From Candidatus Latescibacterota bacterium (GTDB taxonomy: Bacteria; Latescibacterota; UBA2968; UBA8231): 64,000 nt of DNA. Numbering within the stretch: the first letter of the stretch is position 1; every line of letters begins with the position of its first letter. The stretch covers positions 768,001 to 832,000 of the forward strand of contig OZ242318.1 of assembly GCA_965208105.1 (NCBI GenBank), written 5' to 3'. This document shows, piece after piece, positions 1 to 64,000 of the stretch. Both the position numbers and the translations under genes were made by a program. The notes under the pieces are model-generated. The model ran no database searches, was not told the origin of the DNA, and saw only the letters and a list, made by a program, of their open reading frames with translations.

Positions 1-1282
1 CGCCTCCATGGGTCCGGACACCCCGACCTATTTCGACCCGGGGACCTATGTGCAGTCCGACGTCAACTTGAACTTCGACGTCACCTATCCCGTCAACGAG
101 CAGTTGCTCCTCGCCGCAGGCCTCGAACGCCGGACCGAAACATTCGAGATCGTCGAGGGACAGATCGAGTCCTACATCATCGGCCAACCTCTGGCCAGCC
201 AGGGATTCCAGCCGGCCACCAACGGGTTCTCCGGTTTCAGCAAGGTGGCCGCCGGGATTTGGGATCGGTCGAACACCGCCGTCTACGTGGAGGGAGACTT
301 CATGCCCATGGACCGGTGGCTGCTTGGCGTGGCTCTGCGCAACGAGAACTTCGATGATTTCGGCACCACCTCCAACTACAAGGTGGCCACCAACTACGGG
401 GTTACGGACGACCTGAGGGTGCGAGGCAGCTACAGCACCGGTTTCAGGGCGCCTACCCCCGGCCAGCAGAATGCCTTCAACATCACCACCGAGTTCAACT
501 TCGAGAAGAACGACCTGGTCAACAACGGCACGGTTCCTTCCACCAGCCGCGCGGTCGGGCTCGTCCTCGGTTTGGATGGCGGAGGGCCGTCACTCGATGC
601 TGAGAAGTCGGTCAACCTCTCTGCCGGCCTCGTCGTGGACCTGGGCATTGCCAGCGCGACCATTGACTATTTCAACATCAAGGTGAGCGACCGACTGACG
701 GTCTCGCAGGACTTCGCCCTTACCGAGGAACAGAGAGCCCAGCTGATCGCAGAGGGCTTGACCAGCGCGGCCGGTCTGCAGGAGTTCCGCTTCTTCACCA
801 ACGACTTCGACTCCGCCACCAACGGGATTGATCTCGTGGTCTCGGCGCCGGTGGGTTCGGGAACGCTTAACCTCGCCTACAACTACACCAGCAGCGAAGT
901 CACCGACCACAACCCGGACGTCCTGGACGCTCTCCGGCTCAAGGAACTGGAGGAGAACCTTCCCAAGCAGCGCGGGAATCTGACCCTGACCCAGGCTATG
1001 ACCGACCGCTGGAACGCGCTGGGACGGGCAAGCTACTTCGGCTCGTGGTACGACTCCGAGGACGATGAGACCTATAATGGCAAAGTTCTGTTCGACCTCG
1101 AGACCAGCGTCTCCTTCGGGGACGATTCATCCGCCATAGCCGTTGGCGCGCAGAATATCCTCAACACCTACCCGGATGAAAATCCGAACGCCGCCTCCAC
1201 CATCGGCAACAAGTACAGCCAGTTCAGCCCCTTCGGCTTCGGAGGCGCCTTCTGGTACGTGAAGTACAGCTACAGCCTCTAG
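1..1282 (+). CDS. TonB-dependent receptor, C-terminal part (5' end outside window)
   Basis: Barrel motifs LRVRGSYSTGFRAP, IDYFNIKVSDR, VGAQNILNTYP; aromatic C-terminal strand FWYVKYSYSL. Confidence 0.93.
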   Translation, partial: ASMGPDTPTYFDPGTYVQSDVNLNFDVTYPVNEQLLLAAGLERRTETFEIVEGQIESYIIGQPLASQGFQPATNGFSGFSKVAAGIWDRSNTAVYVEGDFMPMDRWLLGVALRNENFDDFGTTSNYKVATNYGVTDDLRVRGSYSTGFRAPTPGQQNAFNITTEFNFEKNDLVNNGTVPSTSRAVGLVLGLDGGGPSLDAEKSVNLSAGLVVDLGIASATIDYFNIKVSDRLTVSQDFALTEEQRAQLIAEGLTSAAGLQEFRFFTNDFDSATNGIDLVVSAPVGSGTLNLAYNYTSSEVTDHNPDVLDALRLKELEENLPKQRGNLTLTQAMTDRWNALGRASYFGSWYDSEDDETYNGKVLFDLETSVSFGDDSSAIAVGAQNILNTYPDENPNAASTIGNKYSQFSPFGFGGAFWYVKYSYSL

Positions 1283-1311
1283 GAACTGCGAACCGCAGTC
1301 CGGAGTTCTAC

Positions 1312-1345
1312 AAAGGCCGAGTACCGGTTCCGGTACTCGGCCTTT
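1312..1345 (+). terminator. Rho-independent terminator
   Basis: Perfect inverted repeat aaaggccgagtaccgg-tt-ccggtactcggccttt followed by T-rich tail. Confidence 0.85.
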
Positions 1346-1381
1346 ATTGTCCTATTTCTTCGCTATATCGAGGTCCCGGAC

Positions 1382-3019
1382 ATGTCCGCATCATACCACG
1401 ACACTTTGGAACACATCCGCCGAGCCTTTCCCCAGCCCGTATCCGACCCCATCCACGATTCCTACTTCGTCCACTCCATCATGCGCGCCCTGGACCAGGT
1501 GGACGGCCTCAAAATGAAGCTGCCGACCCTCGGTCCCGTGATTTCCGGCGACTTCGCCGAGGCCCGTAACGCCGCCATTCCCGCCTCCGTCTCTTCGGTT
1601 GAGGAAGTCACCTCGGACCTTGTGAAGTACCTCCGCGGCATGACCATCTCCAGTCATCCCCATACCCAGCAGAACGTCATCGCGCCGCCGACCATTCCCA
1701 GCCTCATCGCCGTCCTCCTCGCCTCGCTGCACAACCCCAACATCGCCTGGGACGAGTACAGCCGCCTGGTGGCCCTCGCCGAGGTCGAAGCCGTGGGCAT
1801 CACTGCTCGCATGGCCGGCTACGATCCAGAGAAGGCGGGCGGCGCCTTCACCTTCGGCGGCACCGGCACCTCCTTGTACGGGGTCAAAATCGGCCTGGAA
1901 AAGGCCTGTCCGGGTGCCATGCGAAGGGGCGTTTCAGACGAGGCGGCCGTCATTGTTTCGGACGCGGGCCACTACTGCGCCCACAACATCGCCGGATGGC
2001 TCGGAATCGGCACCGACCAGTTGATCACCGTTCCCACCAACGCCGAGAACGAAATCGACCTCGACCTGCTCGCCGAAGCGGCGCGGGAGGCCATTGCCAG
2101 CGGCCGAAAGATCGCCGCCATCATCGCCACCATGGGGACCACCGATGCCTTCGGGCTGGATGATCTGGAGGGGATCGCGGCCCTGCGCGACTCCCTGGTG
2201 GAGGAATTCCAGCTCCCCTACCGACCCCACATTCACGCCGACTCGGTCATCGGCTGGGCATGGTCGGTGTTCAACGACTACGATTTCAAGGAGAACCCTC
2301 TGGGGTTTAGGCCGCGGACCCTGCGCGCTCTCGCCGGGGCCTGCCGCCGCATACGCCACCTGCCCCTGGCCGATTCCCTCGGAGTCGACTTTCACAAAAC
2401 CGGCTATGCTCCCTACATCTCCAGCCTCGTCCTGGTGAAAGAGCGGCAGGACCTGGAATTGCTGATGCGGGATGCGAAGCAGATGCCCTACCTCTATCAC
2501 TTCGGCGACCATCGTCCCGGGATGTTCACCCTCGAGACCTCCCGGGCGGGGACCGGGCCCCTGGCCGCGCTGGCCAACTACCGCCTCCTCGGAGAGCAGG
2601 GGATGCGCGTCGCCCTCGGCCACATCGTGGAGATGACCCAACTCCTGCGCGAGCACCTCGAAGGACACGAATCCATTACCGTGCTCAACCGCGACAACTT
2701 CGGCACCGTTACCCTGTTCCGGGTATATCCCCCCGAGGTGGACACCTTCGCCATCAAGCGCCAGGAATTCGACGATCCCGCCTTCCGCGACAGCCTGCTG
2801 GCACACAACGAATACAACCGCAAGGTCTTCGACTACGTGCACGCCGAGGCCATGGCCGGCCGAGGCATCGTCATTTCCTCCACCGACTGCTACCGCCACA
2901 CCCTCTACCAGGAACCCATCGTCGCCCTGAAATCCTTCATCGTGTCCCCGTTCGTCGACGAAAGCCACGTCCACACCGTGGTGGCAAAGGTCCTGGAAGC
3001 CAGAGAAAAGGTGGCCTGA
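1382..3019 (+). CDS. Group II PLP-dependent decarboxylase
   Basis: FTFGGTG, ATMGTTDAFGLD, HIHADSVIG, DSLGVDFHKTGY (PLP lysine). Confidence 0.9.
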   Translation: MSASYHDTLEHIRRAFPQPVSDPIHDSYFVHSIMRALDQVDGLKMKLPTLGPVISGDFAEARNAAIPASVSSVEEVTSDLVKYLRGMTISSHPHTQQNVIAPPTIPSLIAVLLASLHNPNIAWDEYSRLVALAEVEAVGITARMAGYDPEKAGGAFTFGGTGTSLYGVKIGLEKACPGAMRRGVSDEAAVIVSDAGHYCAHNIAGWLGIGTDQLITVPTNAENEIDLDLLAEAAREAIASGRKIAAIIATMGTTDAFGLDDLEGIAALRDSLVEEFQLPYRPHIHADSVIGWAWSVFNDYDFKENPLGFRPRTLRALAGACRRIRHLPLADSLGVDFHKTGYAPYISSLVLVKERQDLELLMRDAKQMPYLYHFGDHRPGMFTLETSRAGTGPLAALANYRLLGEQGMRVALGHIVEMTQLLREHLEGHESITVLNRDNFGTVTLFRVYPPEVDTFAIKRQEFDDPAFRDSLLAHNEYNRKVFDYVHAEAMAGRGIVISSTDCYRHTLYQEPIVALKSFIVSPFVDESHVHTVVAKVLEAREKVA

Positions 3020-3024
3020 AGCTC

Positions 3025-4389
3025 CTACTTCTCTCCGTCAGCCACGGCCTCGCGGATCTCGCGGATGCTGCTCTCGAGCCGGTCCAGGCGCTGGTTGGCG
3101 TCCTTGATGTCTTCTTGAATTTTGCTCACCATACCGGCCTGCTCCTCGAGCTCGTCGGCCTTCAGGGAGTCCTCGTCCTTGACCAGGATGCTGGTCAGGG
3201 TAGCCGTGAACACCCCCACTAGGACCATGCCGGTGATCACCAGGAAAACGGTGAGGATCTTGCCCGAAGCGGTTTCGGGATTGTGGATGTCGGCGTAGCC
3301 GCCGGTGACAAGGGTGGTGAAGCTCCACCAGAGGCTGGGCCCGAATCCCGAGCCGGTCTCCATGCGCTCCAGGCCCATGAAGATGAAGGCGCCGAACAAC
3401 AGCGACAGCAGGCCGTAGAGCAGGGAGCGCTTGAGGAGCCTGACGTCCAGGGTGGAGCTCAGGTGGTCCATGCCGCGCCAGAAGAAAAGCCCGATGCGGA
3501 ACAGCCTCAGCGCCCTCAAGATCCGCACCGCACGGAGCAGCCGGCCCAGGCGCACGATCCCCAGGTCGCCGGAGGCGGCGATGACCTGGACCGGAGGCAG
3601 GGGAATGGAGGTTATGAAGTCGATCCAGTTGTTCTTCCAGTACCACTTCTTGGAGGCGGCGAGACGGTGCTCGAAGAAGAAGTTGGCCATGAAAAGACCG
3701 CAGCACACCACGTCGATGATCCAGAATATCCACAACGTGCTCACCGGGAAGTGCGGCAGGACCTCCACGACGGGCTCGGCATAGTTCTCCCCGCCGTCGA
3801 TGATCTTCACCTGCGCCAGCCTGCCATCCACCACTTCTCCCGAGGCCAGAGCGTGGGAGCCTTGCTCATCGGCAATGTGAATGTTCACCCGCTCATACCC
3901 TTCTCCCCCGTTCACGATGGCGATGCGGGATATCCTTCCATCCTTCACTTCGGCGGTTGCAACCGCACCCCCGCCGGCGGCCCCGATGCCGAGAAGGTCG
4001 ACGACCAGAATCGTAACCAGGAAGAGAATGAGGAAGAAGATGATCAGGTCCTTGACCCTCACCCGGGCGGCGCTGCCCAGAACCCTGGCCTGCTCCTCGA
4101 AGAGATGTTTCTTCTGGCGCGCCTGCTCGAGCACCCTGACCTTGTCCAGCAATTTCTCCTTTTCCTCGTTCAGCCTGGAGATCCGCCCTTCGGCCTTGTC
4201 GAGGTTCAGCTCGTACTGGCCGTGCCTCTTGATCAGACTGACCGTTTCAACTTCTCCGGTCATGGCGTCGATCGCCTTTTCTTCGGCCGATAGCTGCAGG
4301 TCGATCCGCTCGATCTCCTGCATTACCACGTCCTTCATCCGGGTAATGCGTTCGAGGGAGCAGGATTCCAGTCGCTTCAAGAATGACAT
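3025..4389 (-). CDS. 6TM voltage-gated-type cation (K+) channel with extracellular insertion
   Basis: S4 RLGRLLRAVRILRALRLFR; pore LWWSFTTLVTGGYADIHNP; NWIDFITSIP; N- and C-terminal coiled coils. Confidence 0.88.
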   Translation of the reverse strand: MSFLKRLESCSLERITRMKDVVMQEIERIDLQLSAEEKAIDAMTGEVETVSLIKRHGQYELNLDKAEGRISRLNEEKEKLLDKVRVLEQARQKKHLFEEQARVLGSAARVRVKDLIIFFLILFLVTILVVDLLGIGAAGGGAVATAEVKDGRISRIAIVNGGEGYERVNIHIADEQGSHALASGEVVDGRLAQVKIIDGGENYAEPVVEVLPHFPVSTLWIFWIIDVVCCGLFMANFFFEHRLAASKKWYWKNNWIDFITSIPLPPVQVIAASGDLGIVRLGRLLRAVRILRALRLFRIGLFFWRGMDHLSSTLDVRLLKRSLLYGLLSLLFGAFIFMGLERMETGSGFGPSLWWSFTTLVTGGYADIHNPETASGKILTVFLVITGMVLVGVFTATLTSILVKDEDSLKADELEEQAGMVSKIQEDIKDANQRLDRLESSIREIREAVADGEK

Positions 4390-4529
4390 TGCGGTCTACT
4401 CTGACTCCGGTTCAGGCTCGGTTCGAGACCGGGTGCGCTTCGAGCAGGATTGCTGGGTATGACTGCTATGTAAGAATAAAATAACAGGGATGGGAGAATG
4501 GGGAAAGAACAGGGCGCCCGGGAGCTCGG

Positions 4530-5465
4530 TCATCCACCGTTCAAGGTGGCGCAGGCGAGGGCGAGGATGGCATCGGGCGCCTGCCAGAACCCCGACCAGC
4601 TCCGGCCTCCATCCTCACTGCGATAGAGCCGGTCTTCGACAGCCGCCCACGCGGTCCCCCCGGCGTCGAAAGCGAGGTGGAAGGTATCGATATTGCCCCT
4701 GACCTCGGGGAACCCGGCGACCGCCCGGGTCCAGGTGCGGGCGGCGTCGCCGGAGAAATAGAGCTGGCCCTTCACGTCACCTCGGCCGCCGGGCCCGAGG
4801 CTGACGCTGGCCAGCAGGCAGTCGGAATCGCGCGGGTGGACCGCGACGGCGCGGCCGTAGCGGTTTTCCAGTCCCTCGGCGCGATGTTCCCAGGAATAGC
4901 CGTAGTCGTCGCTGACGAATACCGCGTCAGCGGTGTTGGCGTAGAGGCGCCCTTCGGTGCCGGGAGCGGCGGCCACTTGATGCACGTCAGGGTGCAGGTC
5001 GGGTGTCACCGGCTCCCAGGTGGCGCCGAGGTCGGGCGAGCGCATGATGCTGCCCACGTGGATGTCGGCGAAGACCCAGTCCCCGCTGCGCGCCAGGCTG
5101 CGCACCGCCGGAGGGCCGCCCCAGGGGGTAAACCAGGTGCTGCGGCAGTCCAGGGCGTCGAAGGACTCCAACCGCTGTGCCGGCCCTTCTTCTCCGTCGA
5201 GGAGGTAGAGGTGGGGCGGCTCGGTGCCCAGCAGCACCTGCAGGGGATCCTCGGACACAAGCGCCATGCACTCCACCGGGCCGTCCATGCCGGTCGCCCT
5301 CGTTTGGGAGCGGCTGCCGGCGAGAACAACCACCTGGCCGGCGGCCAGGCCGACGGCGGAGGAGCGGACGCCCTCGGCGAGGCAGCGGATGCCCTCGCAG
5401 GTCAGGATTGGGATGGGGGTTCCCTCCTCCAACGAGAATACCCGGGTGCTGGTGGCTATGAGCAC
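4530..5465 (-). CDS. BNR/Asp-box beta-propeller protein
   Basis: Repeated SxDxGxxW (SPDLGATW, SDDYGYSW, SEDGGRSW); GTG start after AAGGAGG. Confidence 0.82.
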   Translation of the reverse strand: MLIATSTRVFSLEEGTPIPILTCEGIRCLAEGVRSSAVGLAAGQVVVLAGSRSQTRATGMDGPVECMALVSEDPLQVLLGTEPPHLYLLDGEEGPAQRLESFDALDCRSTWFTPWGGPPAVRSLARSGDWVFADIHVGSIMRSPDLGATWEPVTPDLHPDVHQVAAAPGTEGRLYANTADAVFVSDDYGYSWEHRAEGLENRYGRAVAVHPRDSDCLLASVSLGPGGRGDVKGQLYFSGDAARTWTRAVAGFPEVRGNIDTFHLAFDAGGTAWAAVEDRLYRSEDGGRSWSGFWQAPDAILALACATLNGG

Positions 5466-5720
5466 GGCCGTCCTCCTTGCCAAGGTTCCGAAAAGCCGAA
5501 CCCGCCGGCCCTCGGCAAGACGCCCCGGGGCCGGCGGGTTCGGTAGCAGCCTGTTGCCCCTATGAAACCAAGCTCTCCTCCCCATGTCAAGCCCGCATTG
5601 CGTCCACTGGATGGGATCTGACTCCAACAATCCAGATTCCCCCGGCTTATCCGCCTGCTGGCATGGCCGGCCCTGCATGGTTAGATTGCACACCCTGCCA
5701 CATTCCAAGGAGGACAGGCC

Positions 5721-6131
5721 GTGAAAACCCCCACCCTGCTCGTCGTCCTGGCGGTCTTGGGGATCTCTTGTTCCCCCCTGACCACGAAGACCGATATGGT
5801 CTTCGATCCCCTGCCCGAGGGTCCCGCCACCTTCGACCTGGTGCAAAAGACCGTATTCAACGGCTCCTGCGCTCTGAGTGGCTGCCATCGAAACAACGTC
5901 GCCCCAGACCTTTCGGCGGGCAGGTCCTACGCCGCCATCGTCGACGTGAGGAGCAGCCGCCGCATGGCCCTGGTGGAGCCCGGCGATGCGGACAACAGCT
6001 ACCTATATCTCAAAGTCATTGCGGACGCCGAGATCTCCGGGCGCCGAATGCCTCCCGGTGGACCGTACCTTAGCGCCGAGGAGATCGAACTGGTGCGCGC
6101 CTGGATAGAACGGGGCGCTCCCGACGACTGA
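5721..6131 (+). CDS. Lipoprotein with c-type cytochrome-like domain
   Basis: Lipobox LGISC; CALSGCH; VEPGDADNSYLYLKV...RMPP...IELVRAWIERGA; RBS AAGGAGG. Confidence 0.78.
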   Translation: MKTPTLLVVLAVLGISCSPLTTKTDMVFDPLPEGPATFDLVQKTVFNGSCALSGCHRNNVAPDLSAGRSYAAIVDVRSSRRMALVEPGDADNSYLYLKVIADAEISGRRMPPGGPYLSAEEIELVRAWIERGAPDD

Positions 6132-6180
6132 TCGGTATTCGGACTGCCCGCCTCCCGCCAGACCAATTTTGGAAAAACTC

Positions 6181-6756
6181 ATGTGCCGATTTATTCCCGT
6201 GCTCATCTGCCTGCCCATCGCGGTCTTCGGAGTTGAATGGCAGGTGGACAAGAATGCCGCCGACAACAAGGTGAAGTTCACTTCCAAGGTGGCGGGCTTC
6301 GCCTTCTCGGGCGTCACCGACCGGATCGACGGCTTCATCTACCGGGAAGAAGCGCCTGTCTTCGCAACCGGGAACCAGCTTCACTTCGAGGTGGACCTGG
6401 CCAGCTTCGCCACCGGCATTGGCAAGCGCGACCGGGACATGCGCCAGGTGCTGGACACCGACAGGTGGCCGAAGGCGGTGTTCAAGGGGGAAATCGCCGG
6501 GCACGCCGCGGTGGATTCGAGCGTGGCCGCCCATCGCCTCCAGACCAAAGGGATCCTTTCGCTGCACGGAGTGGACCGCGCCGTGGAAGTTCCCGGCACC
6601 TGGGTAGTGGTGGATGAAGGGAGAGCCAGGGTCCAGGCCTCCTTCACCCTGGAGCTGGCCGACCACCGCATCGAGGCGCCTTCCCTGGCGGCCTTCGTCA
6701 AGGTGAGCCAGGAGATTGCCCTCGAAGTTGCGTTCCACCTGAAGCAGGTCAAATGA
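6181..6756 (+). CDS. YceI family polyisoprenoid-binding protein
   Basis: Signal peptide; FATGIGKRDRDM, LSLHGVDR. Confidence 0.88.
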   Translation: MCRFIPVLICLPIAVFGVEWQVDKNAADNKVKFTSKVAGFAFSGVTDRIDGFIYREEAPVFATGNQLHFEVDLASFATGIGKRDRDMRQVLDTDRWPKAVFKGEIAGHAAVDSSVAAHRLQTKGILSLHGVDRAVEVPGTWVVVDEGRARVQASFTLELADHRIEAPSLAAFVKVSQEIALEVAFHLKQVK

Positions 6757-7646
6757 GAAAGGAGGTATGGACCGTGAATTTCCGCGCCATTTGCATCGCC
6801 GCTCTTTGTGGAGGGCTGTCGCCCTCCCTGGCCGCTGCCCAGCCGTCGTGGCAGGCCAGCGCGACTGCCGCCCCTGCCAGAGTCGAGCTCTTCCGCGCCA
6901 TCAGGACGGCCAACTACCCCACCACCGAAACCCTGTACCGGGGCGACTTCCACTACGAGATTTCGCACCGCTTCCTGCCTGCCATCGAGGAGGGCTACAG
7001 GGCGAACTTCGGGTTCGACGGTCCGGCCAACATCCGCACCTCCCTCAGCTACGGTCTCAGCGACCGCCTGATGGCCACCCTGGGAAGGAGCAACGTGCTG
7101 GACAATCTGGACCTGCAGCTGCAGTACCGCTGGCTGCAGGTCCCCCAGGCGACCGCACCCCTGGTCCTGGCCCTCAACGCCGGTCTGGCCTGGAACACGG
7201 ACATGCCGGCCTACGTCAAGCGCGGCGCCGCCTCCCGCGACAATCTGCAGTACTACTTCCAGCTCGTGGTCAATACCCTGGTGCAGGAAAGGCTGGGACT
7301 GGGGCTGGTACCTTCCTACCTGCACAACAGCTCCATCTTCAGCGTCGACAGGCAATACACCATCACCCTGGGGACCTACGTCCACTACTACTTCGACCGC
7401 ATGTGGGGCGTCTGGGTCGAGTACAGTCCTACCCTGGCCGGGTACCAGGGAATCATCCAGCGCCAACCGGGCCGCTCCCACAACTCCCTCGCCTGGGGCC
7501 TGTCGCTGGATACCGGGGGCCATACCTTCTACGTTTTCGCCACCAACAATACCCGCCTGAGCCCCGCCCAGTACCTGGTTGGAGCTCCGGACAACGCCGC
7601 CCCGGCAAACTGGCGCCTGGGCTTCGGGATTACCCGCTTTCTGTAA
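6753..7646 (+). CDS. DUF5777-like outer-membrane beta-barrel
   Basis: ISHRF...FGFDGPANIR, DTGGHTFYVFATN, C-terminal WRLGFGITRF; overlaps the yceI stop. Confidence 0.82.
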   Translation: MRKEVWTVNFRAICIAALCGGLSPSLAAAQPSWQASATAAPARVELFRAIRTANYPTTETLYRGDFHYEISHRFLPAIEEGYRANFGFDGPANIRTSLSYGLSDRLMATLGRSNVLDNLDLQLQYRWLQVPQATAPLVLALNAGLAWNTDMPAYVKRGAASRDNLQYYFQLVVNTLVQERLGLGLVPSYLHNSSIFSVDRQYTITLGTYVHYYFDRMWGVWVEYSPTLAGYQGIIQRQPGRSHNSLAWGLSLDTGGHTFYVFATNNTRLSPAQYLVGAPDNAAPANWRLGFGITRFL

Positions 7647-7680
7647 GCTCCGGCACCGTGAGAAGCCCGGGGACTCCCGG

Positions 7681-7710
7681 TTGACAGTGCGGGCGGCGGC
7701 GGTCTAATTT
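7681..7710 (+). promoter_or_regulatory. sigma70-like promoter
   Basis: TTGACA-18nt-TAATTT upstream of ORF 7744. Confidence 0.5.
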
Positions 7711-7743
7711 TGGGCTCCAATCATCAGCGAAAGGAGCGATGCA

Positions 7744-8298
7744 ATGCCCGATGTAATCGTGGTGGGGGATGGTCCGGGTGGATTGAGCGCGGCCCTCTTC
7801 CTGGCAAAAAACGACATGAGCGTAACCGTCTTCGGCCAAAACGAGACCCTGATGCACAAGGCCATGCTCTACAATTACCTGGGAATCCCCAAGATCGAGG
7901 GGCCCGAGTTCCAGCGCATCGGCCGCGAGCAGGTGCGCGGCTTCGGAGGCCGGATCGAGGACATCGAAATCAGCCGGGTCGAAAGGAGCGCTGACGGGTT
8001 TGCGGTGGAGACCGCCGACGGGGGCAGCCACCATGCCCGCTATCTCATTCTGGCCACCGGGCCCAGCAACCCCCTGGCGGAAAGCCTGGGGGTGGCCAAG
8101 GGCTCGGAGGGGCTGGAGGCCGACCGCAACGGCCGGACCGGTGTGGATGGGCTCTACGTCCTGGGATGGAGCAGCCGCCTCAAGAAGATCCAGGCGATCA
8201 TCTCCGCCGGCGACGGGGCCTGCGCCGCCCTGGACATCCTCTCGGCCAGGGCCGGAGAGGATATGCACGACTTCGATCTGATCGCAGACGAGGCTTAG
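7744..8298 (+). CDS. Small FAD-dependent oxidoreductase (thioredoxin-reductase-like)
   Basis: VIVVGDGPGGLSAA, LILATG, QAIISAGDG. Confidence 0.85.
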   Translation: MPDVIVVGDGPGGLSAALFLAKNDMSVTVFGQNETLMHKAMLYNYLGIPKIEGPEFQRIGREQVRGFGGRIEDIEISRVERSADGFAVETADGGSHHARYLILATGPSNPLAESLGVAKGSEGLEADRNGRTGVDGLYVLGWSSRLKKIQAIISAGDGACAALDILSARAGEDMHDFDLIADEA

Positions 8299-9263
8299 TC
8301 CTGGAACGAAAGGACCCGACCTCCATGGGCCGAGCGGGTGGCGGCCAGGGTCAGCTCCAGGGTGCGGACCGCTTCGGCGTAGTCGCAGCGGATCTCCCCC
8401 GCATCACCGGACTGCACCGCATCGATGAAGGCACTGTCCTCGGCGCGCGTCGGATCGTTGCCGAGCTCGACCACCTCGCGGCCATCCGGGCGCTCGATGG
8501 TGAGGGAGCCTGGGTCGAGGCGCAAAACCTGGCTGCGCTGGTAGAGGTCCAGGCCGACGTGCCCGCCCGCGGTGAGCATGCAGGCCGAGGTGATGCTGGC
8601 CACCGCGCCGCTTTGAAAGCGCAGATTGGTGACGGAGGCGTCGTGCACATCGTAGTTTTCCACCTCCTGCATCAGGCCGCTGCGCGCCATGGCGTGAACA
8701 TCGGTGACCTCGCCGAGCAGATAGCGGGCAAGGTCGAAAATGTGGGTGGTCTGCTCCACCATCTGACCGCCGCTCTCGGCCAGGACCCGCCACCAGGAGA
8801 CCCCGGGCATGCCTCCCATCCAGGCGCCGAGAGCATAGCCCACCGGCTCGTCCCCGAGACACTCGGCGGCGCGCTCGGTGGTGTCCATGTAGCGCCAATG
8901 GTAGCCCACTGCGCTCGGCAGATTTTTCTCCGCGATCGCCGCGGCGATGCGGCGCGCCCTGTGCAGCGAGGTGGCCACCGGCTTTTCGACGAAGATGGGA
9001 AGGCCGCGCTCGATGGCTGCAAGCTCCTGCTCCTGGTGGGCAAAGGGGGGCAGGCAGATGAACACGGCGTCCAGATCCCCACCGTCGTACATGTCTTCGC
9101 AGCGGCCATAGGCCTTCCCTCCGTAGGTCGCGGCCGCTTCCCGCGCCTTCTCCTCCACCACGTCGCTGAAGGCCACCATCTCGGCGGCGTCGATGGCGGC
9201 CAGGGTCCGCATGTGGTGGTTGGCGATGCCGCCGGCGCCCACGAATCCTATTTTTACCGTCAT
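8295..9263 (-). CDS. Gfo/Idh/MocA oxidoreductase
   Basis: KIGFVGAGGIA, FVEKP, SGGQMVEQTTHIFD. Confidence 0.92.
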   Translation of the reverse strand: MTVKIGFVGAGGIANHHMRTLAAIDAAEMVAFSDVVEEKAREAAATYGGKAYGRCEDMYDGGDLDAVFICLPPFAHQEQELAAIERGLPIFVEKPVATSLHRARRIAAAIAEKNLPSAVGYHWRYMDTTERAAECLGDEPVGYALGAWMGGMPGVSWWRVLAESGGQMVEQTTHIFDLARYLLGEVTDVHAMARSGLMQEVENYDVHDASVTNLRFQSGAVASITSACMLTAGGHVGLDLYQRSQVLRLDPGSLTIERPDGREVVELGNDPTRAEDSAFIDAVQSGDAGEIRCDYAEAVRTLELTLAATRSAHGGRVLSFQD

Positions 9264-9368
9264 GAATAACTCCTGTGAACGATGGGTGAAATACCGGCGC
9301 GAGCGCATCCGGAGCCGCGCCCGGTGGATGGCATGGTATGGCCGCCCACCAGGGCTGTCAAGTCAGCC

Positions 9369-10130
9369 ATGGAGATGAAGACCGCACCGACCTCATCACC
9401 TGGGGGCCGACTGAAGGACTACAAGGCCCATTACCGGGCGGACGCCGAGGCCATCGTCGACCCGAGCGCCCTGGAATCCGGGCGGCGCGCCTCGGAGCAA
9501 CGCCGGCTGGAAACCCTGGTCCGCATGCTCGCTCCGCGCCGCGGCGAGCGCGTCCTCGACATCGGCTGCGGATCGGGCTGGCTGGGGGCGTGCTGCCAGC
9601 CCCGCGGAGCCAGGGTCTGCGCCATGGACATCGGCAGGGTGGGGGTTTCCGGCGCCAGGGCGCGCTTCCCGGAGGCGGCCTCCTACCAGGTCGGAGACGT
9701 CTACCACCTTCCCTTCGCGGCGGAGAGCTTCACAGCCGTGGCCCTGTCCGAGGTAATCGAACATCTGGAGGACATTGACGCGGCCCTGGCCGAGGCGCGC
9801 CGGGTCCTGCTCCCGGGGGGAAGGATGGTGGTGAGTGTTCCCTACCGCGAGACCATCGTCGAGCACCTGTGCATCCACTGCAACAGGCCGACCCCGGCCA
9901 ACGCCCACCTCCACCGCTTCGACCGCGAGGCCCTGGCCTCCTGCCTCGAGCGCCAGGGCCTGGAAATCAGGGCGGTGCGGCTGATGACCAACAAGCTCCT
10001 GGAGCTGGCCGGCTTCCCCCGCCTCAGCACCGGCTGGCCCTACCCGGCCTGGCGCCTCGCCGACGCGATCCTCAACAGGATCCTGCCGAAGCCGGCCTTT
10101 CTCTGCATGCTCGGCATACGCCCCGAATGA
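9369..10130 (+). CDS. Class I SAM-dependent methyltransferase
   Basis: VLDIGCGSG, LSEVIEHL, RVLLPGG; CIHC...HLH near C-terminus. Confidence 0.88.
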   Translation: MEMKTAPTSSPGGRLKDYKAHYRADAEAIVDPSALESGRRASEQRRLETLVRMLAPRRGERVLDIGCGSGWLGACCQPRGARVCAMDIGRVGVSGARARFPEAASYQVGDVYHLPFAAESFTAVALSEVIEHLEDIDAALAEARRVLLPGGRMVVSVPYRETIVEHLCIHCNRPTPANAHLHRFDREALASCLERQGLEIRAVRLMTNKLLELAGFPRLSTGWPYPAWRLADAILNRILPKPAFLCMLGIRPE

Positions 10131-10275
10131 CCCGCGGCCCCGGCCACCGCGCCGGACCACCCGCCCACGCTGCGGATGCGGGCGGAGCCAGGAAACCAGG
10201 GACAGGCCGGGCGATAGGAGAAAAATCAGGCCATACCCTCCCTTCCGGAAGTGCATCTCGAACAAGGAGAAAACC

Positions 10276-10905
10276 ATGCCAGCTCTCGCCGCCCTTTTCC
10301 GCTTGACCGCAGTGGGCAGCCGGGCAGTCGTAAGCAAATGGACAACCACTGGCCAACGTCCTCGCCCGCCGAGATCTGCATGGTCGGTAACGATGTTGTT
10401 CGCCGTCTCCCTGTCTTTCGCATCTTCGTGCGGCCGGGACGACCCCGTGCAACCGACGGGCGCCGAGGAAGAGCAACGGATCAAGGCGGAGCTGGAGAAT
10501 CGTTCCTTTCGCCAGTTCGATCCATCCAGGGACGCCAGCCCGAGAAAGGGAGTTGTGCTCGATTTCTTCAGCGGGGTTCAACTGTGGGCACAGTACGCCA
10601 GGGACGGCAGGGCGGTGAACGAGTGGGAAATCGGCGCGGCTGACTATCGGATCGAAAAGGGCAGGAATTTCAAATTCTCGAATCCGGAATACATAATTCA
10701 TTTCGACCAGCCGTCTTCAGCGCAGGAGTTCCCTTCCCGCTGCGACAACTGTATTCCGTCCGAGGGCTTCACCATTTCGGTCAGAAATGTTTTCGACAGC
10801 GAAAAAATAACCTTCAAGCTGAACGACTCCGGCAACAGTCTGCCTCCACCTTTCCCCGTTTTTGGTTCCTGGACCCGATTCAGGGAGGATGAGTATTTCG
10901 AGTGA
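10276..10905 (+). CDS. Hypothetical lipoprotein
   Basis: Hydrophobic stretch ending FASSC; coding-like composition; start uncertain (10276 or 10393). Confidence 0.6.
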   Translation: MPALAALFRLTAVGSRAVVSKWTTTGQRPRPPRSAWSVTMLFAVSLSFASSCGRDDPVQPTGAEEEQRIKAELENRSFRQFDPSRDASPRKGVVLDFFSGVQLWAQYARDGRAVNEWEIGAADYRIEKGRNFKFSNPEYIIHFDQPSSAQEFPSRCDNCIPSEGFTISVRNVFDSEKITFKLNDSGNSLPPPFPVFGSWTRFREDEYFE

Positions 10906-10973
10906 ACTCGGCCAGTTGGATGGACGCGATTCAGTGTTGCCACCAAACCCTGTCAGGATGGAGATCCGGCGCC

Positions 10974-11168
10974 TGCGAATTCGACCAGGCCGCCGAACGC
11001 TGTCCGATTTTCCCGGGGCGCGGCCGGGTGGTCCACCTGGTTTTCGACGACCCGCCGAAGCTTGCCCAGAATGCCCGCGGCAGGGAGGAAACGCTGGCCC
11101 TCTACCGGCGGGTGCGCGACGAGACAGGCGCCTTCATCGAGACCTTGCCGGAGGGATTGGAGGACTGA
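10974..11168 (+). pseudogene. arsC: C-terminal remnant of LMW-PTP-type arsenate reductase
   Basis: DQAAERCPIFPG...HLVFDDP...YRRVRDE; N-terminal CxxxxxRS P-loop absent. Confidence 0.75.
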
Positions 11169-11263
11169 GCCCGGGGACATGTGCTCCTGTTTCGCCTCCC
11201 GCGCGATGATTATCTGCTCTTGAAGAAAGATGGATTCCGCCACTTCGAGGCAAGTCCTCCCTC

Positions 11264-11560
11264 CTATCCCCCATCTTCCAGGAGCGCCGCGGCGATCTCC
11301 TCCCACTCGGCGGCGAGGGGCGCCTTGCTGTGGGGCTTGCCGGCGCGGCGGTACCAGTAGCCGGCGTTGCTTTCGTCCCCCTCCACCCGGTGCAGGTAGG
11401 CATGGACCCAGGCCCCGTCGGGATCGGGGGCCTGCTGGGCGAGTTCATGGGCCCTGTCCCACTGGCCCCGGGCTTCGTACCAGAGAGCGGCCAGGGCATG
11501 GACGGTCCCGGCGGGCGGCTCGTCCCGGGCGGTGCTCTCCCTGAAGGTTGCAAGATTCAT
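11264..11560 (-). CDS. Conserved hypothetical protein
   Basis: WDRAH...AWVHAYLHRVEGDESNAGYWY; RBS AGGAG. Confidence 0.82.
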   Translation of the reverse strand: MNLATFRESTARDEPPAGTVHALAALWYEARGQWDRAHELAQQAPDPDGAWVHAYLHRVEGDESNAGYWYRRAGKPHSKAPLAAEWEEIAAALLEDGG

Positions 11561-11832
11561 GGAACTTTCTCCTGTTTTTCGGCTCCTATATTATGGCCTC
11601 TCCATCCGCGGCCAGGAAAGCCGGCGCTGGCCGAAGTCGTCTCGGATGGAAAACGCCGCCGCGGTCCTTCCAACTCTCCCGGCAGCGGGCAAGGTAATTG
11701 ACGAAAGACTGCCCTGCAACCAGCTTTTGAACCGAACCAACGCCGATTGAATTTTAGCATCCAGGCAGTTTGCACCGAGTCGCAGGCACCCCGTGCCCGG
11801 CCAATTCCCACCTCGATTCCAAGGAGAAACCC

Positions 11833-12270
11833 ATGACAACCCGACCCACTATCTTCCTCTTCTCCCTGTCCCTTCTGCTCAGCGCCACTTCCGCCCGCGC
11901 CGCCGCGGTGGAGGTGGAAGGCCAGGGCGGTCCGGACCTCTACGTGGTCAAGGTTCACGCCGACTGGTGCGGCTCCTGCAAGGCCCTGGCTCCCATCCTC
12001 GACGAAGTGCGCCAGGCCGTAGCCGCCGAGTCCGTTCTCTTCCTCAAGCTGGACGTAACCGACGCCGCCCTCACCGCCCAGTCCCGCCTGCTGGCAGCCG
12101 CCCTCGACATCGAGGAAATCTTCAAGGCCAACAACAAGACCGGGCTGGTCCTGCTGGTCGACCCGGAAGACGATACTCTGCTCGAAGTCCTGACCCGGAA
12201 AAATCCCGCCGCCGATATGACCGCCAGGATCAAGGGTCATCTTGCTGCCATGGCCGATACCGAAGGGTAG
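11833..12270 (+). CDS. Exported thioredoxin-family protein
   Basis: Signal peptide, HADWCGSCK; RBS AAGGAG. Confidence 0.85.
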   Translation: MTTRPTIFLFSLSLLLSATSARAAAVEVEGQGGPDLYVVKVHADWCGSCKALAPILDEVRQAVAAESVLFLKLDVTDAALTAQSRLLAAALDIEEIFKANNKTGLVLLVDPEDDTLLEVLTRKNPAADMTARIKGHLAAMADTEG

Positions 12271-12460
12271 CCGATAGAGGGAGGACGAGGGCCTCGCCCA
12301 GGATGAACCGCCTGCAGGCACCGATGCCGGTGGAGGCCACCCCGGGGCCAGGGGATCGAGGCCTTCGGTGATGGATCGCCTCCCGCAGGCCGGAAGGCGG
12401 TGGCGTGGCGACACAGGGTCTGCGGTCTCGCGGAGGGGGCCCAATCGAATCCGGCGCCCC

Positions 12461-13435
12461 TCACTCCTGCAGGATCAGCCTCCTGCCCTGCGCCGCCGCC
12501 CGCTCGGCGCCTAGGCCGATGCGGATCGATTCCAGGGCCATATCCAGTTCGGCGCTCCAACCATCACCGGCCCCCTGTACTTCATCCAGAAACAGCCTTT
12601 CCAGCGAGAGTTCTCCCTCCTCCGCCGGGGGCAGGGGCACCACCCCCTCCGGCGTGGAGCGCAGCCAGCCGCCGTCCTCGTGCACCAGGGCGCCGCCCTC
12701 CAGCACCAGGCGCTGGTACTGCTCGGCCCGGTGGATGGCGATGCCGCCTGCCCAGGTCCACTCGGCGCTGCCGCCGCCGGCGAATCCCACCACCGCCCGG
12801 TTGACGAAGCGCTCGTAGGTCCCCTGCCGGTCCAGGCCCTCGTAATGGGTGTAGCCCTCGACCCAGGCCGCCGGTCCGAACAGGTCCACCAGGGGATAGA
12901 CGTGGTAGACGAAAAACAAGGCTGGCGGACCCGATACGGGAAGGTTGAACAGAACCTCGGGCCGCGCCCCTCTCCCCGGTGTCAGGCGCGTGAACATGGC
13001 CACCAGAAGACCCCCCATCTCCCTGGCCGTCTCCTTGAGCCGGCGGTGTGCGGGAGCGGCCGCCTCGCCGTGGGCGACGCGCAGCACCTTGCCGCTGGAT
13101 CGCGCCGCCTGCAGCAGGGCCTCGCCTTCTTCGAGGCGGCGCGCCAGTGGGTACTCGAGGAACACGTGCTTGCCCGCCTCCAGCGCGGCGCGGGAGATGG
13201 GACCGTGGCTGTCGTTGCTGGTGCAGACCGCCACCGCGTCCACGTCGGAGCGCTGAATAAGCTCTTCCCAGCTTCCCAGCAGCTCCAGCCCGTGGCGCCC
13301 GGCGAGCTCCTCCCCGGTGCTCCGGTTGCGGGCGGCCAGGACTACGGGGCGGCAGTCCTCCAGGGATGCAAAGGCGGCCGCCCGCTTCGCCGCCATGCCT
13401 CCGGAGCCCACCAGACCCAGGCGAACTGCTTTCAT
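12461..13435 (-). CDS. Gfo/Idh/MocA oxidoreductase
   Basis: LGLVGSGGMA, AGKHVFLEYP. Confidence 0.88.
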   Translation of the reverse strand: MKAVRLGLVGSGGMAAKRAAAFASLEDCRPVVLAARNRSTGEELAGRHGLELLGSWEELIQRSDVDAVAVCTSNDSHGPISRAALEAGKHVFLEYPLARRLEEGEALLQAARSSGKVLRVAHGEAAAPAHRRLKETAREMGGLLVAMFTRLTPGRGARPEVLFNLPVSGPPALFFVYHVYPLVDLFGPAAWVEGYTHYEGLDRQGTYERFVNRAVVGFAGGGSAEWTWAGGIAIHRAEQYQRLVLEGGALVHEDGGWLRSTPEGVVPLPPAEEGELSLERLFLDEVQGAGDGWSAELDMALESIRIGLGAERAAAQGRRLILQE

Positions 13436-13530
13436 CGGCTGATTCCCTCCTGCTATTCTGATCGAGAGTTTTTATGTTTATTCAAGCCAAACACGGCAAC
13501 TTCCCTGTCGAGCGCGAAACGGAGAAGGCG

Positions 13531-15186
13531 ATGAACGCTTCGGACTTATTCGTCAAAGCACTGGAAAATGAAGGTGTGGCCTGCGTATACGGAGTGCCGG
13601 GGGAAGAAAACCTCGTCTTTCTGGAAGCGCTGCGCAAGTCCGGCATCCGGCTCATCCTGACCCGGCACGAACAGGGAGCCGCCTTCATGGCGGCGACCTA
13701 TGGCCGGCTCACCGGCAAGGCGGGTGTGTGCCTGTCCACCCTGGGCCCGGGCGCGACCAACTTCGTCACCGGAGCCGCCTATGCCCAGCTGGGGGGCATG
13801 CCCCTGCTCATGATCACGGGACAGAAGCCGATCAAGAAGAGCAAACAGGGCCAGTTCCAGATCATCGACGTGGTGAGCATGATGGAGCCGCTTACCAAAT
13901 ACACCCGGCAGATCGTCAACGTGGACATGATCCCCTCCCAGGTGCGGGAGGCCTTCCGCCTTGCCCAGGAGGAGCGCCCCGGCGCCGTGCACCTCGAGCT
14001 TCCGGAGGACGTCGCCGAGGAGCCGGTGGACGCACACACCACCCCGGTGTTCGCCATCAGCCGGCGGCGGCGCGGCGACGCCAACGAGCAGGCGATCGAA
14101 GATGCGGTGGCCATGGTCAAGTCCGCGGTCCGTCCGTTGCTCCTTCTGGGGGCGGGGACCAACCGCAAGCGCATCTGGGAATCCGTAGCCTTCTTTCTCG
14201 ACAAAACGGGTATCCCTTTCTTCAACACCCAACTGGGCAAGGGGGTGGTCGGTGGTTACCATCCCCTGTTCCTCGGCACCGCGGCCTTGTCCGAGGGCGA
14301 CTACCTCCACTGCGCCATCGAGCGCTCCGACCTGATCCTCAACGTCGGCCACGACGTGGTGGAAAAACCGCCGTTCTTCATGTCCCACGACGATGAGGCC
14401 ACCCGGGTCATCCACATAAACTTCCAGTCGGCGATGGTCGACAACGTCTATTTCCCCCAGTTGGAGGTGGTCGGCGACATCGCCAACACCCTCCGACGCC
14501 TGGCCGACAAGGCCGGCAGGACCGAGTCCCACGACTTCGCTTACTACATGAGAGTCCGGGACCAGATCCAGGAACACATCCACCTGGGGGAAGACGACGA
14601 CAGCTTTCCGGTCAAACCCCAGCGCCTGGTCTGGGACGTGCGCAAGGTCATGCCCCAGGACGGCATCGTCGCCCTGGACAACGGGGTCTACAAAATCTGG
14701 TTCGCGCGCAACTATCCCACCACCCAGCCCAACACGGTGTTGCTGGACAATGCCCTGGCGACCATGGGCGCCGGGCTGCCCGCGGCCATCGAGGCGGCGC
14801 GGCTCCATCCCCGGCGGCGGGTGATGGCGATTTGCGGCGACGGCGGCTTCATGATGAACAGCCAGGAGCTGGAGACCGCCATTAGGCTGGGCATCAACCT
14901 GGTAATTTTGATACTGAGAGACAACGCATACGGAATGATCCGCTGGAAGCAGTACGCCATGGGACTGGCCGACTTCGGCCTGGAATTCGGCAACCCGGAC
15001 TTCTCCATCTACGCCGAGAGCTACGGCGCCCGCGGTCATCGGGCCGAATCCGCCGATGCCATCGCGCCCTTGCTGGATCAATGTTACGCCGAGGGCGGGG
15101 TCCACCTCGTCGACATACCGGTGGACTATTCGGAGAATCAGAAGGTCCTGGTGGACGAGCTCCAGGCCAAAGTTTGCCTGCTCTGA
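13531..15186 (+). CDS. Acetolactate synthase large subunit-like ThDP enzyme
   Basis: YGVPGEEN, TRHEQGAAFMA, TLGPGATN, GDGGFMMN. Confidence 0.93.
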   Translation: MNASDLFVKALENEGVACVYGVPGEENLVFLEALRKSGIRLILTRHEQGAAFMAATYGRLTGKAGVCLSTLGPGATNFVTGAAYAQLGGMPLLMITGQKPIKKSKQGQFQIIDVVSMMEPLTKYTRQIVNVDMIPSQVREAFRLAQEERPGAVHLELPEDVAEEPVDAHTTPVFAISRRRRGDANEQAIEDAVAMVKSAVRPLLLLGAGTNRKRIWESVAFFLDKTGIPFFNTQLGKGVVGGYHPLFLGTAALSEGDYLHCAIERSDLILNVGHDVVEKPPFFMSHDDEATRVIHINFQSAMVDNVYFPQLEVVGDIANTLRRLADKAGRTESHDFAYYMRVRDQIQEHIHLGEDDDSFPVKPQRLVWDVRKVMPQDGIVALDNGVYKIWFARNYPTTQPNTVLLDNALATMGAGLPAAIEAARLHPRRRVMAICGDGGFMMNSQELETAIRLGINLVILILRDNAYGMIRWKQYAMGLADFGLEFGNPDFSIYAESYGARGHRAESADAIAPLLDQCYAEGGVHLVDIPVDYSENQKVLVDELQAKVCLL

Positions 15187-15297
15187 CCAGGGCCGTGGGG
15201 AAGCCGCGGCTTCGAGCCATTCAGCCCGACCGTCGCGGCTGAACCCAAGCATGGATCAGGCCAGCTCCCGGATGGCCGTTTGCAGATCCTTGCCAGG

Positions 15298-16068
15298 TCA
15301 GATCCCGATCTCGCCTCTCAGGTAGCGCTTCCAGAGCCTCTCGGTGATGTCGACGTAGTCGGCATCAACACCAAAGCGCCCGAAATATTGGCACAGCCGC
15401 TGGATATCCCGGGCGAAAAAGCCGAATGCGTTCCGATTGCAAAGCGTGTCCACCGCTTGCGGGAAGTCGATAATCTTCAAGCTTTCCTTCCAATAAAGAA
15501 CGTTGAAGGCGGACAGATCACCATGGACCAGATTACAGGCCAGAAACAATTCCACGTTGCGGATCAGCCTTTTGAACATCCTCTGTGCTTCATCCCGCTC
15601 CAAGGCCACCTCCTGTAGCAAGGGAGCGGCGCGTTCCTCGTCGCCTATGTAACCCATCAGCATCGCATGCCCTCCGCTGGCCACCGGTTCAGGCACGTCG
15701 GCGCCGATGTCGTGCAGCCGCTGCATAGTTGTGAATTCGTGGCTGATCCAGGCTGCGTCCTCGGTCGCCTTGCCGGTTCTGCTCTTCCTCTTGATTGCCC
15801 TCAGCAGCCGCTTGTCGGTGGTGACTGTGCGGCCAGCCTTATAGGCCGAGTAATTCTTCATCTCCCGATGGCCCCTGTGACGGTAGACCTTGGCGGCCAG
15901 TAGATCGTATCCGACGGCCGGGTTGGCTCGGCAGCAGTATACGTTTGCTTCCTTGCCTCCCTTTGCCCTGTAGAGCACGTCGGTGAACCAGCCATCCGCG
16001 TAAAATTCCTCCATGGCCTGGCGAACCCATGCGCGCTCGAATTTGGTCCCTTCGAAATGAAAATCCAA
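15298..16068 (-). CDS. RIO1-family protein kinase
   Basis: KGGKEANVY, AAKVYR, LVHGDLSAFNVL, IIDFPQAV. Confidence 0.9.
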   Translation of the reverse strand: MDFHFEGTKFERAWVRQAMEEFYADGWFTDVLYRAKGGKEANVYCCRANPAVGYDLLAAKVYRHRGHREMKNYSAYKAGRTVTTDKRLLRAIKRKSRTGKATEDAAWISHEFTTMQRLHDIGADVPEPVASGGHAMLMGYIGDEERAAPLLQEVALERDEAQRMFKRLIRNVELFLACNLVHGDLSAFNVLYWKESLKIIDFPQAVDTLCNRNAFGFFARDIQRLCQYFGRFGVDADYVDITERLWKRYLRGEIGI

Positions 16069-16152
16069 GACGGTCTCCTGTAGCGTAGTACATCAATTTT
16101 ACCCGATGGCGAATGCACTTAAGCGTCACCCAGGGACTCCGTTCAGGGGGAG

Positions 16153-17076
16153 TCATGTGCTCAATTCCTTGAAGTAGGCAAGTGAAGTGTCGGCCGTGGC
16201 ATAACCCTCCGATTCGTAAAGCGATAGGGCAGCAAGATTCTTCACCCGGCAATTAAGAACACTCGTTTTGTAACCTTCAAACCGCATTTCGCGAAGCGCG
16301 CGGCGCAGAAGACAGCGCCCGAATCCCCTTCGACGATAGACTTCCTTCACCCCGAGCCACCGCGTATAGCTACACGACTCCAGGGCGTCGATGCCCGCGT
16401 AGGTGCGTCCGGATTGGGATCGGCAGCTGCCCATGACCTCGCCGTCGACAGTGACTTTAACCCAGATGTTCGGACGGGCGCCGGCACCCTCGGTCTTCTC
16501 TATGACGACATCGGCCTCCGGAGGCAGGTCGGCGAGGGGAACAGATTCCAACGATCGTTCCATCGTCAGGTGCTCATCGTGGGCCCTGTACCCGCTCTCC
16601 CGCAGCAGAGACGAAACGTGGCTAATACGGGTCGAGAGGATACCGACCTTATGGTTGTGAAAGGGGTATCCATGATACAGCGGGAAGGCGTCTATACGGG
16701 GTAGGCCCTCCGCCTGGAAGATCTGCTCCGAATGGCTTAGAAGCACATGACCGACTTCCCTCCGATCCGGTGAGAATGCAAGGAATCGGATGATTCCGCA
16801 CTCGATATCCTCACCGTCGACCTCGACATCACTGCTGGCGCAGAGATGGGCGAATCCAACAGGTCTCCTTGCATCCGACGCGGTGATCAGTCTTTGTGAC
16901 CGCGCGGTGGCACAGGATTCGTCGTCGGACTCCACCGGGATTATTCCGGTCGCGAATTCGTCCGGCCAGACGGCGTAGTAGTACGGCGCGTCTGCCGTCG
17001 ATTCGACCCACAGGGCATGAAGCTCGGCTGCCCGGTCCATGTCCCACTGTTCAATCAATTTTGTCCCCACCGACAT
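16153..17076 (-). CDS. Tandem GNAT acetyltransferase
   Basis: LGVKEVYRRRGFGRCLL, NLAALSLYESEGY; start uncertain. Confidence 0.8.
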   Translation of the reverse strand: MSVGTKLIEQWDMDRAAELHALWVESTADAPYYYAVWPDEFATGIIPVESDDESCATARSQRLITASDARRPVGFAHLCASSDVEVDGEDIECGIIRFLAFSPDRREVGHVLLSHSEQIFQAEGLPRIDAFPLYHGYPFHNHKVGILSTRISHVSSLLRESGYRAHDEHLTMERSLESVPLADLPPEADVVIEKTEGAGARPNIWVKVTVDGEVMGSCRSQSGRTYAGIDALESCSYTRWLGVKEVYRRRGFGRCLLRRALREMRFEGYKTSVLNCRVKNLAALSLYESEGYATADTSLAYFKELST

Positions 17077-17293
17077 GGATCCCGTCGAGCGTGAGCATGG
17101 ACCCATGATGATTGCTTCCCCGGCAAGAACCCAGGTAATACAGCCAGGTGATCAGTCGAGAAAACGGTGTCTGTCTTGCAGTTTGGCATGTTTAATTCCG
17201 TGTCCCAAGGTCGAAGAGGTGATATTCCTGGGGCAGCGGTCGCCGCCGCTGCCCCAGGCCGGTTTCGCAATGCCGCTGCGCGTCAAAGAGCCA

Positions 17294-17386
17294 TTATCTG
17301 AGTAAGCGCAGGAGCGGCATCATAGCGAATACCAAAAGGCTGATGAGTCCGTACATCAGTCCCTGGTTGATGATCTCGCGTCGCAT
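17294..17386 (-). CDS. 30-aa single-TM small protein MRREIINQGLMYGLISLLVFAMMPLLRLLR
   Basis: RBS AAGGAG upstream of ATG; hydrophobic core flanked by Arg. Confidence 0.5.
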   Translation of the reverse strand: MRREIINQGLMYGLISLLVFAMMPLLRLLR

Positions 17387-17489
17387 CGTGTGGTTGCTCC
17401 TTGCGATGAGGTTCCTGGTTGGCTTGGTGAACGTCGCGCAGACCCGTCGCCGCCCGCCCGGGCAGGGCGGCAACGACGAGCATCTTTCA

Positions 17490-17535
17490 CAAAAAAAGAG
17501 GCCGCGGCGCTTTGTTCTTCGCGCCGCGGCCTCTT
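17490..17535 (-). terminator. Rho-independent terminator / possible attenuator
   Basis: Minus strand aagaggccgcggcgc...gcgccgcggcctc followed by a T run. Confidence 0.8.
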
Positions 17536-17565
17536 GCCACGTTGAGTTTCTCGCAACAGCGAGCC

Positions 17566-17718
17566 TCAGTCGGGAGGGATGGATCCCCCTCCTCTCGGCG
17601 CGAATTGGGTCTTTTCGAGCTGCATACCGGCGGCCAGAATGGCGCACCCGCCATAAAGATTTCCCCCTGCAGCCCTGCGCGGCGTCCCGCGCATTTCGAA
17701 GCGATCTACACTTTTCAT
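17566..17718 (-). CDS. 50-aa putative leader peptide ending RGGGSIPPD
   Basis: AGGAGG 6 nt before ATG; stop ~30 nt before the terminator; TTGACA at 17812-17817 upstream. Confidence 0.5.
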   Translation of the reverse strand: MKSVDRFEMRGTPRRAAGGNLYGGCAILAAGMQLEKTQFAPRGGGSIPPD

Positions 17719-17894
17719 TTTCATCCTCCTGAGCGCGCTCTCAAAAGCGTCGTGGAGTCTGTCATTCGCCCTTGTGAATCTGATTTAGAGTTACGAGGAG
17801 GCGTGAAACAATGTCAAGAGAGGGCGAAAAAAAATCACAAAAAAACAAAATGAGGTTACATCAAATTCCTGGGCAGGCTCGGGCAAGATGGCAA

Positions 17895-19235
17895 TTAGAG
17901 AGGGTCCATGCGCATGGGCATGAGCACCGCGCTATGCTTCCCGTCCTCCACGTCGAAGTGAAGCGCCGAGAGACCGTCCTTGAAGCGGATGCGGATTTCA
18001 TCGGCTGCCTCCCCCAGTGCCGACACGATGGTCTTCAGGAAATGGTGGTTGACCCCCACCCGCAAGCTATCCGCGTCGAGACCGGTCAGGCGGATCGGAC
18101 AGCCCACCGCGTAAGCCCACTCAGGCTCTGCTGGACTCAGGTTTGGCGCGGCTTCCTCGATCTGGTAGAATCCCTGATCGCGGCTGGTGCGCAGGGTGAG
18201 TCTCCCCTCCAGAGCGCATAGGCGCAGCTCAACCAGAGGTCTGTATTCCCATCCTTCGTCCTCGACCCGGTGCCTCGGCCCCAGGTACGGCTCGATTGCT
18301 TCCACACATCCCATCAGCTCGGCGCTTCCCACGACGGCGGAGATGGGTCCCGACCGTCCCACCGCCTTCTCGTACTGAACGTAGGGGCCGGGGACTACCG
18401 GAAACGTCACCCTGGCTCCATCCGCCGTCTTCAGGGTGGTTTCCTCCTCTTCGATCACCAGGGTGGCACCCTGCGCCGGCGGTACCTCCCCGCAGTCCAC
18501 CGAGCTCAGTATCACCGGGCTCGCCAGGGAACTCAGGCCCGCGCTCGACCAGTTGAGCAGGCGCATTCCATCGCAGGCTACCATCCTGCCCCCGGCGTCC
18601 AGGCAGACACACTCCAGAATCGGCCGGTTGGGATCATCGCTGCGAAAGCGGGACAGGTGACGCAATCCAACCAGATCGGCGGCGGTGAGCTCGAAAGTTT
18701 GGGAGCAGCTGGACTCGGACATGGCGATTACCTCCTTTTGCAGACGTGACCGGGCCTTCTGCAGGCGGCTGCGGACGGTATCCGTTTTGAGGTCGAGCAG
18801 AACTGCCGTCTGGCGGTAGGAATAGCCCTTCAGGTAGTGGTGTACGATCACCTCTTGCTGCGCCGCGGACAGCCGGCCCAGCGCTGCCCGCATCAGGCTG
18901 CGAAGCTGCCTCTCCTCCGGTACGGGCGCAGGAACCGTGTCGACCCGTTTGAGCAGATCGAGCTGAACGAGACGCCGGCGCTGCCACATGCGGACATGGT
19001 TATCGGCAATGGAACACAGCCAGGCACCGAAGCTCGCGGGATTGCGCAGGGTGGCCAACTGCTGAAACGCGGCCATGAATACTTCCTGCAGCAGATCCTC
19101 CGCCGTCTCCCGCGAACCCAGTTTCGGGGCGATCCGGGCCATCAGCCAACCTGCGTGCTCTTCGACCAGCAGGGCGAAAGCTCCGGCGTCCCCGGCGGTG
19201 GCAGCTCTGACGCGATTTTCCTCATCCACACACAT
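17895..19235 (-). CDS. ECF sigma factor fused to DnaN (beta-clamp) domains II-III
   Basis: sigma2 AEDLLQEVF...FGAWL; sigma4 YSYRQTAVLL...TVRSRLQKAR; clamp motifs RPILECV...MVACDGMRL, GPYVQYEKAV, GVNHHFLK, VLMPMR. Confidence 0.88.
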   Translation of the reverse strand: MCVDEENRVRAATAGDAGAFALLVEEHAGWLMARIAPKLGSRETAEDLLQEVFMAAFQQLATLRNPASFGAWLCSIADNHVRMWQRRRLVQLDLLKRVDTVPAPVPEERQLRSLMRAALGRLSAAQQEVIVHHYLKGYSYRQTAVLLDLKTDTVRSRLQKARSRLQKEVIAMSESSCSQTFELTAADLVGLRHLSRFRSDDPNRPILECVCLDAGGRMVACDGMRLLNWSSAGLSSLASPVILSSVDCGEVPPAQGATLVIEEEETTLKTADGARVTFPVVPGPYVQYEKAVGRSGPISAVVGSAELMGCVEAIEPYLGPRHRVEDEGWEYRPLVELRLCALEGRLTLRTSRDQGFYQIEEAAPNLSPAEPEWAYAVGCPIRLTGLDADSLRVGVNHHFLKTIVSALGEAADEIRIRFKDGLSALHFDVEDGKHSAVLMPMRMDPL

Positions 19236-19497
19236 GATCTACCATATAGTTGCACCGCATCACCGGAAGTATCCCGTGGTGGAAATTCTATTGCGACCTG
19301 AGGATCTTCCGCCTACAGGATGTGGCCTTGCGAGGACGGTTGTCACCGGGCCGCCGAGTTCCCTGAATTCTATTCTGACCAAGCACAGCCTGGTGTGTCG
19401 GCGGTCTTCCGTATTCGGACCCGGTGCCCGAAGATTGCTTCGCTGCCATGCATTTTGTAAAATTGCCCATCCAAAGCAAAATTCAATTGACTTGTTC

Positions 19498-19617
19498 GTA
19501 TACAAGAAAATCGAAGAGGTGACGGCGGCCCAGACCCACCTGGCGGACGTGCTGGCCCGTTTCGACCCCAGGCTCGTCAACATGCCCCCCCCACGGCGAG
19601 CGACCCCGGAGGATTGA
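19498..19617 (+). pseudogene. C-terminal remnant of RtcB-family RNA ligase
   Basis: VYKKIEEVTAAQTHLADVLARFDPRLVNM resembles the RtcB C-terminus; no upstream body. Confidence 0.55.
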
Positions 19618-19622
19618 AGGCC

Positions 19623-20768
19623 ATGAGGATTACCGACGTCGAGGCCTTCGCGATACGGATACCGAGGAACGGCGGCTCCGACGAACCCGGCAGGTCTCCC
19701 GTGTATTCCATTCCCGATGGAAGGCACCCGATCAAGTCCGATATGCACGAAACCCTGGTGGTGCGCGTAACCACGGACGCAGGTCTGGCGGGTTACGGCG
19801 AGGGCCAGAGTCCTGTTTCACCCGAAACTCCGAAGACCATCGTGGATAACCTGTGTCGACCCCTGCTGGTCGGGGCGGATCCCTTCGACGTGGACTACAT
19901 CTGGCAGCGCCAGTTCGACGGCATGCGGGAGCGGGGACACTTGACCGGGTTCTACGTGGATGCCCTGGCCGCCTGCGACATCGCATTGTGGGACTTGATG
20001 GGAAAGGCGACGGGAAAAGCCGTACACAAGCTGCTGGGCGGCAGGTTCAGGGACCGGATCGAGTTGTACACGGGATGCGCGGGGCGGGAACCGGACACCG
20101 CCGCGGACCGGGCGGAAGCCCTCGTTGCGGTGGGCTACAGGGGACTGAAACTGTCACCCGAGAGGGACCGCCGAAAAACGCTCGCAATCGTCGCCGCGGT
20201 GCGCGACCGCGTCGGACCGGGTATCGCCGTCATGGTGGACCTGCACACCGAGTTCGGCACGGTTGAAGCGATAAAACTGGGCCGGGAGCTTGAGAAGCTG
20301 GACGTCTACTGGCTGGAAGCGCCTGCCGTGCCCGATGACATAGCCGGGCACGCGGCCGTGACCCGGGCCCTCAACATGAACGTGGCCAGCGCCGAGTGGT
20401 ATCGCACGCGCTACGAAATGAAGGAAGCCTTCCAGCGGCGGGCCTTCGACGTGCTCATGCCGGATATCGGCCGGACCGGTTTGACCGAGGGCAAGCGCAT
20501 CGCCGTGCTCGCGGACACCTACAACATCGCCGTCTCGCCCCACGTGGGCGGTGGAGGCCTGCTGTCCATCGCCGCGACCATCCAGCTTTCCGCGGCAATC
20601 CCCAACTTCCTGGTCATGGAACACGGACACGGGTCCTATCCCACCGCATGCCGCATCGCGCTGGATGCGCCGCAACCCGTTGACGGCGCCTTTCCCGTGA
20701 ACGACGAACCCGGTCTCGGGGTTCGGATCGACGATTCGGCGCTCAGGCGTTTTTCCCGTTCGACATAG
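19623..20768 (+). CDS. Mandelate racemase/muconate lactonizing enzyme family
   Basis: DIALWDLMGK, GLKL, VMVD, WLEAP, LMPDIGRTG, VSPH. Confidence 0.92.
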   Translation: MRITDVEAFAIRIPRNGGSDEPGRSPVYSIPDGRHPIKSDMHETLVVRVTTDAGLAGYGEGQSPVSPETPKTIVDNLCRPLLVGADPFDVDYIWQRQFDGMRERGHLTGFYVDALAACDIALWDLMGKATGKAVHKLLGGRFRDRIELYTGCAGREPDTAADRAEALVAVGYRGLKLSPERDRRKTLAIVAAVRDRVGPGIAVMVDLHTEFGTVEAIKLGRELEKLDVYWLEAPAVPDDIAGHAAVTRALNMNVASAEWYRTRYEMKEAFQRRAFDVLMPDIGRTGLTEGKRIAVLADTYNIAVSPHVGGGGLLSIAATIQLSAAIPNFLVMEHGHGSYPTACRIALDAPQPVDGAFPVNDEPGLGVRIDDSALRRFSRST

Positions 20769-20852
20769 CGCAGGCTCTGGCCACCGGGGTGCTTACACTG
20801 CCATTGTACTTTGGCTCGAGCGGCACCCGCTGCATGCGGCGACGCGGGTCGC

Positions 20853-20911
20853 GGACCCTTGACAATGGTTTCAGCGAATGCCATCGTACCGAAATCGGTG
20901 CCTTATTTTCC
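20853..20911 (+). repeat. Dispersed intergenic repeat, copy 1
   Basis: ggacccttgacaatggtttcagcgaatgccatcgtaccgaaatcggtgccttatt; matches the copies at 26002 and 34854. Confidence 0.85.
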
Positions 20912-20970
20912 CACACATCCCTTCGGCGTTCGTAAATCGTGAAGCCATAGACGCAACAGCAAGAGGAGAA

Positions 20971-22035
20971 ATGGTCTCGACTAAGACCAACCAAACACCC
21001 AACGATGGAGCTGACTTCGTAAGCGGCATTGATTTGGCCCGGATGTTCTACCTTGAAGTTGTGCGCCCACTCATAGAAGGACGATCTCATAGTGCCGCAA
21101 GGCTAGGTTCGGGATCTGATGTCCTCGGTTTTGATACTCCTCGATCCACTGATCATGGCTGGGGACCACGACTACATGTTTTTGTGGCAGCCTCCGAGGC
21201 AGATGCCGTTCGCTCGATTATCGATTCCAGTCTGCCAGATGAGTTTCACGGATGGCCCGTATACTTCGGTTGGGACGAGGTGGCCGTTCAGCACCATGTG
21301 ATCGTTGCACCCCTTGGAGAATGGCTTGAATCGCATCTGGGATTCGATCCGCAAGTGGATATCACGGTCCGGAACTGGCTTACGACACCACAACAATTGC
21401 TGCTGGAGGTGACAGAAGGTGCGGCCTTTCACGATCCCGACGGAGATTTGAAACGGGTTCGAAATAAACTGGAGTGGTATCCAAACGATATTTGGCTATG
21501 GCTCTTGGCTTGTCAGTGGCGTCGGATCGCTCAAGAAGAGGCGTTTGTCGGCCGCGCGGCTGAAGTAGGCGATGAACTCGGTTCACGAATCCTGACAGCC
21601 CGAATCGTACGCGATCTCATGAGACTCTGCTTTCTTTTCGAGCGGCGATATACCCCGTATAGCAAGTGGCTAGGCAGCGCATTCTTAAACCTTGGAATTG
21701 TCTCTGAACTCGCCCCGCATTTGGATGCAGCACTCAAGGCCGCGGACTTTCCTACAAGAGAAACGGCGCTCTGCTCTGCCTATGAGTATATCGCCCGTTG
21801 CCACAATCAACTGAACCTCACCCCTCCCGTCGATCCCGAAACCCGCTTGTTCTTTAAACGTCCTTTTCGAGTGCTCGGAGGAAATCGATTTGCCGAGGCC
21901 TGCTTGGCCGCTATCCAAGACGAGTGGTTGAGAAAGCAACCGCTGGTAGGCAGCGTCGACCAGTTTTCGGACAGCACGGATGTCCTGAGCAGTGCAAACC
22001 GATCTGGGTGTCTTACCAACATCTATGACGACTGA
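20971..22035 (+). CDS. DUF4037 domain protein (nucleotidyltransferase-like)
   Basis: GSGSDVLGFDTPRSTDHGWGPR, PYSKWLG; RBS GAGGAG. Confidence 0.87.
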   Translation: MVSTKTNQTPNDGADFVSGIDLARMFYLEVVRPLIEGRSHSAARLGSGSDVLGFDTPRSTDHGWGPRLHVFVAASEADAVRSIIDSSLPDEFHGWPVYFGWDEVAVQHHVIVAPLGEWLESHLGFDPQVDITVRNWLTTPQQLLLEVTEGAAFHDPDGDLKRVRNKLEWYPNDIWLWLLACQWRRIAQEEAFVGRAAEVGDELGSRILTARIVRDLMRLCFLFERRYTPYSKWLGSAFLNLGIVSELAPHLDAALKAADFPTRETALCSAYEYIARCHNQLNLTPPVDPETRLFFKRPFRVLGGNRFAEACLAAIQDEWLRKQPLVGSVDQFSDSTDVLSSANRSGCLTNIYDD

Positions 22036-22101
22036 GCTCCTTTTTCTGACATTCTCACTGTCCAATGACATCTGTTGAAGATTTGTCTGTAGGAGGCCAC
22101 C

Positions 22102-22916
22102 TTGCCAGCCCAAATACATATCGGTCCGCAGAATGGCTCCCTGGTCCTTGCCGGCGGCGGGGAGCTCGGTGAGATCTATCGTAAATTCGTTGCCTTGGCC
22201 GGAGGCAGCAGCGCACCCATAGCCCTCGTGCCCACCGCGGCCGAAAGAGACTACTCCGGCCTGTACGCGCCGGATATGGAGGCGTTCATGCAGGCTGGAG
22301 CGCACAATCTCAACTTGCTGCATACCCGGGACAGAGAGGTCGCGGACTCTGAGAAATTCTCGTCCAGGCTTCGAGACGCTCAAGGTGTGTGGTTCTCGGG
22401 GGGGAGACACTGGCGGGTTACTGATGCGTATCTGAACACCCGGACCCACGATGCACTATTCGCTCTGCTCGACCGAGGCGGCGCAATCGGCGCTCCTCCG
22501 CCGGAGCTACTCTGCAGGGCACATTCATGATCAGAGGGGATATCAGTGGCGCTGAGATCGTCATTGGCGACCACGTTAAAGGGTTTGGGTTTCTTCGCAA
22601 TGTATCAATCGACCAGCATCACCTGGTCCGCAACCGCCATTATGACATGCTGGAGGTAGTTGAGGCCCATCCCGAGCTACTTGGCATTGGGATAGACGAG
22701 GGCACGGCAATTGTGGTTCAGGGCGATGAGTTCGAGGTTCTTGGGAAAAGCTATGTCGCCATCTATGACAACCAGCGGACTTTCGGACGAGCAGGGCGGT
22801 TTTACTTTCTTCGCTCGGGTGACCGATACAATATGCACACCAGAGAAATACTGGAACCAGAGGTCAATGTCAGAGGGTTTGATCGGCTACGGAGCGAAAC
22901 CTGGGAGGGCAAATGA
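22102..22916 (+). pseudogene. cphB: Cyanophycinase (peptidase S51), frameshifted
   Basis: LVLAGGG, VPTA, WFSGG in one frame; SSAGA...IDQH...GIGIDEGT in another; 1-nt loss near 22492. Confidence 0.85.
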
Positions 22917-23027
22917 CCGCGCTTGCGGACAGGTCCCTGGCTTCGAAACGAGATGCGACGTCCACTTGCCCGTCCAATGCCAAGCACAGAACCTCGTAAA
23001 GTCGTTCATAGCCCGACAACCCCTTGT

Positions 23028-24665
23028 CTAGCCCTTGTAGTTAACAAATAGCTGTACCGCGTCCAGGACGAGGGGTGTCTGCATGGATTCATCCCGCTTC
23101 CTCACCACTATCTCAACCCTGTTCTCCCCCCTGTGGACCTGAGAGGGTCTTGGCTGGCACTCCAGCCACTGTCCCCCCGAGTGTGCCTGCGGAGGGCCGG
23201 CTGGCTCGAGGCCGTCGAGAGGTTCATTATTGAGTTTCACATCCAAGTCGTCATTGCTCGTGAACTCCCAGAGGTGGAGACGAAACCGCAGCTCGGGGGC
23301 ATTGCCGGACGCCACATCCTCGCCCACTTGAAAATGGATGCTGACGGGTCCTCCTTGCTTCAGCTCCATTTCGTGCACGTCATTGAAGCTGGAGCCACCC
23401 CCGAACCGGTCCACGCCGAATATCTTGTCCTTGCCAGCCATAGTTGCGGGATCTCCGATCTCGTTCCAAATGCCTTGCTGGGCGAAAAAGGCGTTGAAGG
23501 TGTAGATACCGTCCGCGTCGGCGTTGAACAGGTTCGTCGCCGCAGCCCGCCATGCCGCCATGGTTCCTTCCCACGAATTGAACGTCACCGCGTATGATGG
23601 CCTGTTCCTGCGCGCAGGCTGTCCGCCGTACAGGGTGCCCACCCACGACTCAAATCTCCGGTGGTCTTCCGCCCCCTGATCGAGAAAAGCCCAATGGTTC
23701 CAGAAACTCCACTCGATACAGGGATACACCGGTACTTCGTATTTGTGCCCCAGGTCCACGATCTCCTTGAACGACTCCGTCATTTCAGACTCGTAGTAAC
23801 CGCCTGCAATCAAAATGTCGACAAGGTCTTCCTGCAGCCATGTTTCCAGGTCCAACCCGACGAAACGCGCGTCCGGAAGATTGAACGGTACGCGCGCCGC
23901 CAGCAACACCGGGCGCCCTCTTTGCCGACCTGTTTCGTCTGCCATCCTCCTCAGTCGCCGCACCAGGTCTGTCATCATGTCCAGGTGCTGCTGCTCCACG
24001 GCAAGCCAGTCCAGCGTCTCGCGGAAATACGGGAATCTTTTGAAGAAATCCATTTCTATCCCATCCACGTCGTAGTTCTGGACTACCTCCCGGATCAACG
24101 AGAATATGTGCTCCCGCACCTGTTCATAGCTGAAGTCAAGGTAGGACCAGTATTTATTGTGCGCCTTTCCCTCAATCCAGTCCCCGGGGTCACCCATCAC
24201 ATATTCCGGATGTGCCCGCTTGAAGTGGTCGAGAGGGAATGTCCATCTACGCGAACCCTCGGGAAAGGAATCGGCCGCGTCGTTCATGCGCAACGACCAG
24301 AATACCTCCAGGTCATTCTCGTGGCAGAAATCTGTCTGAAGCCGCAGGTTGTCTCTTCCATAGGTCTCCACGAGCTCCTGCGGTACTCCTTTTCCGTAGA
24401 ACCCGCCCAATTTCGTGTGGTGCGAGAACATGACCCCGGCCATGCAACTGCAGTACCAGATACTGTCCACCTGCGTCCCAACCAGCGGCCTGCTGCGGGC
24501 ATTGAGAAAGTCATCGATCAGCTCGCCCCCGCTGCGCGCGAACAGCTTTTCTTCGAGATCATGACGACGTTCCACTCCGGTCCACGCCTCTCTCACGTCG
24601 TTTCCATCATTGTTGTAAATGATACGGCGCTTGCGCCAACGCGCGGCTCTCCTGTCATCGTCCAC
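23028..24665 (-). CDS. Glycoside hydrolase-like (GHL10-type) TIM barrel protein
   Basis: RRIIYNNDG, SLRMND, YLDFSYEQVR, YDVDGIEMDF; GTG start after AGGAGG. Confidence 0.8.
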   Translation of the reverse strand: MDDDRRAARWRKRRIIYNNDGNDVREAWTGVERRHDLEEKLFARSGGELIDDFLNARSRPLVGTQVDSIWYCSCMAGVMFSHHTKLGGFYGKGVPQELVETYGRDNLRLQTDFCHENDLEVFWSLRMNDAADSFPEGSRRWTFPLDHFKRAHPEYVMGDPGDWIEGKAHNKYWSYLDFSYEQVREHIFSLIREVVQNYDVDGIEMDFFKRFPYFRETLDWLAVEQQHLDMMTDLVRRLRRMADETGRQRGRPVLLAARVPFNLPDARFVGLDLETWLQEDLVDILIAGGYYESEMTESFKEIVDLGHKYEVPVYPCIEWSFWNHWAFLDQGAEDHRRFESWVGTLYGGQPARRNRPSYAVTFNSWEGTMAAWRAAATNLFNADADGIYTFNAFFAQQGIWNEIGDPATMAGKDKIFGVDRFGGGSSFNDVHEMELKQGGPVSIHFQVGEDVASGNAPELRFRLHLWEFTSNDDLDVKLNNEPLDGLEPAGPPQAHSGGQWLECQPRPSQVHRGENRVEIVVRKRDESMQTPLVLDAVQLFVNYKG

Positions 24666-25120
24666 CGGGTTCCTCCTTTTGTGCGGAATCGCCGCGCCCA
24701 TCTGCCGCAAAAACGCCGGGCAACAGACGCGGCCAGCCTTGCCGTAACCAGCGATAAGGTGCCCTATAATTACTAAAGCCCTATCAGCTGATCAAGACCC
24801 AACGGGATGGCACGTTTCTATTACTCTGCGATGGCCATAGCAGATTCCTTTCAGTGAGCAAGGCCGCTCCCGTCACGTCGCGAAGGTCTGCGACCAGAAC
24901 CGGGTGCTCCGGGCACGCCATCCGGCCGGCACGTTCCAACTGTAGAGCTGGACTTTCAGGCCGCGGCGGTCCGGCCCCACCCTGGCCTCCCATACCTGCC
25001 GCTCTCCGTCGCTGACCTCCAGGTCAGTCCGGTAGGTGAATGAACCCTGGGAATTCGTCCGTCGATAGCTCATCGAGCCTTGATCCTCCCCCAGGATGTC
25101 GGTTCAACGTTGGTGTTGAA

Positions 25121-25810
25121 CTAGAAGATACTCCCGTCCAAGGGAGGCTGTCCGCTGTCCGGCACATAATCCCGGAACGCGCCCTTCGAGACCTGTACCG
25201 CCTTTTTCTGATTGAACCTCTCTATCTCCTTGATCGGCAGGTCCGTATCCGGGACGTCCAGAAGCTTCCAGTCCACGGCTCCCTCCAGGTATTCGCCCGA
25301 CAGCGCCACCTCCAACTCGGCAATGTCCGCCCCTTCCTTCTTCACCCACTCGCTCCCGGTGTGGCGCCAGTAGAACTCCTTGGTCAGGGCGCCGTTCTTG
25401 CCAGTGACTCCGAACACGTAGTCCGGGCGGAATTCGCTCCACGGCGGCTGCGGCGCGCCGTAGGTGGCAGCCACCGACGTGTCGAAGAACAGCTCCACCG
25501 TGGTCTCCTCCGAGCCATTAAAGGGCGGGGCCAGAAAATCGAAGAGGAAGGCGAACAGGGTGTCCGGTGCTTCGTTTATCCCGTTTAGGTGGAAGGGGCA
25601 GGAGCCGCAGAATTCGAAGCCTCGAAGGTCAACGGTGCTGTTGGTGACGGGGATCACGTCGTGACGCCCGTCGTAACGACCCGGACCTCCGCCCCAATCC
25701 TCCGGGTCTCCGTCCACGACGAAATTCACTGCGTCCTGAGCCAAAGCCGAACCCATTAAAATCAAGGCAAGCAAAGCGGTCAGCATGAGTTGAAGCTTCT
25801 TTGTTGGCAT
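25121..25810 (-). CDS. Secreted hypothetical protein; in-frame tail continues past TAG to 25070
   Basis: Signal peptide ...ALA-QD, VVDGDPEDW; RBS AGGAGG. Confidence 0.78.
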   Translation of the reverse strand: MPTKKLQLMLTALLALILMGSALAQDAVNFVVDGDPEDWGGGPGRYDGRHDVIPVTNSTVDLRGFEFCGSCPFHLNGINEAPDTLFAFLFDFLAPPFNGSEETTVELFFDTSVAATYGAPQPPWSEFRPDYVFGVTGKNGALTKEFYWRHTGSEWVKKEGADIAELEVALSGEYLEGAVDWKLLDVPDTDLPIKEIERFNQKKAVQVSKGAFRDYVPDSGQPPLDGSIF

Positions 25811-26001
25811 CGGTGTCCTCCCTTGTTAGGGAGTGAATAATACAATTGGAAATTGGGGGAAAGGATAAATAATTATGAATTGCTTGAGGAGTCGACCGCG
25901 GCCTCCCGCGCTACGCCGTGAGCCTTAAGCAGGAGTGCGCCCTCAATATCAGGTCGACCTCTGAAACGCGACAAATCCTTTAAATCGTTGCCCGGTGCGA
26001 A

Positions 26002-26073
26002 GACCAGCGATTCATCAGGGACCTGCCTGACCCTTGACAACGGTTTCAGCGAATTGCATAGTACCGATAATCG
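26002..26073 (+). repeat. Dispersed intergenic repeat, copy 2
   Basis: gaccagcgattcatcagggacctgcctgacccttgacaacggtttcagcgaattgcatagtaccgataatcg. Confidence 0.85.
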
Positions 26074-26154
26074 CCGGAGAAGAAGGTGCTGTCCGATGCG
26101 CGCAGGCAGTTTCGTGGGATCTGACAGGCGCAGAGCGCTGCCCATGGTGAGAAA

Positions 26155-26976
26155 ATGAGGGCGGAATCAAAAAACGAACGTGAAACTGTCGAAGATATCC
26201 TTCTGCGCCTGCGGATAGACGGATGGTGTGTCGTCGACGGCGTCATTCCCGCAGAGCGCGTCGATATCGTGCGCAATGAGGCCGAGCAGGCCACGGCGAC
26301 GCATGGCGTCAGCCGTACATACGACGGTCTGCGCAGCGCCTGGGGCATTCTCGGGTTGCTGCCTTCGTTCTGGCATTGCCTCGCCGATGACAGGGTATTG
26401 GGCATCGCCGCAACCTGGTTTGGACCCCATGTCCGCATCTCCTACACTAATACCCTGATTACGGAGAAGGGAAACGAACGCGGCGGTTGGCACGCCGACT
26501 GGCCGTACAACCAGGAGAAAGCGGGCCGCATTCCCGCCCCCTATCCCGACTTTCCGGTGCAGCTGTCCAGTCTTTGGATGCTGACCGACTTCACGGTGGA
26601 AAATGGCGGCACCTGGATCGTATCGGGAAGCCATCGCATGTCCGATAACCCCACGGGTTCGCTGAAGATAGATCGTTTCGAACCCTACCCGGCCGAGATG
26701 CAGGTAACGGGCAAGGCGGGCAGCGTCCTGGTCTTCGACAGCCGCCTGTGGCACGCAACCGGCACCAACAACACTGATCGATTGCGAATCGGAGTGGTGG
26801 TGCGCTACGTTCCGTGGTGGCTCAACGTGGAGGTCCTGATGCCGGGCTCGGACCAGCGTAAACAACTCGTGGAGGAAACCGGATCGAAGGAGAACGAAGT
26901 CCCTCCCGTAGCGGCCGAGGTGTACGACAAACTGCCGGCAAAGGTGCAACCGCTGTATCGACACTGGGTTAGATAG
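26155..26976 (+). CDS. Phytanoyl-CoA dioxygenase (PhyH) family
   Basis: WHAD, LTDFTVENGGTWIVSGSH, AGSVLVFDSRLWH. Confidence 0.92.
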   Translation: MRAESKNERETVEDILLRLRIDGWCVVDGVIPAERVDIVRNEAEQATATHGVSRTYDGLRSAWGILGLLPSFWHCLADDRVLGIAATWFGPHVRISYTNTLITEKGNERGGWHADWPYNQEKAGRIPAPYPDFPVQLSSLWMLTDFTVENGGTWIVSGSHRMSDNPTGSLKIDRFEPYPAEMQVTGKAGSVLVFDSRLWHATGTNNTDRLRIGVVVRYVPWWLNVEVLMPGSDQRKQLVEETGSKENEVPPVAAEVYDKLPAKVQPLYRHWVR

Positions 26977-27012
26977 GTATGTTGAACCCCTACCAGGAGT
27001 AGCACGCCCGAT

Positions 27013-28536
27013 ATGGAAAAGCGCGGCGCCATGGTATCTATAACCCGGCACATCGAGAAGGTGCTCGGGGAGAGATCTATCGATCCCGATGAGTTCTCCT
27101 TCGCGGTCCTGTCCGACGTGCACATATGGGAGCGCAAGACAAACTGGACCGACCAGGTATTCCGCGATCTTCTCCAGCGCTGCACCGATGCAGGCGCTGC
27201 GTTTATATTCCTCGCCGGGGATTTCGGCACTCAGCAGACGGAGGCGCCCCGGGGCGCCGGGGTCGCAGGGCTTGGGGATGTGGTTGTGGAGACCATCGGT
27301 TCGGTGTCGAACTGTCCGCCGGTCTTCTTCGGCATCGGCAATCACGAGCTGGACGGCGCCGGCAAACGTCACTGGCTGGAGGCGATCTATCCGAATGTGG
27401 TTACCGGCCTCGAGGGTTCTGGAAACGACAGGTTCATCTATTTTTCATTCAACGTCGGCGCCTGTCACTTCGTCAGTCTGGACAGCCACGGCACGGTTCC
27501 CGGCATGGAGCCGATGCGCATCAAGACGGGAAATTCGCACTTTGCCCGCATTCCCGACGAGCAGTTCGCCTGGCTCGAGCAGGACCTGGAGGCGCATCGG
27601 GGTGAGTTGACCTTCGTGTTCATGCACGAACCTTCCGAGCAGGTCGAACATCAACGCCCCTGGCACATGCTGCAGACCCGCGGCCGGTTGATCGGAACGT
27701 TGCAGCGGTTCCCCCATGTGCGGTGGCTCTTTCACGGCCACACCCATCACTATTCGCAAGTGGAGGGCTACGGTCTGAAGATCTGCCACATGGACTTTCA
27801 AAGCGGTTACCTGGTGCGCATCCGGGATGGCGCCGCTGCGCTCCACGATTTGAACGACGGGCTGACGCGGCCGACCTTTCTCGACCTGGCAGCTCACCAG
27901 CAATCCCGCTGGCTGGAAAGAGCCGGACGTCGCGTCTTCCAGGTGGCACCCGACGGGCCCGAGGTAGAGTTGTCGCTGTTTGCTCGGACAGAAGTGATGA
28001 AAGAGGACGGTCTGGTGAAGTCGCCGGATGGCGGTTCCATGCTGCGCGTCGAATCACCGGTTGCGGTCCCTGGGGAAGAAGGTCCGGACCGGGTCGGATT
28101 TCTGTCCACGGACTTCATTCTGGATATCAAACCCGGCACCACGTTCAGCTACAAGATCTATTTTGACCCGGAGTCGGCACACGACCATTTTGCCCTGTCG
28201 CCGTTGATCAATACCCGCGATGAGAGCCCGTTTCCGCTCCTGAGGGATCAGAACGGCGTGCTCATCGACACGGAACCGGAACGACTCCTGGAAAGGGAGT
28301 ACCACCTGATGGTCCAGAGCAATGGAAACTTCCGGGCGCCGACCCTGGAAGGGCGGGCCAACGGCCGATGGTACGAGCGGGTGTGCGATCTGTCTTCGCT
28401 GGCAGGGGGTTGGGTGGTGGGGGTGGTGGCAAGCGCCACGCCGCCACCTGAAAACAGTTATGCGGAAGGTGTCTTGAGGTTCTACCTGAGCTCAATAGAG
28501 ATCTCGACGCCGACCGAGGCCACTACTTCAGGATAA
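27013..28536 (+). CDS. Calcineurin-like metallophosphoesterase with C-terminal domain
   Basis: SDVH, AGD, GNHE, MHEP, HGHTH. Confidence 0.88.
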   Translation: MEKRGAMVSITRHIEKVLGERSIDPDEFSFAVLSDVHIWERKTNWTDQVFRDLLQRCTDAGAAFIFLAGDFGTQQTEAPRGAGVAGLGDVVVETIGSVSNCPPVFFGIGNHELDGAGKRHWLEAIYPNVVTGLEGSGNDRFIYFSFNVGACHFVSLDSHGTVPGMEPMRIKTGNSHFARIPDEQFAWLEQDLEAHRGELTFVFMHEPSEQVEHQRPWHMLQTRGRLIGTLQRFPHVRWLFHGHTHHYSQVEGYGLKICHMDFQSGYLVRIRDGAAALHDLNDGLTRPTFLDLAAHQQSRWLERAGRRVFQVAPDGPEVELSLFARTEVMKEDGLVKSPDGGSMLRVESPVAVPGEEGPDRVGFLSTDFILDIKPGTTFSYKIYFDPESAHDHFALSPLINTRDESPFPLLRDQNGVLIDTEPERLLEREYHLMVQSNGNFRAPTLEGRANGRWYERVCDLSSLAGGWVVGVVASATPPPENSYAEGVLRFYLSSIEISTPTEATTSG

Positions 28537-29764
28537 ATGAACTGGCGGCCATGTGGCGGGTGCCGCCGAAGTTGTTGCCGTCCTCCTCCATGAAGTAATA
28601 GGCGGCGAAGATGCGGCCGTCGTCCAACTCTGTGCCCACCACGTATCCCAGATCCCAATCGCTGGCATCCCCGCGAATTACGGCCTCTGCCGACCAGGTA
28701 TCTCCCTGATCCTCGCTCACGATCACGCCGATTCCGCCCGGAAGCTGCCGGCGATCGAACAGCACCGCGATGCGCCCGTCCCTCAGCAACAGCGGCCAGC
28801 AGGAGCGATAACGCGGACCGGACCGGGCCCCGGACCAGATCGGGTCGCGGCTCAACTTCGTCCACGGAGACTGCCCCCACCCTACGATCGATTGCGGCTC
28901 GCTCCAGGTGTAACCTCCGTCGTCCGAGTGGTTCAGGTGAAGTGCCGTTCGCACGCCGCCGTTGTTCAGGGCGTAACATTGGAGACGGCCGGAGGGCAAG
29001 ACCAGCAGGTTGGCGTAGACCGGCCGTCCGTGGCCGGTGGTATCGCGCATCACCTCGCTCACGTAGTGCCAGGTGAGCCCGTTGTCGTCGGAACCGTAGA
29101 GAACGGTAACACTCTGATCGAGCCGTTCGAGTTGCGAGCGGGGTACCGAACCTCCGGTGTTGCGGTTGTCCGCAGTCGCGGGTACCAGTACGGTACCGTC
29201 TTCGAACCTGGCCACAGGATAGCAGTCGGCGTGAACGTAGCTGTAACCCAGCGGTGGGTTTATCCGAGAGGCGGGCGATGTTTCCCAGGTGCGGCCCCGG
29301 TCACCCGAGCGCCAGGCCAGGCATTCCATGGTGGGCTCTCCGTCCTCGTTCTCTCTTCCCGTCATCGGCCGCCCGAAGTAGATCGCCGAGTCCGCGCTGA
29401 TCAAATCGATTTCCTCGCGCACCTCCCCCGGATCATCGCACTTCCACAGCACCTTTCGATGTGCCTCCAGCGGTCGATCGTAGTCCCACACCACCACCTC
29501 GTTTTCCTTCTCCCAGGTCGCGCCATGGTCGAGGGAGCGCTGCAAAAGGATCTTGCACCGGCTTTTGTATCCACGGGAATCCCAACCGTGCCTGACGTCT
29601 TCGCGGTTCTCGTAGCTGCAGTCCGCGTGGTGGTGGAGAACCGCAATTTCTCCGCTGCCGAAGTTGTAGATACCACACTGGCGCGGGTGGCCGCAGTAGC
29701 GGTCTTTGCTGTAACAGAGCTTGAGGTGTCGTACATCGGAGACTTCCAAGGGCGCGCGTTTCAT
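28523..29764 (-). CDS. Sialidase-like BNR propeller protein
   Basis: Five Asp-boxes (SLDHGATW, SGDRGRTW, SDDNGLTW, SDDGGYTW, SEDQGDTW), DLGY. Confidence 0.85.
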   Translation of the reverse strand: MKRAPLEVSDVRHLKLCYSKDRYCGHPRQCGIYNFGSGEIAVLHHHADCSYENREDVRHGWDSRGYKSRCKILLQRSLDHGATWEKENEVVVWDYDRPLEAHRKVLWKCDDPGEVREEIDLISADSAIYFGRPMTGRENEDGEPTMECLAWRSGDRGRTWETSPASRINPPLGYSYVHADCYPVARFEDGTVLVPATADNRNTGGSVPRSQLERLDQSVTVLYGSDDNGLTWHYVSEVMRDTTGHGRPVYANLLVLPSGRLQCYALNNGGVRTALHLNHSDDGGYTWSEPQSIVGWGQSPWTKLSRDPIWSGARSGPRYRSCWPLLLRDGRIAVLFDRRQLPGGIGVIVSEDQGDTWSAEAVIRGDASDWDLGYVVGTELDDGRIFAAYYFMEEDGNNFGGTRHMAASSFILK

Positions 29765-29818
29765 TGCTCCTCCACGAGAAAGCCGCCTAGGCGAGCCCGG
29801 GACTGGGACCTGGTTTTG

Positions 29819-30709
29819 TTATCCATGGGCTCTCAATCCAGGCCGCTGGTCTTTCTCCGTTATGCGGTGATACTCGGGGATGCTATCGCTTTCGTAAAGT
29901 CTGGTCCAATCGCGGTAATGGTCGGTGGCGACGCGTTCGGGATGGTCTTTGCTGCGCACCAGGAAACCAGGATAGCCGCGCCCCGTGGGTGCGTTTGCAT
30001 CGCTGTAACGCAAATCCAGACTCCAGCGCGCTTTGTCGGTTTGGTTGGGCAAGGAGCGGTGAGCAGTCATCTTGTTGAACAGCAGCACGCCTCCCAAGGG
30101 GACCGGACAGTCGACGATGTCACCCGACTGCAGATCCTCCTCCATGATCCTGGACTCATCCTTGTGTGGAACGATACCCCACCTGTGGCTGCCCGAGATG
30201 ACCTGCATTCCGCCCATCTCCATGGTCACATCCACGAGCGGAATCCAGCAGTTCACCATCGCGGTGTGCTCCGCGTCGCCGGCGAGCAGCGCCCCATCCT
30301 GGTGAAAGGTCCCTGCGGACGATTCCAGAAAGGCCGGCTTCGCCCGCGTATTGAACTGCGGATGGGCAAGGACCTCCGGGCCTATCAGCTGCTCCGCCAG
30401 ATCGACGAGAGCAGGAAGGGTCCACACCTTGAACAGACCGGCGGTTTTGTGCCGTTTGCCGAAGATCACCCTGTAGATGTCATCCGGATCGTCCGCGTCC
30501 TCGCACAGGTAGTGCAACCTGGTCTCGAACGGTTTGTCCAGATGCAGATCGCGCAGGCCGCCGGCGGCGTGTACCTCCCTTGCCTTGGCATCGATGACCT
30601 GTGCCAGTTCCCGGATGAGCGGCTGGAGCTCCCCAACTGGCAGCACGTCGTGCAGAAGCAGGTAGCCTTCGTCGCGGAACTGCCTGGTCTGTGCGGTGGA
30701 TAGTTTCAT
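29819..30709 (-). CDS. PhyH family dioxygenase
   Basis: QFRDEGYL, FHQD, NCWIPL, SGSH, HRSLPN...RWSLDLRY. Confidence 0.92.
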   Translation of the reverse strand: MKLSTAQTRQFRDEGYLLLHDVLPVGELQPLIRELAQVIDAKAREVHAAGGLRDLHLDKPFETRLHYLCEDADDPDDIYRVIFGKRHKTAGLFKVWTLPALVDLAEQLIGPEVLAHPQFNTRAKPAFLESSAGTFHQDGALLAGDAEHTAMVNCWIPLVDVTMEMGGMQVISGSHRWGIVPHKDESRIMEEDLQSGDIVDCPVPLGGVLLFNKMTAHRSLPNQTDKARWSLDLRYSDANAPTGRGYPGFLVRSKDHPERVATDHYRDWTRLYESDSIPEYHRITEKDQRPGLRAHG

Positions 30710-30959
30710 CGTGTATTCTCCTGCTTGTCGCTTGCGGTGGAGAAGCGCAGCCCACATTGGGGCCCGCCAGGTCCTTACAAAACAGTAACCTATAAACCCG
30801 CGGTGTCCATACCCGTGGACCTGGCCGGCGCCGCTCACCACGACCACGTGCGATCCATCCAGCGCGGGCCCTGCTTGACCAGACAGGCGACATTGCGGTT
30901 TATTTCACCGGAACATCCCTACTGACCCTGGCACGACGCCTGTCGACGGGTGCTGAAAG

Positions 30960-32267
30960 ATGAGCTCATCGCCCAGTCCCGATTTTGCCTCACCCGGCGA
31001 TATCGCCGCGCGGCAGGGCGAGCGCTGGCGCGAGCAGCGCCGCTATGTGCTCGCGCACTCGCCGTTCTTCAAATCGCTGTGGTCCACCCAAAGAGTTCCG
31101 CTGTGTCTCGAAGACCTGCCGTCACTGCCGCTTTGCGACAAGGAGATGTTGCGGCGCAGTCAGGCCGAGACGCCTCCCTTCGGCGACTATCTGGCAGCCC
31201 CGGACCAGGCGGTGATTCGCGTTCACCGGACCTCTGGAACGACCGGCGTGCCGATGAATCTGGCATTGAGCGCCGCCGATGCCGAGCAAACGGCAGAGGT
31301 GGGGGCGCGCGCGCAACGGGCCGCCGGATTGGGGCCGGGGCATCGCGTCGTTCACTGCCTCAACTACCAGCTGTGGATCGGCGGCCTCACCGATCACACC
31401 ACCCTGGAGATGACGGGTGCGGCGGTCATACCGTTTGGGGTCGGCAACAGCGAGTTGTTGATACGCTCCATACGGGATTTGGGCGTCACCGCGATTTCGT
31501 GCACCCCGTCATACCCCATGGTGTTGGAGCGGACCATCGAAAAGCACTTCCCCGAGTTGTCCCCATCCGAACTGGGCCTGCAACTGGGGCTTTTCGGCGG
31601 CGAAGCAGGGTTGGACAACGATAGTTTCCGCGCCCGCCTGGAGGCGACCTGGGGATTCAAGGCGCGCAATGCCAACTACGGGGTTTCCGACGCGCTCTGT
31701 AACTTTGCAGGTCAGTGTGAGCACTCGAACGATCTCCATTTTGTCGCTCCCGACCTGCTCTATCCAGAGCTGATCGACCCGGATTCGGCAGAGTCCTTGC
31801 CCTGGAAGGAAGGAGTCGAGGGAGAGCTTGTGCTTACCCACCTGGCGAGGGAATGCCAACCGCTGGTGCGTTTCCGCACCGCCGACATTATCGCCATCAC
31901 CAGCACCTGGCCCTGTGCTTGCGGCCGCACCGTGCCCCGGTTCAGGGTGACGGGACGCAGCGACGACATGGTGGTAGTGCGGGGAATCAACGTCTTCCCG
32001 ACAGCGGTAGCTGCTGTCGTGAACGAGTTTTCCGAACTTTCGGGCGAATACCGCATCGTGCTGAAGGACGCCGGGCCGTACGAACGGCTGCCCCTGGAAG
32101 TGGAGCTGGCTTCCGGACAGGAGGCTACTCCAGTACTGGCAACCGCGCTGGTGGAATCGATCAGAGCCCGGCTTGGTGTCACCCCCCAGATCAGCCTGGT
32201 TCCTCCTCACAGCCTGCCGCGCACCGCCGGCAAGACCAAACGGGTTATCCGCGAGGGATATACATGA
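30960..32267 (+). CDS. Phenylacetate-CoA ligase family
   Basis: HRTSGTTG, NYGVSD, PLVRFRTAD, GRSDDMVVVRGINVFP. Confidence 0.9.
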   Translation: MSSSPSPDFASPGDIAARQGERWREQRRYVLAHSPFFKSLWSTQRVPLCLEDLPSLPLCDKEMLRRSQAETPPFGDYLAAPDQAVIRVHRTSGTTGVPMNLALSAADAEQTAEVGARAQRAAGLGPGHRVVHCLNYQLWIGGLTDHTTLEMTGAAVIPFGVGNSELLIRSIRDLGVTAISCTPSYPMVLERTIEKHFPELSPSELGLQLGLFGGEAGLDNDSFRARLEATWGFKARNANYGVSDALCNFAGQCEHSNDLHFVAPDLLYPELIDPDSAESLPWKEGVEGELVLTHLARECQPLVRFRTADIIAITSTWPCACGRTVPRFRVTGRSDDMVVVRGINVFPTAVAAVVNEFSELSGEYRIVLKDAGPYERLPLEVELASGQEATPVLATALVESIRARLGVTPQISLVPPHSLPRTAGKTKRVIREGYT

Positions 32268-33025
32268 CCAACACGGTTGCAAGCAGCATCGACGGCGGCG
32301 TATGCACCATCACGCTCAACCGTCCCGAGTGTCTGAACGCCATAAGCCGGGACCTGCTGGCGGAGCTCAAAACGATCCTCTGCGATGGAAACGCCGATCC
32401 AGCCGTCAAAATCTTTATCTTGCGCGGAGCCGGACGCGCCTTCTGCGCCGGCCAGGACCTGAAAGAGTTCGATCAGTATGCGGGAGACGAGGCCGACAGC
32501 CGGGCCTATCTCGAGTCCATCCAGGAAATCGCGCGCGAAATGATGTTGGGCGAGAAGATGATCGTCGGTGCCATACATGGCTGGGCCGTGGGCGGCGGTC
32601 TGGAATGGCTGATCAACTGCGATCTGGCGATTGTAGCCAGCGGCACGCGCTGCTTTTTCCCGGAGACAACCCTCGGGGTGTTCGTAACCGGCGGGGTAAG
32701 CACCTTACTGCCCAAGCTGGTCGGCTTGCAAAAGGCCCGGGAGCTGATTCTTTTCGGCGAACGGTTCGACGCACAGCAGGCGTTGGAAATGGGGTTGGCC
32801 TGGAAGGTCGTGCCGGAAGCGGAGTTGTTCAGCGAAGCCGAGGCGGCGGCCAGTCGAATCGCGGCCTTGCCCGAAACGGCGGTGCGCGATTTCAAGCGGG
32901 TGATGAACCGCGCCTGCCACATGGATATCGAAGGTGCCATGGCGCTGGAAACCGAGGCGGCCGTGCGTGGATTTCTCGACCCGACCACGCCCCAACGCAC
33001 TGCTCACTTTAAAAACGGGGAATAG
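32264..33025 (+). CDS. Enoyl-CoA hydratase/isomerase
   Basis: ITLNRPECLNA, AFCAGQDL, GWAVGGG; ATGA overlap with the ligase. Confidence 0.92.
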   Translation: MTNTVASSIDGGVCTITLNRPECLNAISRDLLAELKTILCDGNADPAVKIFILRGAGRAFCAGQDLKEFDQYAGDEADSRAYLESIQEIAREMMLGEKMIVGAIHGWAVGGGLEWLINCDLAIVASGTRCFFPETTLGVFVTGGVSTLLPKLVGLQKARELILFGERFDAQQALEMGLAWKVVPEAELFSEAEAAASRIAALPETAVRDFKRVMNRACHMDIEGAMALETEAAVRGFLDPTTPQRTAHFKNGE

Positions 33026-33230
33026 ACTTCAGGTCACGGCGACTGAAACAGGCCCGCTCGGCACCGTTTTCCCCGACGACACCTCCAGTGGACGAAGCGC
33101 GCGTCACCGGTGGAGGTCGCCCCGGCCTTCGCACACTTGGACGCCAACCTCGTCATTGCCAGTCGCGACCGGCCCGAAAAGACGTCGCCCGGGGCCGGTT
33201 CGGATTAACATCACCGCTTGGCCGGGCATG

Positions 33231-34094
33231 TCACGCCGAGCCCCCAGTCTCCGCACCCCGGGGGCGGCGCGACAGCGACGGGTGGGTGCGGAGATAGGTC
33301 AGACTCTCCTCAATCCACGAGGCGTGTTCGGTGGAATTTGGCGGCAGCCGCAGCTTGATACAGGCGGTTGTCCCCTCCGGGTCGGACAGGAGGTCCTCCA
33401 TCAGCGGAAGGATGGCATCGAAATCCACCGAGCCCTTTCCCAACGGCGTCCCCCAGATGGTGACCTCGTTGGAGCGGTGGGGAAAGATCCGCACGTCCTT
33501 GAGAGCCACCGCCACCGCATGCGGAAGCGCGACCTCGGCCGCCCTCACCGGTTCTTCACAGACCGGAAAGGGATTGGCCGTATCGAACGCCATCTTCAAA
33601 GCGGGATGGCGCACCTGCTCCATTACCTGCACCATCTCTCCTGCGCGGTAGTCCAGGTGCGGCAACAGACCCAGTTGCAGGCCTCGCGCGCCAGCGGCCT
33701 CCGCCACCGGTCCCAGATGACCGGCTATTCGGCGCAGCTGTTCGTCCAGAGCGGGTTCCCGGGTAAACCGGTTGTGCTTGCCGCCCTCCCCAAAGGCCAC
33801 CACCGTCCTCACTCCACCCTCAACGGCCACGTCGAACGCCCGTTCTGACTGCTCCGTGAGTCCGCTTTCCCCCCCGTCCGGCGTCACGAAGTCGGCGCTC
33901 CAGTAGCCGATCCACTGGATCCCGGCATCCGCGGCCCGGCGGCCCAGTTCTCCGGGGTCCTCGCCTCCTTCCAAGGGAAGCGAGGCTTCCAGAGCACCGA
34001 GTTGGAACTCCACACAGCGATCCAAAAGCCAGCGCACAGGCTTCGCATCCGGCAGAACGCCCGCGTAGGTGGGCGAGGACAGTCCCAGTATCAT
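33231..34094 (-). CDS. Sugar phosphate isomerase/epimerase TIM barrel
   Basis: FDTANP, ALKD, PLGKGSVDF. Confidence 0.82.
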   Translation of the reverse strand: MILGLSSPTYAGVLPDAKPVRWLLDRCVEFQLGALEASLPLEGGEDPGELGRRAADAGIQWIGYWSADFVTPDGGESGLTEQSERAFDVAVEGGVRTVVAFGEGGKHNRFTREPALDEQLRRIAGHLGPVAEAAGARGLQLGLLPHLDYRAGEMVQVMEQVRHPALKMAFDTANPFPVCEEPVRAAEVALPHAVAVALKDVRIFPHRSNEVTIWGTPLGKGSVDFDAILPLMEDLLSDPEGTTACIKLRLPPNSTEHASWIEESLTYLRTHPSLSRRPRGAETGGSA

Positions 34095-34213
34095 GCTCCT
34101 TCTCCCAGCATCGCAAATCTACCGCCGCGCTATCGAATTCGGGATTGCGCACTCGAGCGCCAGGTGCCGGCGTTGGCCAAGGTAGTGCTCAGAGAACAGG
34201 CCGGCGCTGATCA

Positions 34214-34663
34214 CTAGAAGCGATCCGCAACAATGTTCAGCTCAATGCCGTGTTCGAGGTACGCTTTCGCCGCCGCAAGCACAAGCGCAAAACCGCCCGT
34301 CGATTCGAGTGCTTGACACACGATCTCATCGCCGTCACCCGTGAAGCCTTTGTTGATGACGCTTAGATAAGTTGTGTCATCTGACCGAGGCGTAAAAATC
34401 CATTCTACAGTTGTAGGATTATCGGGGTCCCATTCGATGAGGATTCGTTTGTTTTCTTCGATCGCCTTCACTCGAACTTCGGTAGAAGCGTTGTACAGTT
34501 CCCAGTGCCATTGAACTGCCTTGCCGCATTCCAGCCGGCCAGTGCTTTTTTCAAACCAGAATTTCGTGATGACATCGGGATCGACAAAAGCCTCAAACAC
34601 CTCCGCGACAGGCCTGCGAATCAGCAATGCTGCTTTTGCAATCGGCTGGTTTTTCACTTCCAT
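34214..34663 (-). CDS. SRPBCC (AHSA1-like) protein
   Basis: IRRPVAEVFEAFVDP..TKFWF, KAYLEHGIEL. Confidence 0.88.
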   Translation of the reverse strand: MEVKNQPIAKAALLIRRPVAEVFEAFVDPDVITKFWFEKSTGRLECGKAVQWHWELYNASTEVRVKAIEENKRILIEWDPDNPTTVEWIFTPRSDDTTYLSVINKGFTGDGDEIVCQALESTGGFALVLAAAKAYLEHGIELNIVADRF

Positions 34664-34853
34664 AATCCCTCCGTGTATCAACTTGCTCGGAACTTCCATT
34701 CTGGCCGTCCCGGCATGATACAGGATAGTAACGCCGGATTTGTAATGCAAAGTTTTCTGGCTTCTCTCACGTTGAACCCTGCCTGCAGGCCCGCCTTGGG
34801 TGTCGGACGCGGCGCGTTGGTCGCCTTCGGGATTGTCCAGGGTCTATGCAACG

Positions 34854-34949
34854 ACCAGCGATTCGTCGGGGACCCTGCCGGACCCTTGACAACGGTTTCG
34901 GCGAATTGCATAGTACCGATATCGGTGCCTTTCGGTGCCTTATTGTTCC
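34854..34949 (+). repeat. Dispersed intergenic repeat, copy 3
   Basis: gaccagcgattcgtcggggaccctgccggacccttgacaacggtttcggcgaattgcatagtaccgatatcggtgcctttcggtgccttatt. Confidence 0.85.
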
Positions 34950-35002
34950 TATACATTCGGTGTGATTTTTTCTATACTTAACTCAGGATACGGAATTGAG
35001 AT

Positions 35003-35392
35003 ATGGACCGAGGCATTGCCGTGGATCTTAAGCAAGAGTGGACCGCCTGCCTGGAAGCGCTCAAGCGGGGAGAATTGACCCCCGAACGATTGCAAGCCGT
35101 GATCGACTCCGTGCCCGACGACAGTCCGGAGAAACGACAGAGTCTGCTCTTCGTTCAGACGTCTCACAACGGAATCAATGCCAAACTGGTTGGGTACCTC
35201 CTGGTGATCAACGGCGAAGCCCAACCGGGTTCTAACAACCCTGAGGAATGGCCCTATCGCACCGTCGCCGACGCGATCAAGGACGGCTGGCGGATCATCT
35301 CCTTCCCCAACACGGCTCTGCTGATGGATCCTGACAACACCTACGGAATCGGCCCCGAGTTCATTCTCGAAAAGATGGAGCCCATAAAATGA
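35003..35392 (+). CDS. Hypothetical protein coupled to PhyH
   Basis: WPYRTVADAIKDGWRIISFP...EFILEK; ATGA overlap with the next gene. Confidence 0.75.
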   Translation: MDRGIAVDLKQEWTACLEALKRGELTPERLQAVIDSVPDDSPEKRQSLLFVQTSHNGINAKLVGYLLVINGEAQPGSNNPEEWPYRTVADAIKDGWRIISFPNTALLMDPDNTYGIGPEFILEKMEPIK

Positions 35393-36225
35393 AGGATTGG
35401 ACGCACGATTGCCCGCCAACACTCACCGACACACAGGTCATCGATTTCTGTCAGAACGGATTTGTGTTGCTCGAGGCGGTCGTCCCGGACGAGATCAATC
35501 GCCGCGTGTATGAGTTTCTCGATGAGCATCCGGAAGTGGAGCCCTCCAGCATTTTGCACGAAGAATGGTTCGTGAAGGAGGTGCTCTGCAATCCCGAGGC
35601 CGCCGGCGCCGTTCGCTCCCTGCTGGGCCGTGACTTTCACCTTCCCGTGCTGATGAGCAACCACCGCGAGCGAGGACCCTACCGGGAACCAACGGGCTGG
35701 CACATCGACGGAAACTATATACACGGATATAAATTGCCGTCCCTGCAGGTGTTCTATTATCCGCAGGACACCACTCCGGAGATGGGGCCCACGGAACTGG
35801 TGCCCGGATCTCATCAGCTCCGTTATAAGCGCCGCTACATGTCCAACTTCGAAAGCATCGCCACCGCCTTCAGCACGACCGCTCCCGCCGGCTCGATCTT
35901 CATCACCATCTACCACATCTGGCATCGCCGAGGCTACGCCACCAGCACGCGACTGCGCAACATGCTGAAGTATGTCTACTGGCGCACGACCGAGCCCACG
36001 CGGGACTGGATCATCGAGCCAGATTTCGACTTCGGCACCGCCAACTATGGTTCGCAAAAATATGGAGAGAAGATAAAGGTCGCCGTCGACACCGCGGAGA
36101 TGTTCTACTGGCTATGCGGAATGCATGACCGGTTTCAGGTGGTTGGCGGGCAGAGTTGGCCCAGTTTCAACCCGAGCCGCATCGACGCGCCCCATGGATT
36201 TCCCGGCCCGGTCGCCCCGGGCTGA
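35389..36225 (+). CDS. PhyH family dioxygenase
   Basis: WHID, YYPQDTTPEMGPTELVPGSH, IWHRR. Confidence 0.9.
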   Translation: MKDWTHDCPPTLTDTQVIDFCQNGFVLLEAVVPDEINRRVYEFLDEHPEVEPSSILHEEWFVKEVLCNPEAAGAVRSLLGRDFHLPVLMSNHRERGPYREPTGWHIDGNYIHGYKLPSLQVFYYPQDTTPEMGPTELVPGSHQLRYKRRYMSNFESIATAFSTTAPAGSIFITIYHIWHRRGYATSTRLRNMLKYVYWRTTEPTRDWIIEPDFDFGTANYGSQKYGEKIKVAVDTAEMFYWLCGMHDRFQVVGGQSWPSFNPSRIDAPHGFPGPVAPG

Positions 36226-36242
36226 GCTGAGGGCGCAAGGAA

Positions 36243-37139
36243 TCAGCGGAAATCGCTTTTGATCCGGCCCCAGCTTTCAGGCGGGACCGGGGATCGGATT
36301 TCCGGCCCCACCCTCAGCAGGCGAGCGCCGATGGCATAGGTATTGGTACCGGGAGGCTTCCAGATGCGGCTGGCCGACCGCACGTCCCGCGCGTCGGCGC
36401 CGAAGCAGCCCCCCCGCATGACGTAGCCGAAGCCCGCCGCCGGTCCGGGAGGATCGGTGCCGGGCGCGCGGCCATAGTAGTTCGCCCCGTACCAGTCCAG
36501 CACCCACTCGAACACATTGCCGTGCATGTCGTACAGGCCCCACGGGTTGGGCTTCCTGGTCCCCACAGGCTGCGCGTACTCCAACCCCGCACTCCAGGCA
36601 CTGGCCTCATACCAGGCGTAGTCCTGAAGTTGGTTCTCGTCGTCCCCGAACGACCACAAGGTCGTGGTGCCCGCCCGGCAGGCATACTCCCACTCGGCTT
36701 CCGTGGGCAGGCGGTAGAGTTCCTCGCCCGCTGCCTCGTTCGAGGTGCGGATGAACGCCTGCACGTCCTCCCGGGTGATATATACCGCCGGGTGGTCGGG
36801 ATTGGCCTGCACCAGCTGCAGCCCGGACCAGGGCTGCGCTCCCATCACGCGCTCCCATTGTCCCTGGGTTATTTCAAATTTCCCCAGGTAGAATCCCTGG
36901 CTGATGGTCACCTCTCGGGACGGATGTTCGTCTTTGAACACCTCGTTCCACATACCCTTGTCGCGCAACAACTGCTCCTGGTCGTCCGTGGACCCCATTG
37001 CGAAGGTCCCCGGCTCGATCCACACGAACTCGACCATCGCCCCGCCCGGCAGCTCCACGGTGATCTCCCCTTCCCTGGAAGAGAGGGGCAGGGCCGCAAA
37101 GGCTCCCAGAACCAGGTTGAACCACGCAAATCTCGCCAT
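36243..37139 (-). CDS. Secreted FGE/SUMF1-domain protein with SWG tail
   Basis: FAMGS, EITQGQW, YRLPTEAEWEYACRAG, NPWGLYDMHGNVFEW. Confidence 0.92.
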   Translation of the reverse strand: MARFAWFNLVLGAFAALPLSSREGEITVELPGGAMVEFVWIEPGTFAMGSTDDQEQLLRDKGMWNEVFKDEHPSREVTISQGFYLGKFEITQGQWERVMGAQPWSGLQLVQANPDHPAVYITREDVQAFIRTSNEAAGEELYRLPTEAEWEYACRAGTTTLWSFGDDENQLQDYAWYEASAWSAGLEYAQPVGTRKPNPWGLYDMHGNVFEWVLDWYGANYYGRAPGTDPPGPAAGFGYVMRGGCFGADARDVRSASRIWKPPGTNTYAIGARLLRVGPEIRSPVPPESWGRIKSDFR

Positions 37140-37295
37140 CGAACCTTCCCCTCATTTCAACATTGATCTGCCCGGACATCAACGATACATTATTGGTTGA
37201 AAGCGATCAACCGGAAATCGCTGCGGATTTCCGGCCCGGGTCGCAAGCCCTCACCGGGCAGGACCTACCCTGATGCCTGCAACCTGGCTACGCTC

Positions 37296-40256
37296 ATGAG
37301 CCGGCGATCGACCTGCGGATACTGGTGTCTTGCGCTGATCGCGTGGGCAACCGCTGGCGCAGAGGAGTCGGCGCGCCCTGCGCTTTCCGAGGTTGTAGGG
37401 GGACGGCCGTTTCTCCTGTACGAGCGGCAGCCCTACCGCAACTTCGCCTTCGACAACTTCACCCAGTACCCGGATCACACCTGGGGCGCGCGCGCCGTCG
37501 GCGGGCAGATCGGGGTCAGCATGGGCCTCGACCGGCAGCAGGACCTGTACGACCCCATGGGAAACTACCTGGCGCAGGGCTTCGACCTGTTCTCCTGGAT
37601 CGAACGGCGGCAGCCGGAACAGCTCTACGGCAGCGAGCTCTTCAAGGACTGGTCCGCCTGGCAGCACGTGTTCACCAACGTGGTGGTGGGGCGCGACGGC
37701 TACGGCGGCTGGGGCTACAGCGCCTTCGTGGGCGACGGCCTGATGGCGCGCTTCACCCCGCTGACCCTGTCGAAGACGGATCTGAACGGACTGCGCCTGG
37801 ACCTGTCCCTTCCCCGGGTGAAGGTCACCGCCCTGGGCTCGCGCATCGCGCGGCCCAACAGGGAGTCGTACCTTTTCTCCGAAAACGTCGGCGAAATCGA
37901 AGTCAACCACTCCACCTTGCTCCTCGGCACCCGCATACTGGCCGATCTGGGGCATCTGCGCCTGGGCCTGAACGGGGTGAACCTGCACCCCTACGACAGC
38001 ACTCGGCCGGGCAATAGTATGAAGGGCCGCCTGCGCAATCATCCGCGTGCGAACCTTGCCCAGCCCCTCTACCAGTGGCTTCTGGTGCGCATAGCGGACG
38101 ACGCTCCGGAGGATGGCCGGGGCGGAGCCGTGGTCCAGGATGTCCGGCTGATCCTCAACGGCCGGGGGCGGCCCGACCTTCAGCCCCGGGTGGTGCGCCA
38201 TCGGGCGGCCACGCCGTCCCAAGTGGGCCGCACGCTCTCCTCGGGCGACTTTCTTCCCGTGTTCTACCAGACCATCTCCGGTCCCGGCGATTATTACCGG
38301 GAAAGCGAGATACCGCTCTACGCCGACTATCTCTACCTGCTGGAGCATACCGGGGGCGCGGACGTGGCCAAGGCAACCCATTTGCCGGGATTGCTGGAGA
38401 ATTTTTCCCTGGAAAACACCGGGACCATCCTGCGCGCCGACGGGGACGAACAACTGATCTACCTTTTCGATATCAGCCGGGAACCCCACGTCGAGTCGCT
38501 GGAAGTGGAGGCGGTCCTGGGCAACGACTACCGGGTGGAGTGGGCAGGCGTCTACCTGACCCCCGGCAACGAGAGCGCCGGCAATCTCGAGCAGAGATAC
38601 AGCAGTACCTTCTTTCGCCCCGCCCTGCGCGCCCGCGGAAGCGTGAAGGACGGGTCGAATCTAAGGCGAGTGCGCTTCAAGGTGGGCGAAAACACCGCCA
38701 TCTTCACCTACGGCGCGGACCTGAATCTGCAGCTCACCGGGCTGGAAGTTAGCGGCGAGTACGCGCGCTCGACCCTCTACCGGCGCTATCCCGCCCATCT
38801 GGAAGGAGATCCCCTTTTCGATTCGAGCCCGCGATTTACCCATCGTGGATCGGCCTGGTTCGTCAATGCCCTCCACTGGTTCGGGCATGGCCGGGTGGGT
38901 GCGGAGTACTTCTCCATGAATCCGGACTTCACAACCCGGATGGAGACCTATCTGCCCAGGGATTTCGGCTATCGATCAAGCCGCGGCTACAGCCCTCATG
39001 CGGGGCTGGCCAACTCCACCATCATCTGGCGCCTGGTGCAGGACAACGAGGACGGGGACCGCTACCCCGACATCCTTCTGGGCAATGTCCTCGGCAGCCC
39101 GCAGGCGGGAGCGAGAGACCTGGACGGGGTCTTCCTGGGGCAGGACGAGGACAACGACGGCATCGTTGACACGGACCGCAACTTCAACGGCATCCCCGAC
39201 TACGACGAGACCTTCATGATGTACCGGGTGGAGCCCAACGAGTACGTCTACGGGCTCGACCGCAACCACAACGACGAGCCCGACCAGCGCGAGGACGACT
39301 GGGTCGCCGACTATCCCTACGATCCGGACCAGCGCGGCTTCCATCTCTTCGGTCAGGTGGACCTGAGCAGGCACTGGTCCCTTGGTGCGGGACGTTTCGC
39401 GGTCAGGGAGCTGGCCGGCAGCGGGCGCAACCGCTCCACCTATGCGCTCCTTAGCTACCAGAGAGAGGCGGTGGCACGGCCGCAGCGCCTCCTGTTCGAG
39501 AATTACTTCCGCCGGGTCGAGGACGACATCCCCGATGAGTTCAACCAGTTCAGCAGAACCGTCCAGTTGGTCAGGATTAATGAATATTCCAGCGGTTTCT
39601 CAGGTGTCGTGCAGGAAGTCGCCGGCGGACTCCAGCGCCACCCGGACCAGCTCTTCTACCAGGACAGCTACGTAAACGAGACCTACCTCGAGGGTGAGCT
39701 CAACCCCTGGTCGACCCTGCGTCTGGTGCAGAAGCTGCGGCTGCGGCTCAACTGGCAGCAGAAGGGCCAACTGGCCAATGACCGCTTCCAGCGCGGGAGG
39801 CGGCTTGACTTCTGGGCGGTGACCAGCCGGGCGGACTACACCTGGCGCTGGGGCAAGCTGAGGGCAGTTCCCCAGTTCAAGTTCCTGCTCCTGCGACTGG
39901 CCGACCAGGATACCGACGTGGTCCTGCGCTCCGAGTACAGGGTGATTCCAATTCTCAAGCTGAGATATGCGCTGATGAGCCGGACCGTGCTGCAGGCCGG
40001 GGTCCAGGGCTGGGGGCCGCTGCCCTACCGGCTCGAAGACCACATCCGCCAGCGCGAGAGTCTCGAGCTGCGCACCGCGGTATTCACCCTGACCAACCGC
40101 TCGCGCTACTTCGGCTATGACATGCACACCATCATCGGCCTGAGGCGGGAAGAGCTGGACCTGGACAATCGGTTTCAGCGCTTCAGGAATTTCGACGGGT
40201 GGACGTTCTTCGTGCGCAACCTGGTGGGCTTCACCGAGTTCGGACAGTTGTTCTGA
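37296..40256 (+). CDS. Large exported hypothetical protein (~990 aa) with Ca-binding-like DxDxDG motifs
   Basis: Signal peptide; DNEDGDRYPD, DEDNDGIVD, DRNFNGIPD, DRNHNDEPD; beta-strand-like C-terminus ending in F. Confidence 0.8.
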   Translation: MSRRSTCGYWCLALIAWATAGAEESARPALSEVVGGRPFLLYERQPYRNFAFDNFTQYPDHTWGARAVGGQIGVSMGLDRQQDLYDPMGNYLAQGFDLFSWIERRQPEQLYGSELFKDWSAWQHVFTNVVVGRDGYGGWGYSAFVGDGLMARFTPLTLSKTDLNGLRLDLSLPRVKVTALGSRIARPNRESYLFSENVGEIEVNHSTLLLGTRILADLGHLRLGLNGVNLHPYDSTRPGNSMKGRLRNHPRANLAQPLYQWLLVRIADDAPEDGRGGAVVQDVRLILNGRGRPDLQPRVVRHRAATPSQVGRTLSSGDFLPVFYQTISGPGDYYRESEIPLYADYLYLLEHTGGADVAKATHLPGLLENFSLENTGTILRADGDEQLIYLFDISREPHVESLEVEAVLGNDYRVEWAGVYLTPGNESAGNLEQRYSSTFFRPALRARGSVKDGSNLRRVRFKVGENTAIFTYGADLNLQLTGLEVSGEYARSTLYRRYPAHLEGDPLFDSSPRFTHRGSAWFVNALHWFGHGRVGAEYFSMNPDFTTRMETYLPRDFGYRSSRGYSPHAGLANSTIIWRLVQDNEDGDRYPDILLGNVLGSPQAGARDLDGVFLGQDEDNDGIVDTDRNFNGIPDYDETFMMYRVEPNEYVYGLDRNHNDEPDQREDDWVADYPYDPDQRGFHLFGQVDLSRHWSLGAGRFAVRELAGSGRNRSTYALLSYQREAVARPQRLLFENYFRRVEDDIPDEFNQFSRTVQLVRINEYSSGFSGVVQEVAGGLQRHPDQLFYQDSYVNETYLEGELNPWSTLRLVQKLRLRLNWQQKGQLANDRFQRGRRLDFWAVTSRADYTWRWGKLRAVPQFKFLLLRLADQDTDVVLRSEYRVIPILKLRYALMSRTVLQAGVQGWGPLPYRLEDHIRQRESLELRTAVFTLTNRSRYFGYDMHTIIGLRREELDLDNRFQRFRNFDGWTFFVRNLVGFTEFGQLF

Positions 40257-40456
40257 ATGGATGCAGGTCCGCTGGCTCCGACTCGATGAGAAGATCCTCA
40301 CTGCAGCCTCAAGCGTAGCACAACCAAGTGCTCCGGCGCCGCGTCGTCCGCTGTGCTCTCGCGCCGGGTCCCCTCGATGTCCAGTTCCAGCCCCTCCTGA
40401 TTCGCATTCAGCAACAGGCCCCTGTCTGATGATTGGTCGAAATTCTTCACCAGCGT

Positions 40457-40720
40457 TCAGATCGGCGGATTGTATTCCTGGGCGAAGACGGTCGTGGCCA
40501 CCACCAGCATGACAGCCGCCGCCAGAATGACCGCATCCGACAGGCTCCAGCCCCATTGCGGTTCGGCCATCACCGGGTCCTGGCGGCGCCATAGCAGAAT
40601 CCTCCTGCGGATATTCAAGCTTGAGGGTGGGCGCGGGGTTTTCCCCCTCCCTTGTGAAGTCCCTCCCCCGGCCTCTCCCACTTTATCCCTGTTCAGGTCG
40701 CCTCCCTGCTCCATTTTCAT
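40457..40720 (-). CDS. Short ORF with signal-peptide-like end; probable truncated secreted protein
   Basis: RBS; AVILAAAVMLVVATTVFA-Q then early TGA. Confidence 0.5.
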   Translation of the reverse strand: MKMEQGGDLNRDKVGEAGGGTSQGRGKTPRPPSSLNIRRRILLWRRQDPVMAEPQWGWSLSDAVILAAAVMLVVATTVFAQEYNPPI

Positions 40721-40781
40721 GATTATCCTTCCTCTCCTTGGTGTTCAACCACGACCGAAACCGTATCGTACACTGTCTATG

Positions 40782-40797
40782 GCATAAACTGTGCCAG
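40782..40797 (-). promoter_or_regulatory. sigma54 (-24/-12) promoter
   Basis: CTGGCACAGTTTATGC: GG-N10-GC spacing; adjacent to an enhancer-binding-protein gene. Confidence 0.72.
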
Positions 40798-40980
40798 GCA
40801 CGGTCCGAAACAGAGCAAGTCTTTTATTCAAAAGGAGTTAGGAAATTTTCGCGGTGAGACGAGAGGACCCGGATTTGATGCGGAGGGCAACGGCTTGAAA
40901 GATTCGAAGGGGCGGAAAGAAGGGGATAACTCTCTGAAAACGTGCGATTTATGCCTGTATTTACGAGAAGGGCCGGCCAC

Positions 40981-41015
40981 TGTGGCGATTTGCCGCACCG
41001 TGGGATTCTGCCACA
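40981..41015. promoter_or_regulatory. Tandem palindromic upstream activator sites
   Basis: TGTGGCGATTTGCCGCA and CGTGGGATTCTGCCACA ~200 bp upstream of the sigma54 promoter. Confidence 0.55.
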
Positions 41016-41086
41016 GCAGGCCCCTGCCAGACCGGGAGGACTAAGAGAGAGGAAGGGTCTGCTCCGTCTCGATGGCGGGACCTGAT

Positions 41087-43006
41087 TCAACTCTCCGGCA
41101 GCAAGTTGTACTTCTTCACCTTGCGGTGCAGGGTCGTGCGGTCGATGTTCAGCACCCGTGCGGCCCGGGTGATGTTGCTTCGTGAGAATTCGAGGGCGCG
41201 GACAATGGCCTGCCGCTCGGCTTCCTGCATCGAGAGGGGGTGATGGTCAGCGGCCTCGGGGCCGGTTGGAGGTGGAACCACCGCGGAGAGTTGGGGAGGA
41301 AGGCTGATTACCTGCAGGCGGTCGGTGGTCTCCAGCAACACGGCGCGTTCAATGGCGTTTCTCAGCTCGCGCACGTTTCCCGGCCAGTCGTAGGCCAGCA
41401 TTCTCTGCAGCGCCGCCGGGGAGATCCCGCGTATGTCTTCCCCGGAGCGATCGGCGTGTTCTTTCATAAAGTGTGCCGCCAACAAAGGGATGTCCTCACG
41501 GTGCTCTCTGAGCGGCGGTATGTCGAGGGGAAAGGCAGCCAGGCGGTAGAACAGGTCTGCGCGGAATCCGCCTTCATTCACCACGGTTTGCAGGTCCCGG
41601 TTGGTGGCCGCGATAACGCGGATGTCGATGGGAATCGTGGAGGTTCCACCCACCCGCTGGAGCTCCCGCTCTTCCAGGACACGCAGCAACTTGGCCTGCA
41701 GGGCCAGGGGCATGTCGCCGATTTCGTCGAGCAGAACGGTTCCTCCCTGGGCGCGCTCGAACTGCCCGATGCGCCGCGCCGACGCCCCCGTAAACGCCCC
41801 GCGTTCATGTCCGAACAGCTCGCTCTCGATCAGCGACTCGGGAATGGCGGCGCAATTGACCCCGATGAAGGGAGCCGCCTTCCTGCGGCTGTTATAGTGA
41901 ATCAGCCTGGCGACGAGCTCTTTGCCGGTTCCGCTTTCGCCTTGGATCAGCACCGTGATGTCGCTTTCGGCCGCCCGCCGCATCAAGGCGTAGAGGTCCT
42001 GCATGTTTTTGCTTTTGCCCACCATGCCGTCCATGGCGTAGGTCTTTCCCAGTTCCTCGCGCAAGCGCAGGACCTCGGATTTCATGCGCTCGCCCTCGAC
42101 CTCCCTGGACACGTCGCGGTAGATGACGACATGCCCCGTGGTGCCTTGCCGGCTGTCGTTTACGGGCGCGGTCGAGCGGAAGAACAGCCGGGGATTTGAG
42201 GTCCCGGCGGTGCTGACCTCCTCCTCCAGGTCGCCCGCGCCGTCGAGAAACAGCGTGCGCCACGATTCCGGAAGGACCGGCGGGCGGAGGCGGGCACAGA
42301 GGAGGGACCGGAGTTCACCGGGAGGCATCTGCCTGAGGTCGCCTTCCCCGGCATCGAGAAGTTCCTCGTATCCCCGGTTGGCCACCTGCAGGCGTCCATC
42401 GGCGCCGAACATGCCGATGGCATCTCCCGTGGCGTCGAGCACTGCCTGGAGTCTCCGGTTGCTGGCCTCGAGCCGCCGGTTGCTGGTTTCCAGGTCCCGC
42501 CTGTTGCGTGCCAGGTCCTGCTCGATGTTCCACTTCCCGGTGAGCGAAGCCGTGATCTGCTGGATCTCCTCCCGGGAAAATGGTTTTCGGATGAACAGCA
42601 GCTTGTGAAGAAACTCCATGTCGTCGACGATCTCGGGCAGGGTCCTGTCGGAGTACGCGGTCATGATCACGATTTCCATATCCGGCTCGAACTTGCGGAT
42701 CCTGCGCACTGTTTCTATTCCGTCAGCTCCCGGCGGCATCCTGACGTCCACATAGGCCATCGCAAAGGGACGCTTCGATTTCCTACCCGCCTTGACCATC
42801 TCCAGGGCTTCATCCCCGCTCACAGCATGGGCGAGCTCGAACTGCGGGAGAAATTGTTTTCCCGTATCCGGGACGAAGGTCGATGCCAGATCGTCGGTTG
42901 CCCTCCCTGTGGACCCGCTGGACAGCATCTCCTCGAAGTCGTTGTGGATTTCCTCCTGGTCGTCGACGACCAGGACTCGGTAGTTCCAGGATTGGTTCGA
43001 TTTCAT
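41087..43006 (-). CDS. sigma54-dependent response regulator (REC-PAS-AAA+-Fis HTH)
   Basis: VLVVDD...DVRMP; [25 protein letters not shown]-terminal HTH. Confidence 0.95.
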
Positions 43007-43123
43007 GAAGCAACCTTTACAGCCTCTTGACCATGGAGGCGGGCAGAAATTGGATGGTTTGGATTTCAGTCGAGATCGAAGGCTCAGGCGTGATCAGACG
43101 GGAATTTCCGGGGTGATGTATCC

Positions 43124-44401
43124 TCAGGGGAGGACGGAATCGAGCCGCAACTCGACGCGCATGGTGGTGCCCGTTCCGCGGCCGTTGCTCAATGGTTGGA
43201 TTTTTCCCCCGGAGCCAGTGACGAAGTTGGCCGCCGAATGGAGGCCCAGCCCGCTCCCCTCCCGCTTGGTCGTATAGCCTGCCCCGAAGATCGCTTTGAG
43301 GTTTTTCCGGTCGATGCCGATACCGTTGTCCTCTACCTCGAGGACGAGAAAATCCTGCCGCACATAGGCTCTGATCTCGATGCGGGGCTGTCCCCTGAGC
43401 CCGCCCGACCGGTTCAGCTCCTCGATGGCTTCCATCGCATTCTTGAGCAGGTTGACCAGCATCTGATTGAACTGGGATTCCTGAACGCGAATCTCTTTGG
43501 GAGCGCCTGCGCAGTCCACATGCGTCTGTATCCCTTTGCTGGCAAACGAGTCCCGCACGATCCTCATGGCGCCGGAGATGGCCTGGCGCAGGTTGACGTC
43601 CTTGCTGGTCATGGCCTTGCTGTCAAAGCCGCGTTGCGCGCGCACGATGTCCACGATGTGGCTCGTCTGGCTGTTGACGCGTTCGACCGTGCGGATCAGT
43701 TCCTGATTCTGCTCGACGAAGTCGCCGGCAAGGGCAAGCAGAAACGGCCGGACCTGCCGGCCTTGCGCATCATGCTGGACGTACTCACCCCAGTCCTCCG
43801 CGTGACCTTCGGCGGTCTCCGACAAGGCCGACAGGCGTTCGATCAGCGGATTCTTCTCCAACTCCTCTTTCAGGGTCCCGACGCCGATGGCCACGCTGGT
43901 GATGGCGTTGCCGATGTTGTGCAGGATGGTGTCCATGACCTCCAGGCGGCCTTGTGCGAAAGCCTGGGCAAGGGCCTCGTCCGCCCGCACCTTCTCCGTT
44001 ACGTCGCGGAATACGGTGACCCCGCCGCGGACGGCCCCGGGCATCCTGATGGGCCTGCCGCTGGCACTGATATGGACCCCCTCGGGCTTGGCCGCGGTGC
44101 GGATGAACATCTCCATCTCGTCGGTGGCCTCCCCGCGCATCGCCCGCACCAGCGGCAGTTCCTCGGTTGGAACGGGCGTGGCCTGGTCGGCGTAGAATAT
44201 GCTGTATTCCTCCGTCCATCGGTCGGGGAGGGCATCCAGAGTCGAGCCGATTATGCGTTCCGCACTGGGGTTGAAGGTGAGGCCGCCATTCTCGTCGGCG
44301 ACTATCACACCGTCGCTGATGCTGTCGAAAATGGCCTGCATGAGTTGGATCTGGTGCTGAAGCTGGTCGACCGTGCTATTCAACTGAGCTCTGTTTCCCA
44401 T
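43124..44401 (-). CDS. PAS sensor histidine kinase
   Basis: ILHNIGNAI H-box, NLLKNA, DNGIGI, GSGLGLH. Confidence 0.92.
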   Translation of the reverse strand: MGNRAQLNSTVDQLQHQIQLMQAIFDSISDGVIVADENGGLTFNPSAERIIGSTLDALPDRWTEEYSIFYADQATPVPTEELPLVRAMRGEATDEMEMFIRTAAKPEGVHISASGRPIRMPGAVRGGVTVFRDVTEKVRADEALAQAFAQGRLEVMDTILHNIGNAITSVAIGVGTLKEELEKNPLIERLSALSETAEGHAEDWGEYVQHDAQGRQVRPFLLALAGDFVEQNQELIRTVERVNSQTSHIVDIVRAQRGFDSKAMTSKDVNLRQAISGAMRIVRDSFASKGIQTHVDCAGAPKEIRVQESQFNQMLVNLLKNAMEAIEELNRSGGLRGQPRIEIRAYVRQDFLVLEVEDNGIGIDRKNLKAIFGAGYTTKREGSGLGLHSAANFVTGSGGKIQPLSNGRGTGTTMRVELRLDSVLP

Positions 44402-44432
44402 GGTGGATAATCAGGGGAAGGGGACGAATCAC

Positions 44433-45953
44433 TCAACCGCCGCGATATTCGTCCCGCGCCTGCACCATCGCCGCGAGCTTGGCCTCGGCGACGCGGGCGG
44501 ATGCCACCGGGTTGTCGGCGAAGGTGGCGAAGCCGCAGTCGGGTGTAAGCAGGACGCGCTCGGCCCCGAATAGATCGGCGGCGCGGGAGATGCTCCGGCG
44601 TATGTCGTCAACCTGCTCCACCGCGTCCAGCTTCTGGTTGACCACGCCTATGCCGATGCGCTTGTCGCCGGGGATGTCCCGCAGCACCTCCGCTTCGCCG
44701 GCGCGCTCGGTGCAGAGCTCGAGGAAGAGAGTGCCCACCTGCGCGCGCATCAGGACCTCCAGGAGAGGCCGGTAGTCTCCCGCCAGGGCGGCGGACTCGT
44801 CCCGGGTCCAGTTGCCCCGGCAGATGTGCAGTCCCAGGCGCTCCGGCGGCAGGCCCCGGACCACCTCGTTGAGAAGACCGGAGGCGAAGTCCAGCTCCGG
44901 AGCTGTCTCCAGCTTCTCGCCCAGGGCGCCGCACATGAAGGTGCGGTTCTGGCTGGAGGCGCCGAAGACCACTTCGCTCAACACCGGCTCGTCGAACTGC
45001 ACCAGGGAAACCCCTGCGGCAAGGAGAAAATGGAGCTCCTCGCGCAACACCCGGACCACGTCCCTGGAGAGGTCCTCGCGGGTGTCGTAGGGGCGCTCGG
45101 TGAGGCAGTCCATCCACATGGTGCGGGTGAGCAGGTAGGGACCGGGGAGGGCGACCTTGAGGGGAAGGTCGGCGCAGGAGCTGGCGAAATCAAACTCGTG
45201 GACGGTGAGGGGCCTGCTGCGCCCGAGGCTGGCGTAGACCACTGGATGCCGCACCTCCGCCGCCGGAACGTCCAGCGCGCGGAGCTCGCGCTCGAACTCC
45301 TCCGGATGGTCCACCATGGCGGTGAGGTCGCTGAGGGGGATGAGCTGGCAGTTGTCAAGCAACCCCCCGACGAAGCTGGCGTAGCTGTCGCGGCGCTGCT
45401 CGCCGTCGGTGAGCACGTCGGCCCCCGCCCGGACCTGGGCGTCGACACAGAGGCGCACCGCGTCGTCGGCGGTGGCCTGGAACTCCTCCTCCTCAAGCCT
45501 GCCCTCGAGGCGGTCGTGGATCGCCTGCAGCATCCAGCGCGGGCGGGGCCAGCTGCCGATGCCCATGACCGACAGCGGAGCGACCCCGGGAGCAGGGGCA
45601 GGGGCCGGCAGGGTCTCGGGAATGGAGACCTCCACCTTCAACTGCTGGCCGATGGCGGCGGTAGCCGGCCCGGCCTGCGACGGCGCCCGCTCCACCAGCG
45701 GGCCCTTGCTCACCAGGTAGCTGCGCTGCCCGCCTTCCCTGGTCCACGACACCAGCTCGTTCCTGGTCAGGCGGCACCAGGCCGGCAGCTCCACCTCGAC
45801 GGTGGAATCGGTGGACAGGATCTCCAGCAGACCTCCCTGGTTCATCGGGTCGATGTGCCTGCGGATGAGAAGCAACAGCCCCCCGCCGCAGTCCAGGTCG
45901 CCGCCGTCGAAGCTGACGTCCGGCTGGTATGGGTGTCGTTCCACCGGTTCCAT
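44433..45953 (-). CDS. TusA-domain / cobalamin-independent methionine synthase core (MetE C-terminal-type) fusion
   Basis: N-terminal DGGDLDCGGGLLL...LPAWCR; IGSWPRP, TDGEQRR, QFDEP, HICRGN, LFLEL, PDCGF Zn ligands. Confidence 0.9.
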   Translation of the reverse strand: MEPVERHPYQPDVSFDGGDLDCGGGLLLLIRRHIDPMNQGGLLEILSTDSTVEVELPAWCRLTRNELVSWTREGGQRSYLVSKGPLVERAPSQAGPATAAIGQQLKVEVSIPETLPAPAPAPGVAPLSVMGIGSWPRPRWMLQAIHDRLEGRLEEEEFQATADDAVRLCVDAQVRAGADVLTDGEQRRDSYASFVGGLLDNCQLIPLSDLTAMVDHPEEFERELRALDVPAAEVRHPVVYASLGRSRPLTVHEFDFASSCADLPLKVALPGPYLLTRTMWMDCLTERPYDTREDLSRDVVRVLREELHFLLAAGVSLVQFDEPVLSEVVFGASSQNRTFMCGALGEKLETAPELDFASGLLNEVVRGLPPERLGLHICRGNWTRDESAALAGDYRPLLEVLMRAQVGTLFLELCTERAGEAEVLRDIPGDKRIGIGVVNQKLDAVEQVDDIRRSISRAADLFGAERVLLTPDCGFATFADNPVASARVAEAKLAAMVQARDEYRGG

Positions 45954-45986
45954 GCTGCCCCCTTCCATGGCAAGAGGATCACGACC

Positions 45987-46349
45987 CTAGTAGGTGATGC
46001 ACGGGGTGCCGTCGGACAGAAACTCGACCAGCACCGCTCCTCCTACGATGGTCGCGCCGTCCACCAGGTTGCCTTCGTCCAGGCCGCGCTTTTTGAAGCA
46101 GGGCGCACAGACCAGGATGGTCCCCCCGCCTTCGGAGAAATTGCCCATCAGCTCCTTCAGGGGCATAAATCCCTCTTCGTGCACGTCGTCGGCGTATCCC
46201 CTCTGGGAGAGGCGCACGCCCTCGGTGCTCAGAAAGACGACGGTCTCCTGCTCGGAACCGAGGGCTGCGTTGGCGACGACGAAGGCCACGGTCGCCTTGT
46301 CGGTATCGTCTTTTGCACAGGTGAGACTGACGCAGAATTTTCCCGCCAT
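45987..46349 (-). CDS. DsrE family protein
   Basis: KATVAFVVANAA, VFLSTEGV, VCAPCFKKR. Confidence 0.9.
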   Translation of the reverse strand: MAGKFCVSLTCAKDDTDKATVAFVVANAALGSEQETVVFLSTEGVRLSQRGYADDVHEEGFMPLKELMGNFSEGGGTILVCAPCFKKRGLDEGNLVDGATIVGGAVLVEFLSDGTPCITY

Positions 46350-46388
46350 TGCTGTTTTCCTCCTGAGTTTGGGTTGTAGGGGCGTTCT

Positions 46389-46652
46389 TCAGCCGCCCTT
46401 GGCTTCGATCCAGTAGTGGGGATGCTCGGCGCGGAGCAGGCGGCGGCCGGTCAGCCGGCACCACGCCGGCAGGTCCACCGGCGCGCCCAGGTCCTGGGAG
46501 GTGAGCTTGAGCACTTCTCCGGGGTCGAGCTTCTGCATCCTCAGCCGCAGCAGGATGATGACCTCTCCGCAGCCCATGTGGCCGGCGTCCCACTCGTCGG
46601 CGGGGACCGGCAGGTCGGCTTCGGGAGTGCCGTGCTGGTCCGGTTCAGACAT
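46389..46652 (-). CDS. TusA/SirA-family sulfur carrier
   Basis: WDAGHMGCGE...PGEVLKLTSQDLGAPVDLPAWC. Confidence 0.88.
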   Translation of the reverse strand: MSEPDQHGTPEADLPVPADEWDAGHMGCGEVIILLRLRMQKLDPGEVLKLTSQDLGAPVDLPAWCRLTGRRLLRAEHPHYWIEAKGG

Positions 46653-47030
46653 CTGCCTGCCTCAGGCTCCTCCTGCGGTGACGCGCAGGCTCGGGAATGA
46701 ATGCGATGATCATGTACATGGCCGCTGCCAGACTGCTGCTGTCGGCCGCCCCGGATCGTGAGGTCGCGGCCTGGAGATTGCGGGCGGCACCACCCTTGAT
46801 TCGGTGATGACCGGCCAGGGGTAAATAAATGCCCTTTTCCGGTCCCACTGTCAAGACGCCGGGTTCAACGGAGCATCGGTGGTGCCCTGGCGAAACCTGG
46901 ACAATGCTGCAGCACCGCCCTGGCCACGGTCCGGTCGCCCCAGGCACCTGTGGGGGCAACCCTGGAGGCAGACCTCCATAGATAAATGGTACTACCAGGT
47001 ACCGAAACGGCTGCTGTCGCGGCGGAGACC

Positions 47031-49541
47031 CTATTTCAACAGCAACATTCTCCGCTCCCGCACAGATTCCCCGTCTGCCAACCGGTAGAAGTAGAGGCCG
47101 TTGGCTGCCTGCCGCCCGTGCTCGTCGGTTCCATCCCAGGTCACCCGGTAGTGCCCCGGGTCCTGGTGCTCCTCTACCAGGACCCTGACCCGTTGTCCGG
47201 TCACGTTGTAGACGGCCAACCGTATTGCGGCCGGTGCGGGCAATGTGTAGCGGATGGTGGTGGCCGAGTTGAAAGGATTGGGATAGTTCTGCTGCAGCGC
47301 AAAGCGCAGCGGCCGGGCAGATTCCCCCTCCTCGGTGACCGCGGTCACCGACCCGGACTCTTCGAACTGGAACGAATACAGCTTGGCTGCGCGCATCTCG
47401 AACTTGAGCCGCACCGTCTCTCCCACCAGAGGCGAAAGGTCGGGGTTGCCGCCCCAGGTGACCACCTTCCTTATGCGGTTGCGGCCGATGGGGTCGCAGT
47501 CGTCCAGACCGAATCCCCTGTAGGGTTCGCCTTGCTCATCGAGGACGGCCACCCTGGCCGTGCCCGCTGCCGAGGCGTTGATATTCAGCACCAGCCTGTC
47601 CCCCGAGAAAGTAATCGGGGGCGTGGTGAATCCGCCCCCCCCGTAGGGCGCGTCGGCGGACATGAACCCGTCCAGGCGCTGAACCACGCGGCGGATGGCT
47701 CCTCGAGGCGGGTCCCCAGGCTCGCTCCTGCCGCCGACAGAGTGAGTGTAGTTGAAACCGCCGTAGTACTGGTAGATCTCGTTCCCGGACCTCAGCATGC
47801 CCACGCCCATATACATCGTGCCGCCGTCGCCGGTCCCGTCCAGTCCCAGAGCGCCATACGGTCTCCGGTCCGCGCGCTTCCAGCGGATGCCGTCGCGTGA
47901 GGTGGCCATCTGGATCTCCACCAGGTCGGAATCCACGGTGCGGGGATCGTCCGGGGATGCGAATCCCCAGGGCGTTTTTATCCAGACCATGACGGTGAAG
48001 TTCCGCCCGTTCAGGTCCAGCTCAGGCCCGCGGCCGCAGTCCACGTAGCCGTTGCCCCCCAGCTCCAGTGCGCCCCCGAGACCCTGCGACCAGCGAAAAC
48101 TTCCCTTCAAGGCAGCGGTATTGCCGTGTCCCGAGAAATCCTCCGCCACCTCTCCCTCGCCCTCGTCGAAGGTCCAGTATGCGGCCAGGGCCTCGTCCGA
48201 CCCCACTACTCCAGCTTCCTCCCCCCGCAGCAGCGCCGCGGTCTGCCGGTAGTAGGCCTCGACCTCCGCAGCAGACAGGCCCCGGTGATAGATCCTCACT
48301 TCGTCGATGGTTCCGCTGAAGCCGTTACGGAAGGTGCCTCCTCTGTTGGCGGCCGCTCCAATGTAGAGGCGGTTGGTGCCGGAATAGGGGGTGGCGGAGG
48401 ATCCGGGCTCCTTGCGGACGTGGTACACGGCTTCGGCGCCGTCGATGTACAAACGGTAGGACGCTCCATCATAGGTGGCGGCGAGATGGTACCAGCGCGA
48501 GGGCTGGAGGGAAGCCTCGGACATGAGGCTGGCCTGGTCCCTGGCCTTGTTGGCGGTCCAGAAGGCGGTGCTGACCCGCCCGTGCTCGTTGTGCAGCATC
48601 AGGCGGTACTCGGGGAAGTTCCTGCCGCCCAGCTCCTTGGTCAGGATGGCCGCGGTGGGCGTGCCGGAATAATGCCTGAAGAGGCTGGGAAAGGCGAGGT
48701 AGGCTTCCTGGGCCCAGGGGTATTTCACAACGGAGGGGTTGTAGAGGTCCGAGTCGGGCGGGTCGAGCCCGTCGGGAGCGAGCACGGTGGGAAGCTCGCC
48801 GCCGCGGATATAGCCGTAGGTGCGTCCTTCCCCTGGAGGTCCCGAGCTGCCGCGCGGCGGAGTATGGGGCCAGGGCTGGGTAATGTCATCCATCTCCACC
48901 CGGGCCACCGAGCGATTGTTGCTGGTCCAGGCGCGCAGGAAGGCCACGTACTTGCCGATCCGGTCGTCCCAGAATCCCTGGTTCTGGGTGTCGGCATTGA
49001 AGGGCAGCAACATTCCCCGGCACTCCCAGTGGATGCCGTCCGGCGAAGTCCCCACGGTCACGCCGCCGCCGCCGCAGCCGCGGCCGACGAACTTGAAGCG
49101 CTCTTCGGGCCTGCCGTGCTCGTCCAGGAACACCGCACCTACCGCGTTCTTGAGGACGATGTTGTTTTCCATCGAGCCTTCGAACTCGACCACGTTGCAC
49201 GGCGGGCGGCGCCAGTGCACCCCGTCGTCGGACTCGGCGTAGCATACGTTGCGGCTCTCGAACGACGACGCGTCGTACCACATCAAATACTTCCCTCCGT
49301 ACTCCACCACCGAGCTGTAGGCCCCGACTCTCTTGCTCTCCCAGGGTCTTTCCGGCCGCAGTACCGCTTCTTCCTTGCGCGGAGGATTGACCACCAGGGT
49401 TATGGCGTCGTTTTCGGCAAAGAAACGGTCGTCGATGAACAGCTGTTTCCTCGAACCTACGTCGATGGCCTCATCGGAGAAGGCGTCGAAGCCGGTGAAC
49501 AAACAGCCGGTGACCAGCGCCGCTATCATCGCGTTCTTCAC
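47031..49541 (-). CDS. Secreted propeller glycosidase-like protein with LamG insert and FlgD/T9SS-like C-terminal domain
   Basis: KQLFIDD, YAESDDGVHW, SRDGIRW, RLDGF; LamG motifs; QNYPNPFN...YFYRL. Confidence 0.85.
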   Translation of the reverse strand: MKNAMIAALVTGCLFTGFDAFSDEAIDVGSRKQLFIDDRFFAENDAITLVVNPPRKEEAVLRPERPWESKRVGAYSSVVEYGGKYLMWYDASSFESRNVCYAESDDGVHWRRPPCNVVEFEGSMENNIVLKNAVGAVFLDEHGRPEERFKFVGRGCGGGGVTVGTSPDGIHWECRGMLLPFNADTQNQGFWDDRIGKYVAFLRAWTSNNRSVARVEMDDITQPWPHTPPRGSSGPPGEGRTYGYIRGGELPTVLAPDGLDPPDSDLYNPSVVKYPWAQEAYLAFPSLFRHYSGTPTAAILTKELGGRNFPEYRLMLHNEHGRVSTAFWTANKARDQASLMSEASLQPSRWYHLAATYDGASYRLYIDGAEAVYHVRKEPGSSATPYSGTNRLYIGAAANRGGTFRNGFSGTIDEVRIYHRGLSAAEVEAYYRQTAALLRGEEAGVVGSDEALAAYWTFDEGEGEVAEDFSGHGNTAALKGSFRWSQGLGGALELGGNGYVDCGRGPELDLNGRNFTVMVWIKTPWGFASPDDPRTVDSDLVEIQMATSRDGIRWKRADRRPYGALGLDGTGDGGTMYMGVGMLRSGNEIYQYYGGFNYTHSVGGRSEPGDPPRGAIRRVVQRLDGFMSADAPYGGGGFTTPPITFSGDRLVLNINASAAGTARVAVLDEQGEPYRGFGLDDCDPIGRNRIRKVVTWGGNPDLSPLVGETVRLKFEMRAAKLYSFQFEESGSVTAVTEEGESARPLRFALQQNYPNPFNSATTIRYTLPAPAAIRLAVYNVTGQRVRVLVEEHQDPGHYRVTWDGTDEHGRQAANGLYFYRLADGESVRERRMLLLK

Positions 49542-49605
49542 GGTCTTGACTCCTTGTAGTTCCGGTCCTTCCCGCCCGACTCCCGCCCGCGGCCAACCCT
49601 CCGGC

Positions 49606-51843
49606 TCATTCGTCCTCCACCTCCAGCACAAGCACCTCGTGGAGCTCCACCCTGGGCACGAGGACCGCATCCGAATCGATCTCCAGGTTTCGGCCCTGCA
49701 GCGGCAACCGCGCCGACTTCAGCTCGAGCCCGGTGAATCGCACCACGATGTCGCGCAAGGGAACCAGCTCGCGGGGTGCGTGGAAGGCGCCGTCGTCCCG
49801 ATGGTTGTCGAAGTCCTCTTCGTTGTAGATCCGCCACGGGATCAACGGATTGGGGTTGTTGACCAGGTGCACCATCAGCTCCCCCGAAGGCCTCACCGCA
49901 GCGGTGATCTCCAGCGCTTCCGGCGCCTCGATCTCGAAGGGTGCGGTGGTGCGGCGAACCAGGTGGACGACGAAGCTCTTCAGCATGGCATACGGGCTTT
50001 CCATGAAGGCACTGCCCACGTCTGCGGCGAGGTAATAGGCCCTGCCCCTGCCGAAGCGGTTCACAACCACCGCCGGCTCGCCGCTGTCGAAGGGCCGCTG
50101 CGGGTGAAAGCGGTCCAGCGGATTCACATCTTCCAGGTTGGACCGCGTGCACAATATCTCCACTCCCCCGCGGGTGCGAATCTCCGCTTCCCTGCCGTAC
50201 ATGCAGATGATGTCGCCCATCTCCTTCCTGAGCCGTTCCTCCTGCGGCACCAGGGCGATCGGTCCCTCCTCCCGCTTCTGCCCGTCCTCGCCCGTCCTCT
50301 CGCGGGTGCCGGCGTATTCGACCCCCAGCACCTTCTCGAGACCGAACCTCCCGCGATCGTACCCAAACTCGTCCAGCAGGGAGGTCTGGTAAGTTGCTAT
50401 CAGGGTGCCGCCTCCGTCGACGTATCCGGCTACCGCCTCGCACTGGGCGTCCGACAGGCAGGCGCTGTTGGAGAGAAAGAGGAGACCGTACTGCCCGAGG
50501 TGCCCTGGAACGATATGTTCGTCGAAGGCCAGGTCGAGGGGAAGATGGGAGCGGTTGAGCATCTCGTAGACGCCGTGGACGTAGCGCTGATGGAGCTGGC
50601 GCCATCCCGCGACGGTCGGCGGTCCCCGGTGGATCTCCCCGGGATTGAAGTCCCGGTTCCGGGTCGAGTAGTGCAGGGCGAGGTACTTGAGACTCTCCCC
50701 TTCCAGGTAGTCCTCCCTTTGCCTCATTCCGGCGAACACCCTCCTGTGGGCGTCGGCGTTGACGAAGATGTTGCCCCCCTTGATGACGCGGCCGGGGAGG
50801 GGCTCGCCGCAGGAGGCGCCGCCGTGAGCCATGGCCACCGCAGCGAAGACCGCCGCTTCGCGCCCCCGTGGGTACGGCGCCAGACCGAACCCCTTCAGCG
50901 GTTCCGAGGGAACGCGGAATAGCCCGAACGGGGTCCCCGAGGCGCGCAGCACCTTGGCCACGAATCCGGGCTCGCGCAGATAGCGGTGTGGAGCGGGAAA
51001 GGTTTCCACGAAGGAATGGCCGCCCACTTCGTGCAGGCGGAGGGAGGCGATGGGATGGCCCTGGGACCATTCCGCCGTGGGCCAGTAATAGGTGTTCAGG
51101 TCCAGGATGGCGTCGGGGTAGCGGGAACGCACCGAGCGAAAAAAATGATGGAGGAACTCGATGAGCTTGTCGTAGCGCCAGTTGACGAAGTGGCGGAAGG
51201 CCCTGGAGTCGAAGTCCACCTTCCGGGGGATATCGAAGCCCGTGTCCTCGTTGAACTGCCGGGCGCAGAACCGGCAGCAGCAGGACGGGACATAGGGCGA
51301 GTTGTCGTGGGAGCCCCAGTTGACGTCGTCGAAGTAGAACCCGTCGATGTCCAGGTTGTCCATGAAATCGCTCAGGCACTCGGGCAGCCAGTCGCGGAAG
51401 GGCGAATTGAAGCAGAACCAGCCCTGGTTCTCGGGAATCGGCCGGCCGTCGTCGACAAACTGCATGAGCCACTCCGGATGCAGGTCCCGCAGCGGTTTGG
51501 AGAAGTTGATCGGGTAGTAGGACAGCACGATGATGCCGCGCCGGTGACAGAGCTCGATGAAGCGGGGGTTCAGGTCCTGGTCCAGGTGGGGGTGAGGCGC
51601 GAAGATGCGCGAGGGGAAACGAGGCGTGCCGCGATTGAATGCGCCGGAGACGATGGCGACCTCGAAGCCGGCTGCGCTGATGGCGTCCACGTACTCCTCG
51701 GGCGTGGGACAATCCAACGGCTCCCCGGCGGGGGGAGGAGGATAGTGGGCCTCGATGCGGCATACCCGTTTTTCGTAGGGCTTTTCCGCCAGGCGCTGCG
51801 CGGTGCTTCCCACCCTTCTCAGCGGCGGAGGTCCGGAGTTCAT
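49606..51843 (-). CDS. Glycoside hydrolase-like TIM barrel with beta-galactosidase trimerization (GATase-like) domain
   Basis: HPEW...CFNSPF, IDGFYFD, CCCRFC, LSNSACLSD, GGTLIATYQTSL. Confidence 0.82.
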   Translation of the reverse strand: MNSGPPPLRRVGSTAQRLAEKPYEKRVCRIEAHYPPPPAGEPLDCPTPEEYVDAISAAGFEVAIVSGAFNRGTPRFPSRIFAPHPHLDQDLNPRFIELCHRRGIIVLSYYPINFSKPLRDLHPEWLMQFVDDGRPIPENQGWFCFNSPFRDWLPECLSDFMDNLDIDGFYFDDVNWGSHDNSPYVPSCCCRFCARQFNEDTGFDIPRKVDFDSRAFRHFVNWRYDKLIEFLHHFFRSVRSRYPDAILDLNTYYWPTAEWSQGHPIASLRLHEVGGHSFVETFPAPHRYLREPGFVAKVLRASGTPFGLFRVPSEPLKGFGLAPYPRGREAAVFAAVAMAHGGASCGEPLPGRVIKGGNIFVNADAHRRVFAGMRQREDYLEGESLKYLALHYSTRNRDFNPGEIHRGPPTVAGWRQLHQRYVHGVYEMLNRSHLPLDLAFDEHIVPGHLGQYGLLFLSNSACLSDAQCEAVAGYVDGGGTLIATYQTSLLDEFGYDRGRFGLEKVLGVEYAGTRERTGEDGQKREEGPIALVPQEERLRKEMGDIICMYGREAEIRTRGGVEILCTRSNLEDVNPLDRFHPQRPFDSGEPAVVVNRFGRGRAYYLAADVGSAFMESPYAMLKSFVVHLVRRTTAPFEIEAPEALEITAAVRPSGELMVHLVNNPNPLIPWRIYNEEDFDNHRDDGAFHAPRELVPLRDIVVRFTGLELKSARLPLQGRNLEIDSDAVLVPRVELHEVLVLEVEDE

Positions 51844-51943
51844 CGACCCTTCCCTTCCTTGTTCCCTGCCAGGGGGTTGGGTTCAACTGGAGATTCTGTA
51901 GAAAAAATAAAATTTCTATTTTGGATTCTTTGTCAAGGAGCCC

Positions 51944-52033
51944 ATCGCGGAGGCTGAGGATGGGGAACGACTCGAAGTCGTCATTGCCGACAACGGCATA
52001 AGCAAGGAGAACATGGAGAAGCTCTTCGACGAG
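51944..52033 (+). pseudogene. HATPase (histidine kinase) fragment
   Basis: GERLEVVIADNGISKENMEKLFD resembles the G1/F boxes; no flanking kinase sequence. Confidence 0.5.
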
Positions 52034-52165
52034 CATCAATTAACGGGGGTGTTGCTCATCTCCACCGCCTCGGCCCAACCCGGGGCAGGCGCATTGAAGC
52101 TTGACAGAGTCCCCATCCTTCCAAATCTTTGTCAGGCACAAGATGCATCATTATGGAGGCACAAA

Positions 52166-52417
52166 ATGAGGCAGATTACCGTCCGGGGAATACCCGAGGA
52201 CCTCGAGCGAGAGATTGAAGCGCGTGCGCGAGCCCATGGCGAGAGTCTCAACAAATCGGTCATTCGATTGTTGAAGCAGGCGGTCGGGCTCGAGCGGCCA
52301 GAACGGAAAAAGCGAGACTTGTCCACTGTCGCGGGCAAATGGGGATCTCGCGAGGCGTCTGAATTCGAGCGCAACGCAGGCATTTTCGAGACCATCGACG
52401 AGGAGCTGTGGAGGTGA
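52166..52417 (+). CDS. vapB: RHH (FitA-like) antitoxin
   Basis: MRQITVRGIP...ARAHGESLN; overlaps the PIN gene. Confidence 0.85.
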   Translation: MRQITVRGIPEDLEREIEARARAHGESLNKSVIRLLKQAVGLERPERKKRDLSTVAGKWGSREASEFERNAGIFETIDEELWR

Positions 52418-52806
52418 GTGCCGTCTGCGTCGACACCAGTGCCTACAGCCAGCTCATGCGTGGACGTCCGGCTCCCACAAGGCGCCTGGAGGAAGCGGAC
52501 ACCGTGTACGTGCCGGCCACGGTGTTGGGCGAGCTGTACGCTGGATTCGAAATGGGTTCTCGACCAGCCGACAACATAGCTGAATTGCGGGAATTTCTGG
52601 ATCAACCGGCTGTTTTTGTGGCCGAGACCGGAGAGAGCGTTGCCGAACGGTACGGCAAGCTGGTCCAGCAATTGCGGGCGCAGGGCACCCCGATTCCGAC
52701 GAACGACATCTGGATCGCCGCAGCCGCACTCGAAACGGGCTCTCGGTTGTTGGCTTACGACTCGCACTTCGAGCGGATACCTGGGCTCATCGTCGAGTCC
52801 CTCTGA
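52414..52806 (+). CDS. vapC: PIN-domain toxin
   Basis: VDTS, VLGEL, PIPTNDIWIAA, DSHF. Confidence 0.92.
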   Translation: MSAVCVDTSAYSQLMRGRPAPTRRLEEADTVYVPATVLGELYAGFEMGSRPADNIAELREFLDQPAVFVAETGESVAERYGKLVQQLRAQGTPIPTNDIWIAAAALETGSRLLAYDSHFERIPGLIVESL

Positions 52807-53018
52807 TGATTCGTGCCCCGCGCTGGACGATCCCCCGGGCCTTCCTCCTGCACCGCCCACCGAGCGATCCGCGCGGATCGGCTTGCGTCCCGTTCTTCGA
52901 GCAGGCACCACTTCAATCGCGAGCGCATAGCCTGTAGACGGCGGCGGATCGAACTGGGGTCGGTAATGCCTATATTGCCGGCCCGCATCACAGCGAAGCC
53001 ATTGGAAAGGGAGATTCC

Positions 53019-54023
53019 ATGAACAGCCCCCCGGAAGATTACGTCCTGGTCAAAGAAGAGAGGTTATTGGAGTTCTCGACCTCCTGCTTCCAGAAGGCCG
53101 GCCTCGACGCCGATCACGCCGCGCTCATCAGCCGACTCCTGGTGAACTCCGACCTGCGCGGGGTCCGCACCCACGGTACGGCTGCGATGAATCGGTACTG
53201 CGAGAGCTTCGAAAACGGTGCTCACAATCCGCATCCGAGTCTCTCCATTTTGAGTGAAACTCCGACAACGGTCGTCGTCGACGGCGACGGCTGCCTCGGC
53301 TATCTCCCGATGGTCAAGGCAACCGAGCTCGCCATTGCCAAAGCGAAAGAGCTGGGGTTGGGAATGGGAATCGCGCGCAACATCGGGCATTACGGATCGG
53401 CCAGGCACTACGCGCGCATGTGTATGGAAGAGGGATGTATAGGATTTTCGGTGCAGGGGTATCACGAGCTGGGCAACGCCCGCGACCGTGACGAGAAACC
53501 GCAGATCGGATATTTCGGCAATCCGCCGATCTGTTTCGCGATACCCGGAAAGGACGGGCCTCCCCTGGTACTGGACGCTGCAACGCGCATACTCGCCGAC
53601 TACCAGACCGGTCCAGAGTTCGACAAGCTGTTGGATTTCATTCCCGCCGCCTTCTTCAAGAGCATGGGGTATACGGCGGTGGCCGGTATACTGGGCGGTG
53701 CGCTTACAGGTTTCAACCTTCCGGAAGGGGACGCCATTCGCGCTCGATGGCCCAATGCGGCCAAAGGAGGAATGACGCTGGCCATTCGCATTGAAGCCGT
53801 GGTCCCGGAGGAGGTTTTTCGCGACGAGGTGGATAGAATGGTCCGCGACGTGCGCGAAACCTACGAGCCGATGCCGGGCACCGATCGACCGCTACTGCCG
53901 GGCGGGATCGAGGAGGAGCGCTTTGAGATGCATCGCCGCGATGGGATTCGGTACGGCGAAAACGAGCAGGCCGAAGCGCGCCTGGCCAGCGAGCGGCTCG
54001 GGGTGCCGCTGCCCTGGGATTGA
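53019..54023 (+). CDS. Ldh_2 (malate/L-lactate/ureidoglycolate dehydrogenase) family
   Basis: DLRGVRTHG, RNIGHYG, GNPPICFAIP, LDAAT. Confidence 0.9.
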   Translation: MNSPPEDYVLVKEERLLEFSTSCFQKAGLDADHAALISRLLVNSDLRGVRTHGTAAMNRYCESFENGAHNPHPSLSILSETPTTVVVDGDGCLGYLPMVKATELAIAKAKELGLGMGIARNIGHYGSARHYARMCMEEGCIGFSVQGYHELGNARDRDEKPQIGYFGNPPICFAIPGKDGPPLVLDAATRILADYQTGPEFDKLLDFIPAAFFKSMGYTAVAGILGGALTGFNLPEGDAIRARWPNAAKGGMTLAIRIEAVVPEEVFRDEVDRMVRDVRETYEPMPGTDRPLLPGGIEEERFEMHRRDGIRYGENEQAEARLASERLGVPLPWD

Positions 54024-54110
54024 TGGTTTTCGCGGGGTGAATGTCGCGGCGTCCCAAAAGGCCGGCCGCGAACCTTGACGGTTGCGGAGCCCGGCGAGGT
54101 CAGGGCCGCG

Positions 54111-55739
54111 TCAGGAGCTGCAGGACAGCATGGAACAGCCCGGGCGGTGGCGCGCCCAGGCTGGCCGCCTGCCAGCGAATTCTTCCTTCTCCGGCTGCTC
54201 GTCGTACGGCCGGCGCAGCAACTCGAGCAACTCCACCACCAGTGAGTTGTCTCCCTCCTCCGCCTTGTCAATCGCCAACTGTGCCATGTAGTTTCGCAGC
54301 ACGTACTTCGGATTGACCGCGTTCATGCGCTCGGCGCGGAGCGCGTCCGGCGTGCCGTCCCGCCGTACCCGATCCTGATAGCTGCGGATCCAGTTGGCAA
54401 TGCGCGTACGTTTGTCGTCGGTGAGCTCGTCCGGAGTGTAGTACGCCTCCATCAAAGGGGCCATCAGTGCGGCGGCCGGCGTCTCCGTGGGTCTATCCTG
54501 TGCGCCGGTCGCCGATCCCCCCTCCGCCGACAGCTCGGCCAGCTTGCGGAAGAAGATGGTCATGTCTGTTTCAATTAACTGGAGGATCTCCAGCAGTTCG
54601 GAGACGAGCTCCGCATCCGTCACCCGATCAAAGACATCCAGACCCAGTTTCTGTGCCATCATCTCCTGCCAGGCGCTGTCGTACTCTTCGGGGTAACGGT
54701 CGAGTGCCGTTTGTAACGGCTCGACCTTTTCCATCAACGGGGCCAGGGCGTTGGCAAGTTGAAACAGGTTCCACAAAGCTATCTGCGACTGGTGTCCGAA
54801 GCGATAACGCCGCCCGCCCGCGTCCGTCGTGTTCGGCGTCCAGTTCGGATCGTAGTCCTCGAGCCAGCCGTAGGGACCGTAGTCAATGGTTAGACCCAGG
54901 ATCGACATGTTGTCGGTATTCATTACCCCGTGCACGAATCCGACCCGCATCCAGTGCACGATCATCTCGGCCGTCTTACGACAGACCTCTTCGAAGAGTG
55001 CGGCGTAGGTTTCGACCGACGGTTCGCCCAGATGGGGAAAATCGACCCTGACGGTGTAATCCAGCAGCTGTTTGAGCACGTCCAAATCGCGCCTGGCGGT
55101 GAAGATCTCGAAACTGCCAAAGCGGGTGAACGATGGGGAAACGCGACAGACGATGGCGCCGGGCTCGGACTTGGGGTTGCCGTCGTAAAACATGTCGCGT
55201 ATCACCTCGTCTCCGGAGGTAACGAGACACAGGGCGCGGGTGGTGGGCACGCCCAGGTGATACATCGCTTCGCTGCAGAGAAACTCCCGAACCGACGAGC
55301 GCAGAACTGCAAGGCCGTCAGCCGTGCGCGAGTAAGGGGTTGGTCCGGCGCCCTTCAGCTGCAACGCCCAACGACGGTTTTCACCGTTGACCGTTTCTCC
55401 CAGATTGATGGCACGGCCATCTCCAAGCTGTCCGGCCCAACTGCCGAACTGATGGCCGCCGTAGCAGGTGGAGTACGGATCCATTGCTTCGAGGACCCGG
55501 TTGCCGGCGAATACCTGCGCGAACTCTTCGCTGTGGCAGGTTTCTTCGTCCAGTCCCAGCTCGGAGGAGACCTCGCGGGCGAAGGCGACGAGTTTCGGAT
55601 TTGGCACCTGCACCGGCTGCACCCTGGAATAGCACGCTCCAGAGACCTGTCGCCGGTAATTCTCAGCGATAGGATCGGCGGGCAGGTCGCGGGTGAAACG
55701 ATTGTCGAACGGGAGGGTATCCAGCGTGTGGCCGATCAA
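54111..55739 (-). CDS. selO: Protein adenylyltransferase SelO/YdiU
   Basis: YGGHQFG..AGQLGDGRA, LKGAGPTPYSR..DG, GFVHGVMNTDN, C-terminal CSMLSCSS. Confidence 0.95.
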   Translation of the reverse strand: MIGHTLDTLPFDNRFTRDLPADPIAENYRRQVSGACYSRVQPVQVPNPKLVAFAREVSSELGLDEETCHSEEFAQVFAGNRVLEAMDPYSTCYGGHQFGSWAGQLGDGRAINLGETVNGENRRWALQLKGAGPTPYSRTADGLAVLRSSVREFLCSEAMYHLGVPTTRALCLVTSGDEVIRDMFYDGNPKSEPGAIVCRVSPSFTRFGSFEIFTARRDLDVLKQLLDYTVRVDFPHLGEPSVETYAALFEEVCRKTAEMIVHWMRVGFVHGVMNTDNMSILGLTIDYGPYGWLEDYDPNWTPNTTDAGGRRYRFGHQSQIALWNLFQLANALAPLMEKVEPLQTALDRYPEEYDSAWQEMMAQKLGLDVFDRVTDAELVSELLEILQLIETDMTIFFRKLAELSAEGGSATGAQDRPTETPAAALMAPLMEAYYTPDELTDDKRTRIANWIRSYQDRVRRDGTPDALRAERMNAVNPKYVLRNYMAQLAIDKAEEGDNSLVVELLELLRRPYDEQPEKEEFAGRRPAWARHRPGCSMLSCSS

Positions 55740-55770
55740 GAAATTCGCTCCTATATTTGGTTGACAAAGG

Positions 55771-55798
55771 AGTATATGGAAGAGCGACCGACCGTCAA
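55771..55798 (-). promoter_or_regulatory. sigma70-like promoter of selO
   Basis: TTGACG-16nt-TATACT. Confidence 0.5.
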
Positions 55799-55840
55799 GG
55801 TTGCACCGCGCACACCTCAGCCCGGGAGTGAAACGAGGCC

Positions 55841-56809
55841 ATGCATTTGGGATTGAAGTTCAAGCAGGACTACCTGTCCGAGGACAATCTGCGATTCGCC
55901 AGACAGTTGGGAGTGACCCACATAGTCGTTCACAGCCCCCGCCTGCTGGAGGCCGGCGCTCTTGGGTTTTCCAAGCTGACTCAAACGCGGGAATTCATCG
56001 AGTCGTTCGACCTGAAGTGGGAGGCCATAGAAAATCTGACAACCGAACATTGGCCGGCGATTGTCCAGGCGGGACCGCAGCGAGACGAGGGGATCCGCAA
56101 CGTCTGCACCTCCATCGAGAACATGGGCAAGGCGGGGATACCGATCCTGGGGTATTATTTCTCGTTGCGCGGCGGAGGCCACTGGCGCGCTTACGACAAG
56201 GGTGGAGGAAGGGGAGATGCCGGCATCAAGAGCTTCGACTACGAAACCATCAAGGACGCGCCGCCGGGAAAAGGCGCTCCGGTGAGCGTCGAAGAAATGT
56301 GGGACCGCCTGGCGTATTTTCTGGAGCGCGTGGTCCCGGTCGCCGAGCAGCACGGGGTCAAGCTGGCCGCGCATCCGAACGATCCGCCGGCGGAAACGAT
56401 GATGGGCGTCGGTAACATGCTGACCAGCGACGAAGCGATGCAGCGCCATATAGACCTGGTACCGAGCCCCAACAACGGTCTGGAATTCTGCCAGGGTACT
56501 GTTGCGCAAATGGGTCCCGATAAGACCATCGATGCTATTCGACGGTTCGCATCACAAGAGAAGATCTTCTACGTACATTTCCGCAACGTGCGCGGCGCAT
56601 TTCCAAAGTTCGACGAGGTGTTTATCGACGAGGGCGACGTTAATATGATTGCCGCCCTCAAGGCCTACAAAGATGCCGGGTTCGATGGCATAATCACCCC
56701 CGACCACTCGCCCCGAGTGGTGGGAGACACGGACTATCATCACCGGGGGAAGGCGTTCGCCCTGGGTTACATTCGCGCCGCATTGCAGGCGTTGGACACA
56801 ATCGACTGA
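55841..56809 (+). CDS. uxuA: Mannonate dehydratase family
   Basis: LAAHPNDPP, SPNNGLEFCQG, VHFRNV, PDH, AFALGYIR. Confidence 0.85.
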   Translation: MHLGLKFKQDYLSEDNLRFARQLGVTHIVVHSPRLLEAGALGFSKLTQTREFIESFDLKWEAIENLTTEHWPAIVQAGPQRDEGIRNVCTSIENMGKAGIPILGYYFSLRGGGHWRAYDKGGGRGDAGIKSFDYETIKDAPPGKGAPVSVEEMWDRLAYFLERVVPVAEQHGVKLAAHPNDPPAETMMGVGNMLTSDEAMQRHIDLVPSPNNGLEFCQGTVAQMGPDKTIDAIRRFASQEKIFYVHFRNVRGAFPKFDEVFIDEGDVNMIAALKAYKDAGFDGIITPDHSPRVVGDTDYHHRGKAFALGYIRAALQALDTID

Positions 56810-56846
56810 CCCAGGTCCCCATTCGCCCGCCACGGCTCACCAAACG

Positions 56847-56999
56847 TCAGCGAATGTTGACCCACTTTTTCTCTCTGGCCGCCTTGTACACCGCATCGCC
56901 AAGCTTGCCCACCTGCAGAGCGAAGGCCGGTGACTCGTAGCCCCGGCCTCCGTTTCTCATCCAGCGCAACATCGCTTCGTCGGCGACCCGCGCGTGAAG
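56847..56999 (-). pseudogene. Gfo/Idh/MocA-like C-terminal remnant
   Basis: PAFALQVGKLGDAVYKAAREKKWVNI* with no start or N-terminal body. Confidence 0.45.
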
Positions 57000-57132
57000 G
57001 CAATCTGCCGAGTGGCCGTTGCTGACATGCGTTCCACTAAAGCCGTCTTGTGTTCCGCGAAGCAGGTTGGCCGAAACGACAAAATGAACTATATTAGCAA
57101 TTCATAATAAATTATAAAAAGGAGGCAGTCTC

Positions 57133-57372
57133 TTGAAGTCTCTCACTATTCACATGGATGAGGCTCTCGACCAACGAATTCGCGAAAAGGCTGCCGCCGA
57201 GGGTCAAAGCCTGAACAAAACCATAACGCGTGCGCTCAGGCAGGCCCTTGGAATGGGGCCCGTGAGTCACCGAGCGGATTTTATGGACCAGTTTGGGGTG
57301 TGGAGCCCGGAAGAGCGGGCAGAGTTCGAAGATCTCGCGAGCCGCGAAATCGATCCGCGGGAATGGCAGTGA
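57133..57372 (+). CDS. vapB: RHH antitoxin
   Basis: MKSLTIH...AAAEGQSLNK; RBS AAGGAGG. Confidence 0.85.
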   Translation: MKSLTIHMDEALDQRIREKAAAEGQSLNKTITRALRQALGMGPVSHRADFMDQFGVWSPEERAEFEDLASREIDPREWQ

Positions 57373-57764
57373 AGATCCTGCTGGACACCAACGCCCTGGG
57401 TGCGCTGTGGGGCGGGGACCAGCGCGTGCTCGAGGCACTGGACCAGGCAGAGCAGGTATACATGTCTGTCATTGTTCTAGGAGAGTTGCACGCTGGTTTT
57501 AGGGGCGGAAGGCAGATGCGGGAGAACCGAAGGCGGCTCGGGGAGTTCCTGACCAAACCCACGGTACGCCTGCTTGAGTTGACGGCCGCAACGGCGGAGG
57601 TCTATGGCCAGATAAAGGATGAGTTGCGGAGGGCCGGCACCCCCATTCCTATAAACGATGTCTGGCTCTCGGCCAATGCCATCGAATCGGGCTCTGTTCT
57701 GGTTACGTTTGACCAGCATTTCAGCAAGGTTTCGGGAGTTCGGATCTGGGAACCCCAGTTCTAA
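57369..57764 (+). CDS. vapC: PIN-domain toxin
   Basis: LLDTN, VLGEL, PIPINDVW, DQHF; GTGA overlap. Confidence 0.92.
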   Translation: MKILLDTNALGALWGGDQRVLEALDQAEQVYMSVIVLGELHAGFRGGRQMRENRRRLGEFLTKPTVRLLELTAATAEVYGQIKDELRRAGTPIPINDVWLSANAIESGSVLVTFDQHFSKVSGVRIWEPQF

Positions 57765-57901
57765 AGAGAGATGGCGAGCCGGGACCTCGTCAGACAATTC
57801 GTCAAGGTCACCATTCCCTCCATTCAACAGAGACCACCTCACACTGATTGTAGCCACCAAGGCGTTTTGAGAAAGCAACCTGAACAGATGATGGAATCGT
57901 C

Positions 57902-58471
57902 ATGAAGTCTCTGACGGCAGTACTCATTGCGGCTCTGGTCCTCCTCTTGCCAGCCGTGCATCCCGCCGCGGCCCAGGGTCCGGAGGTGAAGGCGGCCGAC
58001 GTGGTGGACCGGGAGACCCTGAGGGCCTTCGTGCACGCCGCCAGGGAGCGCGCGGACCAGGCCTCCACCCTTGCCGAGTACCAGAAGGTGCTGGAGGAGT
58101 TCAGGACCGAGGAAACCTGGAAGAAGGGATCCATCTATCTGTTTGTCCTTTCTCCCGGCGGAGTCATGCTCTTCCACGCGGAGGACAAGGACCTGGAGGG
58201 ACAGGACCTCATCGGCCTGGAGGACCCCAACGGAGTAAAGATAATCCAGGACCTCCTCGCCGCCGCGGCCGAGGGCGGCGGCTACGTCGAGTATCTCTGG
58301 CCCGATCCGGCGGTGGAAGGGGACGAAGAGTCCGGCTCGCCCAAAGTCAGCTACGCCATCCCCTACTCCGCCCTCGGCCAGGACTTGATTCTGGGCTCCG
58401 GCTTCTATCCGGAATCGGCCTCCACCGCGGTCAGGGTGCAATCCTGGGGACAGTTGAAAAGCCGCTTCTGA
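57902..58471 (+). CDS. Secreted stand-alone single-Cache domain protein with SWG tail
   Basis: Signal peptide; WKKGSIYLFV, LEDPNG, GGGYVEYLW, KVSYA, GSGFY. Confidence 0.87.
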   Translation: MKSLTAVLIAALVLLLPAVHPAAAQGPEVKAADVVDRETLRAFVHAARERADQASTLAEYQKVLEEFRTEETWKKGSIYLFVLSPGGVMLFHAEDKDLEGQDLIGLEDPNGVKIIQDLLAAAAEGGGYVEYLWPDPAVEGDEESGSPKVSYAIPYSALGQDLILGSGFYPESASTAVRVQSWGQLKSRF

Positions 58472-58489
58472 GGGAGCACGGATACAGGC

Positions 58490-59125
58490 CTACGAAGGAC
58501 CCGGGCTGGTCATGGCCTCGAATACGAGATCGGCCAGAAGCTGGTTTCCCAGCTCCGCCAGATGGCAGCCGTCGGCGAAGACCTTGACCGGGTGTTCGGC
58601 GTCGGCATTGTAGTCGAGCAGTTTCTCGAACGGCGTCTTCACGTCGACGAAGCGGTTGCCGAACTCCCGGCAGCCGCGCTCGATAATCCGGTCGTACTGC
58701 GCCAGTACCCCGTTCTTCCGCGCTTCGCCAGGGTGCGGTGTGGTAGACAGCTGCAGGGTCGAGACCCCGGCGTTGCGCAGGATCTCCAGTACCTTGACAA
58801 GGTGGGACTCGAAGCTCTCCGGCGCGTACTTCTTGGCGTCGTTCTGACCCATGAAGAGCACCGCCCAGGTCGGTTTGAAACCATCCAGGTACTCCTGCAG
58901 ACGCTGCAGGAGGTGGGGAAGCATGATGCCTCCGACGCCGGCGTTGAGAGTCTCCAGCTCCAGGTGGGGGTAGTGGACCAGCAGCCGCTTGAGCAGAATG
59001 TCCACGTAGCTGCCCAGATAGGCGTGGCCGTAGCGGGCGGCCGGGTTGGTACTGGACAGCAGTCCCGTGCGCCGGGTCAAGCTGTCACCGAGGAAGACAA
59101 CGCGGTCTTTCTTCTGAAGTATCAT
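58490..59125 (-). CDS. SGNH/GDSL hydrolase
   Basis: FLGDSLT, NAGVGG, GQND, DGCH. Confidence 0.9.
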   Translation of the reverse strand: MILQKKDRVVFLGDSLTRRTGLLSSTNPAARYGHAYLGSYVDILLKRLLVHYPHLELETLNAGVGGIMLPHLLQRLQEYLDGFKPTWAVLFMGQNDAKKYAPESFESHLVKVLEILRNAGVSTLQLSTTPHPGEARKNGVLAQYDRIIERGCREFGNRFVDVKTPFEKLLDYNADAEHPVKVFADGCHLAELGNQLLADLVFEAMTSPGPS

Positions 59126-59913
59126 CCGCACGTGGGCCTGGCCTGAATGGCGCCGAACTCGGCCGCGAAGGCATCGCGGGCAGCCTCGGCTCCCCCCTCG
59201 GCCAAACCCACCCTGCCGCGGCGCGACACCCGTTCCCCCGGTCCGATATCGCCGTAGAAGGGATTGGCGTGAATGCAGCCGAACGCGGAGGCCGCGTTGA
59301 CCTGCAGGTACTGCACCTCCTCCCAGCCCGTCCACACGGTCCTGGAACCATCCGCCGACGTCACGCAGATAAACCCGGTATCCGGGCTCTCCCTGGTAAA
59401 ACGCCACTTGGCTCCCTCGCGGTATGGGTCCCTGTGCCGCAGCGGAGCCCTGTGCCCATCCAGCATGGCGTAGCAGTAGTACGGCTTCCCCCTGCCGAAA
59501 TGCTCCATCTCGGCAAGCTTCACCACCCGGCCGTCGACCACGCAGTGGGTGCGCTTCCAGGTCAGGTCGAGGAAGGAGGCCGCCAAGGTCAGCTGCAGGC
59601 AAACGCAGGCGTGCACGCCTCCCCATTCCCCTGAGGTGAGATTGCCGATCTCCATCTCGAGCCCGAAGCCGGACTCGGCGGCCTGGATGCGGGCAGACAG
59701 GGTGAGAAGCCCGGGCAGCTCGAGGTCATAGGCCAGGCATCCATCCTCCCTTTCCACCCAGACCACGGGATGCTCCGGATTCCGGGCAAAAGGCAGCAGC
59801 CTGCCGCTGTCGCCGATCTCCACGATCTCCGGAATCCACAGGTTCGCCCGATCGATAAGGTGCTCGTCCAGACTCACGACGACCTGTGTGGGCCGCGTCT
59901 GCATGTGCAGCAT
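59122..59913 (-). CDS. Hypothetical protein (beta-sandwich-like)
   Basis: RBS, translational coupling with neighbour, CIHANP. Confidence 0.7.
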   Translation of the reverse strand: MLHMQTRPTQVVVSLDEHLIDRANLWIPEIVEIGDSGRLLPFARNPEHPVVWVEREDGCLAYDLELPGLLTLSARIQAAESGFGLEMEIGNLTSGEWGGVHACVCLQLTLAASFLDLTWKRTHCVVDGRVVKLAEMEHFGRGKPYYCYAMLDGHRAPLRHRDPYREGAKWRFTRESPDTGFICVTSADGSRTVWTGWEEVQYLQVNAASAFGCIHANPFYGDIGPGERVSRRGRVGLAEGGAEAARDAFAAEFGAIQARPTCG

Positions 59914-59927
59914 CCTCTCTCCTTTCC

Positions 59928-60986
59928 TCACGAAGTTTCCAGGAAGCGCCACAAGTCGTCGAAGCGCGTCCCTTCGATGGGCTCCCGCAGCACCGAATCG
60001 ATCCCTTTCTCCGCCATGTAGCGCGGCGCGAAGCCCAGCCCCCGGTGCAGGGCGGCTTGCTCCAACCCCATCTGCCCCGGCCGCCAGCGCACGCGGCAAC
60101 GGTCCAGCCGCTCGGCGAACCCCGCCGTATCCCCCGCGCAGCACCATGTTATGATCATCGCTCCCAGAGCCACCAGCTCTCCGTGGATCCAGGTGCGCTG
60201 GTTCGCCGTCTCCAGCGCGATCCAGAAAGGATGGTCGCCGCTTGCCGTGCCGGGCATCGACCTCTGGCTGTCGCGCTCCTTGATCCGCTGTGCGATGTTG
60301 GCCGCGCTCGCCGCGGTCATCCCTCCATTTGCATCCAGGGTCGCGGCGAAGGAACGGGCGATGCCCTCGTGCAGCTCCACCAGCTGTGCGGCCTGCGCCG
60401 GGTCGAACGCCGGCCCCTGCCCAAGCCCCGCCCTCCGCCTCCACTCCTCCAGCCCCGCATACCTGCAGAGGATGTCCCCCAGCCCCGCGGTGTGCAGGTG
60501 GTTCGCCGCCTTGAGGACCACTTCGAGGTCCACGAGCACGTACTGGCAGTCCACCCAGGGCCAGTCGTTCACCCCGCCGACGACCTGATAGCCGTCCCAC
60601 CGCGCCACGTGGCCGTGGATGATCGCCCCGGAGGAGAGAATCGTCGGCACCAGGATCAGCTCCGCGTCCTTGTCCAGAGCAACGAACTTCGACGCGTCCA
60701 GGGCCTTGCCCCCGCCCAGGCCGATGACCAGCTCGACCCCGCCGGGCAGCCGGTCGCTGAGTTCCTGCTGATGCCCCGAGTCCAGCCACTCGGCGAAGAC
60801 AACGCCCTCCGGTGCACGAGCGAGGTGGTCCCGGGAGGCGGCGTAGGCGCTGGGGGTGGTTACAATCGCATATGCCGGCCAGTTGGCGCTGTCTTCCCTC
60901 AACAACCCGTGGTCGACGCGGATGTCGTACTCGGCAGCCGGTTTGCAGCGGCTACCCATGTTCCAGCCCCTGTTCGTTTTCTGCAT
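59928..60986 (-). CDS. Glycerol / glycerol-1-phosphate dehydrogenase-like (DHQS/Fe-ADH superfamily)
   Basis: GLGGGKALDASK, VPTILS, AGLGD, SGDH, HGELVALG. Confidence 0.87.
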   Translation of the reverse strand: MQKTNRGWNMGSRCKPAAEYDIRVDHGLLREDSANWPAYAIVTTPSAYAASRDHLARAPEGVVFAEWLDSGHQQELSDRLPGGVELVIGLGGGKALDASKFVALDKDAELILVPTILSSGAIIHGHVARWDGYQVVGGVNDWPWVDCQYVLVDLEVVLKAANHLHTAGLGDILCRYAGLEEWRRRAGLGQGPAFDPAQAAQLVELHEGIARSFAATLDANGGMTAASAANIAQRIKERDSQRSMPGTASGDHPFWIALETANQRTWIHGELVALGAMIITWCCAGDTAGFAERLDRCRVRWRPGQMGLEQAALHRGLGFAPRYMAEKGIDSVLREPIEGTRFDDLWRFLETS

Positions 60987-61124
60987 TCGCTCTCCGTCAG
61001 GTAGCGGGTCGTGAGAATGGCCTGTTGCTGGCCGCCCCGGCGAGGTCATTCCACCGATCCCTGGCTCACCGCCGATCGGGGCTAGCAGCCCGGATGGATT
61101 TTTTCTATTTCGAGAGGCACAGCA

Positions 61125-61625
61125 CTAGAGCCGCAGCTCCCGCTGATGCTCGCGGATATGGCTTCGCGGCGCCGGATAGGAACCCGTAGCACCGTTGGGC
61201 TCGAAGCCCTTGCGGGAATAGAGGGCTATGGCCGGCTGGTTGTGGTCCCCCACGTCCAGCAACAGACGCCGCGCGCCGATGACCCGGGCCCAGGCGGCGA
61301 CCGCGTCGATGAGGGCTTCCCCAACTCCAAGCCCCCTGACCGCCGGAGCGACCCACATGGAGGCCAGCCAGGCCGCGTCGTGCAGCAGGTCATCGCGCTC
61401 GCCCCACACCATGCCCACGTCTTCTTCTTCCGCAACCGCTGCGAAGGCAGCGATCTCCTGGAGCTGCGCCGACCAGCTCTGCGGGGGCCGGGCAGCGGCC
61501 TCGTCATAGGTGCCGCAAAAGGCGTCAGGCGCATCGGCCAGGGCCCGCAGCAGGAGGGCGCGAAGACGGGGTCCCTCGTCGAAGGCGAGGCGTTTAACGC
61601 CAATGGTCCACTCGCGAGATATCAC
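61125..61625 (-). CDS. GNAT acetyltransferase
   Basis: SMWVAPAVRGLGVG, NQPAIALY. Confidence 0.9.
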   Translation of the reverse strand: MISREWTIGVKRLAFDEGPRLRALLLRALADAPDAFCGTYDEAAARPPQSWSAQLQEIAAFAAVAEEEDVGMVWGERDDLLHDAAWLASMWVAPAVRGLGVGEALIDAVAAWARVIGARRLLLDVGDHNQPAIALYSRKGFEPNGATGSYPAPRSHIREHQRELRL

Positions 61626-61637
61626 CCTTGGAGCCCC

Positions 61638-62033
61638 TCAAAGCGGCTTTCCAAAGCACAGGACATAACCGTCCAGGTCCTTGAGCTCGAATGCGCGAAG
61701 ACCGTCGCTTGTATCAGCCAAGGTTTCATGGAAATCCAGTGAGCGGGCCTGGAACTCGGCGAAAAGAGCGTCGGGATCGGAAGACAGAATGAATGCGTCC
61801 CATCTTGCCCACTCGTGCCGCGTGCAGTTGGGCACAGGAAGGATATCTTCAGAAATTTCCTTGAGAAAAATACTCACCCGGTCGCGACTCACAATTCCGA
61901 AAAACGGGTCTTCTTGGGGAATCAGGAGATCTGTCCCGAATCCAAGTTTTCGATTGTAGAAGTCAATCGACTCGGCAAGGGTCTTTACGATGAAAAATGG
62001 AGCGATCGCCCCAAGGGTCGAATTCTCCGCCAT
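61638..62033 (-). CDS. VOC/glyoxalase family protein
   Basis: SIDFYNRKLGF, FELKDLDGYVLCFG. Confidence 0.9.
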   Translation of the reverse strand: MAENSTLGAIAPFFIVKTLAESIDFYNRKLGFGTDLLIPQEDPFFGIVSRDRVSIFLKEISEDILPVPNCTRHEWARWDAFILSSDPDALFAEFQARSLDFHETLADTSDGLRAFELKDLDGYVLCFGKPL

Positions 62034-62177
62034 CGTGGATCCTCCTTGTGAACTCCTCATGGCATGGGAACCCGGATGGTTAAAATCAACGCCATTGGGG
62101 GCATTCCCTGTCAAGGCGCCGGATTTCACCTTATTTTCAAGCGGACATCCGGCGGTCCTCGAAAGGAGACCGCTCCC

Positions 62178-63470
62178 ATGTATACCCTCCTTCCTTCTCC
62201 TTCCGATATAGATCAGCTTAAGCTGCAGGCGCGAGAGCTTCGAGATGCCTTCAGCGCCGGCGAAGAGGCAGCCGGACAGCGGGTGCGCCGGCATCGGGGT
62301 TCCGCCGCGCCGGAATTCGCCTGCCTTTCATTGCGCAGCTCCCGGGCAATCATCGCCCGCGAGCACGGATTCACCAGTTGGGACCGTCTCAGGCAGTACA
62401 TCGATTCCCCGGCCAAGCCAGCCGCAAGCGACCACGAAAGAGTGTTGGGGCAACCCCACAGCCGGGAGCGCCTGCGCCGCTTGAGCCGCGAGGAATACCC
62501 CATAACCAGGGGGCAGGTTCAGAATATTCTCGACAAAAACCGGCTTGGCGTTCTATCCAGGTTTGAAACCATCGGTGGAACGAACCTGCCCAACACGGTA
62601 ATCGACATTCGCACCACCTCCGGGGATGGCTTCGTCCTCAAGATTCAGACCCGCTCCCTGCCCGAGTGGTCGCTGCGCCAGGAGCATCAGGCCATTCGCG
62701 TTCTGCAAGGCGTCGACGAGGTGCCGGTGTCGGAGAAGTGTGAACTGGACGAGAGCGGCAAAATTATCCCCTTTCCATACCTGATTTCGAACAGGCTGCA
62801 GGGGCGGCAGGGCGAGCTCTTCTTTCAGCAAGCCGGTCACGAGTCGCGTCTTTCGCTGGCAGAGCAGTTGGGAGATATGACCGCCACAATCCACCAGCAG
62901 ACTCCACCACCGGGCCTGCCGAAGTTGCCCAAGGGCATGCGGAGCGTCGAAGAGGCCCTCCTGGGGAATGCGGCCCTCAAGCGGGAGCTGGAAGCCCAGG
63001 TCCCCGGGTTCGAGCGCCGCATAAAGCGAGCCATGGGCGCCCTGGAAGACACGGAGGAAACGGGCGGCGAGGTGCTGCTGAAGGTGGAGGCTGGCCTGCA
63101 CAATCTCCTCGTTGAGGAGAACGGCAGAAACGTGCGGATAAGCGGTCTCTTCGACTTCCAGGCAGCCCGCATCGGCCCCCGAATCACCGACCTGACCAAG
63201 GTCGAGGGCAGCATTGCCACCCACGCGGCGCGAGGCCCATCATGTCCGTCCCCTCACAGGGACCGCTACGTGGAAGCCATGCGCCAGGCTTACCGAGGCC
63301 GGTGTGGCTTCAATCCGGAGTTCGACGACGAAGCGCACCTGATGCTCGACCTGGTCGGACATGCCCGCCTGGTGCGCTACTGGTGGGACTGCTTCGAATA
63401 CCTGCACCCCAGGAACCCGCTGTGGATAGAGCGGGTGGTGCTCGGATTGATGCGGCTGGGAGGAGGCTAG
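62178..63470 (+). CDS. Aminoglycoside-phosphotransferase-like protein with N-terminal 'AREHGF.SW' domain
   Basis: LPSPSDIDQLKLQARELR...IAREHGFTSW; FVLKI, GLFDFQ, ITDL. Confidence 0.82.
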   Translation: MYTLLPSPSDIDQLKLQARELRDAFSAGEEAAGQRVRRHRGSAAPEFACLSLRSSRAIIAREHGFTSWDRLRQYIDSPAKPAASDHERVLGQPHSRERLRRLSREEYPITRGQVQNILDKNRLGVLSRFETIGGTNLPNTVIDIRTTSGDGFVLKIQTRSLPEWSLRQEHQAIRVLQGVDEVPVSEKCELDESGKIIPFPYLISNRLQGRQGELFFQQAGHESRLSLAEQLGDMTATIHQQTPPPGLPKLPKGMRSVEEALLGNAALKRELEAQVPGFERRIKRAMGALEDTEETGGEVLLKVEAGLHNLLVEENGRNVRISGLFDFQAARIGPRITDLTKVEGSIATHAARGPSCPSPHRDRYVEAMRQAYRGRCGFNPEFDDEAHLMLDLVGHARLVRYWWDCFEYLHPRNPLWIERVVLGLMRLGGG

Positions 63471-63521
63471 CCCGGAGTTGGGGAAGCGATGCTGTTGCTT
63501 CGCCGCCAACAGGCCTGATTC

Positions 63522-64000
63522 TCAAGCTAGCCGGGATAACGCCTCTGCGCCGAATCGTTCGGCGACCTCCAGGGTCTGGTGAACGTCGTCCCAGGTGGTG
63601 GCGCTGTTGAGGATGCACAGCCTGAGACAGAATATCCCCTTGATGCTCGTCGACGAGATGATGGCACGATCATCCCAAAAGACACGGGCGAGCACGTTCC
63701 GGTTGATCTCTTCCAGAACTTCCCCTGAAAGGTCCGCACCCTCCGGGTGGATCCGGAAACACACGATCCCCAGAGTCACCGGATTCATTTTCTCGAGTAC
63801 CGAGCTCGCCCGAATGTACTCCTCCGCCCGGGAAGCAAATTGCATCCCCTGCAAAATTGCTCGCCGGAACGCGCCCAATCCGAAGGTCTGGATCGACATC
63901 CACACCTTCAAGGCGCGAAACGAGCGGCTCAGTTGCACGCTGCGGTCGGCGAAATTGGGATGATTCGCGCCCCATATGGTATCCTGGAGGACATCGTGAT
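63522..64000 (-). CDS. Aromatic-L-amino-acid decarboxylase-like PLP enzyme, C-terminal part
   Basis: QLSRSFRALKVWMS, LGIVCFR, LRLCILN. Confidence 0.9.
   Translation of the reverse strand, partial: HDVLQDTIWGANHPNFADRSVQLSRSFRALKVWMSIQTFGLGAFRRAILQGMQFASRAEEYIRASSVLEKMNPVTLGIVCFRIHPEGADLSGEVLEEINRNVLARVFWDDRAIISSTSIKGIFCLRLCILNSATTWDDVHQTLEVAERFGAEALSRLA

Follow-up and report, generated by a model that had tools for sequence, protein, structure and literature searches.

We describe a three-gene module in which two small cysteine proteins, a TusA-like carrier and a DsrE-like protein, are encoded next to a fusion of a second TusA-like domain to a single-barrel MetE-like zinc enzyme. The same arrangement found in the window (the whole 64,000-nt stretch of DNA analysed here) recurs in 80 loci of other genomes from eight lineages. 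As the best explanation, to which we assign a probability of roughly 0.4, we propose that the cysteines of these proteins form a relay by which sulfur or selenium bound to the carriers reaches a substrate of the homocysteine type at the zinc site. The proposal builds on domains, conserved residues, gene co-occurrence and an association with selD, all of which we observe directly. If delivery of sulfur or selenium is true, the module would be the first TusA/DsrE relay that ends in an amino-acid-binding Zn enzyme. We know of no TusA/DsrE relay with a MetE-fold acceptor, and a full-text literature search found no paper describing this gene combination.

The sequence-only reading had placed three tightly spaced genes at 44433..46652, and the ORF listing locates three co-directional minus-strand ORFs at exactly these positions, with intergenic gaps of 39 nt between tusA and dsrE and of 18 nt between dsrE and the fusion gene. 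The motifs it had named, i.e., GCGE, LDCGG, LPAWCRLT in both TusA-like sequences, CAPC, HIC...E...PDCG and the Pro/Ala linker, are all present in the translations. The module and its surroundings comprise the following features:

46825..46854, minus strand: promoter-like block (TTGACA, 18-nt spacer, AT-rich hexamer), a weak assignment from a two-sequence alignment only
46389..46652, minus strand: stand-alone TusA-like carrier, 87 aa (PF01206, 30.0 bits, cut-off 28.6)
45987..46349, minus strand: DsrE-like protein, 120 aa (PF02635, 50.6 bits, cut-off 22.7)
44433-45968, minus strand: fusion of a TusA domain and a single-barrel MetE-like enzyme, 511 aa (ORF, profile matches)
45699..45926, minus strand: N-terminal TusA-like domain of the fusion, approximately residues 15-90 (PF01206, 26.2 bits, E 7e-6, just below the cut-off of 28.6 bits)
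45573..45698, minus strand: Pro/Ala-rich linker of the fusion, approximately residues 91-132 (from the sequence; residues 98-109 with pLDDT <50)
44433..45572, minus strand: single-barrel MetE-fold Zn enzyme of the fusion, residues 133-511 and stop codon (PF01717, 95.6 bits, cut-off 21)
41087..44401, minus strand: PAS histidine kinase and sigma-54-dependent response regulator (domain profile matches)

Both TusA-like units retain the cysteine positions of the carrier family. In the free protein, Cys28 and Cys65 align with Cys19 and Cys56 of E. coli TusA, respectively, and both are conserved in 100% of 60 free TusA sequences; Cys28 lies in GCGE and not in CPxP, and the second cysteine lies in LPAWCRLT. 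The position of the active cysteine is kept within a CGE or CGG motif. The fused domain, modelled by AF2 as beta-alpha-beta-alpha-beta-beta with pLDDT 77-92, carries Cys27 (LDCGG) in 98% and Cys65 (LPAWCRLT) in 96% of 81 sequences. Conservation of the TusA-domain cysteine, on which the sequence-only reading had made its proposal depend, is therefore high in the fused (C27) as well as in the free form (C28).

The DsrE-like protein contains a fully conserved Cys81-x-x-Cys84 pair (CAPC, 100%) and a Cys6 conserved to 99%, and its Cys81 aligns with a cysteine of the Sulfolobus DsrE-like structure 3MC3. It is the only DsrE-like gene at the locus and a single genomic copy according to tblastn, and the layout differs from the three paralogues of DsrEFH/TusBCD. 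No NCBIfam model matched the protein at E 0.01. Predictions of a complex between the fusion and the DsrE-like protein scored 0.01 and 0.04 (mark 0.32) and carry no weight either way on binding. Lin 2015 (PMC5322559) and a 2026 review treat the CxxC of DsrE-like proteins as a redox motif, and the review lists DsrE-like UxxC selenoproteins. Selenocysteine in place of a conserved cysteine was considered for the module itself and rejected, as no in-frame TGA aligned with any of these cysteines in 80 loci.

The fusion has relatives that begin at approximately residue 6, so that its true start is probably the second Met. Its AF2 model (pLDDT 85.4) gave 3RPD as top Foldseek match with a TM score of 0.81 on the target, and among solved relatives 3RPD also ranks first in sequence comparison (E 1e-20). 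The Zn ligands H381, C383, E417 and C478 are invariant in a 33-row alignment of the fused family (C478 in 98% of 81 sequences), as are the homocysteine-binding residues S139, E190 and D326, with which the GS, DGEQ and FDEP motifs of 3RPD line up. These Ser/Glu/Asp residues are the ones defined as homocysteine-binding in Price 2021 (PMC7857596). Since all three are intact, the fusion probably still acts on an amino acid of the homocysteine type. An intact homocysteine and Zn site is equally expected of a plain methionine synthase.

The fused family has three additional invariant cysteines, C207, C288 and C346. Among 14 full-length unfused relatives, C288 is found in none, C207 in one (P0266) and C346 in one (P0134); the same 14 proteins keep the Ser/Glu/Asp triad, and 12 of them (all except P0179 and P0204) keep all four Zn ligands. 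Judged by their sequence position and by the role that the neighbouring Trp has in MetE, the extra cysteines may lie near the face that binds the methyl donor. C346 falls on a low-confidence loop of the AF2 model, which is probably mobile.

We compared the fusion with the known families of MetE-type enzymes. The canonical MetE model TIGR01371 scores 64.2 bits against a cut-off of 929.95 and matches only at positions 517-607. With the catalytic barrel of canonical MetE, the fusion has in common its fold, the HxC...E...C zinc site, the residues that bind homocysteine and a conserved Trp following the PGP motif, whereas the N-terminal folate barrel is missing and a TusA domain takes its place. 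NF005085, which we take to represent MesD, scores 98.1 bits (cut-off 313), and the highest-scoring methionine-synthase model of NCBIfam, NF003317, 154.5 bits (cut-off 406); all are far under their cut-offs. By these comparisons, which for MesA, MesB and MesC consist of NCBIfam scores only, the fusion appears to fall outside both canonical MetE and MesA-D. The MesD/MesX system (Price 2021, PMC7857596) resembles the module in having a single MetE-type barrel without folate domain, the same Zn ligands and Ser/Glu/Asp site, accessory protein(s) encoded next door, and an occurrence in genomes that also have MetH. In contrast, identity between MesD and the fusion is only ~22-27% (~22% to 3RPD), the partner of MesD is DUF1852 instead of TusA/DsrE, and the fused family adds a carrier domain and the three extra invariant cysteines. 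MesX (DUF1852) did not adjoin the module among the neighbours tested; PF08908 (MesX) matched nothing in the genome and nothing in the control genomes either.

The arrangement is more than a chance juxtaposition, given its recurrence in 80 loci with cysteines conserved to 96-100%. In the neighbourhood survey, dsrE lies upstream of the fusion gene in 78/80 loci and free tusA is present in 59/80, being absent from all 19 Binatia loci; the co-occurrence in other genomes that the sequence-only reading called for is borne out across the eight lineages. A word-index search gave 4738 homologues at E <=0.001 among 8000 scored candidates, and the best 120 homologues listed are 73-94% identical. In samples of 201 genomes each, 19 Planctomycetia and 23 Dehalococcoidia carry the module, and several of the planctomycete hits are on single-contig genomes. 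The module is 60-90% identical across phyla, and a quick tree of the collected sequences suggests that it was transferred between Dehalococcoidia and Latescibacterota with sponge hosts in common.

Neighbouring genes differ between lineages. In Binatia, metY-metX-metW is divergent to the module in 18/19 loci; in Methylomirabilota, 5/7 loci have a PhnD/E/C-type importer upstream, in translational coupling with the module. Each of these contexts is limited to one lineage. A sister clade of unfused proteins adjoins a gene for an OsmC-related (seleno)protein, a rhodanese or a PhnD-family SBP-like protein. No conserved corrinoid, MesX or folate-domain gene was found beside the module among the surveyed neighbours, and no sHdr, Dsr or Tus partners were nearby in the loci tested by Pfam or NCBIfam.

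For the proposed relay, we infer which chalcogen is moved, in which direction and onto which substrate, together with all the chemistry, as follows. The free TusA-like and DsrE-like CxxC proteins would be loaded with sulfane sulfur or, as the likelier case, with selenium as Se(0)/Se(-II), which in some lineages could derive from an oxyanion imported by the PhnCDE-type importer. The chalcogen would be carried as Cys-persulfide or Cys-selenosulfide and handed to Cys27 of the tethered TusA domain, which would swing on the Pro/Ala linker towards the barrel face that serves canonical MetE for binding the methyl donor, a face that C288, C346 on its mobile loop and C207 may line. There, the Ser/Glu/Asp triad would hold a homocysteine-type amino acid whose chalcogen sits on Zn, and the Zn-activated nucleophile would form or cleave an S-S, S-Se or C-S/Se bond to the atom brought by the carrier. 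Conceivable products are homocysteine or selenohomocysteine, if an activated homoserine is the starting compound, or homocysteine persulfide or selenopersulfide; the CxxC pair of the DsrE-like protein would then reset the relay. The chemistries put forward in the sequence-only reading, alkylation or methylation of protein-carried sulfur or a redox repair of the Zn site, are conceivable as well.

A methylated TusA cysteine as methyl donor was also considered and ruled out on chemistry, as a thioether is no methyl donor. Carrier folds and active cysteines of the module are those of TusA/DsrE relays in sulfur oxidation and tRNA thiolation, which pass sulfur from Cys to Cys as persulfide or thiosulfonate (e.g., Metallosphaera DsrE3A-TusA, PMC4175335); the module differs from them in its MetE-fold acceptor. 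The Phaeocystis MetE-fusion, proposed to be B12-independent (Rao 2024, PMC10861871), likewise joins a single MetE-type barrel to carrier-type and redox domains. Its partners, however, are PKS/ACP and a CzcO-type oxidoreductase, and TusA is never mentioned in that paper (PMC10861871).

The involvement of selenium is suggested by the distribution of selD. We found selD in 6/6 module genomes (the window's own genome and five others) and in 9/10 module genomes chosen for other phyla, two of which proved to be Planctomycetes. In Planctomycetia, selD is present in 19/19 genomes with the module vs 80/182 without (one-sided Fisher p 5e-7) and in Dehalococcoidia in 23/23 vs 132/178 (p 0.002), a genome-level correlation among related genomes that is not phylogenetically corrected and may reflect shared habitat. 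In the window's phylum, where 133/168 genomes have selD, the test is powerless; selD accompanies the module in 10 of 11 genomes with the fused form and in 12 of 13 when the sister form is included. A 98% complete genome (G096) carries the module with no selD match, and a Pedosphaera MAG (G175) also has no selD. None of the 80 loci has selD within 6 kb of the module. As a genome-level observation, this widespread module is tied to selD-bearing genomes and is nearly restricted to bacteria that use selenium.

A precedent for such a tie is YedF, which, according to Lin 2015 (PMC5322559), combines SirA/TusA-like and DsrE-like folds with a CxxC (CGXC) and a strong co-occurrence with selD. YedF is, however, one fused protein where the module has separate genes, it is not known to have a MetE-like partner, and it has CPxP where the carriers of the module have CGE or CGG. 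Neither small protein matched the YedF model TIGR03527 at E 0.01. YedF exceeded its cut-off in 0/201 Planctomycetia genomes, and a complementarity test there is uninformative.

In a narrower form of the relay, which we regard as rather unlikely, the module would serve selenium handling tied to SelD: reduced selenium derived from an imported oxyanion would be joined to a homocysteine-type amino acid at the Zn site, giving selenohomocysteine or homocysteine selenopersulfide as a safe donor or store of Se for selenophosphate synthesis in bacteria without a glutathione route. If true, this could explain how selenium reaches SelD in bacteria that lack glutathione.

The most serious competitor of the relay, a possible though doubtful reading, is a methionine synthase that needs neither B12 nor folate. 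The fusion would then form a fifth core family functionally like MesD and methylate homocysteine at the Zn site from some donor, and TusA/DsrE would act as a dedicated thiol-disulfide relay keeping the Zn site, which is prone to oxidation, and the nearby cysteines reduced in aerobic or GSH-poor bacteria. It accommodates the intact Zn ligands and homocysteine-binding residues, the MesD structure 3RPD as best solved relative and the redox character ascribed to the DsrE-type CxxC. It would also supply the last step that the metY-metX-metW cluster of Binatia otherwise lacks. None of the six module genomes examined has canonical MetE, and a full-length MetH occurs in 4/5 of the other module genomes, which mirrors the way MesD accompanies other synthases. 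In Planctomycetia, MetE is found in 0/19 module genomes vs 31/182 others (p 0.035). This complementarity did not hold up as a candidate signal: its significance is lost within selD-positive genomes (0/19 vs 6/80, p 0.27), and in the window's phylum MetE is nearly absent anyway (2/168 genomes).

Several further observations argue against the methionine synthase. No methyl-donor partner is conserved alongside the module, and neither MetX nor MetA was found in the window genome. The statement of the sequence-only reading that no SAM riboswitch lies upstream agrees with our Rfam scans: no family reached the gathering score in the 64-kb window, ten related loci yielded tRNAs only and no SAM or B12 riboswitch, and a permissive scan of 700 nt upstream gave two chance-level matches. 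The synthase leaves both the selD association and the PhnCDE coupling unexplained, and it offers no reason why the enzyme is fused to a carrier fold of the persulfide type and not to a thioredoxin fold. The suspicion of the sequence-only reading that this may not be ordinary methionine synthesis is strengthened by the lack of a folate barrel, the model scores far below cut-off, the absence of a riboswitch and the three cysteines specific to the fused form. If a methionine synthase is nonetheless encoded, it would be the fifth folate- and B12-independent family and would bear on the prediction of B12 dependence in uncultured marine and soil bacteria.

Distinctly unlikely in our assessment is a PLP-independent homocysteine synthase, in which the Zn site would activate a TusA-bound persulfide for attack on O-acetyl- or O-phospho-homoserine bound at the Ser/Glu/Asp residues, the mixed disulfide being resolved by the extra cysteines and the CxxC of the DsrE-like protein. 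This reading is a specific, sulfur-only version of the chalcogen relay. The fusion of the carrier to the enzyme would fit it, as would metX, which makes O-acetylhomoserine and adjoins the module in Binatia. Zn-thiolate alkyl transfer is the chemistry class of the MetE-type family, and carrier-protein-dependent homocysteine synthesis has a precedent in HcyS/MetY of Wolinella. On the other hand, metY already lies beside the module in Binatia, MetX and MetA, which could provide the acyl-homoserine, are both missing from the window genome, and the link to selD would be unexplained.

A role of the two small proteins as chaperones or insertion factors that supply Zn to the enzyme, instead of as chalcogen carriers, is highly improbable. 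In its favour, a Fur-family regulator (14/19 loci) and a ZnuA gene (7/19) lie downstream of the module in Binatia, and relatives of the CxxC DsrE-like protein SaoD adjoin Zn ABC transporters and metallochaperones according to Haft 2022. Against it speak the limitation of the Zn context to Binatia, the absence of any NCBIfam match for the DsrE-like protein at E 0.01, and the identity of the conserved cysteines with those known to carry persulfide in TusA and DsrE.

With regard to expression, short contigs from four metatranscriptome libraries of three studies span the three genes and both junctions; at 90-99% identity, these contigs come from relatives, and DNA carry-over is possible. The promoter-like block ~170 nt upstream of tusA is kept in a same-genus relative and was not called by a consensus promoter scan. 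A TGGC-N-TGC-like upstream site, considered as a sigma-54 promoter, was dropped, as its spacing differs in the same-genus relative.

Directly downstream of the fusion gene lie the histidine kinase (43124-44401) and the response regulator (41087-43006). Close homologues of this pair (77-80% identical) are directly downstream in one of the 80 loci only (L005), and in two loci (L062 and L070) distant homologues of the kinase or regulator lie 1.7-3.6 kb from the module. The pair is a lineage-specific neighbour outside the conserved module. Because the kinase gene follows the fusion gene after only 31 nt, the transcription unit may be longer in the window's genus.

The free tusA, dsrE and fusion genes form a module that encodes a conserved three-member set of cysteine carriers, one of which is tethered to an enzyme. 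These genes and the two-component pair that follows them occupy the following positions in the window:

46389-46652, minus strand: free tusA (ORF, 87 aa)
45987-46349, minus strand: dsrE (ORF, 120 aa)
44433-45968, minus strand: fusion of a TusA domain to a single-barrel MetE-like Zn enzyme (ORF, 511 aa)
41087-44401, minus strand: PAS histidine kinase, then sigma-54-dependent response regulator that likewise has a PAS domain, downstream of the fusion

The sequence-only reading had described three co-directional, tightly spaced genes, and the ORFs agree with it to the nucleotide: tusA and dsrE are separated by 39 nt and dsrE and the fusion by 18 nt, with GGAGG-type ribosome sites visible for two of the three. 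All motifs quoted in that reading are found in the ORF translations, and Pfam supports its TusA, DsrE and MetE-type assignments. The free TusA protein matches TusA (30.0 bits, cut-off 28.6), the DsrE-like protein DsrE (50.6 bits, cut-off 22.7) and the fusion Meth_synt_2 (95.6 bits, cut-off 21); the N-terminus of the fusion scores slightly below the TusA cut-off (26.2 bits, E 7e-6, against 28.6). The leader of ~170 nt from a promoter-like block to tusA (46655-46830, minus strand) is partly conserved in the same-genus relative and matched no Rfam family.

A word-index search returned 4738 proteins at E ≤0.001 among 8000 scored candidates, and the best 120 of these are 73–94% identical to the fusion and mostly ~506 aa long. 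Among 50%-identity representatives, exhaustive searching gave 3687 proteins at E ≤0.001 and 182 at ≤1e-30, including fused clusters at 46–60% identity and full-length unfused barrels at 27–41%. Relatives are encoded in 176 stretches of one-genome-per-species contigs; the analysis retained 80 loci. By record title, these belong to Dehalococcoidia/Chloroflexi (36), Binatia (19, one labelled Thermodesulfobacteriota), Latescibacterota (8), Methylomirabilota/Rokubacteria (7), Planctomycetes (5), Verrucomicrobia (3), Eisenbacteria (1) and a betaproteobacterium (1). The co-occurrence of the three genes on which the sequence-only reading depended extends to these genomes: 78/80 loci have an upstream dsrE, the misses being L054 (contig edge) and L065 (Binatia), and a free tusA lies upstream in 59/80, being absent from all 19 Binatia and from two contig-edge loci. 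Clustering of all ORFs of the 80 loci revealed no other gene family common to several lineages. In the betaproteobacterial locus L075, dsrE and the fusion are ~2.1 kb apart; the intervening ORFs of 631 and 179 aa (L075:3897-5998) have no Pfam match.

We counted cysteine conservation over 81 fused sequences together with their DsrE-like and free TusA partners. The TusA-domain cysteines, whose conservation had been named as decisive, are retained: C27 and C65 of the fusion in 98% and 96% of sequences, and C28 and C65 of free TusA in 100%. Cys28 of free TusA aligns with the persulfide-carrying Cys19 of E. coli TusA, and Cys65 with Cys56. In the DsrE-like protein, C81 and C84 are conserved in 100% and C6 in 99%, and Cys81 is matched in alignment by the cysteine of 3MC3, a DsrE-like structure from Sulfolobus. 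In the barrel, the Zn ligands C383 (100%) and C478 (98%) are accompanied by three further cysteines, C207, C288 and C346, each present in 100%. H381, E417 and the homocysteine-binding residues S139, E190 and D326 are invariant in 33- and 36-row alignments. When aligned with 3RPD, the structure of the core methionine synthase MesD, the latter three fall on its GS, DGEQ and FDEP motifs. Price et al. (PMC7857596) define the corresponding positions as those that bind the substrate through its carboxylate and amino groups. Among 14 full-length unfused relatives, the Ser/Glu/Asp triad is kept in all and the four Zn ligands in 12 (the exceptions are P0179 and P0204), C288 occurs in none, and C207 and C346 occur in one each (P0266 and P0134, respectively). 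Therefore, the three extra barrel cysteines travel with the carrier fusion.

An AlphaFold2 model built from a 50-row alignment (mean pLDDT 85.4, pTM 0.83) comprises a TusA-type alpha/beta domain and a TIM-type barrel, joined by a disordered linker (residues 98–109). The first Foldseek hit is 3RPD (E 2e-21, TM 0.81 on target); C-terminal barrels of MetE and 1YPX come next. The loop 338–348, which bears C346, is probably mobile, since its pLDDT is <50. C346 lies ~20 residues past the FDEP motif, and C288 three residues past the conserved Trp following a PGP motif, which we take to be the Trp that stacks on the pterin in MetE. By their positions in the sequence, C288 and C346 would thus point to the methyl-donor face of MetE.

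The fusion falls far under the cut-off of every NCBIfam methionine-synthase model (best NF003317, 154.5 against 406; NF005085, 98 against 313; TIGR01371, 64 against 930). It lacks a folate barrel, and corrinoid genes are not among the conserved neighbours of the module. The MesD accessory protein MesX is absent among the neighbours, and the window genome gave no match either, though that genome search lacked a positive control. No riboswitch was found, in keeping with the earlier remark that no SAM riboswitch was seen upstream. The window genome, whose single 4.85-Mb contig has an estimated completeness of 93.9%, contains eight further single-barrel Meth_synt_2 genes (342–394 aa, with 24–30% identity to the barrel of the fusion). 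Each of them has the GS, DGE, DEP, HxC and PDCG motifs, and in a quick tree they fall into at least three separate clades; one lies at C1:765099-766127, ~1.9 kb ahead of the window start, and the others at seven more sites. This genome encodes no canonical MetE, no full-length MetH, no MetX or MetW (tblastn) and no MetA-type HTS. B12-binding, pterin-binding and homocysteine-binding pieces occur separately, which leaves room for a split synthase. Methionine auxotrophy is one possibility for this organism; use of such a synthase together with an unusual homocysteine route is another. Five other module genomes encode full-length MetH in four cases and MetE in none. Hence, the module cannot be claimed as the sole methionine route in any of the six genomes.

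The neighbours of the module depend on the lineage. In 18 of the 19 Binatia loci, the dsrE-fusion pair is transcribed divergently from metY (which encodes O-acetylhomoserine sulfhydrylase), metX, metW and a nucleoside-phosphorylase-family gene. Downstream of the Binatia pair are a Fur-family regulator (14/19) and a ZnuA gene (7/19). Five of the seven Methylomirabilota loci have an ABC importer of PhnD/PhnE/PhnC type immediately upstream, and in L011 the end of phnC overlaps the start of tusA. The binding protein of this importer passes a phosphate/phosphite/phosphonate subfamily model and matches a model for 'putative selenate' binding proteins below threshold (92.7 bits against 250). The gene for an Ogt/Ada-type methylated-DNA-protein-cysteine methyltransferase at L011:2703-3359, just 5′ of the PhnD-like gene, is probably there by coincidence. 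The unfused sister barrel (39–44% identical; L083 in genome G002, L085 in G432, L084 in G107) is followed in two Dehalococcoidia by an OsmC-related (seleno)protein-type gene and, in one of them, then by a two-domain rhodanese. In one Latescibacterota genome an SBP-like gene of the PhnD family and Rv1680 type lies ahead of it, and a sulfur-acquisition-like acyl-CoA-dehydrogenase-fold gene lies past a stretch with an unassigned plus-strand ORF; such genes are 0.6–1.2 kb further off at sister loci. The wider clade is thus found repeatedly beside chalcogen-handling genes.

A selD gene scores over the cut-off in the window genome and in each of the five others of the initial set. Five of the six copies contain an in-frame TGA, so that SelD is itself a selenoprotein there; the window genome's copy (C1:3653826-3654752) has one such codon, and TGA-bearing selD also occurs in most Latescibacterota and Dehalococcoidia sampled. 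Nine of ten further module genomes picked for other phyla, two of them Planctomycetes, carry selD, the miss being a Pedosphaera MAG.

Table. Genomes with selD among those with and without the module (one-sided Fisher p; the sampled genomes are related, so these values overstate the evidence)
Planctomycetia, 201 genomes: with 19/19, without 80/182, p 5e-7
Dehalococcoidia, 201 genomes, fused form: with 23/23, without 132/178, p 0.002
Dehalococcoidia, fused plus sister-only: with 33/33, without 122/168, p 8e-5
Latescibacterota, 168 genomes, fused form: with 10/11, without 123/157, p 0.29

The two positive samples come from different phyla, and Dehalococcoidia genomes with the sister gene alone carry selD in 10/10 cases. 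The Latescibacterota test is powerless because selD is present in 133/168 genomes; one 98%-complete genome of this phylum has the module and lacks selD. Within 6 kb of the module, selD occurs in none of the 80 loci, and no in-frame TGA replaces a conserved cysteine in them. The available text of Lin et al. 2015 (PMC5322559) describes YedF as a SirA/TusA-like plus DsrE-like domain with CGXC and a strong SelD link; DsrE-like selenoproteins with UxxC are listed in a review of 2026. The two small module proteins look like a split YedF, yet do not match the YedF model.

We tentatively propose, with a probability of about 40%, that the relay carries protein-bound sulfur or selenium to the Zn site and the homocysteine-type substrate there, the exact reaction being conjectural. 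The facts to be explained are the intact Zn/homocysteine site, the carrier set, the extra cysteines that come only with the tether, the lack of a methyl-donor partner and the selD link, and we prefer this reading because it accounts for most of them. Its main rival, a fifth folate- and B12-independent family of methionine synthases whose carriers serve as a redox-maintenance relay, accounts for the intact Zn/homocysteine site and the Binatia metYXW context but leaves the selD link, the importer and the choice of persulfide-carrier folds unexplained, and we regard it as rather unlikely. A PLP-independent homocysteine synthase handling sulfur only is improbable, and a role of the small cysteine proteins as Zn chaperones very improbable. 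A full-text search, mostly outside subscription journals, found no published description of a TusA/DsrE/MetE-like module, and the available texts of papers on core methionine synthases (Price 2021, PMC7857596; Rao 2024, PMC10861871; a 2025 PNAS paper on glycine betaine) mention neither TusA nor DsrE.

In a quick tree with SH-aLRT support only, the fused family is a clade (support 100) nested in a wider clade (support 99) with unfused Dehalococcoidia and Latescibacterota sequences, and the window genome's eight paralogues fall outside it. Dehalococcoidia sequences surround the window protein and that of its same-genus relative in this tree, and another Latescibacterota sequence lies apart from them, which suggests transfer between phyla. 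Fusion identity across phyla is 78–91% (loci L001, L005 and L020), suggesting that horizontal transfer was recent, plausibly among sponge symbionts. Metagenome runs of sponge and marine origin contain the window stretch. All three genes are covered by short contigs (90–99% identical) that come from four metatranscriptome libraries in three studies and span the tusA-dsrE and dsrE-fusion junctions. Such coverage fits co-transcription in relatives; DNA carry-over is possible.

The histidine kinase starts 31 nt after the end of the fusion. Among the 80 loci, close homologues of the kinase/regulator pair (77–80% identical) lie directly downstream solely in the same-genus L005, and two further loci have merely distant homologues, placed further away. 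The products of the flanking genes (37197-40256 and 47031-51843) are a 1019-aa protein that weakly matches an S-layer SlpA beta-barrel, a secreted protein of LamG/FlgD-Ig/Por-tail type and a glycoside hydrolase of GHL6 type, which is typical polysaccharide-degrading content unrelated to the module.
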